From positions 320,001 through 384,000 of the forward strand of contig CAVVNQ010000008.1 in the NCBI GenBank assembly GCA_963749705.1: DNA of 64,000 nucleotides, given 5' to 3'. The number at the start of each line of letters is the position of its first letter. The stretch's first letter is position 1. The notes under the pieces were generated by a model. It was not told where the DNA came from, made no database searches, and was given only the letters and a program-made list of their open reading frames with translations. The stretch is from an uncultured Chloroflexia bacterium. GTDB taxonomy: Bacteria; Chloroflexota; Limnocylindria; Limnocylindrales; CSP1-4. The position numbers were made by a program, and so were the translations under genes. Shown one piece after another: positions 1 through 64,000 of the stretch.

Positions 1-183
1 TTCAAGCGCCTCACGGGCACGACGCGGCACGGCTCCGGCGGCACGGGCCTGGGGCTCGCGATCGCTCGCCGGATCGTGGCGGCACACGGCGGGTCGATCC
101 GAGCAGAGTCACCTCCCGGTGGTGGCGCCCGGTTCACCGTGGTGCTGCCGGCTGAGGGATCTCACAAGGTCCCCACAGGCTGA
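1..183 (+). CDS. Sensor histidine kinase, C-terminal HATPase_c fragment (5'-truncated by window)
   Basis: Frame 1 reads [50 protein letters not shown], with the G2 box GTGLGL and HGG motif; TGA at 181-183. Confidence 0.9.
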
Positions 184-248
184 TCACACGACCATCGACG
201 ACGCTCGCCGCGGTGACCCGCCAGGGTCCCGTCTCGAGGAGATCCGTC

Positions 249-539
249 ATGGCCTTCGTCATCGCCGCTCCGTGCGTCGACCATTCCGACCAGGCATGCG
301 TGGACGTGTGCCCCGTCGACTGCATCTGGGGGGACCTGGCCGTCGACCGCAAGATGTACATCGATCCCGAGGGCTGCATCGACTGCGGCTCGTGCGAGAC
401 CGCGTGTCCCAACGGCGCGATCATGGCCGCGAACCGGTTGCCGGCCGACCTGGCCGACTTCGCCTGGGTCGATGCGACCTGGTTCTCGGATCCGGCCGCG
501 GCACGCTCCGTCGTCGACGAGCTCGTGCCGGCGGCGTGA
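249..539 (+). CDS. 7Fe-type (FdxA-like) ferredoxin
   Basis: CVDHSDQACVDVCPVDC and CIDCGSCETACP motifs; GAGGAG RBS before ATG 249. Confidence 0.9.
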   Translation: MAFVIAAPCVDHSDQACVDVCPVDCIWGDLAVDRKMYIDPEGCIDCGSCETACPNGAIMAANRLPADLADFAWVDATWFSDPAAARSVVDELVPAA

Positions 540-540
540 C

Positions 541-1341
541 ATGGTGGTCGAGACCGTGCGTCGCCTGCCGCCACCGCGGGGCGCCGCGGCGGACCCCGTC
601 ACCCCCAACGCCACGCTGGTCGAGCGCGACGACCTGACGGGTTCGATCGTTCGGCTGCGGCTGCGACCGGACGACGGGGTGCCCGCGTTCCGGCCCGGCC
701 AGTACCTGGCGCTCGGGTTGCCGACCGACGGGCGCCTCGTCCAGCGACCGTATTCGACGGCATCGGCCGCCGGCGAGTCCGATGCCCTCGAGTTCCTGGT
801 CCGGCTCGTGTCCGGCGGGATGCTGACCCCGCGGCTGTGGCAGCTGGCCTCCGGCGCCAGGGCCCACGTCGGACGCCCGAAGGGTCGGTTCGTGCCGGAT
901 GCGGCCGATCCCCGGCGTCCGCTGTACATCGCCACGGGCACCGGAATCGCACCCCTGATGGCCATGCTCGAGACCCGGCTGCGAGAACGGTTCGACGAGC
1001 CGTCCCGGCTGCCGATCGTCATCCACGGCGTGGCGCGGACGGATGAGCTTGCCTATCGCGACCGGCTTGCCGCCCTGGCCGCCGGGCGCCGGATCGCGTA
1101 CCTGCCGGTGATCTCGAGGCCGGCCGAACCCGTCAACGCGGGCTGGCGCGGCGCGACCGGGCGGATCGACGCGCGGCTCCCGCAGGTGCTCGCGGCGGCT
1201 GCGACCGACCCCCATGCGTCGATCGCGTACGTGTGCGGCAACCCCGGCATGGTCGACGCGGTCCGCGACGTCCTGGGTGCCGCGAGCTTCCCCGCCGAGG
1301 CGGTCCGGTTCGAGGCGTACTGGACGACCCGGGCAGCCTGA
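541..1341 (+). CDS. Ferredoxin-NADP+ reductase-like FAD-binding oxidoreductase
   Basis: RPYS FAD motif, ATGTGIAP, YVCGNPGM, C-terminal EAYW; directly follows the ferredoxin. Confidence 0.85.
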   Translation: MVVETVRRLPPPRGAAADPVTPNATLVERDDLTGSIVRLRLRPDDGVPAFRPGQYLALGLPTDGRLVQRPYSTASAAGESDALEFLVRLVSGGMLTPRLWQLASGARAHVGRPKGRFVPDAADPRRPLYIATGTGIAPLMAMLETRLRERFDEPSRLPIVIHGVARTDELAYRDRLAALAAGRRIAYLPVISRPAEPVNAGWRGATGRIDARLPQVLAAAATDPHASIAYVCGNPGMVDAVRDVLGAASFPAEAVRFEAYWTTRAA

Positions 1342-1360
1342 CCACGGGACGGCCGACCGC

Positions 1361-2707
1361 TCAGGCGGCGCCCTCGGCCCGCTCCAGGATCGGGGCGGGT
1401 GCGTCGAACAGCTGCGGGAATCGGGCCGCCAACGCGCCAACGGTGGTCAGGAGCACCAGCGCGCCGGATCCGACGAACATGGCCGTGGCGTTGACGTCGA
1501 CGAGCGCGCCGGCCAGCCCGATCGAAAGCGGGGTGATCCCGAACGACATCAGCATCGCGAGGGCCATGACGCGCCCGACCATGCCCGGATCGACCCGGGC
1601 CTGCAGCCAGGAGATGGCGATGATGTTGGTGTACCCGATCGCGACGCCCATCACGGCCAGCATCACGATCACCCCCGGCAACCAGTACAGGACCCCGACG
1701 ACGGCCATCGCGCTGCCGGACACGGCAAGCCCGGCCAGGATGACGCGACCCTGGTGGTCCAGCCGGACGCTGCCCGCGGCCAGGATCCCGATCAGGGCAC
1801 CCGCCGCCCACCCGGCCTCCATCAACCCGAGCCCGGTCGGCCCGGCGGCAAACCGCTGGCTTGCCAGCCAGGGCGCACCGACCGCGCCGGGACCGCTGAA
1901 TGCGAGGTTGAGCACGAACGAGATCAGCATCGTGGTCCGGATGGCGGGATCGGCAGCGACATAGCGCAGCCCGCCGATGAGGGCGGCCCGAAACGACGCG
2001 GGCGGCTCGGACACCGCCGTGGTGGACGCCGCACCGTCTTCGGCTGCCGCGGCGGCGGCGTCGTCCGCGGTCGGGACGGCGGGTCCTGCCGTGGCGGCGC
2101 GGGCGGCGGTCGAGATGAGGGCGACGACCACGGCCGCCACCGCGAACGACACGGCATCGACGGCGAACGCCGCGCTGGTGCCGGCGATCGCGATCAGGAC
2201 GCCGGCGGCGGGTGGCCCGACGATCGCGGACAGCTGGAGCGTGCCCTGGAGCAGGGCGTTCGCCGACGGCAATCGCTCCGGCCCGACCGTTCGCGGCAGG
2301 AACGCCTGCTGCGCCGGCATGTACAGCGCGTCCGCGGCGCCGAACAGGACGCCGAGCACGGCGAGCGCGGGGATCGACGCGGCGCCGACCGCCGCGAGCA
2401 CGGCGATCACGCCCACGATCCCGCCGCGGGCGAGATGCGCCGTCAGCATCAGGCCGCGCGCGGGGCGACGATCGGCGAGCACGCCGAGGGGCACGATGAG
2501 CAGCGCCCGGGGCACCCCGACCGCGATGAGCACGGTGCCCAGCGCGAGGCCTGACCCGGTGAGCGAGATCACCAGCCAGGACAGTGCGATCAGGTGGAAC
2601 TGGTCCCCGACCACGGACACCGCCTCGCTGGCCCACAGCAGGCGGAAGTCCCGGACGGCGAGCGCGTGGAGGACCGGCATCCGGCGCGCGGCGGCGATGA
2701 CGCTCAT
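1361..2707 (-). CDS. MFS transporter (DHA3/MefA-like)
   Basis: About 12 hydrophobic segments; RDFRLLW, GVLADR, GRV motifs. Confidence 0.88.
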   Translation of the reverse strand: MSVIAAARRMPVLHALAVRDFRLLWASEAVSVVGDQFHLIALSWLVISLTGSGLALGTVLIAVGVPRALLIVPLGVLADRRPARGLMLTAHLARGGIVGVIAVLAAVGAASIPALAVLGVLFGAADALYMPAQQAFLPRTVGPERLPSANALLQGTLQLSAIVGPPAAGVLIAIAGTSAAFAVDAVSFAVAAVVVALISTAARAATAGPAVPTADDAAAAAAEDGAASTTAVSEPPASFRAALIGGLRYVAADPAIRTTMLISFVLNLAFSGPGAVGAPWLASQRFAAGPTGLGLMEAGWAAGALIGILAAGSVRLDHQGRVILAGLAVSGSAMAVVGVLYWLPGVIVMLAVMGVAIGYTNIIAISWLQARVDPGMVGRVMALAMLMSFGITPLSIGLAGALVDVNATAMFVGSGALVLLTTVGALAARFPQLFDAPAPILERAEGAA

Positions 2708-3114
2708 TCGAGCACGATCCGCACGCTGTCGCCGTCATCGTCGACCTCGATGACGGGGCCCCGGGCGCCGGAGCCGAGGGCGTGACGGACGCGGGCGACC
2801 TGGTCGCCCGACAGGCCCGGGACGCGATCCAGGGCAAAGCGCCCGACCGCGATCGGCAGCCGCAGGTTGACGACCGACCGGCCGCGCTCGCGGACCTCGA
2901 TCCGGAGCGTGGTGGCGCCCGCCGTGCCAGCCGGCGACGCATCGGCGCGCGACCCGGGCGGTGGGTTGGGCCCGAACCCGCCGGGCGGCTCCGATGCCCC
3001 CGGGCGCGGCGTGCGGTCGGCCTCGAGGGCGGTCAGGATCGGGCCCGCCTCGTCAGCCGTGAGACGGCCTTCGGCGACCAGGCGCAGCACCTGCTCCAGC
3101 GCATCGGCATCCAT
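2704..3114 (-). CDS. SHOCT-like domain protein (DUF2089 operon partner)
   Basis: N-terminal LEQVLRLVAEGRLTADEAGPIL helix pair; LRIEV...VNLRLP...IEVDDDGDSVRIVLE C-terminus; overlaps both neighbours. Confidence 0.75.
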   Translation of the reverse strand: MDADALEQVLRLVAEGRLTADEAGPILTALEADRTPRPGASEPPGGFGPNPPPGSRADASPAGTAGATTLRIEVRERGRSVVNLRLPIAVGRFALDRVPGLSGDQVARVRHALGSGARGPVIEVDDDGDSVRIVLE

Positions 3115-4265
3115 CAGAACGATCCCTCGTCATGGCGCGGTCCGGCGTCCTCGAGCGCTGCGAGCCGGCTGGACGCCGTCTCGATGTCGAGGTCACCGCG
3201 CTCCAGCGCCCGCAGGATGTCGAGCCGGGCCGCCTCTCGGCGATCCGCCTCGGCCGCCGATCCGGACGGCGAGTCGGGCGCCGGCGGGCGCGCGCCGGCG
3301 CGGACCAGGTTGGGTGCCGCGGTCGCTTCCGCGACGACCACGCCCCGGTCCGGCGGGGGGCCCGGGTCCGGCGGCGGGCCCGGGTCCGGCGGCGTGCCGG
3401 GGTCCGGCGGCGTGCCGGGGTCGGCCGGGGCTGCGGGCGCACCGGCACGCGCGGGTTCGGGCGCCGGCTCCGGTGCCGTGGGACCTTCGCGCAACCGGAC
3501 GTCGCCCGACATCGTGCGCACGCTGACGCGCACGTGCCCGTCGCCGACGATGAGCGTCCGCCGGCCACGACCCCCTTCCGCGCGGTGCTTGACCGTGGAC
3601 CGGACGTCGCCGGTCAGCGTCTGGGCCTCGAGGCGCACCTCGCTGCCGGTCGCCAGCTGGACGTCGCCACTGACCGCGTTGACGCGGTGCTCGAACCCGC
3701 CCGCCAGCGCGCCCACGACGTCCACGTCACCGCTCGTCGTCGACACGCGAAGCCCGAGCAGCTCGGGTGCCCGGATGCGGACGTCTCCAGACACCGATAC
3801 CACCGAGACCTCGATCCTGGCCGCGCTGTCGACGGTGATGTCGCCGGACATCGATTCCGCGGCCACGGCGCCGCCCTCGATCCGGAGCCGGACGTCGCCC
3901 GACGCGGAAGCCCATTGGCTGGCGCCCTCGATCCCGGCGGCATCGACATCGCCGCTCAGCGTCCGGACGTTCACGCGCGCCGTTCGTGGGACCTCGATGT
4001 CCAGGTCCGCCGTACGACGGGTGGAGACGCGCAGCGGCCCCAGCTGGAAGTCGGCGCCGGCATCCCTGATCCGGATGCCATCGGTGTTCTGCTCGATGAC
4101 GACGTGGTCGTCGACGGCCTCGCCGCCGCGGGTGCGGACGACGACGCGCGGCGCGTCCGCGCCCCGCAGGCGCAGCTCGTTCGAGGTGAGCGTGATCTCG
4201 ACCGCGCCGCCCGGTGCCAGCGGCACCTCGCGGATCGCGCGGTCGGTACCGGTCGTCTCGGTCAC
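3114..4265 (-). CDS. DUF4097 beta-strand repeat protein with C-terminal SHOCT-like helix pair
   Basis: Repeated (T/S)xSGDV motifs; Pro-rich linker; RLDILRALERGDLDIETASSRL tail. Confidence 0.85.
   Translation of the reverse strand: MTETTGTDRAIREVPLAPGGAVEITLTSNELRLRGADAPRVVVRTRGGEAVDDHVVIEQNTDGIRIRDAGADFQLGPLRVSTRRTADLDIEVPRTARVNVRTLSGDVDAAGIEGASQWASASGDVRLRIEGGAVAAESMSGDITVDSAARIEVSVVSVSGDVRIRAPELLGLRVSTTSGDVDVVGALAGGFEHRVNAVSGDVQLATGSEVRLEAQTLTGDVRSTVKHRAEGGRGRRTLIVGDGHVRVSVRTMSGDVRLREGPTAPEPAPEPARAGAPAAPADPGTPPDPGTPPDPGPPPDPGPPPDRGVVVAEATAAPNLVRAGARPPAPDSPSGSAAEADRREAARLDILRALERGDLDIETASSRLAALEDAGPRHDEGSF
3347..3423. repeat. In-frame 18-bp tandem repeat encoding DPG(T/P)PP x4
   Basis: GGGTCCGGCGGCG(G/T)GCC-type units within the DUF4097 linker. 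Confidence 0.85.
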
Positions 4266-4690
4266 GATCCCGTCCCTCCGAGCGCCCGGATCGCCGCTGC
4301 GGCTTCCTCGGCGCTCATCTCGTGGCGCGACAGGCGCTCGAGGATCTCGCGCCGTCCGACCGCGGGGTCATCCCCCTCGGGCGCGGCGCCGTCCGTGGCC
4401 GGCGCGGGATCGGCCTCGTCGCGCGGCCCGAAGCCGAGCGCCCTGACGAGCGCCTCGACGCGGGCCCGCACGGTCGGGTAGCTGATGCTCAGCTCGCGCT
4501 CCATGTCCCGCAGGTTGCCGCGGCTGCGGAGGAAGCTCTCCAGGAGCGATGTCTGCTCGCGGTTCAGGTGGCCGAACCGGCCGACGCCGAACTCCCCCTC
4601 GATCGTGGTGCCGCATTCGCCGCAGCGAAGGCGGGTGACGCTCAGCTCGTGCGAGCAGACGGGACAGGTGGCGATGACGTCGTGTGCCAT
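4262..4690 (-). CDS. DUF2089 family Zn-ribbon/HTH protein
   Basis: CPVC..CGEC, FLRSRGNLRDMERELSISYPTVRAR HTH, SHOCT-like tail; start chosen at MAHDV. Confidence 0.88.
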   Translation of the reverse strand: MAHDVIATCPVCSHELSVTRLRCGECGTTIEGEFGVGRFGHLNREQTSLLESFLRSRGNLRDMERELSISYPTVRARVEALVRALGFGPRDEADPAPATDGAAPEGDDPAVGRREILERLSRHEMSAEEAAAAIRALGGTGS

Positions 4691-4769
4691 GGTTGGTCGC
4701 GGCCTCGTTGCTGGGTTCGATGCAGGCTTGCGGGTTGGCTGGTGATCCGGCTGCTGGTCGGCGCGCCCG

Positions 4770-4988
4770 TCAGGCGAGCCGGCTCCAGCGTCCCTGCGAC
4801 CAGGTGCCGTCACCGGCGATCCGGTCGATGGGCCGGGAGTAGAGCTCCGGACCGGCCATCGAGGGCGCCTCGCCGTCCGGCGACGCCGTCGACGCCGGCG
4901 CCAGGATCCAGGTCGCGAGCCGCCCGAGCAGGCCGGTGCGGCGCTGCGCCTGGAGATTGATGGTCGTCGTCATGTTGGTTCCGAACAC
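4770..4988 (-). CDS. Small hypothetical protein (72 aa), first gene of DUF2089 operon
   Basis: GGAGGG RBS 8 nt before GTG 4988, downstream of a TTGACA promoter. Confidence 0.55.
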   Translation of the reverse strand: MFGTNMTTTINLQAQRRTGLLGRLATWILAPASTASPDGEAPSMAGPELYSRPIDRIAGDGTWSQGRWSRLA

Positions 4989-5052
4989 TGGGTGATCCCT
5001 CCGCGACCGCGAATTCGGTCGTCCTCTGTGGTATGTCGATCTGTTGTTCCCT

Positions 5053-5082
5053 ATTTCTAATACTGGCTTTCTCTTTTGTCAA
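5053..5082 (-). promoter_or_regulatory. sigma70-type promoter of DUF2089 operon
   Basis: TTGACA (5082-5077), 17 nt, TAGAAAT in an AT-rich island. Confidence 0.6.
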
Positions 5083-5238
5083 GCCTGATTCTCTAAAGTT
5101 GTCTGGATGATCACAGATCGTGCGGCGCGATCGTGTGGACGACCCCACGCTGGCCGGCTGGCGGTCGGGGGCGCCGCGCTTGTATCGTGGGTGGCGGTGC
5201 CGGCGCGGGAACCGGTCGCACACGCACGGGGAGACGAT

Positions 5239-6267
5239 GTGACGGACTCGAGCGGCGTGGCCCTCGCCACGCAGGGGCTCGCCAAGCGCTACGGCCCCCG
5301 GGTCGCCCTCGACGGGCTCGACCTCCGGGTGCCGACGGGCGTCGTGTATGGGTTCCTGGGACCCAACGGCGCAGGCAAGACGACCACGATGCGGATCCTC
5401 ACCGGGCTGATCCACGCGGACGCTGGCCAGGTCGAGCTGCTGGGTCGGCCGTACCGCCGCCGCGACCGCCAGCGGCTGTTCGAGATCGGGTCGCTGATCG
5501 AGTCGCCGTCGTTCTACCCGTTCCTGTCCGGGCGCGAGAACCTCCGCTCGCTGGCCGCCACGGGGGCCCCCGTGCCGCGGACGCGGATCGACGAGCTGCT
5601 GACCCTGGTCAACCTGCGCGACCGCGCGGGCGACAAGGTCTCCGGGTATTCGCTGGGCATGAAGCAGCGCCTCGGGATCGCGGGCGCGCTGTTGAGCGAC
5701 CCGAAGCTGTTGCTGCTCGACGAGCCGGCGAACGGCCTCGACCCCGCCGGGATCGTCGGCATGCGCGACACGCTCCGCGGGCTCGCGGCCGCCGGCAAGA
5801 CCGTGTTCGTGTCCAGCCACATCCTGTCGGAGGTCCAGGTGCTGGCCGACGTGGTGGGCATCATCGCCCGCGGCCGGCTCGTCCGCGAGGGAACGATCGA
5901 GACCCTGCTGCGCGAGGAGGGTGCGGTCCGGATCCGCGTCGGCGCCGACGAGGTGGCCACAGCGGCACCCGTCGTCGAGCGGATCGCGGGCGAGGGAGCC
6001 GTCGAGCTGGAGGTCGGCCCGGAGGCCGGCTGGCTGGCGATCCGGATCGACCCGGACCGGTCCGCAGAGCTCAACCGGGCGCTCGCCAACGCGGGCGTCT
6101 ACGCCTCGCGGATCGAGGGCGGGACCACGCTCGAATCGCTGTTCCTGGAGCTGACCGGATCCGGGCCGGATCTCGGGGCTGGCGCCGGCGGCTCGTCGCA
6201 GCCGCCGCCGGTCACCTGGGCGTCCGATCCGGGCGCCAAGCCTGAGCCCACCGGGTGGTCGTCATGA
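5239..6267 (+). CDS. ABC exporter ATP-binding protein (BcrA-like)
   Basis: GPNGAGKTT, YSLGMKQR, LLLDEP, SSH. Confidence 0.92.
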   Translation: MTDSSGVALATQGLAKRYGPRVALDGLDLRVPTGVVYGFLGPNGAGKTTTMRILTGLIHADAGQVELLGRPYRRRDRQRLFEIGSLIESPSFYPFLSGRENLRSLAATGAPVPRTRIDELLTLVNLRDRAGDKVSGYSLGMKQRLGIAGALLSDPKLLLLDEPANGLDPAGIVGMRDTLRGLAAAGKTVFVSSHILSEVQVLADVVGIIARGRLVREGTIETLLREEGAVRIRVGADEVATAAPVVERIAGEGAVELEVGPEAGWLAIRIDPDRSAELNRALANAGVYASRIEGGTTLESLFLELTGSGPDLGAGAGGSSQPPPVTWASDPGAKPEPTGWSS

Positions 6268-7076
6268 GGCTGTACCGGTCCAACCTGCGCAAGCTGTTCC
6301 GGCGCCCGGCGACCTGGGTCACGTTCCTGCTCCTGGCCGGGCTGCTGGTCCTGATCTTCGTGGCGGTCGGGGCGACCGCGGGACAGGTCAACGACCCGGA
6401 GGCGCGGGCTCAGTCGAAGCTGCTGGTCACGTTCCCGGGCGCCTACCGGTTCATCCTGTCCTTCATCCTGGGGCTGGGCGGGCTGCTCGCGGTCACCTAC
6501 GGCGGCGCGGTCGCCGGATCGGAGTGGTCGTGGGGCACGCTCAAGGCCGCCGTGGCGCGCGGTGAGAGCCGGACGCGGTACACGCTGGTGGGGTACGGCG
6601 CCGTGGGCACGTTCGCGATCCTGGGGATCGTCGCCGCGTTCGGAGTGGGGGTCATCGCGGCGGCGCTGGGCGCCACCGCGGCCGGCGTCCCGCTCGACGG
6701 CATGGGCGACAGCGCCGAGCTCGGCACGCTGCCCGAGCTGTTCCTCCGGGGCTCGCTGGGGATCGGCATGAACGTCGCGCTGGGCTTTGCCATCGCCACC
6801 ATCGCGCGCAGCCAGCTGGCGGGAATCGGGGTCGGCATCGGGCTCTACTTCGGCGAGCAGTTCGCGGGCATCTTCCTGCGCGAGTGGGTCCGCTGGCTGC
6901 CGTTCGACGCGGCCAGTGCGTTGATCTCGACGGGCAGCCTGGGCGTCGAGGGCGGTCAGCGAACCGGGACGGGGCCGCTGGACGCGAACACGGCCGTGAT
7001 CGTGGTCATCGCCTGGCTCGTCGGGGCGCTGCTCGTGTCGTCCCTGTGGACGGAGCGCGCGGAGATCAGCGGGTAG
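6264..7076 (+). CDS. ABC-2 type permease
   Basis: About 6 TM segments, EWSWGTLK motif, ATGA overlap with the ATPase. Confidence 0.88.
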   Translation: MRLYRSNLRKLFRRPATWVTFLLLAGLLVLIFVAVGATAGQVNDPEARAQSKLLVTFPGAYRFILSFILGLGGLLAVTYGGAVAGSEWSWGTLKAAVARGESRTRYTLVGYGAVGTFAILGIVAAFGVGVIAAALGATAAGVPLDGMGDSAELGTLPELFLRGSLGIGMNVALGFAIATIARSQLAGIGVGIGLYFGEQFAGIFLREWVRWLPFDAASALISTGSLGVEGGQRTGTGPLDANTAVIVVIAWLVGALLVSSLWTERAEISG

Positions 7077-7109
7077 GTCCGGCGGTCCGGCATCGCCGGC
7101 CGCAAACCC

Positions 7110-7616
7110 TCAGCCGGGGCCGCGCCTCGCGATCGTCGCCACGCGAGCACCCGTCACGCGGACGAGGTCCGCGGCCGCGAGCTCGATCTCCAGGCCGCGC
7201 CGACCGGCCGACACATGGATCGTCGGGTGGTCCATTGCCGAGGCATCCAGCACGATCGGCATCGGCCGCCTGGTTCCCAGCGGGCTGATCCCGCCCAGCA
7301 CGTAACCGGTGGCCTTCTCCGCATCGGGGGCCGCCGCGACCGAGGCCCGTCGCCCGCCGAGCGCGGACGCGACCGCCTTGAGATCGACCTCGGTGTCCGC
7401 GGGCACGACCGCCAGCGACAGCCGTCCGTCGACGGCGACCACGATCGTCTTGAACACCTGGCCCGCGTCGAGGTTCAGGGCCTCGACGGCCTCGAGCGCG
7501 TAGCCGCGGCCGCCCGCCTGGAGCGCCGATCGGGAATCGTGCGCATATTCATGCAGCCGATACGGGATCGCGGCCCGCCGGGCCGCGTCCGTCGCGCGCG
7601 TCTCGTGTGCGCCCAT
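7110..7616 (-). CDS. ybaK: Cys-tRNA(Pro) deacylase
   Basis: VFKTIVV, TGYVLGGISPLG, VSAGRRGLEIEL motifs. Confidence 0.9.
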   Translation of the reverse strand: MGAHETRATDAARRAAIPYRLHEYAHDSRSALQAGGRGYALEAVEALNLDAGQVFKTIVVAVDGRLSLAVVPADTEVDLKAVASALGGRRASVAAAPDAEKATGYVLGGISPLGTRRPMPIVLDASAMDHPTIHVSAGRRGLEIELAAADLVRVTGARVATIARRGPG

Positions 7617-7755
7617 GCCCGGCATTGTCGGGTATGCTCGGGCCCGTCCGACGGTTGCCGCCGCCCTGGCTCACCCGCGAGGGCGCCGCGCCGGGCCACG
7701 CACGCACGAACGCCACCCGCCGCCCAGCGGGCGCCACCGGAGAACACGAGCAGCC

Positions 7756-9024
7756 TTGCAATTCGAAGAGCTGGGACTCTCCGACAGCCTCCTGCGCACC
7801 GTCGCAGAGGAAGGCTACGCGGAGCCGACACCGGTCCAGGAGCGAGCCATCCCGCTCGTCCTGGCCGGCCGGGACGTCCTCGCCGCCGCCCAGACCGGCA
7901 CCGGCAAGACGGCGGCGTTCACGCTGCCGATCCTCGACCGGCTCAAGGGCCACGTCAACGCCTCGTTCTCGCCCGCCCGCCACCCCGTCCGCTGCCTGGT
8001 GATCACGCCCACCCGCGAGCTGGCGGTCCAGGTCGCGGAGTCGGTGAGGACCTACAGCCGCCACGTCCCGCTCCGGTCCGCGGTCGTCTATGGCGGCGTG
8101 CCGCTCGACCCCCAGATCAAGGAGCTCCGCGCGGGCGTCGAGATCCTGGTCGCCACGCCCGGCCGCCTGCTGGACCTGGTCGGACAGCGCGCGGCCAATC
8201 TCGCCCAGGTCGAGATCCTGGTCCTCGACGAGGCCGACCGGATGCTGGACATGGGCTTCATGCCCGACATCCGCCGGATCCTGGACCTGGTGGTGGCGCG
8301 CAAGCAGACCCTGATGTTCTCGGCGACGTTCTCCGACGACATCAAGCGCCTCGCCGGGTCGATCCTCAACGACCCCGAGACGATCGAGGTGTCGCGGCAC
8401 GGAACGGCCGCGGAGACGGTCCGCCAGATGGTCTACCCGGTCGACCGGGACCGCAAGGAGGAGCTGCTCGCCCACCTCATCGTCGAGGGCGACTGGCGCC
8501 AGGTCCTGGTGTTCACGCGGACCAAGATCGCCGCGTCCCGGCTCGCGTCGTGGCTGGACCGCCACGGCGTGGAAGCCACGGCGATCCACTCCGACCGCGC
8601 GCAATCGGACCGGACCAGGGCGCTCGAGGCGTTCAAGGCCGGCGAGGTGCGGGTCCTGGTGGCGACGGACGTCGCCGCCCGCGGCCTGGACATCGAGGAC
8701 CTGCCCCACGTCGTCAACTTCGAGCTGCCGTGGAACCCCGAGGACTACGTCCATCGCGTCGGGCGCACAGGTCGGGCCGGATTGACGGGCGACGCGATCA
8801 GCCTCGTGTGCATCGACGAGGCGGACCTGCTGCGCGGGGTCCAGCGGCTCCTCCAGCGCGCGATCCCGTGGACCGTGGAGGAGGGCTTCGTGCCGCGACG
8901 CGACGTGGAGGCGCAGCCGCTGCGGGCGCCGCGCGGCGCCGGCGGCCCGTCGAGCGGCGGTCGCGGACGCGGCGGCCCGGCGGCTGCGGCGCGAGGCGGT
9001 CGGCGCAGGACCGGGGTCGCCTAG
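7756..9024 (+). CDS. DEAD-box RNA helicase (RhlE-like)
   Basis: Q motif, AQTGTGKT, PTRELA, DEAD, SAT, HRVGRTGRAG; probable TTG start (MQFEELGL). Confidence 0.93.
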   Translation: MQFEELGLSDSLLRTVAEEGYAEPTPVQERAIPLVLAGRDVLAAAQTGTGKTAAFTLPILDRLKGHVNASFSPARHPVRCLVITPTRELAVQVAESVRTYSRHVPLRSAVVYGGVPLDPQIKELRAGVEILVATPGRLLDLVGQRAANLAQVEILVLDEADRMLDMGFMPDIRRILDLVVARKQTLMFSATFSDDIKRLAGSILNDPETIEVSRHGTAAETVRQMVYPVDRDRKEELLAHLIVEGDWRQVLVFTRTKIAASRLASWLDRHGVEATAIHSDRAQSDRTRALEAFKAGEVRVLVATDVAARGLDIEDLPHVVNFELPWNPEDYVHRVGRTGRAGLTGDAISLVCIDEADLLRGVQRLLQRAIPWTVEEGFVPRRDVEAQPLRAPRGAGGPSSGGRGRGGPAAAARGGRRRTGVA

Positions 9025-9048
9025 AACCTCGAGCCCGCGGGCCGACGC

Positions 9049-10470
9049 TCAGCCGCTGGGCGACGACGTGGGGGTTGGGGCGGCGGTCGGTGGCGATGTC
9101 GGGAGGGGCACCCGGGTGGGGATCACGAGCTTGAGCAGCGAGGTTGCCACGCGGGTCGGGTCGACGGTTCCCTGGTTGGTCAGCACGACGATCGTGATCC
9201 CCTCGTCGGGCAGGTAGCGAGCTACGGTGCGGAAGCCGAGGTAGCGCCCGGAGTGGCCCAGCGCCGGCCAGCCGGCCAGCGTCGTCACCTGGATCCCGAG
9301 CCCGTACGGGACCCTGGCGTGCAGCGCCGGCGTCCGCCCGGCGTCGGCCAGCATCGCCGCCTGCATCGTCCCGGATAGCACCCTGCCGCCGGCGAACGCC
9401 TCCATCCAGCGAGCGGTGTCGAGCGCCGTCGACGCGATCGAGCCCGCCCCGCCGGCGGCGGTGATCACCGAGCGGAAGGGCATGACCTCGTCGCCGGAGC
9501 TGACGCGGATCTGGCGCGTGCTGCCGCCGGTGGTGGCGGTCCGGTAGCCGAGCGTCGTCGTCGCGCGGGGCCGCTCCGCAACCTGGTACCAGGTGTCGGA
9601 CAGCCCCAGTGGGTCCAGCAGCCGGTCCCGGATCTCGGTGGCCAGCGGCCGACCCGTGACGGCGGTCACAAGCTCGCCCAGCAGCAGGTAGTTGGTGTTG
9701 GCGTAGATCCAGGTGCTGCCCGGCTTCGCGTGCTTCGGGGTCAGGTAGGTCCATGACCTGGTCGGGGTCCACGCGGCGTCCGGCGCAGACTGGAGCGGCT
9801 TGTCGATCTTCGGGTTGAGGAAGAAGTCGGGCAGCCCGCTGGTGTGGTCGAGCAGCATCCGGACGGTGATCCGGGTGTCGAGCCGGTATGCCGGGAGCAG
9901 CGGCGCAACCGGCTGGTCGAGCGCCAGTCGGCCCTCCTCCACCAGCTGGAGGACCACGGCGGCGGTGTAGGTCTTGGAGATCGATGCGAGCGCGAACCCG
10001 CTGTCCGGCGTCACCGGTCGCTTGGCGGCGACATCGGCCAGCCCGGCGGCGCCGACCCAGCTCCGACCGTCGGCCCACAGGATCGCCACCGAGACCCCGG
10101 GCAGCTCGAGCGTCGACTGGAGCGTGGTCAGCCGCGCCTGGAGGGCATCCGCCGGGATGATCGCCGGACCGCCATACGGGCCCGGGTTGCCCGACGGTGG
10201 CGCGGATGGCGCGGTCGATGGATCGGGCGCGACGAGGGTCGGCGGGGCCGTGGTCGAAGGCGCCGGCGTCGTCCCGATCGTCGAGGTCGGCGTTTCGGTG
10301 GCGGAGCTCGAGCTCCCCGTTGCCCGAGCAACATCGGTCGCAACGGGCAGCGCCGCTCCGGCAAGCCCGCTTCCGATCAGCAGCGCGATCAGCACAAGGG
10401 CCGCCGTCAGCGCCGCTCCGACGGCCAGGCGGCGCGACCTCGACCTGGCGCCGGGCGACGGGTTCGGCAT
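9049..10470 (-). CDS. Exported serine hydrolase, beta-lactamase/PBP family
   Basis: N-terminal TM/signal, Pro/Thr linker, SISK (SxxK), YAN, GHSG motifs. Confidence 0.88.
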   Translation of the reverse strand: MPNPSPGARSRSRRLAVGAALTAALVLIALLIGSGLAGAALPVATDVARATGSSSSATETPTSTIGTTPAPSTTAPPTLVAPDPSTAPSAPPSGNPGPYGGPAIIPADALQARLTTLQSTLELPGVSVAILWADGRSWVGAAGLADVAAKRPVTPDSGFALASISKTYTAAVVLQLVEEGRLALDQPVAPLLPAYRLDTRITVRMLLDHTSGLPDFFLNPKIDKPLQSAPDAAWTPTRSWTYLTPKHAKPGSTWIYANTNYLLLGELVTAVTGRPLATEIRDRLLDPLGLSDTWYQVAERPRATTTLGYRTATTGGSTRQIRVSSGDEVMPFRSVITAAGGAGSIASTALDTARWMEAFAGGRVLSGTMQAAMLADAGRTPALHARVPYGLGIQVTTLAGWPALGHSGRYLGFRTVARYLPDEGITIVVLTNQGTVDPTRVATSLLKLVIPTRVPLPTSPPTAAPTPTSSPSG

Positions 10471-10552
10471 GATGGTGAGACCATAGCCCCCCGGCGCGAC
10501 GACCGCAGTTGCCGGCCGGCCCACTCCCCGAACCCGATGGTGTCACCCGCTC

Positions 10553-11770
10553 ATGCCCGACGACCGCAGCGCCGCCACCCTGCTCCGCGAGGTCGGCCTG
10601 ATGGCCGACGGCCCCGCCCTGTGGGGGAAGCCCGTGAGGCACGCCGGGCCGGGTGTCTACGTGGTGGAGCTCAACGACCCGGTCGCCGCCGCGCCGACCG
10701 ACCTTGCCGCGATCGGGAAGTGGCTGGAGCGAGTGCCTGACCTCCGCCTGGACGGCGTGCGGCCCACGTCGCGGGATCTCCAGCAGCGGCTGGGCGGGTG
10801 GTGGCTGCCGTCACAGCCGGTGCTGCTCATCGGGAGCACGGCGGGCTCGGTTGCGGGCCGGGTGGCCGCGATCACGAAGACCGTTCCCGGCAACCGCAAG
10901 CCCGCGGCGTCGGGGTTCTGGCTCCACTTCCTCCGCTCGTCCGCCGAGCTCCGCGTGTGGTGGGCATCGACCGACGCGCCGGAGGAGTACGAGGACGCCC
11001 TGGTCGACGCGTTCGCCGCTGGCGTGCCGGCCGCCGATCGCGCCGCGCTCCCCGACCCGTCGGTCGTCCTGCCCTGGGCCACCCTCCGCTCGCCGTCGGG
11101 CGTGCACAAGGCCACCGGGATCACCAACCCGCTGCTGCCCGAGGTCCGGGCTGCCGAACCGCAGCCCATCACCCGGATCGTCGATCTCCCTGCCGCGGAG
11201 GCCGACGGTGCCCGGGACGAGGCTCGGCGCGGTCGGCGCCCCGCTCCCGGCCGTGGCACCGGACGGGTAGCCGCGGCCGCCGCGTACGCGGCCCAGGGTT
11301 CGCCGCGCAGGGCCCCGGAGCCGATCTACCTGTCGCCCGAGGGGCTCGAGCGGATCGAGGCCGAGCTGGCCGAGCTGGTCGCCCAGCGACCCGAGGTCAT
11401 CAAGCGGATCGCCACCGCCCGCGAGCACGGCGACCTCAAGGAGAACGCCGAGTACCACGCCGCGCGGGAGGAGCAGGGGTTCCTCGAAGGCCGCATCAAG
11501 TCCATCGAGGCGAAGCTCAAGATCGCCGTGGTCGTCGCACCCACCGAGCGCGGTGCGCGGGTCGAGCTCGGTGCCCGGATCCGGGTCGAGGTCGACGGCG
11601 AGGAGGTCCGGATGCAGGTGGTGAGCTCGGCGGAGGCAAGCTCACGCGAGGGCCGGATCTCGAGCGCCTCGCCGGTCGGCGCGGCGTTGATGGGACGCAG
11701 CGTGGGCGACGTGGTCACGATCCGGACGCCCGGCGGCGAGATCCGGTACACGATCCTCGAGATCGAGTAG
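10553..11770 (+). CDS. greA: Transcription elongation factor GreA fused to a ~200-aa N-terminal GIY-YIG-like domain
   Basis: C-terminal HGDLKENAEYHAAREEQ and ISSASPVGAALMG; N-terminal PGVYVV...VLLIGST. Confidence 0.85.
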   Translation: MPDDRSAATLLREVGLMADGPALWGKPVRHAGPGVYVVELNDPVAAAPTDLAAIGKWLERVPDLRLDGVRPTSRDLQQRLGGWWLPSQPVLLIGSTAGSVAGRVAAITKTVPGNRKPAASGFWLHFLRSSAELRVWWASTDAPEEYEDALVDAFAAGVPAADRAALPDPSVVLPWATLRSPSGVHKATGITNPLLPEVRAAEPQPITRIVDLPAAEADGARDEARRGRRPAPGRGTGRVAAAAAYAAQGSPRRAPEPIYLSPEGLERIEAELAELVAQRPEVIKRIATAREHGDLKENAEYHAAREEQGFLEGRIKSIEAKLKIAVVVAPTERGARVELGARIRVEVDGEEVRMQVVSSAEASSREGRISSASPVGAALMGRSVGDVVTIRTPGGEIRYTILEIE

Positions 11771-11777
11771 CCGACGT

Positions 11778-12458
11778 TCAGGCGCGCTGGCCGGGACGGC
11801 CGCGGACCAGCGACAGCACGACCATCACCGCGCCCAGCCCGATCACCACGAACGGCAGCGCCTCGTCGAGGCCCGCGAGCCGTTCGCCGGACAGGCCGAT
11901 CGCGCCCTCGAAGAACAGGGCGAAGCCGAGGAACAGCCCGAGGCCGATGAGCGTCAGCCGCAGCCCGTCGCCGACGAGCTCGCGATCGCCGCGGGCCAGC
12001 CCGTAGACCAGCATCCCGAGGCCCGGACCGGTCGGCGCGACGAGCGCCCAGGCGTAGGCCCACGTCTCGTACAGCCCGTAGCTCTCCTGGACCCACAGCA
12101 CGAGGCCGACCATGGTCACGATGGCGCCGGGGATCGCCAGCCCGACGCCGCCACGCGGCGGGATGAACAGCGATCCGGTCAGCATGGCCAGGCCGGGCAC
12201 GATGATCCACAGCGGCCAGGCGTGCGCACCGAGGGTGATGTCCAGGACCCGGCCGACCAGGAACAGGGTGCCGACGATGACCAGGATGATGCCGCCCACG
12301 AGGGCGAGCTGCGGCGACCCCGGCGTGTCGGTACGGAACGGGGGCGGTGCGGCCGGTGTCATCGGCGTGGCTGGCGGCACCGGCGTCGTGGGCGGTGGTG
12401 TCGGCGCTGCCGGGGTCGGCTCAACGGGCGGCGGGGCGAACGGATCGGGCGTGGTCAT
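11778..12458 (-). CDS. Membrane protein (LiaI/LiaF-like TM repeats) with Pro-rich N-terminus
   Basis: Multiple TM helices, WPLWIIVPG motif. Confidence 0.75.
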   Translation of the reverse strand: MTTPDPFAPPPVEPTPAAPTPPPTTPVPPATPMTPAAPPPFRTDTPGSPQLALVGGIILVIVGTLFLVGRVLDITLGAHAWPLWIIVPGLAMLTGSLFIPPRGGVGLAIPGAIVTMVGLVLWVQESYGLYETWAYAWALVAPTGPGLGMLVYGLARGDRELVGDGLRLTLIGLGLFLGFALFFEGAIGLSGERLAGLDEALPFVVIGLGAVMVVLSLVRGRPGQRA

Positions 12459-12611
12459 CGACGGGCTCCCTCCTGCGGTTCGACGATGCTACTGCCCGCC
12501 ATCGCCCCGCTCAACGTCCGATGGGAGCGTTCGCAGCGGCCACCAGGCAGGTGTGCGACGGCGGCGCCGCGCGATCGTCAGCCGGGTTCGCGACGGCGGC
12601 GCCGCGCCACG

Positions 12612-13814
12612 TCAGCCGGCGCCCTCGCCCTGGACCTCGGACCAGCGGAAGCACCGCGTCACGTGGTCGTTGACGAGCCCGGCCGACTGCATCAGCGCGT
12701 AGCAGATCGTCGGTCCCACGAACCGGAAGCCCCGGGCGCGCAGCTCGCGGCTCATCGCGCGCGAGACGTCCGTCTCGGCCGGGATCTCGGCCATGCCGGC
12801 CGCGGCGTTGACCACCGGCCGATCGCCGACGAACGACCACAGGAGCGAGGTGAGCGTGGTCCCTGCGGCGTGCAGGGCCAGGGTCGCCCGGGCGTTGTCG
12901 ATCGCCGCCGCGACCTTGGCCCGGTTGCGCACGATGCCCGGGTCGTCCAGCAGCCGGGCGACATCGTTCGCGTCGAACGCGGCGACGGCCGCGGGATCGA
13001 AGCCCGCGAACGCGCGCCGGTAGCCATCGCGCTTGTGGAGGATGGTCGACCACGACAGCCCGGCCTGGGCACCCTCCAGGACGAGCAGCTCGAACAGGTG
13101 GCGCTCGTCGCGAACCGGCACGCCCCACTCCCGGTCGTGGTACGCGCGATACAGCGGATCCGGACCCTCCGCCCAGGCGCATCGGGTGGCGTCGCCGGCG
13201 GCCTCGCCGGGGGCATCGGGGCCGACCACGGGGGCGGCGTCGCGTGCGCCGGCATCCTCCGGGTCCGCGTGGTTGTCAATCGCTGCGTCGGGGGCCGCGT
13301 CATCGAGCCCGCGGAGGAAGGCTGCGATCCGGTCGAGCGCGTCATCGAGCACCGGCTTGAGCGAATGGCCGAGCTTCGGATACTCGACCAGGCTGCCGGC
13401 CGCCAACGTGGGCACGGCTGCCCGCAGCAGGTCGTGCCGGGCGAACGGATCCGAGGTGCCGGACAGGAGCAGGGCCGGGACGCGGATCCGGGACCAATGT
13501 TCCGTCCGTGCCGCCGCGGTCTCGGGCGCGCCTGGCCGGTGGAGCGGGTAGCTGAGGCAGACCAGGCCGGCGTATCGGCGGCTGCCGGCGGCGACGGCCA
13601 GCGATGCGACCCGACCGCCGTACGAATGCCCGCCGATCACGATCCCCGGCTCGTCGGGCACCTGGGCCTCGAACGCCGCAACCGCATCCTCGGCGCGACG
13701 TCGCGGGAGGTCGACGGCGTGGGCGTCGAAGCCGCGCGCTCGCAGGCCGTCGACCCAGGGCGCCATCGACGCCGCATTGCCCGATGCACCATGGCCGAGG
13801 TAGATCCGCGTCAT
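12612..13814 (-). CDS. tag: Fusion: alpha/beta hydrolase (KANL3/Tex30-like) + DNA-3-methyladenine glycosylase I
   Basis: GHSYGG, SYPLH, SDPF, GHSL in N half; RCAWA, YHDREWG, LEGAQAGLSW, FVGPTICY, NDHVTRC in C half. Confidence 0.88.
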   Translation of the reverse strand: MTRIYLGHGASGNAASMAPWVDGLRARGFDAHAVDLPRRRAEDAVAAFEAQVPDEPGIVIGGHSYGGRVASLAVAAGSRRYAGLVCLSYPLHRPGAPETAAARTEHWSRIRVPALLLSGTSDPFARHDLLRAAVPTLAAGSLVEYPKLGHSLKPVLDDALDRIAAFLRGLDDAAPDAAIDNHADPEDAGARDAAPVVGPDAPGEAAGDATRCAWAEGPDPLYRAYHDREWGVPVRDERHLFELLVLEGAQAGLSWSTILHKRDGYRRAFAGFDPAAVAAFDANDVARLLDDPGIVRNRAKVAAAIDNARATLALHAAGTTLTSLLWSFVGDRPVVNAAAGMAEIPAETDVSRAMSRELRARGFRFVGPTICYALMQSAGLVNDHVTRCFRWSEVQGEGAG

Positions 13815-13866
13815 CGGGCGACGGTACCCCGGCGGGCGGGTCGGGGTCGACCGGGCGCGAGCGCGG

Positions 13867-14733
13867 TCACAGCTCGCGGCGGCGGAACAGGGTCACCCCG
13901 GCGAGCAGGACGAGGGCGATCCAGGCCACGCTCCAGGCGACGAACGGCAGCGGCGGCGGCTCGCTCGCAAAGAACGGGTTCGCCTGCATCGCCTGGATGT
14001 TGCGGCCCGCCGCGGCCAGCAGCACCACCGGCGGCTCGAGGCCGTAGATCACGCCGCGCCACAGCCCATCGGTGGGGATCAGCACCCGGACGACGTCGGC
14101 ACCACCGGCCAGCGGCGCCGCGTCGAACGCGATCGCGATGTTGCCCAGCACGCCGGCGAACCAGCCGAGCCCGAACAGCACGACCGTGATGGCACCCGCG
14201 GCGATCGCCGGCAGCCGGGTGCCCAGGGTCAGCGCGACGGTCAGGACCGCGATCGACTGGAGCGCGAGGAAGCCGACCGCGACCATCGGCTGCGGCGGCA
14301 CGTGCCCGCTCACCAGTGCCACCACGGCGATCGCGAGCAGCCCGGACACGACGGCATACCCGGTGACCATGATCGAGAGCCCCAGCCAGCGGCCGACCAC
14401 GAGGTCGATCCGGCGCAGCGGCCGGGCCAGCATCGCGAGCACCGTCCCCGACTCCACGTCCGACGCGATGGCCGGCGCGGACAGGAACGCGGCCGACATC
14501 GCGAGCACGAAGCTGAACATGAATGCGATCAGGATCAGGACCTGGGACACGCCGATCCGGATCTCCAGCTCCTCGACGCCGTCGGCGCGGGCCGTGGTCA
14601 CCAGTCGCTCGACGCCCCAGCCGACGAGCACGACGCTGATCAGCGACAGCGCGAGCAGGACCCACAGGATCCGGCGCCGGACGATCTCGCGCAGGGTGAG
14701 GGCCGCGATCACCAGGACCAGCCGGGGGCTCAT
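13867..14733 (-). CDS. ABC transporter permease
   Basis: About 6 TM segments, DVESGTVLAMLARP motif. Confidence 0.85.
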   Translation of the reverse strand: MSPRLVLVIAALTLREIVRRRILWVLLALSLISVVLVGWGVERLVTTARADGVEELEIRIGVSQVLILIAFMFSFVLAMSAAFLSAPAIASDVESGTVLAMLARPLRRIDLVVGRWLGLSIMVTGYAVVSGLLAIAVVALVSGHVPPQPMVAVGFLALQSIAVLTVALTLGTRLPAIAAGAITVVLFGLGWFAGVLGNIAIAFDAAPLAGGADVVRVLIPTDGLWRGVIYGLEPPVVLLAAAGRNIQAMQANPFFASEPPPLPFVAWSVAWIALVLLAGVTLFRRREL

Positions 14734-15701
14734 CGGATCGTACCGTCGCTTGCGTGCCCGTCGCCGGCGTCCATGTCATCGCCGGGCGATCCGTCGCCCG
14801 CCCCGGCGGCGCGCACGACGTCGAGGAACGCGTCCTCGAGCGAGCGGCGCGCCGGATCGACGGCATGGACCCGACCGCCCGCGGCGACCACGGCCGCGAC
14901 GACGTCCGGGATGCGGGCCGGGTCCAGCGGCCGGATCGTCAGCCAGTCTCCCTCGCGGGCGAGCGGCCCGAACGGGCGCAGCGTCTCGTCGCCGATCGGC
15001 AGGTCGGTGACCCGGAGCCGCACGGCCGGCTCGCCCAGCAGGTCGCCCAGCGCGCCGGCGGCGACCACGCTGCCGCGGTTGACGATCGCGACCCGGTCGC
15101 ACAGGCGCTCCACCTCGCCCAGGAGGTGGGAGTTGAGCAGCACCGCGGAGCCGCGCTCGCGTGCCTCGCGGATGATCGCCCGTACGTCCTCGCGACCGAG
15201 CGGGTCCAGCGCGGACGTCGGCTCGTCGAGGATGACCAGCGCCGGGTCCCCGAGCAGGGCCGCAGCCAGGCCGAGCCGCTGCTGCATGCCCTTCGAGAAG
15301 CCGCCGATCCGGTCGCGGGCCCGCGCATCGAGCCCGGCGAGCGCGAGGACCCGCCCGATCTCGGGCTCGCGCGAGGCCCGCGGGAGGCCCGCGAGCTCGG
15401 CGTGCAGGGCGAGCACCTCGTGCGCGGACAGCCACGCCTGGTAGCGGAACATCTCGGGCAGGTAGCCGATCCGCCGGCGTGCCTCGCGGTCGCCGAGCGG
15501 GCGTCCGAGCACGCGGCCGGACCCCGAGGTGGGCCGCGCCAGTCCCAGCAGGAGCTTGACCGCGGTCGTCTTGCCGGCGCCGTTGGGACCGAGGAACCCG
15601 AACACCTCGCCCGGCTCCACGCGCAGGTCGAGCGCGTCGAGCGCCAGCGTCTGCCCGTAGACCTTGCGCAGGCCGTGGGTCTCGATCGCGGGCGGGATCA
15701 T
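14730..15701 (-). CDS. ABC transporter ATP-binding protein
   Basis: GPNGAGKTT, FSKGMQQR, ILDEP, NSH. Confidence 0.92.
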   Translation of the reverse strand: MIPPAIETHGLRKVYGQTLALDALDLRVEPGEVFGFLGPNGAGKTTAVKLLLGLARPTSGSGRVLGRPLGDREARRRIGYLPEMFRYQAWLSAHEVLALHAELAGLPRASREPEIGRVLALAGLDARARDRIGGFSKGMQQRLGLAAALLGDPALVILDEPTSALDPLGREDVRAIIREARERGSAVLLNSHLLGEVERLCDRVAIVNRGSVVAAGALGDLLGEPAVRLRVTDLPIGDETLRPFGPLAREGDWLTIRPLDPARIPDVVAAVVAAGGRVHAVDPARRSLEDAFLDVVRAAGAGDGSPGDDMDAGDGHASDGTIR

Positions 15702-15740
15702 GGGCCAATTCTCCGGCTTGCGGACGGATCCGTCCGGGTT

Positions 15741-15761
15741 CGTGACAGGCTAGGTGTCACG
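15741..15761. promoter_or_regulatory. Palindromic operator candidate CGTGACA-N7-TGTCACG
   Basis: Perfect 7-bp inverted repeat in the divergent intergenic region. Confidence 0.45.
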
Positions 15762-15813
15762 GGACGCGCCCAGTCTGGCGATCGTGACGACCAACCAGCC
15801 GGAGGCCCGAATC

Positions 15814-15951
15814 ATGATCTTCGTCGATTGCCCGCTGTGCGACCGGGCAGCCCCGCTCGACACGGCCGGCGACGCGCTGGACTGCCCCACCTGCGGGGTC
15901 CACCTCGACCTGGCCCCGGACGACGTGCCGGTCCTCGCCGCGGCCGCCTGA
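15814..15951 (+). CDS. Small Zn-ribbon protein (45 aa)
   Basis: GGAGG RBS at 15801; CPLC...CPTC. Confidence 0.7.
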   Translation: MIFVDCPLCDRAAPLDTAGDALDCPTCGVHLDLAPDDVPVLAAAA

Positions 15952-16031
15952 TCGGACGGCAACGCACGGACCTGCCGCGACGCGAACCACCCGCCGCGAC
16001 GCGGATCCGTGGGTGCACCGGCGTTGCCGGG

Positions 16032-17102
16032 TCAGGCGGCCGGCGGCTCACCCGAGGTCGCGACCACCGATGCGTCGAGCACCGGAAGTCCCGGGGCACC
16101 CTGCTCGACGAGCCAGCAGGCCGCACTCTGGCCACCGCCGACATCGAGCAGCGGCGGCTCCTCGACCTTGCACCGGTCGAACGCCAGCGGACACCGCGGG
16201 TGAAACCGGCAACCCGTCGGGACGTGCGCGGCGTCGGGCGTCTCGCCCACCAGGATCGTGCGGGTCGCACGGACGCCCTCGTCGGGCGGGTCCGGCGACG
16301 GGCTGACCGAGACCAGCGCCTGCGTGTACGGATTGCGAGGCGCCTTGATGATCCGCTGCGCCGGGCCGATCTCCATGATCTTGCCCAGGTACATCACGGC
16401 GATCCGGTCGGCAAGCACCCAGGCCAGCGACAGGTCGTGGGTGATGAACAGGTAGGTCAGCCCGCGCTCCTCGCGCAGGTCGAGCATCAGGTGCAGGAGC
16501 TCGGTGCGGATCGAGACGTCGAGCATCGACACGGGCTCGTCCGCGACCACCAGCTGCGGGTCGAGCACCAGCGACCCGGCGATCACGACGCGCTGGCGCT
16601 GGCCTCCGGACAGCTCGTGCGGGTACCGGTTGGCGAAGTCCGAGGCCGGGCGCAGGCCGGATGACTCGAGCGCGGACATGACCCGCTCCTCGAGCGCCGC
16701 CCGCCCGCGCACGATCCGGTTGACCTCGAGCGGCTCGGCCACGAAGTCGCGGATCGTCTGCTTCGGGTTGAGCGTCTCGTACGGGTCCTGGAAGATCATC
16801 TGGACTCGGCGGCGATACGGCCGCAGCGCGCCGACGCCCCACAGGTCGGTGACATCCTGCCCATCGAACACGACCCGGCCGCCGGTCTGCCGGGTCAGCT
16901 TGACGATCACCCGGCCGGTCGTCGTCTTGCCGCTGCCGGACTCGCCGACCAGCGCCAGCACCTCGCCGGCACGGATCGCGATGTCGATCCCGTCGACCGC
17001 GCGGACGAACCCCCGGGGTCGACGGCGCGCCGCGTCGAGCAGGCTGCCGCGAATGGGGAAGTGGACCTCCAGCCCCTCGAGCCGGAGCAGCTCGTCGCTC
17101 AT
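16032..17102 (-). CDS. Oligopeptide/dipeptide ABC importer ATPase (OppF-like)
   Basis: GESGSGKT, LSGGQRQR, GCRFHPRCP. Confidence 0.92.
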   Translation of the reverse strand: MSDELLRLEGLEVHFPIRGSLLDAARRRPRGFVRAVDGIDIAIRAGEVLALVGESGSGKTTTGRVIVKLTRQTGGRVVFDGQDVTDLWGVGALRPYRRRVQMIFQDPYETLNPKQTIRDFVAEPLEVNRIVRGRAALEERVMSALESSGLRPASDFANRYPHELSGGQRQRVVIAGSLVLDPQLVVADEPVSMLDVSIRTELLHLMLDLREERGLTYLFITHDLSLAWVLADRIAVMYLGKIMEIGPAQRIIKAPRNPYTQALVSVSPSPDPPDEGVRATRTILVGETPDAAHVPTGCRFHPRCPLAFDRCKVEEPPLLDVGGGQSAACWLVEQGAPGLPVLDASVVATSGEPPAA

Positions 17103-18247
17103 GAGGCAGCCTCGGCACCGGTCGCCGTCGACGGGGCTGTGGCGCGGCTCGGTTCAACGGCGGGCGTCGCCTCCGTCGGCGGGTACAGGTGGCAGGCCAC
17201 CCGGACGCCGTCGGCGAGGCGGACCTCGGGCGGCACGACCTCTGAGCACACCGCCATCGCGTGCTCGCAGCGCGGCGCGAACCGGCAGCCGGGCGGCGGG
17301 TTGCGCAGGTCCGGGATGGTGCCCGGGATCACGTCGAGGTTGCGCCGGTCGGTTCGGATGCTGGGGAACGCGGCCAGCAGCTTGCGCGTGTAGGGATGGT
17401 GCGGCTCGCGGAACACCTGTGACACGGGCCCTTCCTCGGCGACCCGGCCGGCGTACATGACCAGGACCCGGTCACACGTCTCGGCGATCACGGACAGGTC
17501 ATGGGTGATCAGCATCAGCGACAGGCCGAGGTCGCGCCGGAGGCGCTCGAGGAGCTCCAGGATCTGGGCCTGGACCATGACGTCCAGCGCGGTCGTGGGC
17601 TCGTCGCCGATGACCAGCGCGGGATCGCACGCGAGGGCCATCGCGATCATGGCGCGCTGGCGCATCCCACCCGACAGCTCGTGCGGGTAGGCGGACCCCC
17701 GCTTCTTGGGGATCCCGACCAGCTCGAGCAGCTCAGCGGCGCGCGCGAGCGACGCCTTCCGCGTCTGGCCCAGCCGGATCTCGACCGGCTCGGCGATCTG
17801 GTCGCCCACCCGCCTGACCGGGTTGAGCGCGTTCATCGCGCCCTGGAACACGATGCTGATCTCGCGCCACCGGTAGCGCAGCAGCTGGCGCTCCGTCTTG
17901 GGCACGAGATCGATCCCGAACAGCTTGACGCTGCCGGACCTGATGCGCGCATTGGGCGGCAGCAGCCGGACCAGCGACAGCGCGGTGGTGGTCTTGCCGC
18001 AGCCGGACTCTCCGGCGATACCCAGGGCCTCACCGTCGTTGACGCGGAACGAGACACCGTCCACCGCCTTGACGCTGCCGCTGGCCAGCCGGAAGTGGAC
18101 CCGCAGGTCCTCGACCTCGAGCAGCGGGGCGTCGGGATCGGCCTGCCTGGGCAGCGGCCACTGGCGCCGCTCGCGCAGCGGGACGAGGCGGGCGGCGGCC
18201 TCGCCCGGATCGGTGGCCTCGGGGCGCGGGGCGATCAGATCGGTCAC
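17099..18247 (-). CDS. Oligopeptide/dipeptide ABC importer ATPase (OppD-like)
   Basis: GESGCGKT, LSGGMRQR, DEPTTALD; GTG start overlapping the upstream stop. Confidence 0.92.
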   Translation of the reverse strand: MTDLIAPRPEATDPGEAAARLVPLRERRQWPLPRQADPDAPLLEVEDLRVHFRLASGSVKAVDGVSFRVNDGEALGIAGESGCGKTTTALSLVRLLPPNARIRSGSVKLFGIDLVPKTERQLLRYRWREISIVFQGAMNALNPVRRVGDQIAEPVEIRLGQTRKASLARAAELLELVGIPKKRGSAYPHELSGGMRQRAMIAMALACDPALVIGDEPTTALDVMVQAQILELLERLRRDLGLSLMLITHDLSVIAETCDRVLVMYAGRVAEEGPVSQVFREPHHPYTRKLLAAFPSIRTDRRNLDVIPGTIPDLRNPPPGCRFAPRCEHAMAVCSEVVPPEVRLADGVRVACHLYPPTEATPAVEPSRATAPSTATGAEAAS

Positions 18248-19194
18248 TGGCGGGTCCGCAGCTTCGGGTTGAGGACGTCGTCGAGGGCGTTGCCGAGCAA
18301 CGTGAACGCGAGCACGACGAGGATGATCGAGACCGCCGGCGGGGCGAGATACCACCAGGCGCCCAGCCCGGGCGCCCCGGCGCCCTGCGCGGCGTTGAGG
18401 ATCTGGCCCCACGACGGCTGGAACGGATCGCCGAGCCCGATGAACGAGAGCGTGGTCTCGGTCAGGACGGCACCGGCGAACGTGAGCACGGCATTGGCCA
18501 CGATCAGGCTCATCACGTTGGGCAGGATGTGCCGCCACATGATGTGGGCCTGGCTGCTGCCGATGACCCGCGCCCGATCGACGAACGCCCGCTCGCGCAG
18601 GGACAGCGTCTGGCTGCGGATGATCCGCGCGGTCGAGGCCCAGCTGGTGATCCCGATCACGACCACGATCACGACCAGCGTCATGCGCATGCCCAGGAAC
18701 TCCGCCTGGGCGCCGATGACATCGAGCAGGACCGGCGCCAGGATGAGCGCGAGCACGAACGTCGGCAGCACCAGGAAGAAGTCCGAGATGCGCATCAGGA
18801 TCGTGTCCGTCACCCCACCGACGAACCCGGCGACGATGCCGATCACGGCGCCGATGAGGACCGTGATCAGGGTCGCCAGCAGGCCGATCGCCATGGATGT
18901 CCGCGTCCCGTGGATCGTCAGGTTGAGCACGTCGCGACCGAGCGCGTCGGTCCCGAACAGGTGCGCGGCATCCGGGGCCGCAAGGCGCCCCCCGCTCGCG
19001 GTCACCGCGGTCTCGAGCGGGCCCACCAGCAGCTGGGGTGCGAGCGCGAGCACCGTGAAGAACGCGAGGATCAGCACGCCCAGCACGCCGTCGCGGCGGG
19101 CCACGAAGCGGACGGCGAACGATCGCAGGTTGCGCATCGGCGGACCCACCCCGCCGGCCCGCCCATCCATGAGGGTGGTGACCTCGGCGCTCAT
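18244..19194 (-). CDS. ABC importer permease (OppC-like)
   Basis: GTDALGRD, RHILPN, SFIGLG, PSWG motifs. Confidence 0.92.
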   Translation of the reverse strand: MSAEVTTLMDGRAGGVGPPMRNLRSFAVRFVARRDGVLGVLILAFFTVLALAPQLLVGPLETAVTASGGRLAAPDAAHLFGTDALGRDVLNLTIHGTRTSMAIGLLATLITVLIGAVIGIVAGFVGGVTDTILMRISDFFLVLPTFVLALILAPVLLDVIGAQAEFLGMRMTLVVIVVVIGITSWASTARIIRSQTLSLRERAFVDRARVIGSSQAHIMWRHILPNVMSLIVANAVLTFAGAVLTETTLSFIGLGDPFQPSWGQILNAAQGAGAPGLGAWWYLAPPAVSIILVVLAFTLLGNALDDVLNPKLRTRQ

Positions 19195-20165
19195 GCCCGC
19201 ACCCGCGGATCGAGCAGGCCGTAGACGAGATCGGCGGCCAGGTTGGCAAGCACGACCGAGACGGCCAGGAGCAGGAACACGCCCTGGAGGACCGGGTAGT
19301 CGCGAGCGGACAGCGCGTCGACGGTGAGCGTTCCCAGCCCGGGCCAGTTGAACACGATCTCCGCGGTGATCGCGCCCGCGATCACGTATCCCAGCTGGAG
19401 GGCCACGATCGTGACCGCGGGCAGCAGCGCGTTGGGCAGCGCATGGACGCGCAGGACGCGCCCGTCACGCAGGCCCTTGGCGCGGGCGGTCTGGACATAG
19501 TCCTCGGCCAGGGTCTCGATGATCGACGACCGCATCAGGATCGAGTACAGCCCGATCAGCCCGAACGAGACCGTCACGAGGGGCAGGAACAGGTGGCTGC
19601 CGAAGTCCCACAGCCGGTCGAATACCGAGTTGTAGGTCGCGCCGACCGTCAGCATCCCGTTGGTCGGGAACCAGTGCAGGCCGGTCGCAAAGATGACCAG
19701 CAGGAACATGCCCAGCACGAAATAGGGCGTCGAATACAGGACGAGCGAGACCCCGTTCCCGACATAGTCCACCGATCCCCCGCGTCTCCAGCCCGCGTAC
19801 GCGCCGAGCCCCAGCCCCAGGACCACGGCGATGACCTCGCCCGTCCCGAACAGGATGATCGTCGGCCACACGCGGTCGCCGAGGACCTCGGTGACGGGCT
19901 CGCCGCGGTACTTGAACGAGAGGCCCAGGTCGCCCTGGACCGTGGACTCGACGTAGGCGATGAACTGGTCCGGGATCAGCGGCTTGTCGAGGCCCCACTT
20001 CGCCTTGAGGGCCGCCTTGGTCTCGGCCGAGATGTTGGGGTTGCGAGTGAGGATCCGCTCCGGTGACCCGGGCATCAGCCGGAACAGGAAGAAGTTGAGG
20101 ACGAGGATGAACAGGATCGTCAGGGTCGCCTGCAGGATGCGACGTCCGAGATACCTGGTGCCCAC
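19191..20165 (-). CDS. ABC importer permease (OppB-like)
   Basis: GDLGLSF, DYVQTARAKG, HALPNA, RDYPVLQG, LDPRVR. Confidence 0.92.
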   Translation of the reverse strand: MGTRYLGRRILQATLTILFILVLNFFLFRLMPGSPERILTRNPNISAETKAALKAKWGLDKPLIPDQFIAYVESTVQGDLGLSFKYRGEPVTEVLGDRVWPTIILFGTGEVIAVVLGLGLGAYAGWRRGGSVDYVGNGVSLVLYSTPYFVLGMFLLVIFATGLHWFPTNGMLTVGATYNSVFDRLWDFGSHLFLPLVTVSFGLIGLYSILMRSSIIETLAEDYVQTARAKGLRDGRVLRVHALPNALLPAVTIVALQLGYVIAGAITAEIVFNWPGLGTLTVDALSARDYPVLQGVFLLLAVSVVLANLAADLVYGLLDPRVRA

Positions 20166-20207
20166 GCCTCGCCCTCTCTAGGGGTGGATGCCGGCCGGGA
20201 CCGGTCG

Positions 20208-20238
20208 GCTGGCGGAGACGCGGTCGCGCTCCGCCAGC
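20208..20238 (-). terminator. Intergenic stem-loop after the substrate-binding protein gene
   Basis: GCTGGCGGAG...CTCCGCCAGC 10-bp inverted repeat; no U tract, so possibly an mRNA stabiliser. Confidence 0.45.
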
Positions 20239-20265
20239 ATCGGGTCAGCCCGGGGTTGCCGGTGC

Positions 20266-22179
20266 CTACTCCTCCTCGATCGTTGGACGGCGCCGGCGCG
20301 CAAGGACGAGGCCTCCGGCGACGATCACCACCACGAGGACGACAGCCCCGATGAGCAGGGTGTTGTCGCCACCACCCGAGGCAGGCGTGCCCGAATCCGC
20401 GCTGGGCGCCGGGGTGGCTGCCTGGGATGACACGGCGTCCGGGCTCGAGGCGCTCGGGCTTGCCTCGGCGCCGGCCACCGTGAGCACGGTGTAGCCGAAC
20501 GAGCCATAGCCGAACAGCGGCGTGCCGTTCTCCGCAGGCTGGAGCTGCCAGCCCGAGAACTTGTCGGTCCGCCACGCATCGAGGTTGGCGTCATAGAACA
20601 GGATGTGGTACGGGGCCTCGTTGTAGATGAGGTCCTGCATCTGGTCCATGTAGCCCTTCCGCTCCTCGTACGAGGTGGCGGCGTTCTGCTTCTGGAACAG
20701 GTCGTCGTAGGTCGGGTTGCAGTACAGGCTGTCGGACGAGCCACCGATCTGGTCGCAGGTGAAGATCTCGAGCAGGGAGTTGGGATCGACGTCCCCGCCC
20801 CAGCCCCAGATGAACATGTCGTAGGTGGCCGTGTACTGACCCGGGTCGCCCGCCTCGGGCGGGAGCATCTTGTCGATCAGGGTGTCCGAGTCGAACTGCG
20901 CCGGCGTGACGGTGATGCCCAGCTCCTTGAACCAGGCCTGGATGAACTGCGCCGACTGCGGGTAGGTGCTCTCGGTGTCCGGGAACACGAGGCTCAGGCT
21001 GATCGGCTTGCCTTCCTTGTCGAGGCGGTTGCCCGAGCCGTCGAGCTTGTAGCCCGCCGTATCGAGCTTCTGCTTGGCGAGCTCGATGTCGAAGGTTCGC
21101 GGCGTGGCCGGTTCCTTGTGCCAGCGGGTCTGGAACGGGGGAACCTCGGTCGTTCCGGGGTCGCCGTAGCCGCCGAGCACCTTCTCGACGAGCAGGTTCT
21201 TGTCGATCGCATAGCCCAGGGCGTCGCGGAACGCCGCGTCCTGGAGGGCCTTCGTCGACGGACCGCCGTCCTTGATCGTGTTCCCCGTGCCGGTCCCGTA
21301 GGTGTTGAACCCGAGCTCGGTGTAGCCGTTGGCGGTTCCGTCGTTCTGCTCGATGTTGGGCTGGCCCTTGAGGGCATCGAACTGGTCGGCGTTGACGCCG
21401 TGCGCGTAGTCCAGCTCACCCGAGCGCAGGGCCTGGGTCATCGTGTCCGAGCTCTTGAAGATCTGGAGCACGACCTGGTCCGCGGCGAGCGGGCTGCCCT
21501 GCCAGTTCGGGTTCTTGGTGAAGTTGACGAACTGGCCGGTCTGCCACTGCTGCGCCTGGTACGGGCCGGTGCCCACCACCGGCGGCTCGTTCTGGAAGTC
21601 GCAGATCGTGTCGATCGTCTGGGTGCCCCAGATGTGCTTGGGCAGGATCGGCACGTAGGCCTGCAGGATCCGCTCGTCCGGCCGGTCGAGGGTCAGCACG
21701 ACCGTCTGGGGGTCGGGCGCCGTCACGGAGTTCAGGCTGGCGTTGATGAGGTACGGATCCAGGTAGCCGAGACAGGTCGCCCCGGCGTCGGTGTTGGCCG
21801 CGTCGAGGATGAACTGGTAGGTCCAGACCACGTCATCGGCCGTTGCCGGCGTCCCATCCGACCATTTCTTGTCCGGGTTGATCTTGAACGTGTACGTCAG
21901 CCCGTCGTCGGACTTGGTCCACGAGTCGGCGAACTCGGGCTTCGGCTCGAGGTTGCCGTCGAAGCCCAGCAGCAGCTGGTAGTTGAGGGTGAACGCCTCA
22001 AACCCGACGACCAGCGCCGTCTGGAACGGGTTCATCGAATCGAGGTCCTGGGTCGTGCCGACGCGCAGGACAAGGGGATCCGCAGCCGCGGCCGGCGCAG
22101 CCGCGGGCAGCAGCACCGACAGGGCCAGGAACAGGGCGGCTGCAGAGCGTGCCATGCGAAGGCGCGCAGAGGTTTGCAT
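20266..22179 (-). CDS. Family 5 ABC substrate-binding protein (OppA-like) with C-terminal TM anchor
   Basis: GGAGGAGG RBS; signal peptide; KWSDGTPATADDV, VGTGPY; C-terminal hydrophobic helix + RRRR. Confidence 0.92.
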   Translation of the reverse strand: MQTSARLRMARSAAALFLALSVLLPAAAPAAAADPLVLRVGTTQDLDSMNPFQTALVVGFEAFTLNYQLLLGFDGNLEPKPEFADSWTKSDDGLTYTFKINPDKKWSDGTPATADDVVWTYQFILDAANTDAGATCLGYLDPYLINASLNSVTAPDPQTVVLTLDRPDERILQAYVPILPKHIWGTQTIDTICDFQNEPPVVGTGPYQAQQWQTGQFVNFTKNPNWQGSPLAADQVVLQIFKSSDTMTQALRSGELDYAHGVNADQFDALKGQPNIEQNDGTANGYTELGFNTYGTGTGNTIKDGGPSTKALQDAAFRDALGYAIDKNLLVEKVLGGYGDPGTTEVPPFQTRWHKEPATPRTFDIELAKQKLDTAGYKLDGSGNRLDKEGKPISLSLVFPDTESTYPQSAQFIQAWFKELGITVTPAQFDSDTLIDKMLPPEAGDPGQYTATYDMFIWGWGGDVDPNSLLEIFTCDQIGGSSDSLYCNPTYDDLFQKQNAATSYEERKGYMDQMQDLIYNEAPYHILFYDANLDAWRTDKFSGWQLQPAENGTPLFGYGSFGYTVLTVAGAEASPSASSPDAVSSQAATPAPSADSGTPASGGGDNTLLIGAVVLVVVIVAGGLVLARRRRPTIEEE

Positions 22180-22258
22180 GCTGGGTCTCCTCCTCCAGTT
22201 CTCGACCTGTTGACGCTGCGGACACGGGTCGAGGGCGCCGGACGCGCCCGACGGTGTG

Positions 22259-22299
22259 CTGGAGGGTTGCACAGTGAATAGGGCGTATGCAACTTCCAG
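22259..22299. promoter_or_regulatory. Inverted-repeat operator/promoter region upstream of OppA
   Basis: CTGGA..GTTGCA-N16-TGCAAC.TCCAG. Confidence 0.45.
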
Positions 22300-22361
22300 T
22301 TGGCACGGACCACGGCACGGGACGGCCCCCTACCCCGCGCGCAGGCCCTGACGCGTCCCGA

Positions 22362-23552
22362 TCAGATGATGAACGTCCGTACCGGTCCGGGTTCGCGCAG
22401 CACCGGGCGATCCATCCGGAAGCCGGCAATCTCGGGCGCCGACGGGGTCGCGCCGTCGACCACGAGCTCGGCCAGGATCCGGCCCAGGACCGATGCGAAC
22501 TTGAACGCATGCGCGGAGCCGAGCACGACGTGCACGGCCGCATGACCGGGCACCGCGTCGACCACGAAGTCGCGATCCGGGGTCAGCGTGTACAGGCAGG
22601 TCTTGGTCAGGAACGGCTCCACCGCCATGCCCGGCAGCCGGGCGGCCAGGAAGGCCATCACGCGGCCGTGCGCGTCCTCGTCGCGCTCGAAGGTGCGGGT
22701 CGCGTTGGTGACCTCGCGCCCGCCGACGTCCTGGCCGATCTTCGGCCCCGGGTGACCGTGCGTGGGGAATCCGTAGAACGACGGCTCGTCCATCCAGATC
22801 CAGATCGGGAACCGCTGCGGGGAGAACAGGCCCGGATCCGCGCGCGGCGTGAACCAGCTGACCTGCTCCTGGGTGATGGTGAGCGGCAGGGACACGCCCA
22901 GCGGTTCCAGCAGGTCGTTGGTCCACGAATCGGCCGCGATCACCACCCGGCCCGCGGTGATCCGCTCGCCGCCCTCGAGGACCAGGGTCAGCTCGCCGCC
23001 CAGGTCCTCGATCCTGGCCACCGGCGACCGGTCGCGCAGCACAGCCCCCTGGGCGGTTGCCAGCGTGCGGTGGGCGACGTTGCCGCGCGACGGGTCGGCG
23101 AGCCCGGCGTCCGGCTGGAACAGGCCGACGTGGCGCTCGTCCAGGCGCCAGGCCGGATGACGGCGCATGATCTCGGCCGCGTCGAGGTCCTCGAACGGGA
23201 CGCCTTCAGCGGACATCGCCCGGCGGTACTCGGCGATGTCGATGGCCACGTCCTGGCCCGCCTGCCGCGGCCCGATGTCGAGCCCGCCGGTCCGAAACAC
23301 GATCTGCGTCCCGCTGGCACGCTCGACCTCGGCCCAGCTCTCGTAGGCGCGTCTCGCGAGCCGGATGTAGTCGCCCCGGTGGTACGACAGCCGGATGATC
23401 CGGCTGACGTCCTCGGACGCGCCCAGCGAGTGCCCGATCTGGTACCGCTCGAGCCCCAGCACGCGGACGCCGGGACGTCCGGACAGCCAGTACGCCGCCG
23501 CCGAGCCGAGCGCGCCCAGGCCGACGACGACGACATCCCAGTCGCGCCTCAC
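22362..23552 (-). CDS. solA: Monomeric sarcosine oxidase / N-methyl-L-tryptophan oxidase family
   Basis: GLGALGS, SRIIRLSY, TCLYTLTPDRDF, HAFKFASVLG. Confidence 0.85.
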   Translation of the reverse strand: MRRDWDVVVVGLGALGSAAAYWLSGRPGVRVLGLERYQIGHSLGASEDVSRIIRLSYHRGDYIRLARRAYESWAEVERASGTQIVFRTGGLDIGPRQAGQDVAIDIAEYRRAMSAEGVPFEDLDAAEIMRRHPAWRLDERHVGLFQPDAGLADPSRGNVAHRTLATAQGAVLRDRSPVARIEDLGGELTLVLEGGERITAGRVVIAADSWTNDLLEPLGVSLPLTITQEQVSWFTPRADPGLFSPQRFPIWIWMDEPSFYGFPTHGHPGPKIGQDVGGREVTNATRTFERDEDAHGRVMAFLAARLPGMAVEPFLTKTCLYTLTPDRDFVVDAVPGHAAVHVVLGSAHAFKFASVLGRILAELVVDGATPSAPEIAGFRMDRPVLREPGPVRTFII

Positions 23553-24772
23553 CCGCGGCCGCCCCCGTCCGGCGCGTGCCGCGGAGCCGGCGTCGCAACC
23601 GCATCCTCGCCAAGCCTCGCCGCCAGGTAGCGACGGATGTCCAGGCTCATGTCCTCCATCGGCGCGTACCAGCCGGACTCGAACCGGCGCGAGGTCATGC
23701 CGTCCTGCACGCCTTCGCACACGGCCCAGTCCTGGCGATTGACGAGGTCCCAGAAGTCGACGGCGTCCGAGGGGTCGAATCCCGGCCGGGCGACCTCGTC
23801 GGGGTGGAACAGGAAGTCGACCACGACCAGCGTCCGATCCGGGGCACGGGGAACGAGCATGAACGACGCGACGTGGTCGGCCGACAGGCTGAGCATCAGG
23901 TTCGGGTACACCAGCTCGCCCTTGTGGCGCACCCGCTCGCTCGCATCCAGCCCGGGGAACGGCTCGCGGTTGCTCGTCCCGCTGAGGGTGAACGTGAACG
24001 TGCCGTCCGCCTGGGGCACGCCGGCGTCCCAGTCGAGGTTGGCGCCGCCGCGATCCCTGAACGCGGGCACGATCCGGCACAGCTCGGGATGCACGCCCGC
24101 GCAGTGATAGCACTCGTTGTAGTTCTCGACGATGACCTTCCAGTTGGCACGCACGTCGTACACGATCCGCCGCACGGCTCGGAGGTCGGCCAGCGGGTAG
24201 CGCGCGATCCGCCCGGGGATCTCGCCCAGCTGGGTTGCCAGCGTGTGTCCCGCCGCAACGCGCTCCGGCGACAGGTTGACGAACAGCCAGCCGCCCCAGT
24301 CATCGATCGCCACCGGGTGGAGGCCGAACGCATCTGGTTCGAAGGCGTCCGACTCGCCCAGGAACGGTGCGTTGCGGACGCGCCCGTCGAGCTCATAGCA
24401 CCACGAGTGGTAGCTGCAGCGGATGATCCCCTTGAACGTGCCCGATGGTCCGGGCGCCTCGCCGCTGGCCGGATCGGGGCGCTGGTCGGCGGTCGTGAGC
24501 CGCGAGCCCCGGTGACGGCACAGGTCGTAGTGGGCGCGGAGCGTGCCGGCACGGTCGCGGACCACGATCACGCGCTCGCCGGCGACGTCGAAGGCCAGGA
24601 AGTCGCCCGCGCCTGGGAGCTGCTCGACCCGGCCGACCGCCACCCACTCGGACCACCAGATCGCGTCGCGTTCCAGGTCCAGGAACTCCGGGGTGACGTA
24701 CGCGGCGCCGGGCAGCGAGGCCTCGAACGCGCCGCGCGCCATCCGGTTCAGGGTGTCGGGCTCGACGGACAC
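23549..24772 (-). CDS. Rieske non-heme iron oxygenase alpha subunit (betaine/choline monooxygenase-like)
   Basis: CRHRG...CSYHSW Rieske motif; ENYNECYHCAGVHPEL iron site. Confidence 0.9.
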   Translation of the reverse strand: MSVEPDTLNRMARGAFEASLPGAAYVTPEFLDLERDAIWWSEWVAVGRVEQLPGAGDFLAFDVAGERVIVVRDRAGTLRAHYDLCRHRGSRLTTADQRPDPASGEAPGPSGTFKGIIRCSYHSWCYELDGRVRNAPFLGESDAFEPDAFGLHPVAIDDWGGWLFVNLSPERVAAGHTLATQLGEIPGRIARYPLADLRAVRRIVYDVRANWKVIVENYNECYHCAGVHPELCRIVPAFRDRGGANLDWDAGVPQADGTFTFTLSGTSNREPFPGLDASERVRHKGELVYPNLMLSLSADHVASFMLVPRAPDRTLVVVDFLFHPDEVARPGFDPSDAVDFWDLVNRQDWAVCEGVQDGMTSRRFESGWYAPMEDMSLDIRRYLAARLGEDAVATPAPRHAPDGGGRG

Positions 24773-24925
24773 GGGACCACCTCGATCGTCGGGAACGCTG
24801 GCCGCGCAATGCTACGGCGCCGCGGGCGTGTCGCGGATGGCCCGTTGCGGGGCGTGGCCGCCTCCCCAGTGGCCTCGGGCCGGCCGATGTCCGACGCCGG
24901 TGGGCGCCTGGTCACTTGGCCCGGG

Positions 24926-25579
24926 TCAGGCGCCGCGGACCTCGAGCGCGTACCGGCAGACGCCCGCGATCGTGATCAGGTCGTGGATCTCGCCCGCATC
25001 GATCTCCGCGATGACCTCGTCCAGGGTCGCCCACCGGATCGCGAGATCCTCGGTCCCGTCCGGCGTCGCCGCCCCCGCGTGGAGGCCGGTCGCGACGAAG
25101 ATCGCGCCGCGCTCGTCGGTGACCGAGTTGGACACCGTGATGCGACACAGCTGGCGCCACCGGTCGGCCTCGTAGCCGGTCTCCTCGCGCAGCTCGCGTC
25201 GTGCGCCGGCCTCGAGCGCCTCGCCCGCCCCGACGCCGCCTTCGGGGATCTCCCAGCTGTACTCGTCGAGCGCGTAGCGGTGCTGGCCGACCAGGAGCAG
25301 CCGCCCGGCGTCATCGGTCGCGACCACGCCCACGGCCGCGCTCAGGAAGTGGACGACGCCGTAGATGCCGGCGCTGCCGTCGGGACGATCCACCTCGTCA
25401 TGGAACAGCTCGATCCACGGGTTCGAATACGCTCGCTCCCGCGATCGTCGCCGCCACGGGCCTACCACCTGCGGGGCCGCGTCGCCGGGCCCGGCGGCCG
25501 GCGCGGGCTCGGTCGGCGCGGGCTCGGCCGTCGGCGCCGGCTCGACGGCTGGTCGCTGCGCGTGGTCGTCGTGCGTCAC
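24926..25579 (-). CDS. NUDIX hydrolase (ADP-ribose pyrophosphatase-like)
   Basis: WEIPEGG...ARRELREETG Nudix box. Confidence 0.88.
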   Translation of the reverse strand: MTHDDHAQRPAVEPAPTAEPAPTEPAPAAGPGDAAPQVVGPWRRRSRERAYSNPWIELFHDEVDRPDGSAGIYGVVHFLSAAVGVVATDDAGRLLLVGQHRYALDEYSWEIPEGGVGAGEALEAGARRELREETGYEADRWRQLCRITVSNSVTDERGAIFVATGLHAGAATPDGTEDLAIRWATLDEVIAEIDAGEIHDLITIAGVCRYALEVRGA

Positions 25580-25640
25580 CCGCACACGGTAGCGGTTGGT
25601 GGCAGGCACACGCCGGGACGCCGCCGGTATCCTGCCCGCG

Positions 25641-27689
25641 ATGAGCATCGACGCCGCCGACGCGAGCCCACCCGACCACGAGGTCGAGGTCCGCTGGGAC
25701 GTCCGGATCCCGGTCCGCGACGGCCTCGAGCTGTCGGCCAACCTGTGGCTCCCCCGCCCGCGCGCGGACGAGCCGGATGCGCGGTTCCCGGCGATCCTCG
25801 AGATGATCCCGTACGGCAAGGACAACTGGCGCCGGAACTCGGACGTCGCGCGCGGGGAGTGGCTCGCGGCACGGGGGTTCGCCCTGTGCCGGGTCGACGT
25901 CCGCGGCACGGGCAGCTCGCCCGGCGTGGCCGATGACGAGTACACCGAGGCCGAGACCCGTGATGGCTACGAAGCCGTCGAGTGGCTTGCCGCCCGGTCG
26001 TGGTGCAACGAAAACGTGGGCATGTGGGGCATCAGCTACGGGGGCTTCACCTCGATTCAGGTCGCGAAGCTCCGTCCGCCGCACCTGCGCGCGATCCTGC
26101 CGATGTACGCCACCGACGACCGGTATCGCGACGACGTCCATGTTCGCGGCGGTTGCGTCACCGCGAGCGAGAAGAGCCAGTACGCCGTGAGCCAGCTGGG
26201 CATGAACGCGATGCCGGCGCTGCCTGCGTTCCGCGGCCCGGGATGGCGCGACGAGTGGCGGGCACGCCTCGAGCGGACGCCGCCCTGGCTGTTCCCCTGG
26301 ATCCGCGAGCAGACCGACGGCCCCTACTGGCGGCGCGGGTCGCTGGCCCCCGACTACGACGCCCTCGAGTGCGCGGTGTTCCAGGTCGCCGGCTGGAACG
26401 ACTCGTACGTCGACCCGGCGTTCCGGATCCAGGAGCGATGCGCCAACGCCAGCGTGCGGACGCTGGTCGGCAACTGGGTGCACTCGTTCCCCGACGACGC
26501 CTACCCGGGTCCCAACCTGAACTGGTACCACGAGATGGTCCGGTTCTTCGACCGCTACCTCAAGGGCATCGACAACGGCTGGGAGCACGAGCCGGCGGTC
26601 GTCTGGTTCGAGCGCACGTGGGCCGAGCCCGTGGCGTTCCCGGTCGCCTGGCCGGGCCGCTGGCGAGCGGCGACGTCGCTGCCGGTGCCGGGCATCGCGC
26701 CGCTCGAGCTGGAGCTCGGCGCGGGGTCGCTGGGTCATGGTGCGGGAGCAAACGTCGGGGTGACCTCGATCCGCCACCGCGCGACGGCGGGCACGAGCGG
26801 GGCGCTGTCCTGGGGCGCCGGCTGGCATCCCAACGGCCTGGCACGCGACCTCCGCCCGGATGAGGCACGCGGCGCGACCTGGACCTCGGAGCCGCTCACC
26901 GAGGCCATCTCGGTGATCGGGATCCCGGTCGCCGTGATCCACGTCTCGACGACGATGCCCATCGCGACGTGCGTCGTGCGGCTGTCCGAGGTCTCGCCCG
27001 ACGGCACGTCCGCGCTGGTCGCGACCGGGGTCCTCAACCTCACCCACCGCGACTCGGACACCGACCCCAGCCCGATGCCGCCGGAGCAGGCGGTGGAGGT
27101 GCGCGTCCCGCTGCGCGCCACGGGCTACCGGTTCTCGCCCGGGCACCGGATCCGCCTGACCGTCCTGAGCGGATACTGGCCGGTGCTGTGGCCGTCCCCG
27201 CAGCCGGGCGAGCTGCGCGTCCACCGGGGTCCATCGAGCCCGTCGAGGCTCGTGCTGCCGGTCCTGGCGGAGGGCGTCACGAGTCCCCCGGTCCCCGCGT
27301 TCCGCACCGATCCCGCGGGCCTGCGCGAGGTCGGCCGGAGCGAGGACGAGCCGCCCGTGTGGCGGATCGAGGAGGACGTCATCGGCGGCAGCGTCGCGGT
27401 GACCATCGGCGAGGGCGGGGCGAGCATCCTCGAGGACGGCTCGCGCGTGTACAGCTCGGAGCACCTGGTCCTGACGGCCTCGGACGCCGACCCCGCGCAC
27501 GCGCGGCTGGACACCGACGTGGCCTATCGCTGGACGGCCGACGGCTTCGATGTCGACATCCGGGCAACCGGCGCGATCGTGTCCGACGAGTCGGCATTCG
27601 ACGTTCGCGTGAACCTGGACGTACGCCTTGATGGCGAGCCGTTCTTCGAGCGGGCCTGGTCGGAGCGGATTCCCCGGCGACTGGTGTAG
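25641..27689 (+). CDS. CocE/NonD family serine hydrolase
   Basis: RDGLELSANLW, PYGK, DVRGTGSSPG, GISYGG. Confidence 0.92.
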   Translation: MSIDAADASPPDHEVEVRWDVRIPVRDGLELSANLWLPRPRADEPDARFPAILEMIPYGKDNWRRNSDVARGEWLAARGFALCRVDVRGTGSSPGVADDEYTEAETRDGYEAVEWLAARSWCNENVGMWGISYGGFTSIQVAKLRPPHLRAILPMYATDDRYRDDVHVRGGCVTASEKSQYAVSQLGMNAMPALPAFRGPGWRDEWRARLERTPPWLFPWIREQTDGPYWRRGSLAPDYDALECAVFQVAGWNDSYVDPAFRIQERCANASVRTLVGNWVHSFPDDAYPGPNLNWYHEMVRFFDRYLKGIDNGWEHEPAVVWFERTWAEPVAFPVAWPGRWRAATSLPVPGIAPLELELGAGSLGHGAGANVGVTSIRHRATAGTSGALSWGAGWHPNGLARDLRPDEARGATWTSEPLTEAISVIGIPVAVIHVSTTMPIATCVVRLSEVSPDGTSALVATGVLNLTHRDSDTDPSPMPPEQAVEVRVPLRATGYRFSPGHRIRLTVLSGYWPVLWPSPQPGELRVHRGPSSPSRLVLPVLAEGVTSPPVPAFRTDPAGLREVGRSEDEPPVWRIEEDVIGGSVAVTIGEGGASILEDGSRVYSSEHLVLTASDADPAHARLDTDVAYRWTADGFDVDIRATGAIVSDESAFDVRVNLDVRLDGEPFFERAWSERIPRRLV

Positions 27690-27740
27690 GCGGGCGGGCC
27701 CGGCCGACCGAGGGCCCCGAGCGACCCTGGCCCGGCGCGG

Positions 27741-28655
27741 TCAGCCGAGCGACGCGAGCGCCGCCTGCGCGATCATGCCGCTGCCGATCGCGACGAACAG
27801 GCTGGCAAACGAGCCCAGCAGGTGGAACTCGACATAGGCCCGGTCGTCGAGCTGGCGGAAGCGGGCCACCGTGTCCACCAGGATGACGAACCCGATCACG
27901 ATCGGAGCGCCCGCGAGCAGCAGGGCGACGATCAGCATCCGTTCCAGGGCGGCAATGGTCGTACCCACCCTGGCCGCCGTGCCGGCCGGCAGGGTCGACG
28001 GGCTGCCCGGTTGGCCGGCGACCGGGACCTGGTTCTCGGGCAGCTCGCGCGGCGTCACCAGCGAGGCCACGAAGTAGAACGCACCCCGGGTGTTGACCAC
28101 GAACAGGCCGATCGCCACGACGCCGGTCAACATGGTCGCGTGAACCGCGGACCGGTCCCAGTCGCGGAGCACCGCGTTCGCGAAGTCCACGAACTGCGGG
28201 AGCAGCGCGGTTCCCTCGAGGATCACCAGCCAGCCGACGATCGCGATGGTCAGGTGGAGCACCTGGTCGGCCAGGAACAGCAGGCCCGGGATCGGGGTCC
28301 ATGCGACGCCCAGCTGCGACCGGCCCGGATCGCCGGCGGGGGCCGCCGCAGCTCCCCTCCGGCGCGCGAGGTCCTGCGCGTTGGCAACGGCGCGCCGCGT
28401 CGCGACGACCTTCCAGCGGTCCACCGCCATGTGGGAACCGACGACGAGCACCAGGTACACGAGCCCGGGCAGCCCGAACGCGAGCACCGCCGGGATGAGG
28501 CAGAAGCCGACGTGCGCGCCGTGGACCGCCAGCGCCGAAAATCCCGTTCGATCCGCCCTGCCCTTGTTGAGCGCGATCCAGTCGTTCTGGAGCACGAAGT
28601 CGGCGATCAGGTGCGCGAGCACCAGCATCGCGACCATGAGCACGGAATCCGTCAT
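27741..28655 (-). CDS. DUF3307 membrane protein
   Basis: AHLIADFVLQ, SHMAVD, DQVLH, LER motifs. Confidence 0.82.
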   Translation of the reverse strand: MTDSVLMVAMLVLAHLIADFVLQNDWIALNKGRADRTGFSALAVHGAHVGFCLIPAVLAFGLPGLVYLVLVVGSHMAVDRWKVVATRRAVANAQDLARRRGAAAAPAGDPGRSQLGVAWTPIPGLLFLADQVLHLTIAIVGWLVILEGTALLPQFVDFANAVLRDWDRSAVHATMLTGVVAIGLFVVNTRGAFYFVASLVTPRELPENQVPVAGQPGSPSTLPAGTAARVGTTIAALERMLIVALLLAGAPIVIGFVILVDTVARFRQLDDRAYVEFHLLGSFASLFVAIGSGMIAQAALASLG

Positions 28656-28756
28656 CCGGACACGCGGGCGGGATGGCCGACGCCCACGGCGAGGCTGCGG
28701 CAGGCGCGTTCGATGGCATCCGTTGCGGCGTTGGAGCGAGCGATCTCGGCAGTCAC
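28652..28756 (-). CDS. Putative 34-aa leaderless ORF translationally coupled to DUF3307
   Basis: TAGGCT -10-like hexamer 7 nt before GTG 28756; stop overlaps the DUF3307 ATG (ATGA). Confidence 0.4.
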   Translation of the reverse strand: MTAEIARSNAATDAIERACRSLAVGVGHPARVSG

Positions 28757-28912
28757 GCGCGGCAGCCTACCCGATGCGAATCCGTCATCGTCCAAGGTTG
28801 CCGCATCCACGGGCCGAATCCGGGCGGGCGGCGCTGTCAATCTGCCGACACCATGACGGCGGGCCAGGCGCGCAGCCGGCCCCGGCGTCCTCCGGCCGGT
28901 CGCCGGAGCAGC

Positions 28913-30439
28913 TCATCCCCCGTGGCCATACCCCGGCAGCAGACCGCTCAGGGCACCGGCGAGGGCCGCCCGATGCTCGGCGGTGGCGAAGTCGAGCAGT
29001 GGATGCGATGGCAGGTCGTGCTCGACCAGGTGTCCGTCCTTGCGCACGTAGACGACCGGATAGATCTGCCCGGTGCCATCGGCCTCGACCGTCATCGCGA
29101 CGAGGTCCCTGGTCATCCCGTCGAGTGCGTGGACGAGGGGCACGATCCCCTCATCTCGGATCCCGGCCTCGGGGCTGACCGACACGACGCGGGCGAGGTA
29201 CGCCTTCTGGTGCCACAGCTCGGGGGCACAGGTCGCCTCGCGCAGGAGGTAGCCGAGGACGTCGGCAGCGGGCAGCTCCGGCCGGTCCGGGACAACGCCG
29301 AAGTGCACCTCGGCGATGTGGCGGGCCAGGATCACGCTGTTGTAGCGGTGACCCTGGACCGCGCCCGAGTAGGACGGGATGCCGTGCTTCTTGAGACCGG
29401 CGGCCGCCGAGCTGATCGTGCCGCCGAAGTAGATGCCCGGCACCGAGGTGCTCTCCCACATCGGCGTGAGGGCGGGCAGCCGGGCCGTGCCGAAGGTGGC
29501 GACACCCAGCTCGGGCAGGTCCAGGAGCGGGCACGAGAAGCCGGTCGCGGCGATGACCTCGTCGGCCTCGACGGTCATCTGGGCGCCGGTATCGGTGCGC
29601 TTGAGGTCGACGCGATAGGCATCCCCGGCGGGCACGATCCCGTCGATCGACGCGTCCAGGATCGAGACGCCCAGGCCCAGGAAGTTGTCCTCGAACGGTT
29701 GCACGTAGCGCGCTCGGACGCCGACCAGCGACCGGGTCTGCACCGAGAGCTTGGCCGGCGACGGGGAGGCAAGCACGATCTGCGACGCCCAGGAGGCGAG
29801 GCCGGAGGCCAGCTCGAACCCGGAATTCTGCTTGCCGATGATGAACAGGCGCTTGCCCGCATAGCTGGACGCCACCCGAGTGTCCGCATAGTGCCGGGCG
29901 TGCTCGATCCCGGGCTTGCTGGGCGTCAACGGCTCGGAGATCCCCACCGCGAGCACCAGGATCCGGCAGCGGTACTCGCCGTCGCTGGTCTCGAGCACGA
30001 ACGTCGGGCCCTGGGGGCCATCCTCGCGGCGCGTCCGCTCCCACCGGCAGTCGTAGCGGATATCGAGCGCCGCCCGCTCGGCGAAGGCAACCAGGTTGGC
30101 CTCCATCTCCTGGCGCGACGGGAAGTACGACGACCCGCTCATGACCTCGGCCTGGAGCGAGCGCAGCTCCGGTTCGTCGGCGATCAGGCTGTTCCAGTCG
30201 AAGCGCTGGTACTCCCTGGCCGTCCGTTCCTCCGGCGCATACGGCTTGGTCCACGACAGCAGCCGCTGGAACAGCGGCCATCGCCGGAACATGCCGCCGG
30301 GCGCCGGGTCCGCGGACAGCACCGCGTGCGGCACACCCCGCCGGCGCAACCCGTAGCTCAGCTGGAGGCCGCCCGGGCCGCTGCCGATGACGATGACCGG
30401 GTACTCCCCCGGCGGGAACGGGCGGGTGTCCACCGCCAT
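28913..30439 (-). CDS. NAD(P)/FAD-dependent oxidoreductase (FOXRED2-like)
   Basis: GSGPGGLQ, RFDWNSLI, IGKQNSGFELA, AATGF. Confidence 0.82.
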   Translation of the reverse strand: MAVDTRPFPPGEYPVIVIGSGPGGLQLSYGLRRRGVPHAVLSADPAPGGMFRRWPLFQRLLSWTKPYAPEERTAREYQRFDWNSLIADEPELRSLQAEVMSGSSYFPSRQEMEANLVAFAERAALDIRYDCRWERTRREDGPQGPTFVLETSDGEYRCRILVLAVGISEPLTPSKPGIEHARHYADTRVASSYAGKRLFIIGKQNSGFELASGLASWASQIVLASPSPAKLSVQTRSLVGVRARYVQPFEDNFLGLGVSILDASIDGIVPAGDAYRVDLKRTDTGAQMTVEADEVIAATGFSCPLLDLPELGVATFGTARLPALTPMWESTSVPGIYFGGTISSAAAGLKKHGIPSYSGAVQGHRYNSVILARHIAEVHFGVVPDRPELPAADVLGYLLREATCAPELWHQKAYLARVVSVSPEAGIRDEGIVPLVHALDGMTRDLVAMTVEADGTGQIYPVVYVRKDGHLVEHDLPSHPLLDFATAEHRAALAGALSGLLPGYGHGG

Positions 30440-30441
30440 GC

Positions 30442-30864
30442 CTAGCTCCGCCAGCGGTTCGCGTTCCGGAGGCGGCGGGCCTGGGCCTGGAGCATCCGGT
30501 ACATGATCTTCGGATACCCGACCAGGAACGGCTCCACGGCCGGCCCGGCGATCACCAGGCAGCGCATCGCCGAGGTCGCGACGACATCGGCGGTCGGAGG
30601 CTCGCCGAGCAGGATCGACACCTCGCCGAAGAAGTCGCCGCGGTGGAGGGTCGCCCGCTTCTGGCCGTCGACGATGACGTCGGCCGCACCCTCGAGGATC
30701 ACGTAGAAGCCGGACCCGGTGAGCCCCTGGCGGAGGATGCGATCCCCTTCCGGGAAGAACACCTCCTCGAAGGCGCTCGCGACGCCGATCAGCTGCGGTG
30801 TCTGGAGGTCTCCGAAGATCGCAAACCCCGCGAGGACATCCGCGATCTCCTCTCGCGTGGCCAT
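30442..30864 (-). CDS. Stand-alone cyclic nucleotide-binding domain protein
   Basis: FYVILEG, GDFFGEVSIL, PTADVVA. Confidence 0.9.
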   Translation of the reverse strand: MATREEIADVLAGFAIFGDLQTPQLIGVASAFEEVFFPEGDRILRQGLTGSGFYVILEGAADVIVDGQKRATLHRGDFFGEVSILLGEPPTADVVATSAMRCLVIAGPAVEPFLVGYPKIMYRMLQAQARRLRNANRWRS

Positions 30865-31004
30865 CGCCGAACCCTCCTGTCAACCGTCGCCCGTGATCGC
30901 TCCCGTCGCCAGCATGCTCGCACAACCGGCGGGGAGGCGGGCGCGGCGTCCCGGAACACCGCGGGGATGCCCGCCGCGGACCCTCTGTCGCCACCGGATC
31001 CGCG

Positions 31005-31033
31005 TTGACGCGAGCCTGCGCGCAGGGCACCAT
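31005..31033 (+). promoter_or_regulatory. sigma70-type promoter
   Basis: TTGACG-17-CACCAT upstream of the cNMP/cyclase operon. Confidence 0.5.
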
Positions 31034-31060
31034 GACCCACTCACGGAACCGGAGGGACCG

Positions 31061-31489
31061 ATGCCCCTGACCCAGGACCGGCGCGCGGAGCTCATCGGCG
31101 GCTGCCGGCTCTTTCACGGCCTTGACGAGCGGGGTCTGGCCGCCATCGCAGCGGCCGCGGTCGAGGTCGACTTTCCGGCCGACCGGGTGATCGCCCGCCA
31201 GGGGGAGATCGGCACCGGCTTCTTCGTCATCGTTGAGGGCGGCGTCAGGATCGTGCGCGACGGCGCCGTGGTGGCCACGCTCGGGCCGGGCGAGTTCTTC
31301 GGCGAGCTGTCGGTGCTCGATGGTGGGCCACGGGTCGCCCAGGTCGTCGCCGACGGTTCGACCAGGTGCCTCGCGCTGCCGTCATGGGACATGGAGCGGG
31401 TGCTCCACGATGAGCCGGGGGTCGCGCTGTCGGTGCTGCGGGTGGTCGCGGGCCGGCTGCGCGAGGTCACCACCGACCACCGGACGTAG
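31061..31489 (+). CDS. Stand-alone cyclic nucleotide-binding domain protein
   Basis: GGAGG RBS; FFVIVEG, GEFFGELSVL, PRVAQV. Confidence 0.9.
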   Translation: MPLTQDRRAELIGGCRLFHGLDERGLAAIAAAAVEVDFPADRVIARQGEIGTGFFVIVEGGVRIVRDGAVVATLGPGEFFGELSVLDGGPRVAQVVADGSTRCLALPSWDMERVLHDEPGVALSVLRVVAGRLREVTTDHRT

Positions 31490-31505
31490 GCACGAGCGAG
31501 GAGCG

Positions 31506-34280
31506 GTGACGGTGGCGTCCCCCGACCGCCCGACGGGTCAGATCGCGTTCCTGTTCACGGACATCGAGGGCTCGACGCGGCTGGTCGAGTCGCTTGGCAC
31601 CGCCGCCTGGGGGTCCGTCCTCGCGCGGCACCGCGCGATCATCCGGGCAGCGCTTGCCCGGCACGGCGGCCACGAGGTCGGGACGGAGGGTGACGGCTTC
31701 TTCGCCGTGTTCGGGGATCCGCTCGCGGCGGTGCGCGCGGCGGCCGACGCCCAGCGCGGGCTCGCGGACGAACCCTGGCCGTCCGGGGCGGTCCTCCGGG
31801 TCCGGATGGGGATCCACGCCGGCATCGGGGAGCTGGATCCGGACGGCGGCTACGTCGGCCACGATGTCCACCGCGCCGCGCGCGTCGCGGCGGCGGGTCA
31901 TGGCGGCCAGGTCCTGCTGTCCGAACCCGCGACGGACGCGATCACCGGGCGGGTGCCGGATGACCTCGGCATTCGGCCGCTCGGCGCCCACCGTCTCAAG
32001 GATCTCCAGCCGGAGCAGATCGCCCAGCTCCTCGTCCCCGGGCTACCGGCCGACTACCCGCCGATCCGGTCGCTCGACGCGCGACCCAACAACCTGCCGA
32101 CCCAGCTGACCTCGTTCGTCGGCCGCGAGCGCGAGCTGACCGAAGCCTCGCCGCTCATCGAGCGGTCCCGGCTGCTCACGCTGACCGGCCCCGGCGGGAC
32201 GGGCAAGACGCGCTTGTCGCTCCAGCTGGCGGCGGGCGTGGCCGACCGGTTCCCGGACGGGCTGTGGTGGGTCCCGCTCGCTGCCGTGCGCGATCCGCTG
32301 CTCATCGCGCCCACGATCCTCCGGACGGTCGGCGCGGCCGAGAACGTCGACCGGGCGCCGATCGACCAGCTCGTCGATGCGCTCGCGGGCCGGCAGGTGC
32401 TGATCGTGCTCGACAACCTGGAGCAGCTGCCCGGGGCATCGCCGATCATCGCGAACGTGCTCAAGGCTCTGCCCAAGCTGCACATCCTGGCCACCAGCCG
32501 GTCGCCGCTCCGGATCTCGGGCGAGCAGGAGTACCCGCTGACCGGCCTGCCCGCGCCGATCGCGCTGGAGCGGCTGGGCCTGATGGAGCGCGAGCGGCTG
32601 CCGGCGTCGCAGCGACAGCGGGATGCCGCCAGCCTCGGCGGCTACGAGGCGGTCGTCCTGTTCGTCACCCGTGGTGCCGCGGTTCGGCCGGGGTTCGAGC
32701 TGACCGACGACAACGCCCCCGACGTGGCCGCGATCGTGGCCCGCCTGGACGGGATCCCGCTGGCGATCGAGCTCGCCGCGGCCCGGCTGCGGTACCTGAC
32801 CCCGGCGGCGATCCGCGAGCGGCTGGAGCAGCGGCTGGACCTTCCCGGTGCGGGCGCGATGGACGTCCCGGAGCGGCAGCGGACGCTGCGCGGCGCCATC
32901 GAGTGGAGCCACGACCTGCTCGACGAACGGCACCGGCGGCTGCTCGAGCGGCTGGCGGTGTTCACCGGCGGGTTCGACCTCGACTGCGCCGAGACCGTCG
33001 CGGGCCGGAGCGAGGATCCCGGCCTGGACCTGCTGGACGGGCTGGCGACCCTCGCCGACCAGAGCCTGGTACGGACGGGCGATGCCGACGGCGAGCCGAG
33101 GTTCTCGCTGCTCGAGCCGATCCGGGAGTTCGGACTCGAGCAGCTCGAGGAATCCGGGGAGGCGGAGCGACTTCGCGAGCGCCATGCCGGGGCGTACCTC
33201 GCCCTGGCGGCGCGCCTCGAGCCGCTGCTCGCCGGGGACGACCAACGTCGCTGGCTGGACAAGCTGGAGCTGGAGCACGACAACATCCGGGCAGCGCTCG
33301 ACTGGTCCGAGGGGGCCGAGAAGCCGGAGATCGCACTCGCCCTGGCCGCCCACAGCTGGCGGTTCTGGCAGAAGCGCGGCCATCTGCGTGAGGCGCGCCG
33401 GCGCCTGAACCGGTTGCTTGCGCGGCCGTGGGCCGCGGCACCGACGCCGCTGCGCGCCGATGCATTGGAGGCGGCCGGGGGTGTCGCGTACTGGCACGGC
33501 GACTTCGAGGGCGCGCGGCCGCCATACGAGGAGGCGCTCGAGATCCGGCGGGCCACCGGATCAGCCGCGGACGTCGCCAACGCGCTGTACAACCTGTCGT
33601 TCTGCTTCACGATCGGCGGCGGCGCGACACCCGAGAACCGCCGGCGGGCCCTCGCGATCCTCAACGAGGCGCTGGACCTGTACCGTCGCGAGGGCAACGC
33701 CAGGGGCACGGCCAACGCGCTGTGGGGGATCGGGATCCACCACTACTTCCTCAACGAGAACGCCGAGGCGGTCGAGCCGTTCGAGGAAGCGCTGCGCAAC
33801 TATCGCCAGGTCGGTGACCGGACGCAGGAGGCATGGGCGATGCGCCAGCTCGGCTCGGCGCTGTTCAAGCTCGGCGACGTCGAGCGGGCTCGCCGGCTGC
33901 TGCTCGACTCCCTGCGCCTGTTCGACTCGGCGGGCGACGTGGCGGGGGTGACGATGATGTTCGACCGCCTGTCGTGGGTCGCGGCGATCGACGGTGATCG
34001 CGTCAAGGCCGGGCGGCTCCACGGGCTGGCGCGCCGGCTCCAGCAGTCGTCGGGCGCAGACCTGGCGCGGTTCGTGGAGGAGTCGTTCGAGGAAGGCTCG
34101 AAGTCGTCGGTCCGGGAGGTGCTCCCGCCTGCCGAGCTCGCCCGGTACGCGGCCCAGGGTGCCGCGATGACGCTCCAGGAAGGCGTGCGATACGCCATGT
34201 CCGAGGGTGCGGAGCCGGCCGAGGGCCCCGCGCCGTCCGGATCGATCGCCGGTGCGGCACCGCCCGAGGATCGGATATGA
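31506..34280 (+). CDS. Class III nucleotide cyclase + STAND (AfsR/NB-ARC-like) ATPase + TPR protein
   Basis: FLFTDIEGST, EGDGFF, RMGIHAG; GPGGTGKT, LDNLEQ, GIPLAIELAA; helical repeat tail. Confidence 0.92.
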   Translation: MTVASPDRPTGQIAFLFTDIEGSTRLVESLGTAAWGSVLARHRAIIRAALARHGGHEVGTEGDGFFAVFGDPLAAVRAAADAQRGLADEPWPSGAVLRVRMGIHAGIGELDPDGGYVGHDVHRAARVAAAGHGGQVLLSEPATDAITGRVPDDLGIRPLGAHRLKDLQPEQIAQLLVPGLPADYPPIRSLDARPNNLPTQLTSFVGRERELTEASPLIERSRLLTLTGPGGTGKTRLSLQLAAGVADRFPDGLWWVPLAAVRDPLLIAPTILRTVGAAENVDRAPIDQLVDALAGRQVLIVLDNLEQLPGASPIIANVLKALPKLHILATSRSPLRISGEQEYPLTGLPAPIALERLGLMERERLPASQRQRDAASLGGYEAVVLFVTRGAAVRPGFELTDDNAPDVAAIVARLDGIPLAIELAAARLRYLTPAAIRERLEQRLDLPGAGAMDVPERQRTLRGAIEWSHDLLDERHRRLLERLAVFTGGFDLDCAETVAGRSEDPGLDLLDGLATLADQSLVRTGDADGEPRFSLLEPIREFGLEQLEESGEAERLRERHAGAYLALAARLEPLLAGDDQRRWLDKLELEHDNIRAALDWSEGAEKPEIALALAAHSWRFWQKRGHLREARRRLNRLLARPWAAAPTPLRADALEAAGGVAYWHGDFEGARPPYEEALEIRRATGSAADVANALYNLSFCFTIGGGATPENRRRALAILNEALDLYRREGNARGTANALWGIGIHHYFLNENAEAVEPFEEALRNYRQVGDRTQEAWAMRQLGSALFKLGDVERARRLLLDSLRLFDSAGDVAGVTMMFDRLSWVAAIDGDRVKAGRLHGLARRLQQSSGADLARFVEESFEEGSKSSVREVLPPAELARYAAQGAAMTLQEGVRYAMSEGAEPAEGPAPSGSIAGAAPPEDRI

Positions 34281-36947
34281 GCCTCCCGGCCGGGACGGTC
34301 ACCTTCCTGTTCACGGACATCGAGGCCTCGACGAAGCTGGTTGCGGCCGTCGGGGATGCCGCGTACGGCGAGATCCTGGCCACGGAGCGCCGCCTCGTGT
34401 TGGACGCGGCGGTTGCCGAAGGCGGTGTCCCGTTCGGATCGGAGGGCGACGCGCACTTCGTCGCGTTCGGGTCGGCCTCGGCAGCGGTCCGTGCCTCGAT
34501 CGCCGCGCAGCGCGCGATCGCCGCCCACCCCTGGCCGTCCGGGCCGGTCCGCGTGCGGATGGGCCTCCACACCGGCGAGGCGCAGGTCGTCGCCGACGAC
34601 TACGTGGGGCTCGAGGTCCATCGGGCGGCCCGGGTGGCCGCGGCGGCGCACGGCGGCCAGCTGCTGATCACCGACGCCACGCGGGCGCTGGCCCACTGAA
34701 CTGCCGCGCGACATCCGGCTCAAGGACCTGGGCGAGCACCGGCTCAAGGACCTCACGCGGCCGGAGCACCTGTACCAGGTGGGGGCCGCGGACCTGGGCG
34801 ACGACTTTCCACCCCTGCGGACGCTCAACTCGACGCCCAACAACCTGCCGCCGCAGCTGACCAGCTTCGTCGGGCGGGCCGAGCTCGCGGACGCGTCGGC
34901 GCTCCTCGACGGGACCCGCCTGCTCACGCTCACCGGTCCCGGCGGGACGGGCAAGACGCGGCTGTCCCTTGCCCTTGCGGGCGACTGTGCGGATCGATTT
35001 CCGGGCGGGGCATGGTTCGTCCCGCTGGCCGCCATCAGCGATCCGGACCTGATCGCGTCCGCGATCGCGTCATCGGTCGGGCTGCTCGCCCCGGGCCAGC
35101 CGCCGTTCGAGCGCGTCGTCGAGCACTTCCGGGACCGGACGGCCCTGCTCGTGCTCGACAACTTCGAGCAGCTCGTCGCCGGGGCGCCGCTCGTCGGCGA
35201 GCTGCTGCGGGCCGCGCCGCGCCTCACCGTCATCGCCTCGAGCCGTGCGCCGCTGCGGGTGGCGGGCGAGCAGGAGTTCCCCGTCCCACCGCTGTCGCTG
35301 CCGCCGGCCGGTGCGTCCGACGTCGCCGTGCTGATGGCATCCGAGGCGGTCCGCCTGTTCGTCGAGCGGGCGATGGCCGTGCGGCCGGACTTCAGCCTGA
35401 CACCCGCGAACGGTCGCCACGTCGCGCAGATCGTGACGGCGCTCGACGGCCTGCCGCTGGCCATCGAGCTCGCCGCGGCGCGGATCCGCCTGCTGTCGCC
35501 GGCGGCGATGGCCGCGCGCCTCGGCGACCGGCTCGCGCTGCTCGGCTCCGGCGGGCGCGACCTGCCGGAACGGCAGCGAACCCTGCGCGGAGCCATCGCC
35601 TGGAGCCACGACCTGCTCGATCCGGGAGAGCGACGCCTGTTCGCGCGCCTGGGCGTGTTCGCCGGCGGCGGGACCCTCGAGCTGGCGGAATCCGTGTGCG
35701 CGCTCGATGACGACGATCCGCCCGACGACGTGCTGACCGGCCTCGAGCGCCTGGCCGAGCAGAGCCTCATCCGGATCGGCGACGACGCCCACGAGGACAT
35801 CCGGTTCACCATGCTGGAGACGATCCGCGAGTACGCGCTCGAGCGGCTCGACGAGCGCGGCGAGCACGACGTCCTTCGCACGCGGCACGCGGCGGCATTC
35901 CTCGCCCTGGTCAGCGACGCCGCGGGCGGCGGCGGCGCCGGCGACCGTGCTCGATGGCTCGACCGGCTCGAGGACGACCACGACAACCTGCGCGCGGCCA
36001 TCGACCACCTGGTCGCATCCGGCGATCGGGCGGGTGCGGCCGCGTTTGCATACGCAACGTGGCGGTTCTGGCAGATGCGCGGCCACCTCAACGAGGGCCG
36101 CAACCGGGTGGACCGTGTGCTGGCGATGCCGGGCTGGGACGAAGATCGGTCGATCGCGCGCCTGCACGCGCTCGAAGCCGCCGGCGGGCTCGCCTACTGG
36201 GCTGGCGACATGCGGATCGCCAACGCCCGGTACGCGGAGGCCGAGTCGCTGGCCCGCCGCGTGGGCGACCCGACGGAGCTCGCCAACGCGTTGTACAACC
36301 ACTTCTTCGCCAGCCGCCCCAGCGCCTCGACCGAGGACTGGATGGCGGGGCTCGCCGACGACAGCCGGCCGTTCCTCAACGAGGCGCTCGAGATCTGGAC
36401 GCGGATCGGCGATGACGACGGACGGGCCAAGGGGCTGTGGGCGCTCGCCGAGCACCACGCATACCGCCTCGAGACCGCGGAGGCCGAGACGGCGGCGACC
36501 GAGGCGCTCGCCCTGTTCGAGCGGAAGGGCGACTCGTTCTGGGTCGGGTGGTCGCACTTCACGCGCGCGTTCGCGCGCGTGCTCGCCGGCGACCCTGCCG
36601 GGTCTGGCGCGGACCTTGGCTCGGCGCTCCGCGAGTTCCAGCGGGTTCGGGACGTCTCCGGGCTGGTGCTCTGCCTGTCAGCGCTGCCCAGCGCGCTCCT
36701 GCTCGCCGGTCGCGACCTGGAGGCGTATCGGATTGCCGGAGCGGCACGGCGGGCAAGCGCGGAGACGGGCGTCTTGCTGGCCGGCCTGTGGCCGAGCGGC
36801 ACGTTCGTGTCCGCCGATCCGGAGACGAGGGACTCGGCCCTCCAGGCGGCCCTGGCCGAGGGCGCCGCATGGACGCGCGAGCACGCGATGGAGGTCGGGG
36901 TCCAGTCTGCCGACAGCCTCGCCTCGGGCCAGTCGGTCCCGTCCTGA
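34277..36947 (+). pseudogene. Second cyclase-STAND-TPR paralogue, split by a single +1 frameshift at ~34692-34697 (or sequencing indel)
   Basis: Cyclase domain ends RALAH* at 34699; the shifted frame continues ELPRDIRLKDLGEHRLKDL...GPGGTGKT to 36947. Confidence 0.85.
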
Positions 36948-36965
36948 CCGCGTAGCATGCCGGGC

Positions 36966-37205
36966 ATGGACGCGCCCGAGATGCACCCGGACCTGCACCC
37001 TGCCAGCCCGATCCGGCTGCTGGACGAGGCGGGCTTGTCGACGATGGTGCCGGCCACCGTCGGCCCGGGCCGCCCGGACGTCGAGCCCGATGACCCGGGC
37101 GAGCTCGTGCGCACCTGCGCGAACTGCGGGGCGCCCATGGACGAGCGCAAGTGCAAGCTGATCTGCCGCTGCGGCTACTTCCTGTCGTGCTCCGACTACT
37201 ACTGA
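36966..37205 (+). CDS. Small Zn-finger protein (HVO_2523-like)
   Basis: CANCGAPMDERKCKLICRCGYFLSCSDYY; TAGCAT 7 nt before ATG. Confidence 0.7.
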   Translation: MDAPEMHPDLHPASPIRLLDEAGLSTMVPATVGPGRPDVEPDDPGELVRTCANCGAPMDERKCKLICRCGYFLSCSDYY

Positions 37206-37248
37206 TCCGCGGCCCCAGCTGAGACGCCCCGGACGCTAGACTGCGCAG

Positions 37249-38106
37249 ATGGCAGAGGCGCCCGCTCCCCAGCGCACGAAGTCCGGCATCCCGCGCAATC
37301 CCGGCCGCCACGAGCTGGGCATGAAGGCCACGCTCCTGTTCCCCGACAAGGCGATCGTCGAGCGCTACTACGTGCCCCTCGTGTACACGGCCTGCCGGAC
37401 CTGCTACTCGGAGCTGGAGCCGCAGGAGATCTTCCGGCGCGCGGTCGAGGGCGAGGTCGCCCCGGCCAGCATGCAGCGCCTGATCGGCAACGTGATCGAG
37501 TCCGGCCACGGCTCGACCATCGAGCACATCGTGTTCACGTTCGCCCTCAGCGGCGTGTCCCGGACCCTGTCGCACCAGCTCGTGCGCCACCGGGCCGGCG
37601 TGGCGTTCGACCAGCAGAGCCAGCGCTACGTCAAGTACAAGGGCGCGGCCACGATGCTGCCGGCCACGATCGCGGACGCTGACGCGGAGCTTCGATCGCG
37701 ATACGAGGAGCACGTGGACGACGCGCTCGGCCTGTACGGCGAGCTGGTCGGCGCGGGCGTGCCGGGCGAGGATGCGCGGTTCGTGTTCCCCAACGCGACC
37801 CGGACGAACCTCGTGATGACCACCAACCTGCGGGCGCTGATCCACATGTCCGGGCTGCGCCTGTGCACGATGGCGCAGTGGGAGATCCGGCGCCTGTTCC
37901 AGCTGATCCGGCACGAGATCTTCGGGGTCTCGCCGTTCCTGGGCTCGTTCCTGGCGCCCAAGTGCGTGGCGCTCGGCTACTGCGACGAGTTCAACAACCG
38001 CGACGAGCACTGCCCGATCCGGCCGCACAAGGACAACGTCCTCGCGGCCTGGGCGCAGAAGCGTGACGCGGCCAAGGCGGCGGGCCGGGACCTGACCGTC
38101 CGCTGA
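37249..38106 (+). CDS. thyX: FAD-dependent thymidylate synthase
   Basis: GHGSTIEH, SHQLVRHRAGVAFDQQSQRY, EDARFVFP, AQWEIR. Confidence 0.95.
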   Translation: MAEAPAPQRTKSGIPRNPGRHELGMKATLLFPDKAIVERYYVPLVYTACRTCYSELEPQEIFRRAVEGEVAPASMQRLIGNVIESGHGSTIEHIVFTFALSGVSRTLSHQLVRHRAGVAFDQQSQRYVKYKGAATMLPATIADADAELRSRYEEHVDDALGLYGELVGAGVPGEDARFVFPNATRTNLVMTTNLRALIHMSGLRLCTMAQWEIRRLFQLIRHEIFGVSPFLGSFLAPKCVALGYCDEFNNRDEHCPIRPHKDNVLAAWAQKRDAAKAAGRDLTVR

Positions 38107-38268
38107 CCCCGCCCGGCGGCCGACGGCCGACGGGCGACGAGGCGCAGCCCGGCGCGAGCTCCGGCGTCTCGCGCGGGCATCACGGGCGAAGACCCGGGCT
38201 CGACTCCAGCCCGTACAGGGCTCTACCCCCGGGCGATCGAGCTCGCCGGCACAACCTTATACAGAGAC

Positions 38269-38296
38269 TTGACATGTCGCCAATCGTTGGTAATGT
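38269..38296 (+). promoter_or_regulatory. sigma70-type promoter of DUF4397 gene
   Basis: TTGACA-16-TAATGT with extended TG, in an AT-rich island. Confidence 0.65.
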
Positions 38297-38395
38297 CTGG
38301 ACATACCTTACACATACGTTGGACGTCCCAACGGGACCAGGCCCCGATCGGGTTCCGAGCAACAAGGATCGTCCAACCCATCGGAGGAACAGCTC

Positions 38396-39214
38396 GTGTC
38401 CAGAACCCTCACCCGACCGGCAGCGCTCATCGCCGGTGTGCTTGCGCTCGTCACGTTCGCGGCGCCCGCCGCGGCAGCGGACGATGCCATGGTTCGCGTG
38501 CTCCACGCCTCGCCCGACGCACCTGCCGTCGATGTCTACGTCGATGGCACGAAGGTCGGCGACCCGCTCGCCGGCCTCGAGTTCGGCGACCTGTCCGCCT
38601 ATGTCGCACTGCCGGCCGGGACCTACGACATCAAGGTCTGCGCAACGGCCGACGCCTCGATCTGCCCGATCGACGCGAGCGGCGTCACCCTGACGGCCGG
38701 AACGCACTACACGATCGCTGCCACCAACGTGCTCGCTTCGATCGAGGCCCAGATCATCACCGACGACGCCACCCCGGTCGCCGACAAGACCCTGGTCCGC
38801 GTCGTGCACTTCTCGGCGGACACCCCGGCGGTCGACGTCCTGACCCAGGACGGCGCCGCGAAGGTCGTCGAGAACCTCGCCTACCCGAACCCGACCGGCT
38901 ACCTCACGCTCGATCCCGGTTCCTACGACCTCAAGGTGTGCGCCAACGCGGACAACAGCGTGTGCCCGCTCGACCCGCCCGCCCTGGACCTTGCGGCCGG
39001 GCGCGCCTACAGCGTGTTCGCAATCGGGTCGCTCACGGCGGAGAGCCTGACGGCCGTCGTCGGGGTGGACGCCATCCTGGCACCCGCCACCGACACGGTC
39101 AGCGACACGGCACCCGCGTCCACCGGCTCGGGCATCGCGCTGCTGCTGCTGGTTGGGTTCGGCCTCACCTTCCTCGGCGCGCTCCGCCTCGCGACGGGCC
39201 CGGTCCGCCGGTAG
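38396..39214 (+). CDS. Secreted DUF4397 protein with C-terminal sorting-like signal
   Basis: Signal peptide, VRVLHASPDAPAVDVY and a second degenerate copy, APATDT + TM + RR tail; GGAGG RBS. Confidence 0.88.
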   Translation: MSRTLTRPAALIAGVLALVTFAAPAAAADDAMVRVLHASPDAPAVDVYVDGTKVGDPLAGLEFGDLSAYVALPAGTYDIKVCATADASICPIDASGVTLTAGTHYTIAATNVLASIEAQIITDDATPVADKTLVRVVHFSADTPAVDVLTQDGAAKVVENLAYPNPTGYLTLDPGSYDLKVCANADNSVCPLDPPALDLAAGRAYSVFAIGSLTAESLTAVVGVDAILAPATDTVSDTAPASTGSGIALLLLVGFGLTFLGALRLATGPVRR

Positions 39215-39240
39215 CCCTCCCCGGTTCTCCTCCTCCCGGT

Positions 39241-39268
39241 CGATGCCCCGCCCTCGGGCGGGGCATCG
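39241..39268. terminator. GC-rich hairpin between convergent genes
   Basis: CGATGCCCCGCC-CTCG-GGCGGGGCATCG perfect stem. Confidence 0.65.
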
Positions 39269-39286
39269 CCATGCCCGCTTAGCAGG

Positions 39287-40174
39287 TCAGCGGGCGGGCG
39301 GCGGCAGGCTCCCGACGAACCGACGGATGACCCGGGCCAGCTGCGGACCGGAGACCTCGCCCGCCTCGAGCACCTCGGCGTGGGTCAGCGGCTGTCCGCT
39401 GTACCCCGCGCCCGCGTTGGTGACCAGGGACACGCCGCACACCTCGAGCCCGATCCAGCGCGCGGCGATCGCCTCGAGCACCGTGGACATGCCGACGGCA
39501 TCGGCGCCCATCGTGCGCAGCATCCTGACCTCGGCCGGGGTCTCGTACGTGGGGCCGATCAGGCCGGCATAGATGCCCTCGGCGAGCTCGACGCCCTCGG
39601 CCGTCCCGGCCGCGTGGAGCCGCTCGCGGAGGCGGGGTGACCAGACGTCGGTCATGTCCGCGAACCGGGGCCCGAGCTCGTCCGCGTTGGGCCCCAGCAG
39701 CGGCGTGCGTCCAGTGAGGTTGAGGTGGTCCGAGATGACCATGAGCGTCCCGGGCCCGAAGGACGGGTTGACGCCGCCGGCGGCGTTGGTCAGCACCACG
39801 AGCTCCGCGCCCAGCTGGCGGAACAGCAGCACCGGCTGGACCACCAGCCCGGGGGCGTTGCCCTCGTACAGGTGGAACCGGCCCTGGAGCATGACGACCG
39901 GGGTCCCGGCCAGCCGGCCCAGCAGCACCCGGCCCGCGTGCCCCGGTGCCGTCGCGACGGGCCAGCCGGGCAGGTCCTCGAACGGGATGGTGACCGCATC
40001 CTCGAGATCGTCGGCGAGGCTGCCCAGCCCCGATCCCAGGACGATGCCGGCGCGCGGGACGAGGGCCGTTCGCGCTCGCACGGCCGCAGCCAGGGCCGCC
40101 AGGCGAGCCGGTTGCTCCGCGGGCGCGATCGGGCGCGACCGGTCGATGGGCGTCAGGGGAAGGTCGTCGCTCAT
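39287..40174 (-). CDS. punA: Purine-nucleoside phosphorylase (trimeric family)
   Basis: GIVLGSGLG, QGRFHLYEG, TNAAGG, GPTYETPAE, GADAVGMSTV. Confidence 0.93.
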   Translation of the reverse strand: MSDDLPLTPIDRSRPIAPAEQPARLAALAAAVRARTALVPRAGIVLGSGLGSLADDLEDAVTIPFEDLPGWPVATAPGHAGRVLLGRLAGTPVVMLQGRFHLYEGNAPGLVVQPVLLFRQLGAELVVLTNAAGGVNPSFGPGTLMVISDHLNLTGRTPLLGPNADELGPRFADMTDVWSPRLRERLHAAGTAEGVELAEGIYAGLIGPTYETPAEVRMLRTMGADAVGMSTVLEAIAARWIGLEVCGVSLVTNAGAGYSGQPLTHAEVLEAGEVSGPQLARVIRRFVGSLPPPAR

Positions 40175-40371
40175 GGGGGCAGGATAGCCGCGCGCCGATG
40201 GGTCGGCATCACCGGACGCCTGGGCTGCGGCGGAGTCGCCTGCGCCCGATCGCGGTCCGGGAGCCGAAAACTTCGACGCCCGGAGGGAGTACCGACACCG
40301 GGATGCCGGTCACGTCCTTCCGGGCGCCCACCGCGACGGCCCTTGCGGACCGCCGACGCTGGCAACGAAGC

Positions 40372-40513
40372 GCCCGAAGCGACCGGAGAGCGTCGGTCCT
40401 TGATGTGATCGCGGACCTGACGCCGGCGTGGCCTTGAGGTGATCTCAGCCGGCCGGGTGGAACGGGCTTGAGGCGATCGCCTCCGTTCCGGGCCTCCATC
40501 GGCCCCTTCGGGC
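40372..40513 (-). ncRNA. Unannotated structured small RNA: four-way junction with three hairpins bearing near-identical 13-nt loops; may extend to ~40268
   Basis: 5' GCCCGAAG pairs with 3' CUUCGGGC; loops GCGAUCGCCUCAA, GAGAUCACCUCAA, GCGAUCACAUCAA at exact 34-nt period; own promoter. Confidence 0.7.
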
Positions 40514-40520
40514 AGGACCC

Positions 40521-40549
40521 ACACTAGGGGCGCCGCGCCCGACCTCCAA
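40521..40549 (-). promoter_or_regulatory. sigma70-type promoter of the small RNA
   Basis: TTGGAG-17-TAGTGT; predicted +1 at ~40513 coincides with the 5' end of the closing stem. Confidence 0.65.
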
Positions 40550-40554
40550 GCGGG

Positions 40555-40629
40555 TTGTCCACCAACCGCGGGCCACGGCCCGTCCCGTCGTCCACGAGTT
40601 TTCCTCCCCTGTGGACGACCTGTGGACGA
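40555..40629. promoter_or_regulatory. Cluster of four DnaA-box-like 9-mers
   Basis: TTGTCCACC (40555), TCGTCCACG (40588), TGTGGACGA (40610, 40621). Confidence 0.45.
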
Positions 40630-40656
40630 GCGGGCCTCCCCGGGTGTCGGGCGGCG

Positions 40657-41769
40657 CTAGCCGCCCAGCGCGAACATCTCCACCTTGGGCAGCAATTCCG
40701 TGGCGGCGCTGCGCAGCTCCGAGTACCGGTCGGTGCGCACCGCCCACACGGCCCGCAGCCGCGCCTCGAGCTCCGCGTCCGTCTCGCCGTCTCGCAGCGG
40801 CGTCTTGAGGTCCGTCCCGTGCACCGCGAACAGGCAGGTGTACAGGTGACCCTCGGCAGACAGCCTCGCCCGGGTGCAGTCGCCGCAGAACGGCCGGCTG
40901 ACCGAGGCGATCACGCCGACCTCGCCCGAGCCGTCGCGGAACCGGTACCGGCCGGCCACCTCCCCGCGATAGTTGGCGCCGACGGGCTCCAGGGGCAGCT
41001 CGGCATCGATCGCCGCCAGGATCTCGTCCGCGGGCACCACGTCATCGAGGCGCCAGCCATTCGAGTGCCCCACGTCCATGTACTCGATGAACCGCAGGAC
41101 GAGGCCCCGGTCCCGCGCCCACCGCACGAGCGGCAGGATCGACGCCTCGTTCATGCCCCGGCGCACGACCGTGTTCACCTTGATCGGCGTGAGGCCGGCG
41201 GCGCGGGCCGCGTCGATGCCGTCGAGAACCCGCGACACGGGGAAGTCGACGCCGTTCATCGTGCCGAACACGCGATCGTCGAGCGAGTCGAGGCTGACGG
41301 TGATCCGCCGCAGTCCGGCGTCGGCGAGCGGAGCGGCGAGGGCACGCAGCGCGGAGCCGTTCGTGGTCAGGGTGAGGTCGACCGGTTGCCCGTCCTCCGT
41401 GCGCAGCTTCGCCAGGTGCCCGATCAGGACCGGCAGGTCGCGACGGACCAGCGGCTCACCGCCCGTGATCCTGAGCTTGCCCACGCCGAGCCGGACGAAG
41501 ATGCCGGCCAGTCGCGCGATCTCCTCGAACGTCAGCACCTCCGCCCGCGGCAGGAACGCGAAGTCGCGGCCGAACACCTCGGCCGGCATGCAGTACGGGC
41601 AGCGGAAGTTGCAGCGGTCGGTCACCGAGATCCGCAGGTCGCGCAGGGCGCGGCCGAGACGATCCGTCACGCCGGGGCGCCCATCGAACTCGAGCGCCGA
41701 GGCAGACGCGGGTGCGGCGGCGAGCGAGGTTCCAGGCGGGCGGAGGGGAGGATCGGGGACGGGTGCCAT
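40657..41769 (-). CDS. moaA: GTP 3',8-cyclase
   Basis: LRISVTDRCNFRCPYCMP, FCGDCTRARL, C-terminal GG. Confidence 0.95.
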   Translation of the reverse strand: MAPVPDPPLRPPGTSLAAAPASASALEFDGRPGVTDRLGRALRDLRISVTDRCNFRCPYCMPAEVFGRDFAFLPRAEVLTFEEIARLAGIFVRLGVGKLRITGGEPLVRRDLPVLIGHLAKLRTEDGQPVDLTLTTNGSALRALAAPLADAGLRRITVSLDSLDDRVFGTMNGVDFPVSRVLDGIDAARAAGLTPIKVNTVVRRGMNEASILPLVRWARDRGLVLRFIEYMDVGHSNGWRLDDVVPADEILAAIDAELPLEPVGANYRGEVAGRYRFRDGSGEVGVIASVSRPFCGDCTRARLSAEGHLYTCLFAVHGTDLKTPLRDGETDAELEARLRAVWAVRTDRYSELRSAATELLPKVEMFALGG

Positions 41770-42004
41770 GGCGCCATGGTAGTCGGCCGGCCGCAACGTG
41801 CCCCGATCCGGGGGTCGGATCGGTCCGCGGGCCCAACCGCGGCCTGCACCGGGAGGCGGTGCACCGATGCCACGACCCCCACCCGCCGGTACCACCGGGA
41901 TGCCCCACTGGTACCTCTAGCGACTCCACCGGAGCCCACCGGCCCGCCTATTGTCAGGCCAACGCCCGGTTCTCGGTCCCCGAGTGCAGAGGAACTTCCC
42001 GGTC

Positions 42005-43693
42005 ATGGCATCAACCGACACGCGCTCCGGATTCCGGCTCCCCTGGAGCTCGGACCGCTCCAAGGACGAAGACCAGCCCGAGTCACCCGATGCAGCCGTC
42101 GGGTCAGCCGACCCGACTGACACGCGCGAAGCCCAATCCGACGATGGAACCTGGCCGGTGGTCGATGCCCACGTGCCGCCCGACACGATCGACTCCGATG
42201 CCAGCCAGACCGACACCGACGCGTCATCCGCCCCCACCCCCGAGGAGCCCCAGGCCATGGTCGACACTGTCAGCGTCACGGCGCCCAAGCTCGCGGTCGC
42301 GCCGAAGAAGCCATCCAAGCTGATCGCCGACCTTGCCGCCGCCATGCGCACGACGGCGGAGTCCGCCCGCGAGCAGGCGGTGTCGCAGCTCGAGGCCGAT
42401 GCCACCAAGGTTGTGGAGCAGATCCGCGCCGGCGCGACCGACGGGGCCGCGGCGCTGCACCAGCGCGCCGACGACGACATCGCATCGATCCGGGAGTGGT
42501 CGAAGGCGGAGATCGCACGCGTCCGCGAAGAGACCGACCACCGGATCAGTGACCGCAAGGCCGCGCTCGAGTCCGAGGTCGCCGGCCACGCCGCCGCGAT
42601 CGACCGACGTGTCGAGGCGGTGGAGCGCACGGTCGCCGAGTACCAGGCCGAGATGGCCGACTTCTTCGACCGGCTGCTCCAGGAGGATGACCCCGGGCAG
42701 CTGGCGACCATCGCGGAGACGATGCCCGAGCCGCCGACCCTCGATGGCTGGGCGAACCTCGAGGACCTCGAGATCGACGTTTCGGGTTCGGACGATCCGG
42801 CCACGGCGGCGGAGGCGGAGGCCGAGGCGATCGCCGAGGCTTCGGCCGAGGCAGAGCCCGCGGCAGAGGTCGTGATCGAAGGCACGGCAGACGCCGAGCC
42901 GGGCGACGACGCGGAGGCGACGGTCGAAGGCGATGCCACCGACGACGCCGACGCCGGCACCGAGACCACGGGCGAGGCACAGGGCTACGGCAAGGCGTTC
43001 GATCCATGGGGCGCGGACGAGAGCTGGGTCAAGACCTCCGGGTCGACGGCCGTCGCGGAGGCACCCGCCGAGGCGCCCGCGAGCGAGACGAATCCATGGG
43101 GCCCCGCCGTCCAGGCCGCACCCGACGCCGGGGATGCGGAGCGGGAGGCGATGCTGTCAGCCCTCGAGGCCGCGGCCGAGGCGATCGCAGCCGAAGAGCC
43201 GGCAACGGACTCGAGCTTCGACGGCTACGACGCATCGATGGCCGACGCGGAGGCCGAAGCCGGGACCCTGTCAGCGGACGACGCCGACGCGGCGATGTCC
43301 GCACGCATCGGGACCGCCGACCCCGCCCCCGACGACGCTGACACCGCATCGACCGAGCTCGACCAGTCGCTGGTCGACCGGCTCGCGAGCCTGATCCCCG
43401 GTGGCGAGGAGATTGACGAGTCGACGCTCCAGCAGACGCAGGTCGCGGTCACCGGGCTGGTGTCCGTCGCGAGCATCGCCAGCTTCAAGCGGCATCTCAA
43501 CCGGACGCCGGGCGTCCAGCGCGTCACCGTCTCGTCCGGACCGAAGGGCGAGTTCGTGTTCGCCGTCACCCACCGCGACGACGTGTCGCTGAGCGACACG
43601 ATCCCGACGATGCCCGGGTTTGCCGCCCGGGTGACGGGTGTCGACGACGACGGCATCAATGTCGAGGCACGTGACCCCGAGTCGGAGGGCTGA
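42005..43693 (+). CDS. Hypothetical coiled-coil, highly acidic protein with small C-terminal alpha/beta domain
   Basis: Helical heptad region, long D/E/A-rich linker, VAVTGLVSVASIASFKRHLNRTPGV C-terminal domain. Confidence 0.75.
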   Translation: MASTDTRSGFRLPWSSDRSKDEDQPESPDAAVGSADPTDTREAQSDDGTWPVVDAHVPPDTIDSDASQTDTDASSAPTPEEPQAMVDTVSVTAPKLAVAPKKPSKLIADLAAAMRTTAESAREQAVSQLEADATKVVEQIRAGATDGAAALHQRADDDIASIREWSKAEIARVREETDHRISDRKAALESEVAGHAAAIDRRVEAVERTVAEYQAEMADFFDRLLQEDDPGQLATIAETMPEPPTLDGWANLEDLEIDVSGSDDPATAAEAEAEAIAEASAEAEPAAEVVIEGTADAEPGDDAEATVEGDATDDADAGTETTGEAQGYGKAFDPWGADESWVKTSGSTAVAEAPAEAPASETNPWGPAVQAAPDAGDAEREAMLSALEAAAEAIAAEEPATDSSFDGYDASMADAEAEAGTLSADDADAAMSARIGTADPAPDDADTASTELDQSLVDRLASLIPGGEEIDESTLQQTQVAVTGLVSVASIASFKRHLNRTPGVQRVTVSSGPKGEFVFAVTHRDDVSLSDTIPTMPGFAARVTGVDDDGINVEARDPESEG

Positions 43694-43697
43694 CCTG

Positions 43698-44927
43698 ATG
43701 ACCTCCACCGCCGGCCGCCCCGCGATCGCCGTGATGCTCCCGGCCGGCGAGCGCGATCCGATTGCCGCCGAGCTCCGTTCCAGCAACTTCGAACCGCTCC
43801 TGGTCGTCGACGCGGGAGAGCTCGCCGCGGTGCTCGCGGCTCGCCGCGACGTGGTCGTCGCGGTGCTCGATCTCGAGACCGACCCGGAGGAAGGCGCCGC
43901 TGCCCGGGGCGTCCTGCAGGATGCCGCGCACGCGATCCCGGCGCTCCTGATCGTCAAGGCGGCGACGCTCGAGCGCCTCGACAGCGGGGCACCCGGTCGC
44001 GAGGACGACGAGTACATCACGCGTCCGTATTCGGCCGAGTCGATCCGCTGGCGGGTCGAGGCGATGTGCATCCGGTCGGTCGCCGTCGACGACGGCAGCG
44101 GGCCGGTCCTGCAGTCGGCGATCACATCGAGCGACTGGAACCACCGCGGCCAGCTGATCGCGATCTTCAACCCCAAGGGTGGCGTCGGAAAGACGACCCT
44201 GGCCACCAACCTTGCCGCATCGCTGACCTCCAAGGGAAAGCGCGTCCTGCTGGTGGACGCCGACACCGTCACCGGCCACGTGACCACGTCGCTGGGCATG
44301 GAGGGTGTCCAGTCCGTCGTCGACGCCTGGCGCGACGAGCTCGACGGTGGTCCGGTGCAGTCGTTCGACGAGCTCGCCGCCGTCCATTCCTCGGGACTCA
44401 AGGTGCTTCCGCTCACGTCCAGCCCGATCCACACCGAGGTCCTCGAGCCGCAGCGCGTCGCCGCGGCCGTGACCGTGGCCCGGCGTGGCGTCGAGTTCGT
44501 GGTGATCGACCTCCATCCGTCGTACAGCCCGCTCAACCGGGCGTTGTTCGACCACGCTGACCGGATCCTGGTCCCGGTGACCCCCGACCTTCCCGCGATC
44601 CGCGCGGTCGTCCAGCTGCGCGATGTCGCCGAGGAGCTGGGCATGCGCGAGCGACTCGAGCTGATCGTCAACCGGGCCAACAGCGGGGTGTCGGTCGAGG
44701 ACCTGGAGAAGGCGATCGGGATCCCGGCCTACGCGCAGATCCGCTCGGACGGGCTGCTCCTGGTCAAGGCCGCCAACGAGGGCAAGACGGTCGTCGAGAT
44801 GGCGCCCAAGGAGAAGATCACCCAGGACTTCCACGCGATCGCCGATCGCATGCTCGGCGTCACCACGCCGGTGCCGGCCAAACCGGCGATGCGCCTGTTC
44901 GGGCGCGCCGTCAGCGCCCGAGCCTGA
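43698..44927 (+). CDS. CpaE/TadZ-like MinD/ParA ATPase with degenerate receiver domain
   Basis: PKGGVGKTT deviant Walker A, VLLVDAD, FVVID, IVNR, AANEG. Confidence 0.85.
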   Translation: MTSTAGRPAIAVMLPAGERDPIAAELRSSNFEPLLVVDAGELAAVLAARRDVVVAVLDLETDPEEGAAARGVLQDAAHAIPALLIVKAATLERLDSGAPGREDDEYITRPYSAESIRWRVEAMCIRSVAVDDGSGPVLQSAITSSDWNHRGQLIAIFNPKGGVGKTTLATNLAASLTSKGKRVLLVDADTVTGHVTTSLGMEGVQSVVDAWRDELDGGPVQSFDELAAVHSSGLKVLPLTSSPIHTEVLEPQRVAAAVTVARRGVEFVVIDLHPSYSPLNRALFDHADRILVPVTPDLPAIRAVVQLRDVAEELGMRERLELIVNRANSGVSVEDLEKAIGIPAYAQIRSDGLLLVKAANEGKTVVEMAPKEKITQDFHAIADRMLGVTTPVPAKPAMRLFGRAVSARA

Positions 44928-44957
44928 CCGCGCGACGCACCGCCGCCGGGTCCGCCC

Positions 44958-45614
44958 TCAGCGCGACCGGTCCTGCCAGCTGACGCCGCCCAGGGGCTGA
45001 CCCGGCAGCCGCTGGTGCCGTTCACCGGTCCGCAGGTCGATCTGCTCCACGCCGCGCAGGTAGAACCGGTTCACGAGGATCGCCTCGACCTCGGGGTCGC
45101 TCACCTCGACATCGCCCAGCCGGGCGACCGCGCCCACGACGGGCACGAACATCTCCGACGAGCGGTCGAGGAGGCGGTCCGGCTCCGACCCCGGATGGAG
45201 GTACACGGTCCCCGCGACCCGGAACGGCGGCGCGTCGAGGCCGACCTCGTAGGCGATCTTGTGCACCTTGAGCGCTGCCCGCTCGCTGTCGGTCAGCGGC
45301 GGCAGGCTCGCCTCGCCGGCCGTCACCAGGATCAGGTCGTACGGATCGACGCTCTGGAGGCCGGGCGCAGGCTCGAGCGGCGCCGACCCGTCGGGCGGGC
45401 CCCAGGTCACATCGGTGATGGCGATCGCCTCTCGGCGGTTGAGCGCGTCCGACAGGCGGCCGCTGATCTCCATCCGCCCCGACAGGCGCCAGTCCTCGGT
45501 GAGCGCGATGAACGGCACCCCGCGCCGGGAGCCGGTCCGCGGGCCGCTGCTCGGGACGGGCGTGGAGGCTGGGGCGTCCGCCGCCTTGGTGCGCTTCAGG
45601 AACCCGAACGGCAC
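44958..45614 (-). CDS. Hypothetical protein (possible internally duplicated beta domain)
   Basis: GAGGAG RBS in the end of acs, GTG start; fills the gap with sensible codon use. Confidence 0.7.
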   Translation of the reverse strand: MPFGFLKRTKAADAPASTPVPSSGPRTGSRRGVPFIALTEDWRLSGRMEISGRLSDALNRREAIAITDVTWGPPDGSAPLEPAPGLQSVDPYDLILVTAGEASLPPLTDSERAALKVHKIAYEVGLDAPPFRVAGTVYLHPGSEPDRLLDRSSEMFVPVVGAVARLGDVEVSDPEVEAILVNRFYLRGVEQIDLRTGERHQRLPGQPLGGVSWQDRSR

Positions 45615-45618
45615 CCGG

Positions 45619-47589
45619 TCACTCCTCTTCCGCCTTGCCGGTGTTCGACCGGATGGTGTCCACGACGGTGGCATCGGCGAGCGTGGTCACGTCGCCCAGG
45701 ACCCGGCCCTCGGCGATGTCGCGGAGCAGCCGGCGCATGATCTTGCCCGACCGCGTCTTGGGCAGGTCCGGCACGAACATCAGGAACTTCGGGCGCGCGA
45801 TCGGGCCGATCACGTAGGCCACGTGCTCCCGAAGCTGGACCCCCAGCGCGTCGGACGGCTCCTGGCCCGACTTGAGGATCACGAATGCGAAGATCGCCTG
45901 GCCACTGACCGCGTCGGTCTTGCCCACCACGGCCGCCTCCGCGACCGACCGGTGGTCGACGAGTGCCGACTCCACCTCGGCGGTGCTGATCCGGTGACCT
46001 GCCACGTTCATCACGTCGTCCACGCGACCGAGCAGCCACAGGTAGCCCTCCTCGTCGCGCTTGGCGCCATCGCCCGCGAAGTACATCCCGGGGAACCGGC
46101 TCCAGTACGTCTTGCGGTACCGCTCCGGGTCCCCGTAGATCCCGCGGAGCATCGCGGGCCACGGCCGCTTGAGCACGAGGTAGCCGCCACCACCCAGCGG
46201 CACTGACCGGCCATCGGCATCGACGACGTCCACGTCGATCCCGGGCAGGCCGAACGTCGCCGAGCCGGGCTTGGTCGTGGTCACGCCGGGCAGCGGGCTG
46301 ATCAGGATCTGGCCGGTCTCCGTCTGCCACCACGTGTCGACCACCGGCGTCCGATCGCCACCGATGACGTCGCGATACCAGCGCCAGGCCTCGGGGTTGA
46401 TCGGCTCGCCGACCGACCCCAGCAGCCGCAGGCTCGACAGGTCGTGGCTGCGCGGGATCTCCTCGCCCTGCTTCATGAACGCGCGGATCGCCGTCGGCGC
46501 GCAGTACAGGATGCTGACCTTGTAGTCCTCGACGATCTGCCACCAGCGGTCCCAGGTCGGCGAATCGGGAGCGCCCTCGTACATCACGCCGGTGGTCGCG
46601 TTGGCCAGCGGCCCGTACACGATGTACGAGTGCCCGGTCACCCAGCCGATGTCGGCGGCGCACCAGTACACGTCGTCGGGCTTGATGTCGAACACGGCCC
46701 AGTGGGTGAACGCCGATCCCAGCAGGTACCCGGCGGTCGTGTGCAGGATCCCCTTGGGCTTGGCCGTGGTCCCTGACGTGTACAGCAGGTACAGCATGTG
46801 CTCGGAATCGACCGGGACCGGCGGGCACACGTCGCTCTGGCGGTCGACGATCTCGTGCCACCAGTGGTCACGGCGCGGGACCATGTGGGCGCCGTCGCCG
46901 AAGCGGTCGACGACGATCACGTGTTCGATCGTCGGGGCGTTGGCGACCGCCTCGTCCGCGTGGTGCTTGAGGCCCACCTTCTTGCCCCGCCGCCAGCCAC
47001 CGTCCGAGGTGATCAGCACCCTGGCGCCGCAGTCGTTGATCCGCCCCGACAGCGCCTCGGCCGAGAACCCGCCGAACACGACCGTGTGGGGAGCGCCGAT
47101 CCGGGCGCAGGCGAGCATCGCGATGGCGAGCTCGGGGATCATCGGCAGGTAGATCGCGACCCGGTCGCCCTTGCGCACGCCGAGCTCGAGCAGCGCGTTG
47201 GCCGCCCGGCTGGTCTCGCGCTGCAGGTCCGCGTAGGTGAGCGTGCGCGTGTCACCCGGCTCGCCGATCCAGTGGTAGGCGACCTTGTCGCCCAGCCCAC
47301 GCTCCACGTGCCGGTCGACGCAGTTGTAGGCGATGTTGAGCTCGCCGCCGGTGAACCACTTGGCGAACGGCTCGTCCCACTCGAGCGTCCTGTCGAAGGG
47401 CGTGAACCAGCTGATCCGCTCGCGGGCCTGGCGCTCCCAGAAGCCCACGTAGTCCGCGTTCGCCTCGTCGTACAGCGCGGCCGTCGCGTTGGCCTGGGCC
47501 GCGAACGCCGGATCGGGCGGGAAGGTGCGCTTCTCCGCCAGGAGGTTCTCGATCTCCGGTCCGGTCTGACCCCGGGGCTCAACGCTCAC
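45619..47589 (-). CDS. acs: Acetyl-CoA synthetase
   Basis: YTSGTTAKPKG, DTWWQTETG, LPKTRSGKIMRR. Confidence 0.96.
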   Translation of the reverse strand: MSVEPRGQTGPEIENLLAEKRTFPPDPAFAAQANATAALYDEANADYVGFWERQARERISWFTPFDRTLEWDEPFAKWFTGGELNIAYNCVDRHVERGLGDKVAYHWIGEPGDTRTLTYADLQRETSRAANALLELGVRKGDRVAIYLPMIPELAIAMLACARIGAPHTVVFGGFSAEALSGRINDCGARVLITSDGGWRRGKKVGLKHHADEAVANAPTIEHVIVVDRFGDGAHMVPRRDHWWHEIVDRQSDVCPPVPVDSEHMLYLLYTSGTTAKPKGILHTTAGYLLGSAFTHWAVFDIKPDDVYWCAADIGWVTGHSYIVYGPLANATTGVMYEGAPDSPTWDRWWQIVEDYKVSILYCAPTAIRAFMKQGEEIPRSHDLSSLRLLGSVGEPINPEAWRWYRDVIGGDRTPVVDTWWQTETGQILISPLPGVTTTKPGSATFGLPGIDVDVVDADGRSVPLGGGGYLVLKRPWPAMLRGIYGDPERYRKTYWSRFPGMYFAGDGAKRDEEGYLWLLGRVDDVMNVAGHRISTAEVESALVDHRSVAEAAVVGKTDAVSGQAIFAFVILKSGQEPSDALGVQLREHVAYVIGPIARPKFLMFVPDLPKTRSGKIMRRLLRDIAEGRVLGDVTTLADATVVDTIRSNTGKAEEE

Positions 47590-47652
47590 GGCACCTCCAA
47601 CTGTGTCCAGGGCGCCATTCTAAGCGGCGCGCCCGCTGCGGCACGAGAACGG

Positions 47653-48603
47653 TCAACCGGCCTCCGCCGGATCGTCCGCCGATTCCTCCGTGGCCGCCTC
47701 CGGCGCGACGTTCCCGGCCGGCGCGTCGGGCGTCGCCGGGCGGCTGATGACGACCCGGTGCGGGAACGGGATCTCGATGCCCTTCTCGGCGAACGCGGCC
47801 AGCAGCCGCCGGCGGAGCTCGCCGGCCACGGCCCACTGCTCCGCGGCCCGGACGCTGCCCAGCACCTTGATCGTGACGCCCGAATCGGCAAGCTCCTGCA
47901 CCCGCAGCATGGCCGGCGGCTCGAGCAGCTGGCGGCGCCAGTCGGGATCGTCGTACATCGCCTGGCCGACGGCGTTCACGGTGGCGGCGACCAGGTCCAT
48001 GTCGCTGTCGTACGCGACCTGGACGTTCTCGTTGATGCGCGCCCACACCCGGGTCCGGTTGGACGCCACGCGGATCTCGCCGTTGGGCACCGTATGGACG
48101 GTCCCGCTCAGGTCCCGCAGCGTCGTGCGCCGAAGGCTGAAGTCCTCGACGCTCCCCGAGACATCGGCGATCGTGACCACGTCGCCCACGCTGAACTGGT
48201 TCTCGATCAGGATCAGCGCCCCGTTGAAGTAGTCCTTGACCAGGCTCTGGGCCCCGAACCCGACCGCGATCCCCAGGATCCCGAGGCCCGCGATCGCGGG
48301 GCCGATGTTGAGGCTGAGCTGGTCCAGGATCATGACCAGGGCGATCAGCAGGATGAACACCCGGATCACGGTCGCGCCCAGGTCATCGAGCGTGTCCATC
48401 CGCTTCTTGATCTCCACGGCGGACAGCTCCTGCGCGGTCCCCTCGGCGACCTCACGGTCGAGCAGCCGCTTGAAGATGCCGAGGATGACGCTGTGCGACA
48501 GCCGGATCAGGACGGCTGCGAGCACGAGGATCAGGGCGATCGGGAGGATCGGGTCCTGGAGCAGCGACAGCAGCTCGTCCTGGACGTCGGGAGGGATGTT
48601 CAT
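47653..48603 (-). CDS. mscS: Small-conductance mechanosensitive channel
   Basis: GIAVGFGAQSLVKDYFNG, GDVV, VPNG, GIEIPFP. Confidence 0.92.
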   Translation of the reverse strand: MNIPPDVQDELLSLLQDPILPIALILVLAAVLIRLSHSVILGIFKRLLDREVAEGTAQELSAVEIKKRMDTLDDLGATVIRVFILLIALVMILDQLSLNIGPAIAGLGILGIAVGFGAQSLVKDYFNGALILIENQFSVGDVVTIADVSGSVEDFSLRRTTLRDLSGTVHTVPNGEIRVASNRTRVWARINENVQVAYDSDMDLVAATVNAVGQAMYDDPDWRRQLLEPPAMLRVQELADSGVTIKVLGSVRAAEQWAVAGELRRRLLAAFAEKGIEIPFPHRVVISRPATPDAPAGNVAPEAATEESADDPAEAG

Positions 48604-48637
48604 GGTCCCCAAGCCTAGCGCGCGGGCCGGGCCGGGG

Positions 48638-49408
48638 TCAGGCGGGCGTACCGCCGAGCCGGACCGAGACCGCTGCGGCGGTCTCCCGCACCTGCTGCAC
48701 GAGCTCCGGGATGCGCCGCGGCGTGACCCGGAAGGCCGGCCCCCAGACGTCGACGGCGGCGATCACCTGCCCGCGCGCGTCATGCACCGGAGCCGCCACG
48801 GCGTTCAGCGCAGCGTCGAACTCGCCGAATGCGGCCGCATAGCCGCGGCGGCGGACCCGGGCGAGCTCCTCGAGCAGCGGCTCCAGCTGGGTCAGCGTCC
48901 GGTCGGTGAACCGGTCCAGGCCGCCGCGGACGAGCCGGAGCACCTCGCGCTCCGGGAGCGACGCAAGGAGGACCTTGCCCCCGGCGACCGAATGGAGCGG
49001 CACGCAGCGTCCGGTCCAGTCCCCCATCGCCACCAGGTTGGGACCGTCGGCCTGGGCGACCGTCAGCATCTGGTCGCCGTCGAGGACGCCGAGCCCGGTG
49101 GTCTCGCGCGTGGCGCGCGCGAGACGGTCCAGCTCGGGCATCGCGATCGAGCGCAGATCGAGCGTCCGCTCCGCCCGCTCGGCGAGCCGGATGACCACGA
49201 GCCCCAGGCGGTACTTGCCCGTCTCCTCGTCCTGCTCCACCAGCCCCCGCTTCTCGAGCGTCGCCAGCAGGCGCGACGCGGTGGACTTGTGAAGCCCGAG
49301 CCGCCGCGCGAGCTCGGTCACGCCCGCCTCGCCATGGCTGTCCCCGAGCGCGAGCAGCAGGGCTGCCGCCCGGTCAACCGACCGGACCGCATTTCCGTCG
49401 AGCGTCAT
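48638..49408 (-). CDS. IclR family transcriptional regulator
   Basis: VRSVDRA, LGLHKSTASRLL HTH, GKVLLA, VRRRGYA. Confidence 0.93.
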   Translation of the reverse strand: MTLDGNAVRSVDRAAALLLALGDSHGEAGVTELARRLGLHKSTASRLLATLEKRGLVEQDEETGKYRLGLVVIRLAERAERTLDLRSIAMPELDRLARATRETTGLGVLDGDQMLTVAQADGPNLVAMGDWTGRCVPLHSVAGGKVLLASLPEREVLRLVRGGLDRFTDRTLTQLEPLLEELARVRRRGYAAAFGEFDAALNAVAAPVHDARGQVIAAVDVWGPAFRVTPRRIPELVQQVRETAAAVSVRLGGTPA

Positions 49409-49434
49409 TCCCGGCCGTCCCTTCTCACCGGCCC

Positions 49435-50841
49435 TCAGCCGGCCGGCTTCGCGCTGCCGCCGTACGCGGCCTCTTGCTCGTGCGGCAGGGGCTGGCCCTT
49501 GGCCCGGAGGTCGAGCGCCGCCCGCAGCGAGTCCTCGAAGATCGTGACCACCCGGTCCACGGTGTCGCCCTGCGCATGTGCCTCGCACACGAACCAGGGC
49601 TCGCGGCTGTCCGGCTCGGGCATCGCGCCGCGCGCGTGCATGTCCATCGCGATGGCGTCGTACAGCTCGTGGTCGGTAGTGGCCCAGTCGCGATATTCGG
49701 TCGCGACCTTGTCCGTGAACATGATCCCGAACATCGACGGGTGGCCGGTCAGCTGGTACGGCAGGCCCGTCGGGTTCAGCACCTCGCGCAGGCCGTCCTG
49801 GATCCGTCGCCCGGTGAGGTGGATCGTGTCCAGCGCGTCGGTGTCGCGCAGGATCTCGAGGGTCCTGACCGCCGCCGCCGCCGCGACCCGGTTGCCCGCG
49901 TAGGTGCCCCCGTGGCTGACCTTGTCCGGGAGCATGGCCATGACCTCCTCGCGACCGCCGAACGCCGCCGCCGGATAGCCATTGCCCATCGCCTTCGCGT
50001 ACGTGGCGAGGTCGGGGGTGATCCCGAAGTACTCGGCGGCACCGCCCTTGGCGAACCGGAACCCCGTCTTGACCTCGTCGAAGATCAGCAGGATGCCGAA
50101 CTCCTCGGTCAGCGCCCGCATCGCCTTGTGGAAGCCCGGCTGGGGCATGATCCCCTGCGCGTTGCCCAGGACCGGCTCGACGATGATCGCCGCGATGTCG
50201 TCGTCACGCTCGAACAGCCGGCGCAGGAACTCGATGTTGTTGTAGCGGGCGGGCACGATGGTGTCCGCGACCGCGGCGGGAATGCCGCGGCCCCAGGCCA
50301 GGCCGACCGGATTGTCGGCATCGCCCAGCTCGGCCATGTCGTTGGGCGCCACGCTGATCAGCGCGTAGTCGTGGACGCCGTGGTACTGGCCCTCGAACTT
50401 CACGATCTTGTTGCGGCCGGTGTAGGCACGGGCGACACGCATCGCGTGCATCGTCGCCTCGGTGCCGGACACGGTCATCCGCGCCTTGTCGACCCAGCCG
50501 GTGAGCTCCTTGACCAGCTCCATCGCCCGGATCTCGTCCTCGCTGGTCAACGAGAAGCTGACGCCCTTCCGCATCCGCTCGTTGACGTAGTCATCGACCC
50601 GGTCGTCGCCATGACCGAGGATCACGGGGCCGTAGCCCATCCGCAGGTCGATGTACGCATTGCCGTCGAGGTCCCAGACCTGGCCGCCCTTGCCCCGGTC
50701 GACATAGATCGTGTCGTCGCCCCACGCGCGGAAGTTGGAGTTCGCGCCACCCGGCATCGCGTTGCTGGCGCGGCGGTAGCTGTCCCGCTGCACGTCACGC
50801 TTGAGCTTCGGGGCGGTTCGGCCGACACGTTCGGTGGTCAT
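49435..50841 (-). CDS. Class III PLP aminotransferase (HemL/GSA-aminomutase-like)
   Basis: WDLDGNAYID, SGTEATMHA, FEGQYHG, FDEVKTGFR, YAKAMGNG. Confidence 0.88.
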   Translation of the reverse strand: MTTERVGRTAPKLKRDVQRDSYRRASNAMPGGANSNFRAWGDDTIYVDRGKGGQVWDLDGNAYIDLRMGYGPVILGHGDDRVDDYVNERMRKGVSFSLTSEDEIRAMELVKELTGWVDKARMTVSGTEATMHAMRVARAYTGRNKIVKFEGQYHGVHDYALISVAPNDMAELGDADNPVGLAWGRGIPAAVADTIVPARYNNIEFLRRLFERDDDIAAIIVEPVLGNAQGIMPQPGFHKAMRALTEEFGILLIFDEVKTGFRFAKGGAAEYFGITPDLATYAKAMGNGYPAAAFGGREEVMAMLPDKVSHGGTYAGNRVAAAAAVRTLEILRDTDALDTIHLTGRRIQDGLREVLNPTGLPYQLTGHPSMFGIMFTDKVATEYRDWATTDHELYDAIAMDMHARGAMPEPDSREPWFVCEAHAQGDTVDRVVTIFEDSLRAALDLRAKGQPLPHEQEAAYGGSAKPAG

Positions 50842-50943
50842 GTTCACTCCATGTTGCGTCCCGCCTGTGGAGGCGATCGCCGCCGGCAGCCCACGGGCGG
50901 GGGTCCGCGGCGAGCGCCGGATGATGCACATCCCGGGACACTC

Positions 50944-50960
50944 GTTGCGGACAGTGGAAC
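50944..50960. promoter_or_regulatory. Imperfect palindrome, candidate IclR operator
   Basis: GTTGCGGACAGTGGAAC in the divergent region upstream of the aminotransferase-IclR unit. Confidence 0.35.
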
Positions 50961-51087
50961 GGATGATCGGATCCTGCCACAGCCTCATCCGGCGCGTCAA
51001 CGCGAATCTCGCAACACATCCGCCATCTGCACACGAATACCGCACGTCGGATCGCCATCTGGTCGGCAATCCGCGTACATTGAGGGC

Positions 51088-52506
51088 ATGTTTGATATCG
51101 CGGCCGGTGCACCGGCTCAGCCGGATTCGCGGCCCGCGGGCGGGAGCTACTGGTACACGACCGGAGATCCGGGCCCGGTCCGCCCGGCCGTGCAGGGCAG
51201 CCTGACCGCGGATGTCGCGATCGTCGGCGCCGGCTTCACCGGCCTGTGGACGGCGATCCGGCTGCTCGACACGGAGCCCTCGCTGCGCGTGGTCGTGCTC
51301 GAGTCGGACCGGGTCGGCTGGGGGGCGAGCGGTCGGAACGGCGGGTTCTGCGCCGCCTCCCTGACGCACGGGCTTGCGAATGCGCTGCGCCACTACCCGG
51401 ACGAGGTCGACGTCCTCGAGCGCGAGGGCGTCGAGAACCTCGCCGCGCTCGTTGCGTTCGTGGAGTCCGAGGGCATCGACTGCGAGCTCGAGGCGACGGG
51501 CACGCTCGACGTCGCCGTCGCGCCGCACCAGGTCGACGACCTCCGGGAGCACGTGGAGCTGGCCGCCCGCCACGGCCTCGATCTGGAGCTGCTCGACCGG
51601 GAGGCGATCCAGGCGGCCGTCCACTCACCGACCTGGCTGGCGGGCGTACGCGCGGGACCGGACCGGAACGTGGTCCTCAACCCGTCCCGGCTGGCGTGGG
51701 GCCTGGCCGAGGCCGCGGAGCGGCGCGGCGCGGTATTGGCGGAGCACAGCCGCGTCGTCTCGCTGCGCCGGCACGCACGGGGAGTCCGGGTGGACATCGA
51801 CGGCGGCGGGATCGTCGATGCCGCGCAGGTGGTCGTGGCGACATCCGCCTACAGCGGGTGGCTGCGCCGGCTGGTGCCGCTGTTCGTGCCCGTGTACGAC
51901 TACGTCCTGGTGACCGAGCCGCTGTCACCCGGCCAGCAGGCGTCCATCGGCTGGCGCGGCCGTGAGGGGATGTCGGACGCGGGCAACCAGTTCCACTACT
52001 TCCGCCAGACCGCCGACAACCGGATCCTGTGGGGCGGCTACGACGCGATCTACTACCCCGGCAACCGTGTCGTCCCCGCCCAGGATCGGCGTGCCGCCAC
52101 GTTCGATGCGCTGGCCGCGCATTTCGTCCACGCGTTCCCGCAGTTGGACGGGATCCGGTTCGAGCACCGCTGGGGCGGCGCGATCGACACGACCACCCGG
52201 TTCACGGTGACGTTCGGCGACCTGCTCGGCGGGCGCGTCCACTACGCGCTCGGCTATACGGGGCTGGGCGTCGGCGCCGCCCGCTGGTCGGCCGGGATCG
52301 TCCGGGACCGCCTGCTGCGGCCCGACTCGCCGCTGCTCAAGTTGCGGTTCGTCAACTCGCCCCCGTTCCCCATCCCACCGGAGCCGGTCCGGACGCCGGC
52401 CGTCGAGCTGGTCCGGCGCGAGGTGATCCGGGCGGACGCCTCGGCGGGCCGTCGCAGCCTGGTCCTGCGCACCCTCGACGCGCTCGGGATCGGCTTCGAC
52501 AGCTAG
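51088..52506 (+). CDS. FAD-dependent amine/amino-acid oxidoreductase (PuuB/DadA family)
   Basis: SYW, VGAGFTGLWTA, GASGRNGGF, GYTGLGV. Confidence 0.9.
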   Translation: MFDIAAGAPAQPDSRPAGGSYWYTTGDPGPVRPAVQGSLTADVAIVGAGFTGLWTAIRLLDTEPSLRVVVLESDRVGWGASGRNGGFCAASLTHGLANALRHYPDEVDVLEREGVENLAALVAFVESEGIDCELEATGTLDVAVAPHQVDDLREHVELAARHGLDLELLDREAIQAAVHSPTWLAGVRAGPDRNVVLNPSRLAWGLAEAAERRGAVLAEHSRVVSLRRHARGVRVDIDGGGIVDAAQVVVATSAYSGWLRRLVPLFVPVYDYVLVTEPLSPGQQASIGWRGREGMSDAGNQFHYFRQTADNRILWGGYDAIYYPGNRVVPAQDRRAATFDALAAHFVHAFPQLDGIRFEHRWGGAIDTTTRFTVTFGDLLGGRVHYALGYTGLGVGAARWSAGIVRDRLLRPDSPLLKLRFVNSPPFPIPPEPVRTPAVELVRREVIRADASAGRRSLVLRTLDALGIGFDS

Positions 52507-52531
52507 CCAGGTTGGGGGCGGGATCGGTGGG

Positions 52532-55234
52532 TCAGCCGCCGAACAGCGCCAGCTGATCGCCCGTCCGCTCGACCGCGGGATCGAGCCCCAGCAGCGGCTC
52601 CAGGTCCGCGAGCGTGGCGTCGTCGCGGGCTGCCCACTCCTGCAGGTGGTTCGCCTTGAGCAGGTGCCAGGCACCCGCCTCGAGCTCGCTGCGGAGCAGC
52701 GGCGAGCGCTCCAGCTTGTGACGCACCAGCTCGGCGCGCTCCGGCAGCACCACCAGGAAGCGCACCAGCCGGCCGTCGGCCGGGATCCGGCCATGACGGC
52801 GCAGGACCGTCTCGCTGAGCATCGCGGTCCACTCGACCTCCCACAGGAAGGCCGCCCGTCCGCGGACGTACCAGATGACGTCCACCTCCTCGAGGTCCTC
52901 CGCGCGGATCCGGCCGAGGTACGGCGGGCCCGCCAGCTCGCGATCGTCGAGCAGGTCGGACAGGGACATTCCCTCGATGCGCCGCGATTGCTGGCGACCG
53001 CCGATCCAGCACGAGAAGCCGATCCGATGGCCGAGGTCGACCAGGCGGGCGATCTGCTGCCCGTGCTCCTGGCTGCGGCGGACGAGGTCGTCGGTCGTGA
53101 ACAGTCGGTCGGGAGTGCTCGCGATCGTGCGGTAGCTGTCGAGGCACGCGCGCACGAGCGCCTCGTCGGGAAGGTCCGGTCCGGTGAACATGCCGGCGAT
53201 CCGCTCCTGGAAGGCGACCTCCGACATCGGTCCCGAGGTCGACAGCAGGCTGTACACCGCCCACTCCACGCGGTCCGCGAGCGGGACCGCCGCACTCTCG
53301 CGGTCGGAGCGGTCCGCCAGCCACCAGCGATCGCCGTCGAGCCGGACCAGCCGTCGCTCGCCGTCGCCTTCGAGCGCGTCGCGGACCAGGTCGAGCAGCC
53401 GGTCCACGTGGTCGGCTGCCGGCTCGAACAGGCCCTCGGCCGGGCGCCCGGCGTCATCGGGTGTCGCCGCATCGCCCGTAGCGTCGGGTTCGGATGGAGC
53501 GGGCGGACGGACGAGGCGACGGAGATGCCCGGCGCGATCCAGGCCGACCAGGATCTCTCCCAGCAGGCCGTCCAGGTGAACGGCTTCGCCGCGCAGCTTC
53601 AGCACGTCGACGGCCGCGTCGACCACCGCGCTCGCCGCATCGGCGGGCGAGAACGGGGCGTTGACGACCCGCTCCGCGGGCGCGAACAGCCGCTCCGCCG
53701 GTATCAGGTCGGGATCGCCCGCGCCTCCGGGCACGGGCGGCAGGGCGACGTTGGCCCGGGTCCGCGGGCCGCCCGGCACCGCACCCGAGCCCGGCGGGAC
53801 GAGCTCGACCACCCCGCCCTCCTGGCGTCCCGCCTCGGGCAGCCGGGCACCCGCCAGGCGATACCCGGCACCGACACCGCCGAGCACGGTCGCCACCAGT
53901 CCCTGGGCGTCGTCACCCTCGAGCAGGAGCACGACCCGTGCATCCCGGTCAAGGACCGGGTCGATGGCGCGCAGCGACCGCGTGAGCGCCGCAGCCTGCC
54001 AGCCCCAGGCGGGTCGCACGGTCGGCCCGAACAGCGGCTCGAGCGGAAGCAGCGTGGCCGCCTCACGGCCGAGCGCCCACGCGGTCGCGTGGTAGGACCA
54101 TGCGAGGCGCTCCGGCGAGGGTCGGGGCGGCGGCGTCCCGAGGACCATCCGCACGCGGGGCCGGACGGCCAGGCCGGCCAGGTGCTCGGCCTCGAGCTGG
54201 AGGGCGCTGAACGCCGCAGGGCTGGCAAGCTTGACGACCGCGGTCGCCGATCCCTCGACCAGCGCGCGGAGGTCATCGCCGAGCCGCGCCGGAACGGGAC
54301 CCCAGGCCCCGCTCTCGAGTCGCTGCACGAACCCGCGCACGACCCGGACGCCGTCCTCGAACGATAGCCATGGGTTGCGCTCCCGCCAGTGCGCGCCGCC
54401 GGGCAGCCGGACATGTCCCCCGGCGATGCGCAGCGGTGCGATCCGACCGGGCGAGGTTGCCAGCCGGCTCGCCGGGGCGAGCGCGTGGAGGAAGGCGAGC
54501 CGGAGTGCTGCCGCGATCGGCGGGGCACGGAGATCGTCCTCGACCCGCTCCAGGATGGCGGCCAGCGCGGCCAGCTGCCGCGGGGTATGCAGGTCGAGCA
54601 GCTCGTCCGCCAGCGTCTCGCCGCCCTCGAGCACGGGGAACCGGTCGCGGAGGCGCGCCCGGACATCGGCATCCTCGGGTTCCGCGACGCTGCGCGCCAC
54701 GTCCTGCGCATCGACCGGCGCCTGGCGCAGCTCGGCGCCACCGAGCTGGTCGCGACAGACCCGGCAGTGGTAGTGCTTGCGCTCCGGCTGCGGTCCCGCG
54801 GGTCGGCCATCCTCGTCGACGCGCTCGACGGCCCAGGTGACCTCGTCCAGGATCACCGGGCGGTCGCAGGTCGCGCAGTGGCTCGCGAATCGATCGCCGA
54901 TCGACGCCTTGAGGCTCGAATCGCGACGGGCCGAGGCCGCGAGGGCCTGGACCGCCGCATCGAGGTGGCGCAGGTCCGGTGGCCTGAGCACGATCTCCGC
55001 CAGCAGGCGATCGAGCGGGGTCGTCTCGAGGCTCACCGCCTTGCGCTGGCGGTCGATGGCAGCCCGGGCAATCCAGCCGCCGCGCCCGAACATGTCCAGC
55101 ACGATGTCGCCCGGGCCCGAGCCGGCGTCGAGACGCGCCGCGACCAGCGTGGGAGGTGGCGGTGGCGCGAACCGCTCGAACGCCGGGAGACTGAACCCCG
55201 GCTCGGCACGCAGGAGCATCGCTCGGCCGACCAT
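52532..55234 (-). CDS. Degenerate DNA methyltransferase-like protein with Zn ribbon and C-terminal PD-(D/E)xK-like domain
   Basis: GDIVLDMFGRGG, CATC/CRVC, GTPPP at the expected DPPY position, EVDVIW...FLWEVEWT. Confidence 0.7.
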   Translation of the reverse strand: MVGRAMLLRAEPGFSLPAFERFAPPPPPTLVAARLDAGSGPGDIVLDMFGRGGWIARAAIDRQRKAVSLETTPLDRLLAEIVLRPPDLRHLDAAVQALAASARRDSSLKASIGDRFASHCATCDRPVILDEVTWAVERVDEDGRPAGPQPERKHYHCRVCRDQLGGAELRQAPVDAQDVARSVAEPEDADVRARLRDRFPVLEGGETLADELLDLHTPRQLAALAAILERVEDDLRAPPIAAALRLAFLHALAPASRLATSPGRIAPLRIAGGHVRLPGGAHWRERNPWLSFEDGVRVVRGFVQRLESGAWGPVPARLGDDLRALVEGSATAVVKLASPAAFSALQLEAEHLAGLAVRPRVRMVLGTPPPRPSPERLAWSYHATAWALGREAATLLPLEPLFGPTVRPAWGWQAAALTRSLRAIDPVLDRDARVVLLLEGDDAQGLVATVLGGVGAGYRLAGARLPEAGRQEGGVVELVPPGSGAVPGGPRTRANVALPPVPGGAGDPDLIPAERLFAPAERVVNAPFSPADAASAVVDAAVDVLKLRGEAVHLDGLLGEILVGLDRAGHLRRLVRPPAPSEPDATGDAATPDDAGRPAEGLFEPAADHVDRLLDLVRDALEGDGERRLVRLDGDRWWLADRSDRESAAVPLADRVEWAVYSLLSTSGPMSEVAFQERIAGMFTGPDLPDEALVRACLDSYRTIASTPDRLFTTDDLVRRSQEHGQQIARLVDLGHRIGFSCWIGGRQQSRRIEGMSLSDLLDDRELAGPPYLGRIRAEDLEEVDVIWYVRGRAAFLWEVEWTAMLSETVLRRHGRIPADGRLVRFLVVLPERAELVRHKLERSPLLRSELEAGAWHLLKANHLQEWAARDDATLADLEPLLGLDPAVERTGDQLALFGG

Positions 55235-55293
55235 CCGCCCGATTGTCGCAGAGGTGTCGCGATGGCGGAAGGGCGGTGCCGCCGAGGTGTCGT

Positions 55294-55411
55294 GCGTGCC
55301 GCCGGCTCAGCGTCCGGCGCGGCCACTCCCCGGGGTTCGGCGCGGCCGTGCCCGGATCACGTCGCCGCCCGGGGTCCGGCGCGTGCCGCCGGCTCAGCGT
55401 CCGGCGCGGCC
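55294..55411. repeat. 31-bp perfect direct repeat (2 copies, 87-bp period)
   Basis: GCGTGCCGCCGGCTCAGCGTCCGGCGCGGCC at 55294 and 55381. Confidence 0.85.
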
Positions 55412-55442
55412 GCCAACGGGACCACGCCGCAGCCCGACCAGG

Positions 55443-55613
55443 CCAGGTCCGTGTCAATGAGTATCCAGGCGGCTGTTCGACCGCTCGGTAGGCCCTTCCT
55501 GGCGTCAGTTCGGGTCAGCCAGCCGCCTCAGGCCCAGGTGTCCCAAGTTCGAGCCATGCGCGTGCGCCGGCCATGACGTACAGGCGCGTGGATCCTCGAT
55601 GACACAAACCGGG
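55443..55613 (-). ncRNA. ssrS: Probable 6S RNA (rod-shaped ~170-nt RNA)
   Basis: Long bulged closing stem GGUUUGUGUCA/UGACACGGACC (G-U pairs favour minus strand); central bubble with CUCGAACUUGGGA; inner CCUGG/CCAGG stem. Confidence 0.55.
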
Positions 55614-55620
55614 TCAGCGG

Positions 55621-55712
55621 AGAACGGGGTCGGGTGAGAACGGGGTCGGGTGAGAACGGGGTCGGGTGAGAACGGGGCGCCAGAACGGGGTCGCGCCAGA
55701 ACGGGATCGGGT
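55621..55712. repeat. G-rich 16-bp tandem repeat (6 AGAACGGG units)
   Basis: AGAACGGGGTCGGGTG x3 followed by three degenerate copies. Confidence 0.9.
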
Positions 55713-55795
55713 CCCGGGTGGGCGTGAGCGTCGAGCGGGCGGGCAGGGCCCCATGCCGAGCGGGCCGGCCCGGCCGCATGCCGAGCGCTCGCCGG

Positions 55796-56653
55796 CTAGG
55801 ACTCGTCGAGGTCGTCCGCCTCTTCCTCGAACGCTTCGTCGGTCGTCTCCTCGGGCGGCAGCACGCGGTCGAGGTTCTCGATCTCCTCGTCCTCGATGTC
55901 GTCCTCGAGATCGTCCTCGAGCTCCTCCTCCTCGCGAACCAGCGTGCCCTTGGTGTATGGCCGCAGGTCCGTCGACTTGGCGGCGGTCGGGAAGCTCACC
56001 TTGCCGTAGTTGCGGGGATCCTGGAACACCTCGCGGATGATCAGCCGAACATCGCGGTCGCCCAGCGAGGTCACGCCGGCGAGGTACTTGTTGCCGTCCG
56101 CCATGAGCTTGAGCAGGCGCGCCGCGACGCGCGGCTCGACGACCCCGATCCGGATGCCGTTGCTGATCGCGATCAGCCGGTTGGACTCGGGGATCAGCTC
56201 GACCGCATCGCCCGGGTTGACCTGGGCCAGCTCCGCCGGACGGGCGAGGTTGGTGAGGTGCGCGAACCCGGTCTTGCCCGTCTCCTCGACGAAGATGCTC
56301 ACCGGCGCCTTCGATCCCTGGAGGGCCGGGACCGTCTTCTCGCCGGCTTCGACGAGCAGGACCTTGAGGCGGTCGATGTTGCGCTCGGCAATCCGGTTGG
56401 TCGGATCGAGGGCCAGCGCCTTCTGGTAGTGCTCGCGGGCGGTGCCCAGCTCGCCCAGCTCCCAGAGCGCCTTGGCAAGCCGGTTCTCGGCCTCGGAATC
56501 CGCGCCGAGCTCGAGCAGCCGGCGGTTCGTCTCGGCCGCATCGTCCCAGCGGGCGGCCGACGCGTGCGCGATCGCCTGGTCGGCCAGCTGGCGCTTGAGA
56601 CGCATCTGGCCTGCGGGCGTCTGGGCGGCGGCATCGATCTCGGGGAAGGTCAC
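55796..56653 (-). CDS. TPR protein with central beta domain and acidic tail
   Basis: NRLAKALWELGELGTAREHYQKALALDPTN TPR; FVEETGKT; E/D-rich C-terminus; AAGGA RBS before GTG. Confidence 0.85.
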   Translation of the reverse strand: MTFPEIDAAAQTPAGQMRLKRQLADQAIAHASAARWDDAAETNRRLLELGADSEAENRLAKALWELGELGTAREHYQKALALDPTNRIAERNIDRLKVLLVEAGEKTVPALQGSKAPVSIFVEETGKTGFAHLTNLARPAELAQVNPGDAVELIPESNRLIAISNGIRIGVVEPRVAARLLKLMADGNKYLAGVTSLGDRDVRLIIREVFQDPRNYGKVSFPTAAKSTDLRPYTKGTLVREEEELEDDLEDDIEDEEIENLDRVLPPEETTDEAFEEEADDLDES

Positions 56654-56767
56654 GGAGTGGTCGTCCTTTCGGTCCTTCGGACCGCGGGAGGCATGCGACG
56701 CATCGACAGACGCGTCGAAATCGGCATCACCGCGGGCACGTGTTTCTAGCACCCGCCGGGGATCGCG

Positions 56768-57604
56768 TCAAACGCGCAGCCGGAGGTTCCAGGCGATCAC
56801 CACCGCGGCGAGGGCAAACAGCAGGACCGTCTCCCACAGGAACCGCGGGTCGCGCCGCCTCGCCGGGGCCGTGCCGTGGAGCGCGTCCCACAGGTAGAAC
56901 ACCAGGGTCAGCACCGCCGGTCCGACCAGGCTCGAGAGGTTGACGGCGCGCGTGGCGCCGGCGGCGACCGCGATCACGATCGCGTAGGTCAGGGCCGACC
57001 GTGCGGCATCGCGGGTCGTGCCGTAGCGGAACGTGGCGACCCGGTATCCCAGCAGCAGCGCCAGCAGCGCGTCGTCGAGCGCCAGGACCGCGAGCCAGCC
57101 CAGCGACAGGGCGTGGCCGGTCCCGACCGCAGGTCCCGCCCCGCCCACCTCGACCAGGCCGCCGGGAACGAGCGCCGCGATGCCGGTGAACGCGAGGAAT
57201 GCCGTGACCACGGCCGCCAGCAGAACCCGCGACCGGTCCGCCTCGGTGACGCCGCCCGTCTGGCCGATCAGCCTCATCTCGAGCGCGACCACCCGGTCCA
57301 GCAGGACCGCGAAGGCCGCCAGCGACGGCACCAGGCCCAGCCCGGCCGGCACCAGCTGGATCGCCGCCGCCGCCCCGCCCGTCAGCACGGCCGGGATCAG
57401 CAGGCCGTCGAACCCGCCTGACTGGCTCCGATCGCGGCGCAGCACGCCTGCCCCGGCAAGGAGCATCGCCAGTGGCAGCAGCCCGGCCATGAGGAACGCA
57501 TCCCCACGGTCAACCAGGCGCGCCATCGCGACCAGCACGACCGCCACGAGCACGAGCTCGCGTCGCGCCAGGACCAGCGACTCGTCGGGGAGGCTGACCG
57601 TCAT
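56768..57604 (-). CDS. Multi-pass membrane protein, unknown function
   Basis: About 8-9 hydrophobic segments; TAGGAT 7 nt before ATG. Confidence 0.78.
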   Translation of the reverse strand: MTVSLPDESLVLARRELVLVAVVLVAMARLVDRGDAFLMAGLLPLAMLLAGAGVLRRDRSQSGGFDGLLIPAVLTGGAAAAIQLVPAGLGLVPSLAAFAVLLDRVVALEMRLIGQTGGVTEADRSRVLLAAVVTAFLAFTGIAALVPGGLVEVGGAGPAVGTGHALSLGWLAVLALDDALLALLLGYRVATFRYGTTRDAARSALTYAIVIAVAAGATRAVNLSSLVGPAVLTLVFYLWDALHGTAPARRRDPRFLWETVLLFALAAVVIAWNLRLRV

Positions 57605-57614
57605 CGGGGCGATC

Positions 57615-59558
57615 CTATCGCCCCCGGACGCGGGCGGGCTTGCCGGCCGCCCATGCGAGGAGGTCGTCGCGGCTCCGGGTGTTGACCACGTTGTCCGCCT
57701 CGACCCATCCCCGCCGCGCCTGGTCGACGCCCCAGCGGACGTACTCGAGCTCCGCGATCCGGTGGGCGTCGGAGTCGATCGAGAGCACGCAGCCCGCTTC
57801 GACCGCGCGACGAGCCCGCTCCGCCGAGAGGTCGAGCCGGTGCGGCGAGCCGTTGATCTCGAGTGCGGTTCCGGTCGCCGCCGCGGCCTCGAACACGGCG
57901 TCCCAGTCGAGGTCCAGGTCGTCCCGGGACTGGATCATCCGGCCGGCCGGATGGGCGATGACGTCCACGTGCGGGCTGCGGATCGCGTTGAGCGTCCGGC
58001 GGGTCAGGTCGGCGCGGGACTGCCGGCGGGCGACGTGAACCGAGGCGACCACGAGGTCGAACCGGGCGAGGAGGTCGTCCTCGTAGTCCAGCTGCCCGTC
58101 CGCGCGGACCTCCAGCTCGCAGCCGTGGAGGAGCCGGAAGCCCCCGGGATCGGCGCCCGCGGGAAGCGTTCCGTCAGCCTCTTCCGCGGCGAACCGCGCA
58201 TTGAGCGCCGCGATGATCCCGCGCTGCGCCTCCACCCGATCCGGGTCGAGCCCGTGCGCGATCGCGAGGCTTCGCGAGTGGTCGGTGAGCACCTGGTAGG
58301 CGTACCCCGACGCGCGTCCCGCTGCGGCCATCCGCTCGATCGTGTCGACGCCGTCGCTCCACTCGGAGTGCGTGTGCAGGTCGCCGCGCAGGTCGCCGCG
58401 CGCGATGAGCCGCGGCAGCCGGCCGTCGCGGGCGGCCTCGATCTCGCCCCGATCCTCGCGCAGCTCGGGCTCGACGAAGGCAAGGTCGAGGAACCGGTAG
58501 ACACCGGCCTCGTCGGGGAACGTCCGGAGGTCCGCGCCGTCCCCGGACAGCGGCTGGCTGTCATCCCCCAGCCGCACGAACCCCTTCTCGGAAAGGCTCC
58601 AACCGCGCTCCCGGGCGAGCCCGCGGAGGTGGACGTTGTGCTCCGCCGATCCCGTGAAGTGGACGAGGTAGCTGCCGGCCTCGCCCGGCGGCATGACCAT
58701 CAGGTCCACCTGCGGGCCGTGCAGCAACCGGACGCTCGCCTTCGCACCGCCCGCGCCCAGCACCTGGTCGACGCCGGCCAGGCCGGTGAACCGGTCCACG
58801 ACCGACGCGGGATCGTCGGTCTCCACCAGCAGGTCCAGGTCGCCGACGGTCTCGCGCCGCCGGCGCAGCGACCCCGCCTGGACGATCCGCCGCACGCCGG
58901 CGACGTCGGACAGCTGCGCCACGAGCTCGTCCGAGCGCTGCTGCGCCCGGTCGAGCAGGAGCCGCTGGGGGCGCGACTCGAGCTGCGCGATCCCCTCCAG
59001 GATCCGCGCCTCCGTCCCGACCGACAGTCCACGGAGCCCGCGCAGGTGCCCCGCCTCCGCGGCGCGGCGGAGGTCGTCGAGGCTCTCGATGCCCAGCCCC
59101 TCGTAGACCAGGCGGACGGTCTTCGGGCCCACGCCCGAAATCCGGAGCAGGCCGACCAGGCTGGCCGGAATCTCGGCACGAAGGCGGTCGTGGACGGCCA
59201 TCCGCCCCGTGGTCGCCAGCTCGGTGATCTTGTCCGCGATCGCCTTGCCGACGCCGGGGATCGGCCGCCTGTTTCCGGCCGCGTACGCGCTCCCGACGTC
59301 GAACGGGGCGCGGGCGATGGCGTCGGCGGCACGGTGGTAGGCGACGGTCTTGAACACCAGCTCGCCCTTGACCTCGAGGATGTCGCCGATCTCGTGGAAC
59401 ACCCGGGCAAGGTCGCCATTGGTCACCGGATGTGCCGCTCCGGACGGGGCCGGGTCGCGTCCGCCCGGTCCATCGGGCGGATCCGGGACGGGATCCGGCC
59501 CATCGGGTCCGGCGTTCTGGCCGAGGTCGGGCTCGCGCTTGCGCGGCGTGCGGGGCAT
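57615..59558 (-). CDS. polX: DNA polymerase X / PHP 3'-5' exonuclease
   Basis: AGSLRR...GDLDLL, HFTGS, PELRED; PHP motifs DLHTHSEWSDG, TDHS, DSDAH. Confidence 0.95.
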   Translation of the reverse strand: MPRTPRKREPDLGQNAGPDGPDPVPDPPDGPGGRDPAPSGAAHPVTNGDLARVFHEIGDILEVKGELVFKTVAYHRAADAIARAPFDVGSAYAAGNRRPIPGVGKAIADKITELATTGRMAVHDRLRAEIPASLVGLLRISGVGPKTVRLVYEGLGIESLDDLRRAAEAGHLRGLRGLSVGTEARILEGIAQLESRPQRLLLDRAQQRSDELVAQLSDVAGVRRIVQAGSLRRRRETVGDLDLLVETDDPASVVDRFTGLAGVDQVLGAGGAKASVRLLHGPQVDLMVMPPGEAGSYLVHFTGSAEHNVHLRGLARERGWSLSEKGFVRLGDDSQPLSGDGADLRTFPDEAGVYRFLDLAFVEPELREDRGEIEAARDGRLPRLIARGDLRGDLHTHSEWSDGVDTIERMAAAGRASGYAYQVLTDHSRSLAIAHGLDPDRVEAQRGIIAALNARFAAEEADGTLPAGADPGGFRLLHGCELEVRADGQLDYEDDLLARFDLVVASVHVARRQSRADLTRRTLNAIRSPHVDVIAHPAGRMIQSRDDLDLDWDAVFEAAAATGTALEINGSPHRLDLSAERARRAVEAGCVLSIDSDAHRIAELEYVRWGVDQARRGWVEADNVVNTRSRDDLLAWAAGKPARVRGR

Positions 59559-59675
59559 GCCTGCATGGTACGAGGCCGGAGCGGTGGCACGGACGGGCGC
59601 CGCGCCGTGCGGTCAGGAGCCCGGCAGCCGGTGACCCATGCTCAGCTGTCGACCCGCTGCGCTCAGGGTTCGACG

Positions 59676-61130
59676 CTACGCCGCGACGACGCGATCGCGA
59701 CCGGCCCGCTTGGCCCGGAACAGCGCCCGGTCCGCCGCATCGATCACCATGTCGAGCCCGACGTCCGGCAATTCGGCAACCGACACCCCGACCGACACGC
59801 TCACCCCGGGCACGCCCAGCCGGCGCAGGTCGAGCCCGGCGACGGACCGGCGGACCCGCTCACCGACCTCGAACGCGATCTCGGACGTCGGGTTGCGGAG
59901 CAGGACCGCAAACTCCTCGCCGCCGAACCGTGACGGCACGTCACCCTCGCGAACCGCCCTGGCGATCGCCTGGGCGACCTCCCGCAGCACGTGGTCGCCC
60001 ACGCCGTGGCCGAAGGTGTCGTTGAGCCGCTTGAAGCGGTCGATGTCGATCATCAGCACGCCAACCCGATCTTCGGCACGGCGTCGCCGCGACAGCAGGC
60101 CCACGTACTCGTCGAAGTACCGGCGGTTCGGCAGGCCCGTCAGCGCATCCGTCGACGCCCGTGTCTCGGCATCGCGGAGCGAGTACACCCGAGCCAGCGC
60201 CGCGGACGCCTCGACCGCGGACGCGGCGAGGATCCGGTGCGCGCTGGCCGGCCATGGCCCGCTCGTCCGACGCGACAGGACGATCGCGCCCTCGACCCTG
60301 CCGTCGACCCGCAGCGGCGCCGCGAGGAGGTTGCTCAACCCGTAGGCGTCGCGGAGCCGGGCGGCGATCCGGTCCGCGATCCGCTGCTCGGCACCATCGC
60401 GGGCCAGCGATGCCTGGACGATCCGCCGGGTCTGCGGTGGCGCGACCGCGACCGTCGTGCCGCCGGGCTCGCGATCCGGCTGGGCGCGCACCCGGAGCGG
60501 CATCTGGCCCACAGGCGCGGTGGCACCGGAGCTCGCGGCCCAATCGGCACTGATCCCGAGCGGTGCGAGCTGCGGATCCCCGTCGGGTTCCGGCCCCATG
60601 GGCACCGGCGTGAGCCGCCGGCCACGGGCGGCCGCGACGGCGAGCCGCACCTGCGCCTGCTCGTCGGCCGGATCCTCGAGCTCTGTGAGGGGCAGCGTCG
60701 TCCGCGACGCCGGGGCACCGGCTCGCGTGGGTGTCAGGATGGCCTCGAGGTTTCGAGTGTCCGGGCGGCGGCGGACGACCGCGACGTGATCGGCGCCGGT
60801 CCCCGCCCCCAGCTCCTCGGCGATCGACGCGACGATGGCGTCCGGGGATGCGGATCGCGCGAGACCGCGCAGGATCCGGGCGAACGACTCCGCCTCCGTG
60901 CGCCGGTTGCCCTCGAGACCGGCCACCGCCTCGCGCTCACGAATGGCGGCGAGCCCGACCAGGGCGACCAGGGCGAGGACGACCAGGTCGGCGGGCCGCG
61001 GATCGAGGGCCAGCCGCAGGACCTCGATCGAGCCCAGGGCGACGAACAGGAGGACGAACGGTCGCCGGGTCAGCGAGCGCAGATCGATGCGCCGCCCGAG
61101 GCCGCCAGGATTCCGCTCGTCGAGTGTCAC
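59676..61130 (-). CDS. Membrane GAF-GGDEF diguanylate cyclase (start uncertain)
   Basis: TDALTGLPNRR, DIDRFK, REGD I-site, GGEEF. Confidence 0.88.
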   Translation of the reverse strand: MTLDERNPGGLGRRIDLRSLTRRPFVLLFVALGSIEVLRLALDPRPADLVVLALVALVGLAAIREREAVAGLEGNRRTEAESFARILRGLARSASPDAIVASIAEELGAGTGADHVAVVRRRPDTRNLEAILTPTRAGAPASRTTLPLTELEDPADEQAQVRLAVAAARGRRLTPVPMGPEPDGDPQLAPLGISADWAASSGATAPVGQMPLRVRAQPDREPGGTTVAVAPPQTRRIVQASLARDGAEQRIADRIAARLRDAYGLSNLLAAPLRVDGRVEGAIVLSRRTSGPWPASAHRILAASAVEASAALARVYSLRDAETRASTDALTGLPNRRYFDEYVGLLSRRRRAEDRVGVLMIDIDRFKRLNDTFGHGVGDHVLREVAQAIARAVREGDVPSRFGGEEFAVLLRNPTSEIAFEVGERVRRSVAGLDLRRLGVPGVSVSVGVSVAELPDVGLDMVIDAADRALFRAKRAGRDRVVAA

Positions 61131-61220
61131 CTGGAACTGAAGGATGGGGCCCGGAAGGGCGCCGGGCAAGTGGGCATCCCAGTACTCTCGGCGGGCAGGG
61201 TCCTGGTACTTCCGTACCCG

Positions 61221-63134
61221 TCAGTCGGGACCGGACGTCACCCCACCGGCCTCAACCGGAGGCTGCCCGGAATGCAGCTCGGACCCGCGACCCGCCATTC
61301 GTACCGGCCACTCGGGTCGCCCGTCCACGCCGGAGGCGGTCGCGGCCGGCGAGGTCGAGACAACGTCGCCATCGGACCCCGCCGTCGCCTGGTTGCCGCC
61401 GCGCGCCTTGGATCCGTACAGCGCGGCGTCCGCGATCGAGATCAGATCGGTCGCCGTACGGCCGGCGTCCGGGTATGTCGCGATCCCGATCGAGGCACCG
61501 ATCGGGAACGGCCGCCGCCCGTCGGCGGAGAAGGGCGAGGCCTGGAAGGCATCGAGGATGCGGCTGGCCGCACGCGCTGCGCCCTCGCGGTCGGTCTCGG
61601 GCAGGATCAGCGCGAACTCGTCGCCGCCGTATCGGGCGCCCACATCCGACTGGCGAAACGTCGCGCGGATCAGGTCGGCAACGTGGACCAGCACACGGTC
61701 TCCGTACACGTGGCCGAAGGTGTCGTTGACCAGCTTGAAGTCGTCGAGGTCGAGCATCAGGACGCTCAGCGGCCGGCGCGTGCGGACGGCGCGGACGACC
61801 TCCTCGGCCAGGCGCTCGTGGAGATACCGGTGGTTGTAGAAGCCGGTCAGCGGGTCGCGGTCGGCCAGCTTGCGGGCCGTGTCGTACAGCCGCGCGTTCT
61901 GGAGCGCCATCGCGGCCTCGTGGGTCATCGTCCGGGCCAGCGTGATCGGCCCGGCGTCGGCCACCGGACGGCCGCGGAAGGTGAGCTCGACGAGGCCGAT
62001 CGCATCTCCCTTCGCGATCAGCGGCAGCATCACCAGCCCGCCCATGCCTTCCTCGCGCAGCAGCTCCACCTCGGCGCGATCCGCGTCCGGGTCCTCGACA
62101 TCGACGAACGCGATCATCCCCTCGGTGAGGACGCGGCGGGTAAGCGGGAACGGCGCGAGTGGATAGAACGCGGCCGCCTGCATCCCGGTGCCGACCGGGT
62201 ATGCCCCGAGGCTGCAGACGCGGTCGTTGAGCTGATCCCAGTCGCTGATCTGCGCCTCGTCCGCGCCGACGGCGCGGGCGAGATGCTCGGCCATCAGGTC
62301 CGCCACGTCGTGCGGGTCAAGCGACCTGGCCAGGGCGCTGCTCATGTCGAGCAGCTGGCGGAGCTCGGCCGCGAGCCTGCGGGTCTCGACGAGCAGCGAC
62401 GCGCCGGAGAAGGCGGTCGCGGCCTGGTCGGCGAGGATCATCAGCAGCCTGAGGTCGTCGTCGTCGAACTGGTCGAGGCCCAGCTTCGAGAGGGTGATCA
62501 CGCCGACGAGGGTGTCGTCATGCCGCATGGGCACGACGAGCATCGATTCGTCGACGTCGTCGGTGCCCGGAATGGTGGCGGCGCGCGGATCGCGGCCGAC
62601 ATCGCCGATCCTGAGCGGGAAGCCGTTGCGGGCGACCCAGCCGGTAAGCCCCGTGCCCACCTTCGTCCGCAGGATGTCGAGATCGACCTTGTCGTAGGCA
62701 CCGACGCGGCCCTCGAACGCGACGGGCACGAGCTCATCCGGCGCCTCGAGCAGGTAGACGCGCGCATTGTGGTAATCGATGACGCGCTGCGTCTCCTCGA
62801 CCACCGCCCGGCCCACCTCGGCGGGGCTGAGGCTCGCGCTCATGCGCTTGGCGGCGCCCTGCAGCACCTGCAGCTGGCCGGCGCGACGCGCTTCCGCCGC
62901 CCTGGCCCGGCCAACCAGCGCCCCGGTGAGGAGGACCGTCCCCCCGATGGTGAGATCGAGGACGATGATCAGGTCCTCGATCGAGGATGGCCCACCTGCG
63001 ACGGCCCAGCCGGCGACCCCGAGCGCCAGCGCCATCAGGCCGCCGATGAAGGCCACCACGTGGAGGCGTGACGTCTGGGGCGCCGCGCGGCGTCCCGACC
63101 GGAGGCGGCCCATGGCCACACGAAGGCGCTTCAC
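61221..63134 (-). CDS. Membrane GAF-GAF-GGDEF diguanylate cyclase
   Basis: Two TM, two GAF, DPLTGFYN, RQSD I-site, GGDEF. Confidence 0.9.
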   Translation of the reverse strand: MKRLRVAMGRLRSGRRAAPQTSRLHVVAFIGGLMALALGVAGWAVAGGPSSIEDLIIVLDLTIGGTVLLTGALVGRARAAEARRAGQLQVLQGAAKRMSASLSPAEVGRAVVEETQRVIDYHNARVYLLEAPDELVPVAFEGRVGAYDKVDLDILRTKVGTGLTGWVARNGFPLRIGDVGRDPRAATIPGTDDVDESMLVVPMRHDDTLVGVITLSKLGLDQFDDDDLRLLMILADQAATAFSGASLLVETRRLAAELRQLLDMSSALARSLDPHDVADLMAEHLARAVGADEAQISDWDQLNDRVCSLGAYPVGTGMQAAAFYPLAPFPLTRRVLTEGMIAFVDVEDPDADRAEVELLREEGMGGLVMLPLIAKGDAIGLVELTFRGRPVADAGPITLARTMTHEAAMALQNARLYDTARKLADRDPLTGFYNHRYLHERLAEEVVRAVRTRRPLSVLMLDLDDFKLVNDTFGHVYGDRVLVHVADLIRATFRQSDVGARYGGDEFALILPETDREGAARAASRILDAFQASPFSADGRRPFPIGASIGIATYPDAGRTATDLISIADAALYGSKARGGNQATAGSDGDVVSTSPAATASGVDGRPEWPVRMAGRGSELHSGQPPVEAGGVTSGPD

Positions 63135-63242
63135 GCTCCGGATGCTGGCAGCGCGGGGTGCCGCCGGGCACCACCTGAAGGTACCGGGCGCGGACGCCCG
63201 ATGGCGACGCGTCCCCTGTTATTGCGCTCCCGGTTTGCGCCG

Positions 63243-64000
63243 CTAGCTGGCAGCGTCGTAGGTGACCTTCGTTCCGGTGGCGACGACCTGGATGAAGATC
63301 CGCCCGCGGACCAGGGTGACCTCGGTTCCTGCAGCATCGAAGAAGCGCGTGAGGCCGGCGGCCGTGTCCTTGCGCCAGGTGCCCACGATCACGCGGCCGT
63401 CCCGGAACACGAGTGCCTTGCCGGTCCCGATCTGGTCCAGCACCGGCCGCGCGTGCCCGCGCTCCGATTCCGGGTCGATCGACAGGCGCATGAACAGGAC
63501 GACCACGTTGCGGGCCGTGACGCGCTTGCCATCGGCGGCATCGATCTGCGCCTTGCCGGCGACCGAACGCAGGTAGGCGTTGGTCTTCGCGTCATAGGTG
63601 TAACCGGTGGCGCCGTTGTTGTACGGGATCGTGATCGAGCCCTTCGTCGGGCGTTGGTCGGCGGGCAGGTCGTCGGCAAAGGTGCGGACGCCAACGTCCC
63701 CTGGCATCGTCGTCGGGGCCCCGTGCTTCACCGCCATCGCGCGGATCGCGGTGCTCGACGAGAAGGCGTTGTGGGGTGCGCTCCGCTTCGAGTCCCGGTG
63801 GAACGCGGACCCGCTGCCGGCCAGCGCATCGACGTTGTACAGGACCTTGCCGTCAAGCCCGGGCAGGAGCTTCAGCGTCTTCGCGTCGCCGCCGTAGTGC
63901 GCGAAGGCGGCCCGGTACTCGGACGCCCAGTTGACGAAGTACGGTCGACCGCTGCGAATGGCCTCGATCCGCGGTAGCGTCAAGCTCCTGGAACAGCGCC
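63243..64000 (-). CDS. DUF3048 domain protein (5'-truncated; apparent 1-nt frameshift near 63970)
   Basis: IRSGRPYF, AHYGG, RSAPHN, NVVVL, GTGKALVFRDG, GTWRK; upstream ALFQELDATA lies in another frame. Confidence 0.8.
   Translation of the reverse strand, partial: RCSRSLTLPRIEAIRSGRPYFVNWASEYRAAFAHYGGDAKTLKLLPGLDGKVLYNVDALAGSGSAFHRDSKRSAPHNAFSSSTAIRAMAVKHGAPTTMPGDVGVRTFADDLPADQRPTKGSITIPYNNGATGYTYDAKTNAYLRSVAGKAQIDAADGKRVTARNVVVLFMRLSIDPESERGHARPVLDQIGTGKALVFRDGRVIVGTWRKDTAAGLTRFFDAAGTEVTLVRGRIFIQVVATGTKVTYDAAS

What the first reader, a model, noticed from the sequence alone, without database searches (positions are those of the whole stretch)
40372..40549. Promoter-driven four-way-junction sRNA with three loops mimicking the 16S rRNA 3' tail
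Seen: on the minus strand a TTGGAG-17-TAGTGT promoter predicts +1 at ~40513, exactly where a closing stem starts (GCCCGAAG-G-GGCC..GGAG pairs with CUCC-GGUC-G-CUUCGGGC, ending 40372). Inside are three hairpins with different stems (GGAACGG/CCGUUCC; CCGGC..GGCU/GGCC..GCCGG; CGUC-A-GGUCC/GGACC-GACG). Their 13-nt loops are near-identical, G(C/A)GAUC(A/G)C(C/A)UCAA, at exact 34-nt spacing (plus-strand motifs at 40398, 40432, 40466). Conserved loops on divergent stems point to a multivalent RNA. Known: 16S rRNA ends in GAUCACCUCC; Era's KH domain reads GAUCA; CsrB/RsmZ and cuckoo RNAs use repeated loops to sponge proteins or pair with RBSs. Inference: a trivalent anti-Shine-Dalgarno mimic that binds GAGGUGAUC RBSs or titrates a 16S-tail-binding protein. 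I do not recognise it as a named family.
Basis: partly seen in the sequence, partly recalled or inferred. Interest (0 to 1): 0.9.

Follow-up and report, generated by a model that had tools for sequence, protein, structure and literature searches.

The report
Modular small RNA behind DnaA-box promoter
This is a real, expressed small RNA of an uncultured soil Chloroflexota lineage that displays three copies of one conserved loop and is driven by a promoter flanked by replication-initiator (DnaA) binding sites, but the loops' likeness to the ribosomal RNA tail is not the conserved feature.

Summary
On the minus strand a promoter (TTGGAG-17-TAGTGT) precedes an RNA starting at about 40513. Its first 142 nt form a four-way junction with three hairpins carrying G(C/A)GAUC(A/G)C(C/A)UCAA loops 34 nt apart. 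Covariation supports the fold: 94% of cells paired and 14 compensated pairs, against 0-3 in slid controls. No Rfam family matches.

The RNA is longer than reported, about 244 nt (40513 to 40270). It has a second conserved 3' domain, also covariation-supported. Metatranscriptome contigs from four studies cover only 40264-40515.

It belongs to a family confined to one family of Candidatus Limnocylindria. The homologous RNA carries 1, 2, 3 or 5 loop hairpins in the conserved moaA-punA gap. Genomes hold 1-4 paralogous RNA genes with the same closing stem and promoter type. That promoter has two phased DnaA-box-like sites (GTGGAYAA), the motif also found in these genomes' oriC regions.

Outside this genus the loop reads GAUCACAUC in 45 of 57 loops, not the anti-Shine-Dalgarno GAUCACCUC. 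The 16S-tail mimicry is therefore not the conserved feature.

Best reading, inferred: a DnaA-controlled multivalent binding platform, probably a protein decoy or scaffold. The partner is unknown.

The parts
40621..40629 (-). DnaA-box-like site in inverted orientation (reads TCGTCCACA on the minus strand)
   Evidence: Read. The core motif matches the oriC boxes of this genome.
40610..40618 (-). Second inverted DnaA-box-like site (TCGTCCACA)
   Evidence: Read.
40588..40596 (-). Distal direct DnaA-box-like site (CGTGGACGA), 33 bp upstream of the proximal box
   Evidence: Read. A distal box at -81 to -83 is present in 25 of 27 family promoters.
40555..40563 (-). Proximal DnaA-box-like site (GGTGGACAA), 5 nt upstream of the -35 hexamer
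   Evidence: A proximal box at -49 to -51 is present in 27 of 27 family promoters.
40544..40549 (-). -35 hexamer TTGGAG (TTGACC in most relatives)
   Evidence: The hexamer is conserved next to a variable 17-18-nt spacer. The E. coli-type consensus scan does not call it.
40521..40526 (-). -10 hexamer TAGTGT (TAnnGT in relatives)
40270..40513 (-). Whole RNA, about 244 nt, with two domains
   Evidence: RNA contigs from 4 studies cover 40264-40515 and nothing in 40516-40650. One 241-nt contig spans 40271-40504. Poly-T loose ends lie before 40270/40271.
40372..40513 (-). 5' domain: closing stem plus a four-way junction with three loop-bearing hairpins
40468..40480 (-). Loop 1, GCGAUCGCCUCAA
40434..40446 (-). 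Loop 2, GAGAUCACCUCAA. Shares GAUCACCUC with the 16S 3' tail.
40400..40412 (-). Loop 3, GCGAUCACAUCAA. This is the family-consensus form.
40366..40371 (-). GCUUCG, 5' strand of the helix that closes the 3' domain. It pairs with 40275-40270.
   Evidence: MFE of the full RNA. GCUUC and GAAG are conserved across genera.
40334..40355 (-). Variable hairpin capped by a GCAA/GCGA tetraloop
40277..40326 (-). Conserved 3' hairpin: a 12-bp stem, a CGUG/AC internal loop, a 7-bp stem and a UCCCGG loop
   Evidence: Alignment A3 of 27 sequences: 95.9% of cells paired and 10 of 19 pairs with double changes, against 1-3 when slid. One copy per genome.
40267..40275 (-). CGAAG(U), 3' strand of the closing helix, followed by a UUUU run. 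This is the RNA 3' end.
40174..40186 (-). The punA gene's own -10 box (TATCCT, 40186-40181), 6 nt before its ATG at 40174. The mRNA looks leaderless.
   Evidence: TAnnnT followed by ATG recurs in most of the 19 genus orthologues aligned.

Best explanation
SHOWN
- Window 40513 to about 40270 on the minus strand encodes a stand-alone, transcribed RNA of about 244 nt with two domains.
- The 5' domain is a closing stem plus a four-way junction that presents three copies of a 13-nt loop, G-N-GAUC-R-C-M-UCAA.
- The 3' domain is a single, highly conserved long hairpin closed by a GCUUC/GAAG helix.
- The RNA is the local version of a lineage-specific RNA that sits between moaA and punA in most genera of one family of Candidatus Limnocylindria (Chloroflexota).
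- In that family the number of loop hairpins is 1, 2, 3 or 5.
- The same genomes carry 1-4 paralogous RNA genes. These share the 13-bp closing stem (GCCCGAAGGGGCC with GGUUCCUUCGGGC) and one promoter design.
- That design is a -35/-10 pair with a GTGGAYAA site 4-5 nt upstream of the -35 and a second site 33 bp further up.
- GTGGAYAA is also the box found just downstream of dnaA in these genomes.

INFERRED
- DnaA binds the two phased boxes and sets transcription of this RNA set, so its level follows the cell's replication-initiation state.
- The RNA works as a multivalent binding platform. Each loop hairpin is one binding module for the same partner, most likely a protein that is titrated or scaffolded.
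- The invariant 3' hairpin binds something else or organises the fold.
- The identity of the partner is not known.
For: Structure:
- 5' domain: 94% of cells paired and 14 compensated pairs, against 0-3 in slid controls.
- 3' hairpin: 95.9% paired and 10 compensated pairs, against 1-3 in slid controls.
- Many G-U pairs, and reverse-strand model scores near 22 bits against 94-97 bits forward, fix the strand.

Not coding: gaps between orthologues are 1 or 2 nt long, and the overlapping 117-aa ORF has no Pfam match.

Expression:
- 23 RNA runs from 14 studies hold part of the stretch.
- In 4 laid runs from 4 studies, contigs cover 40264-40515 only, with nothing in 40516-40650.
- One 241-nt contig spans 40271-40504, and poly-T loose ends lie before 40270/40271.

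Independence from punA:
- punA has its own -10 box 6 nt before its ATG.
- Paralogues lie in unrelated contexts.

Family distribution:
- Model R1 matches 105 of 151 genomes and 39 of 49 genera of the family.
- The 3' hairpin model matches 29 of 44 genomes of the family and 0 of 106 from four other families of the class.
- moaA and punA both flank the RNA in 24 of 30 loci.

Module number and exclusivity:
- Homologues carry 1, 2, 3 or 5 loop hairpins.
- The same loop occurs in a second RNA of about 81 nt.
- In a hairpin context the loop occurs only in these RNAs in this genome.

Promoter:
- The proximal box is present in 27 of 27 promoters and the distal box in 25 of 27. The spacing is 33 bp in 22 and 32 bp in 3.
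- The composite pattern of box, TTG and GCCCGRAGGG occurs in 140 of 151 family genomes at 1-4 copies. Reversed-pattern control hits are 0 in every genome.
- The same pattern occurs in 0 of 106 genomes from other families.
- In this genome all 4 instances of a box followed by a promoter are these RNAs.
- GTGGAYAA lies downstream of dnaA in 5 of 6 genomes checked, at about 2600-2850 nt in the locus. In the sixth the only hit lies on the other side of the dnaA match.
Against: - No binding experiment or partner exists; the organisms are uncultured.
- DnaA binding is inferred from sequence alone. A dedicated factor with a similar site would look the same.
- The window's own promoter is weak by E. 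coli consensus, and the consensus scan finds nothing.
- Contigs cannot show strand or exact ends, and their depth is a poor measure of level.
- One-hairpin homologues show that multivalency is not required.
- Two of the four paralogues in this genome lack the loop motif. The shared promoter and stem therefore do not by themselves imply a shared partner.
- Genera g9, g15 and g36 of the family gave no 3'-hairpin match.
- The invariance of several loop positions in my count is by construction of the search pattern.
- Rows of A3 were picked by the GGCATCCCGGTGTC motif.
Confidence: 0.5

Rival explanations
1. One reading: an anti-Shine-Dalgarno mimic acting by base pairing. The CCUC-containing loops would pair with GAGGUGAUC-type ribosome-binding sites of mRNAs and block or modulate translation, as C-rich-loop sRNAs do.
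For: - Loop 2 shares 9 nt with the 16S tail.
- Loops 1 and 2 of this genus keep CCUC.
- In hairpin 1 a GGAGG pairs with the loop's CCUC, which resembles an SD/anti-SD duplex.
Against: - Position 9 is A in 45 of 57 loops from other genera and paralogues, and several homologues have no CCUC loop.
- No 11-mer complement of any loop exists elsewhere in the genome.
- Only 4 of 176 GAGGTGATC and 0 of 32 GATGTGATC occurrences lie just upstream of a likely start codon.
- Several genes here look leaderless.
Confidence: 0.12
2. One reading: a decoy of the 16S 3' tail that titrates a tail-binding protein such as the GTPase Era (KH domain), YbeY or a related 30S maturation factor.
For: - GAU is invariant in all three loops across the 21 aligned genus orthologues.
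- The fifth base of GAUCA is A in 47 of 57 loops.
- Era reads GAUCA, especially its two adenines, next to a helix (passages of PMC10582724).
- Each loop follows a helix.
- A variable module number of 1-5 fits a titrating RNA.
Against: - The second adenine is G in 10 of 57 loops, and in loop 1 of most genus members.
- CCUCC is not kept.
- Other invariant loop bases (C8, U10, C11, A12, A13) have no counterpart in the 16S tail.
- The motif sits in a closed loop, not a free 3' tail.
- Era is universal, whereas the RNA is confined to one family.
Confidence: 0.1
3. A cis-acting leader or riboswitch of punA. The structured RNA would end at a conditional terminator, and read-through would control the purine-nucleoside phosphorylase gene.
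For: - Same strand as punA and only about 95 nt upstream of it.
- moaA and punA both flank the RNA in 24 of 30 loci.
- The RNA ends at a UUUU run in this genome.
- Both neighbours act on guanine compounds.
Against: - punA has its own conserved -10 box directly before the ATG.
- No RNA contig bridges past 40264 towards punA in the 4 runs.
- The U run is not conserved in other genera.
- The hairpin number varies from 1 to 5, which is unlike an aptamer.
- Paralogues with the same stem and promoter sit before unrelated genes that have their own promoters.
Confidence: 0.08
4. The DNA is the functional part. The box clusters would act as DnaA-titrating or DnaA-recharging sites, as datA and DARS do, and the RNA would be a by-product of transcription that modulates DnaA occupancy.
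For: - There are 2-4 boxes per locus and 1-4 loci per genome.
- The loci are dispersed away from oriC. In G179 dnaA is at 0.17 Mb and the RNA at 3.34 Mb.
Against: - The RNA itself is under strong structural selection, with compensatory changes in both domains.
- It accumulates in RNA libraries.
- These facts show the RNA matters, though they do not exclude a dual role.
Confidence: 0.05
5. A miniature transposable element or generic repeat whose 13-bp terminal inverted repeats merely look like a closing stem.
For: Several copies per genome share inverted ends.
Against: - The interiors of the paralogues are unrelated.
- Each paralogue keeps its locus across species and genera.
- The conserved promoter lies outside the inverted ends.
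- The stem covaries through compensatory changes.
Confidence: 0.01

Closest known systems
CsrB/RsmZ-type protein-sponge RNAs
   Same: A stand-alone abundant RNA built from a variable number of hairpins that all present the same short loop motif. The module number changes between relatives, here 1 to 5.
   Different: - The loop motif lacks the GGA that CsrA/RsmA reads.
- No Rfam match.
- The partner is unknown.
- There is an extra invariant 3' domain.
- The promoter carries DnaA boxes rather than a two-component-system site.
Multi-loop antisense sRNAs with anti-SD-like loops (cuckoo RNAs, 6C RNA, RsaE). Recalled from memory; not tested beyond Rfam.
   Same: Several hairpins carry one repeated loop sequence. 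Some loops here contain CCUC.
   Different: - The family-consensus loop is GAUCACAUCAA, not C-rich.
- No enrichment of complementary ribosome-binding sites was seen.
- No Rfam match.
3' tail of 16S rRNA as the Era KH-domain ligand (GAUCACCUCC next to helix 45)
   Same: A GAUCA core follows a helix. Loop 2 is identical to the tail over 9 nt.
   Different: - The motif sits in a closed 13-nt loop.
- CCUCC is not conserved.
- There are extra invariant bases (UCAA).
- The RNA is lineage-restricted.
DnaA-regulated promoters (dnaA, nrdAB, sda and others; review PMC8203912)
   Same: DnaA boxes sit directly upstream of a -35 element, in the position typical of promoters DnaA is reported to regulate.
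   Different: - The driven genes are small RNAs. The review has 0 occurrences of 'sRNA', 'small RNA' or 'non-coding'.
- Two boxes lie at a fixed 33-bp phase.
- The same design is reused for 1-4 RNA genes per genome.
Y RNAs (bacterial Rsr/Y RNA)
   Same: The 5' and 3' ends pair in a conserved stem shared by paralogues whose interiors differ.
   Different: No TROVE/Rsr gene was found in this 88%-complete genome. No Rfam Y RNA match. No tRNA-like module was seen.

Membership tests
Any Rfam 15 family | Covariance-model score at or above the family's gathering threshold | tested here: not met
   0 matches over the whole window. Only chance-level matches at E of 1-8 in 40100-40750. Nothing relevant at the paralogous loci.
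CsrB/RsmZ sponge | Repeated GGA-containing loops (AnGGA) | tested here: not met
   The loops read G-N-GAUC-R-C-M-UCAA and contain no GGA.
CsrB/RsmZ sponge | Variable number of identical binding hairpins in a stand-alone RNA | tested here: met
   1, 2, 3 or 5 hairpins in homologues. The RNA has its own promoter and a discrete transcript.
CsrB/RsmZ sponge | CsrA/RsmA partner encoded in the genome and bound by the RNA | not tested
   No search for CsrA was run. Binding cannot be tested with these tools.
Anti-SD-mimic antisense sRNA | Conserved CCUCC-type loop complementary to ribosome-binding sites | tested here: not met
   Position 9 is A in 45 of 57 loops. Some homologues have no CCUC loop.
Anti-SD-mimic antisense sRNA | Complementary sites at translation starts | tested here: inconclusive
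   A crude start-codon test found 4 of 176 GAGGTGATC and 0 of 32 GATGTGATC occurrences in position. No annotated gene set and no cross-genome target search were used.
Riboswitch or cis leader of punA | Lies in the 5' UTR of the regulated gene, with read-through into it | tested here: not met
   punA has its own -10 box 6 nt before its ATG. RNA contigs stop at about 40264-40271.
Riboswitch or cis leader of punA | Fixed aptamer architecture | tested here: not met
   The hairpin number varies from 1 to 5.
Type III antitoxin (ToxI-like repeats) | Tandem direct sequence repeats followed by a toxin gene | tested here: not met
   The stems differ and covary; only the loops repeat. The neighbours are MoaA and PunA.
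DnaA regulon promoter | DnaA boxes matching the organism's oriC boxes at the promoter | tested here: met
   GTGGAYAA is present at the promoter in 27 of 27 family members aligned. It lies downstream of dnaA in 5 of 6 genomes checked.
DnaA regulon promoter | DnaA binding and a DnaA-dependent change in transcription | not testable with these tools
   Needs EMSA or footprinting and in vitro transcription.
Y RNA / Rsr | Rsr (TROVE) protein encoded in the genome | tested here: not met
   No PF05731 match in G000, which is 88% complete.
6S RNA | Rod-like fold with a central bubble, and a match to RF00013 | tested here: not met
   The fold is branched with two domains. RF00013 finds nothing in G000, though it matches in only 5 of 14 control genomes.

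The most novel reading that the evidence does not exclude
One family of uncultured soil Chloroflexota runs a DnaA-controlled regulon made of paralogous small RNAs. Its main member would be an expandable decoy (1-5 modules) of the GAUCA-containing 3' tail of 16S rRNA that titrates Era or another 30S maturation factor. Ribosome biogenesis would then be tied directly to the replication-initiation state of the cell.
Probability: 0.07. Interest if true: 0.9.

Novelty: new variant of a known kind. Interest (0 to 1): 0.66.

Why it matters
- It adds a well-supported, abundant structured RNA family from a widespread but uncultured soil lineage, for which I found no ncRNA literature.
- Its design is unusual in two ways. 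A binding module is copied 1-5 times between close relatives. A promoter type with two phased DnaA boxes is reused for several small RNA genes per genome.
- If DnaA does control these RNAs, this would be a direct link from the replication initiator to post-transcriptional or ribonucleoprotein regulation. My searches and a 2021 review of DnaA's transcriptional roles did not turn up such a link.
- The RNA is short, has sharp conserved features and is testable in vitro.

Tried and rejected
Rfam: the whole window at gathering threshold, the locus at E up to 10 and the paralogous loci gave nothing usable.

Coding ORF: the 117-aa ORF at 40171-40524 overlaps the RNA. It has no Pfam match, and 1- and 2-nt gaps between orthologues break any frame. 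Rejected.

Transposable element or repeat: rejected because of conserved synteny and unrelated interiors.

Housekeeping RNAs:
- SRP RNA lies elsewhere, at C8:25501-25600.
- RF00013 (6S) finds nothing in G000, but that model is insensitive.
- No TROVE gene.

Targets:
- No 11-mer complement of any loop elsewhere in the genome.
- No complement (up to 2 mismatches) in the dnaA leader of 6 genomes. The two weak hits lie inside or after dnaA.
- I ran no proper cross-genome target prediction.

Other checks:
- C15:89080 matches the 3'-hairpin core exactly but lies in coding sequence.
- The consensus promoter/terminator scan found 0 sites.
- I did not lay a DNA run or a separate silent stretch. The uncovered 40516-40650 within the laid stretch serves as the only internal control.
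- Parts without cover and contig depths are not used as measures of expression level.

Literature:
- Searches found nothing on this RNA. One search listed general DnaA papers only.
- I read only matched passages of PMC8203912 and PMC10582724. All other papers were seen as search listings.
- Supplementary files were not consulted.

Unpublished genomes:
- The tallies include genomes flagged unpublished (G121 in both, G177).
- Without them the counts are 104 of 150 and 138 of 149.

Taxon name: the name 'CSP1-4' for this GTDB family would be my recollection only and comes from no call. The lineage name Limnocylindria comes from record titles.
Full report
**Observation**

- TTGGAG lies at 40549-40544, a 17-nt spacer follows, and TAGTGT lies at 40526-40521.
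- G40513 lies 7 nt after the -10 hexamer and opens GCCCGAAGGGGCC.
- Three hairpins follow. Their 13-nt loops are GCGAUCGCCUCAA (40480-40468), GAGAUCACCUCAA (40446-40434) and GCGAUCACAUCAA (40412-40400), exactly 34 nt apart.
- The closing strand CUUCGGGC ends at 40372.

The 142-nt stretch folds at -77.4 kcal/mol, z = -4.26, and 0 of 200 shuffles fold as well. A loose form of the loop pattern has only six hits in the 3.6-Mb genome. Three are here and one is in a paralogous RNA. The other two are in coding sequence without a hairpin. The flanking genes are moaA (GTP 3',8-cyclase) and a PunA-type purine-nucleoside phosphorylase. Rfam 15 gives no match at gathering score over the window and only chance-level matches at the locus.

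**Structure**

The region is conserved in 22 of 24 other genomes of the genus, down to 74% identity. I aligned 21 orthologues (A1) and counted pairs for the four-way-junction model.
- 94.0% of cells pair, against 26-48% when the 3' partners are slid by 1-3 columns.
- 14 of 47 pairs carry changes on both sides, against 0-3 slid.
- 0 of 500 shuffles reach these values. RNAalifold finds the same helices on its own.
- The closing stem covaries: C-G changes to U-A, and A-U changes to G-C.
- Gaps between orthologues are 1 or 2 nt long, so the overlapping 117-aa ORF is not coding. It also has no Pfam match.
- G-U pairs and much lower reverse-strand model scores fix the strand.

**The RNA is longer than reported**

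Sequence downstream of 40372 is also conserved.
- It holds a variable hairpin with a GCAA/GCGA tetraloop (40355-40334).
- It then holds an almost invariant long hairpin (40326-40277): a 12-bp stem, a CGUG/AC internal loop, a 7-bp stem and a UCCCGG loop.
- On 27 sequences from many genera this hairpin is 95.9% paired. 10 of 19 pairs are compensated, against 1-3 slid. The rows were chosen by the core motif, so invariance of that core is by construction.
- In the MFE of the full RNA, GCUUCG (40371-40366) pairs with CGAAGU (40275-40270) and closes this second domain. Both strands are conserved across genera.

**Expression**

Twenty-three RNA runs from 14 studies hold part of 40250-40650. I laid four runs from four studies; all were contigs.
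- Cover runs from 40264 to 40515 and is zero over 40516-40650 in all four.
- One 241-nt contig spans 40271-40504.
- Two contigs carry poly-T before 40270/40271. On the minus-strand RNA that is an A tail after the 3' end.
- One run shows adapter junctions at 40375 and at 40498/40501. Its depth is much higher over the 5' domain. A second run is highest over the 3' domain.

This fits an RNA of about 244 nt (40513 to 40270), perhaps with a shorter form of about 140 nt. Contigs cannot prove strand or exact ends, so this is supporting evidence rather than proof.

punA has its own TATCCT box 6 nt before its ATG, and that arrangement recurs in most of the 19 genus orthologues aligned. The RNA is therefore not needed as its leader.

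**Family**

Record titles place the lineage in Chloroflexota, Candidatus Limnocylindria/Limnocylindrales.
- A covariance model of the 5' domain (R1) matches 105 of 151 genomes and 39 of 49 genera of the taxonomic family.
- A model of the 3' hairpin (R2) matches 29 of 44 genomes of that family, once per genome. It matches 0 of 106 genomes from the four other families of the class.
- moaA and punA both flank the RNA in 24 of 30 loci, and at least one of them does in 29 of 30.
- The number of loop hairpins in the homologous RNA is 1, 2 or 3 in different genera. It is 5 in two species of the window's own genus.

**Paralogues**

The window's genome has four RNA genes that start with GCCCGAAGGGGCC.
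- All four fold with a 13-bp closing stem.
- One, about 81 nt, carries a single copy of the same loop. It is almost invariant in five other species.
- The other two have unrelated interiors.

**Promoter**

All four genes have a GTGGAYAA site 4-5 nt upstream of the -35 hexamer, plus further sites.
- In 27 family promoters the proximal site is present in 27 and a distal site in 25. The spacing is 33 bp in 22 and 32 bp in 3, while the sequence between the sites varies freely.
- The window's own pair, at 40563-40555 and 40596-40588, is also 33 bp apart. Two inverted sites lie further upstream.
- The composite pattern of box, TTG and GCCCGRAGGG occurs in 140 of 151 family genomes at 1-4 copies. Reversed-pattern control hits are zero everywhere. 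It occurs in 0 of 106 genomes of the other families.
- In this genome the only four instances of a box followed by a promoter are these RNAs.
- The same GTGGAYAA motif lies in the dnaA-dnaN gap of this genome. It lies downstream of dnaA in four of the five other family genomes checked.
- Genome-wide the motif occurs only 64 times, about the count expected from base composition.

It is therefore reasonable to call these sites DnaA boxes. Binding itself is not shown.

**What the loops are**

I collected loops with a pattern that fixes G1, G3, A4, C8 and U10-A13. In the 57 loops found outside the genus alignment, position 9 is A in 45 and C in 12, and position 7 is A in 47 and G in 10.
- The family consensus is GAUCACAUCAA, in which GAU can pair with AUC around a CRC triloop.
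- The 16S tail is GGAUCACCUCCUUUCU.
- The 9-nt identity of loop 2 is thus a feature of some loops in this genus, not of the family. Some homologues have no CCUC loop at all.
- No complement of a loop occurs elsewhere in the genome.
- GAGGTGATC is common, at 176 occurrences, but only 4 sit before a likely start codon.

This weakens the anti-Shine-Dalgarno reading. The GAUCA core that Era's KH domain reads (passages of PMC10582724) is mostly kept, so a tail-binding protein stays possible but untested.

**Mechanism**

I commit to the following, with about even odds. DnaA sets transcription of a small set of paralogous RNAs. This one is a multivalent platform whose repeated loop hairpins each bind one copy of the same partner, most likely a protein.

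Three observations fit a titrating or scaffolding RNA better than an aptamer or a single-seed antisense RNA:
- the module number expands from 1 to 5 between close relatives;
- the loop is reused in a second RNA under the same promoter type;
- in a hairpin context the motif is exclusive to these RNAs.

The rivals are antisense pairing to ribosome-binding sites, an Era-type decoy, a punA leader, a DNA-level DnaA-titration site and a mobile repeat. Each is weighed in its own section.

**Comparison and novelty**

The RNA works most like CsrB/RsmZ-type sponges but fails their defining GGA loop. It is in no Rfam family. My literature searches found nothing on ncRNAs of this lineage or on DnaA-box-driven small RNAs. 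A 2021 review of DnaA as a transcription factor has no occurrence of 'sRNA', 'small RNA' or 'non-coding'. I rate it a new variant of a known kind: a repeated-loop small RNA with a new motif, a second invariant domain and a reused DnaA-box promoter.

**Limits**

- The organisms are uncultured and no partner is known.
- DnaA binding is inferred from sequence only.
- RNA evidence comes from contigs only.
- Two genomes in the tallies are flagged unpublished. Counts without them are given under Tried and rejected.

Noticed in passing
G000 contigs C2:290084 (+), C4:22014 (+) and C10:33745 (-); all outside the window: Three paralogous small RNA genes of about 86, 180 and 73 nt. They have the same DnaA-box promoter type and the same 13-bp closing stem. 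Only the C10 one carries the loop motif. The C10 RNA is nearly invariant in five other species.
   Followed up: partly
G000 C3:187400-187950 (locus L041): Likely oriC in the dnaA-dnaN gap. It has CGTGGACAAG, CGTGGATAAC and several weaker sites in both orientations.
   Followed up: partly
window 40174-40186 (punA); also the genes after the C2 and C10 paralogues: A TAnnnT box sits 6-7 nt before ATG or GTG start codons, suggesting that leaderless mRNAs are common in this lineage.
   Followed up: no
L135 (G179) and L137/L174 (G046), same genus as the window: The homologous RNA has five loop hairpins instead of three, and its closing stem is altered.
   Followed up: partly
G000 C15:75291 (-): An unusually AT-rich stretch for a genome of 71.5% G+C. 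A GTGGACAAG site is followed by two TTGACAA repeats and TATAAATA. It may be another regulated promoter or an iteron-like element.
   Followed up: no
window 40264-40347 compared with 40376-40487: Two metatranscriptomes show opposite depth ratios for the 3' and 5' domains of the RNA. That could reflect processing into two stable halves, or it could be relatives' contigs summed together.
   Followed up: no
L041:1790-1866 (+): A sub-threshold Rfam match to AsdA, the antisense RNA of dnaA mRNA (30.8 bits against a gathering score of 52, E = 0.0048), inside the dnaA locus. It is probably due to conservation of the dnaA coding sequence.
   Followed up: no
family alignment downstream of the closing stem: In most other genera GCCCG follows GCUUCGUU and could pair with the CGGGC of the closing stem's 3' strand. 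That would give a possible alternative hairpin. This genus lacks it.
   Followed up: no
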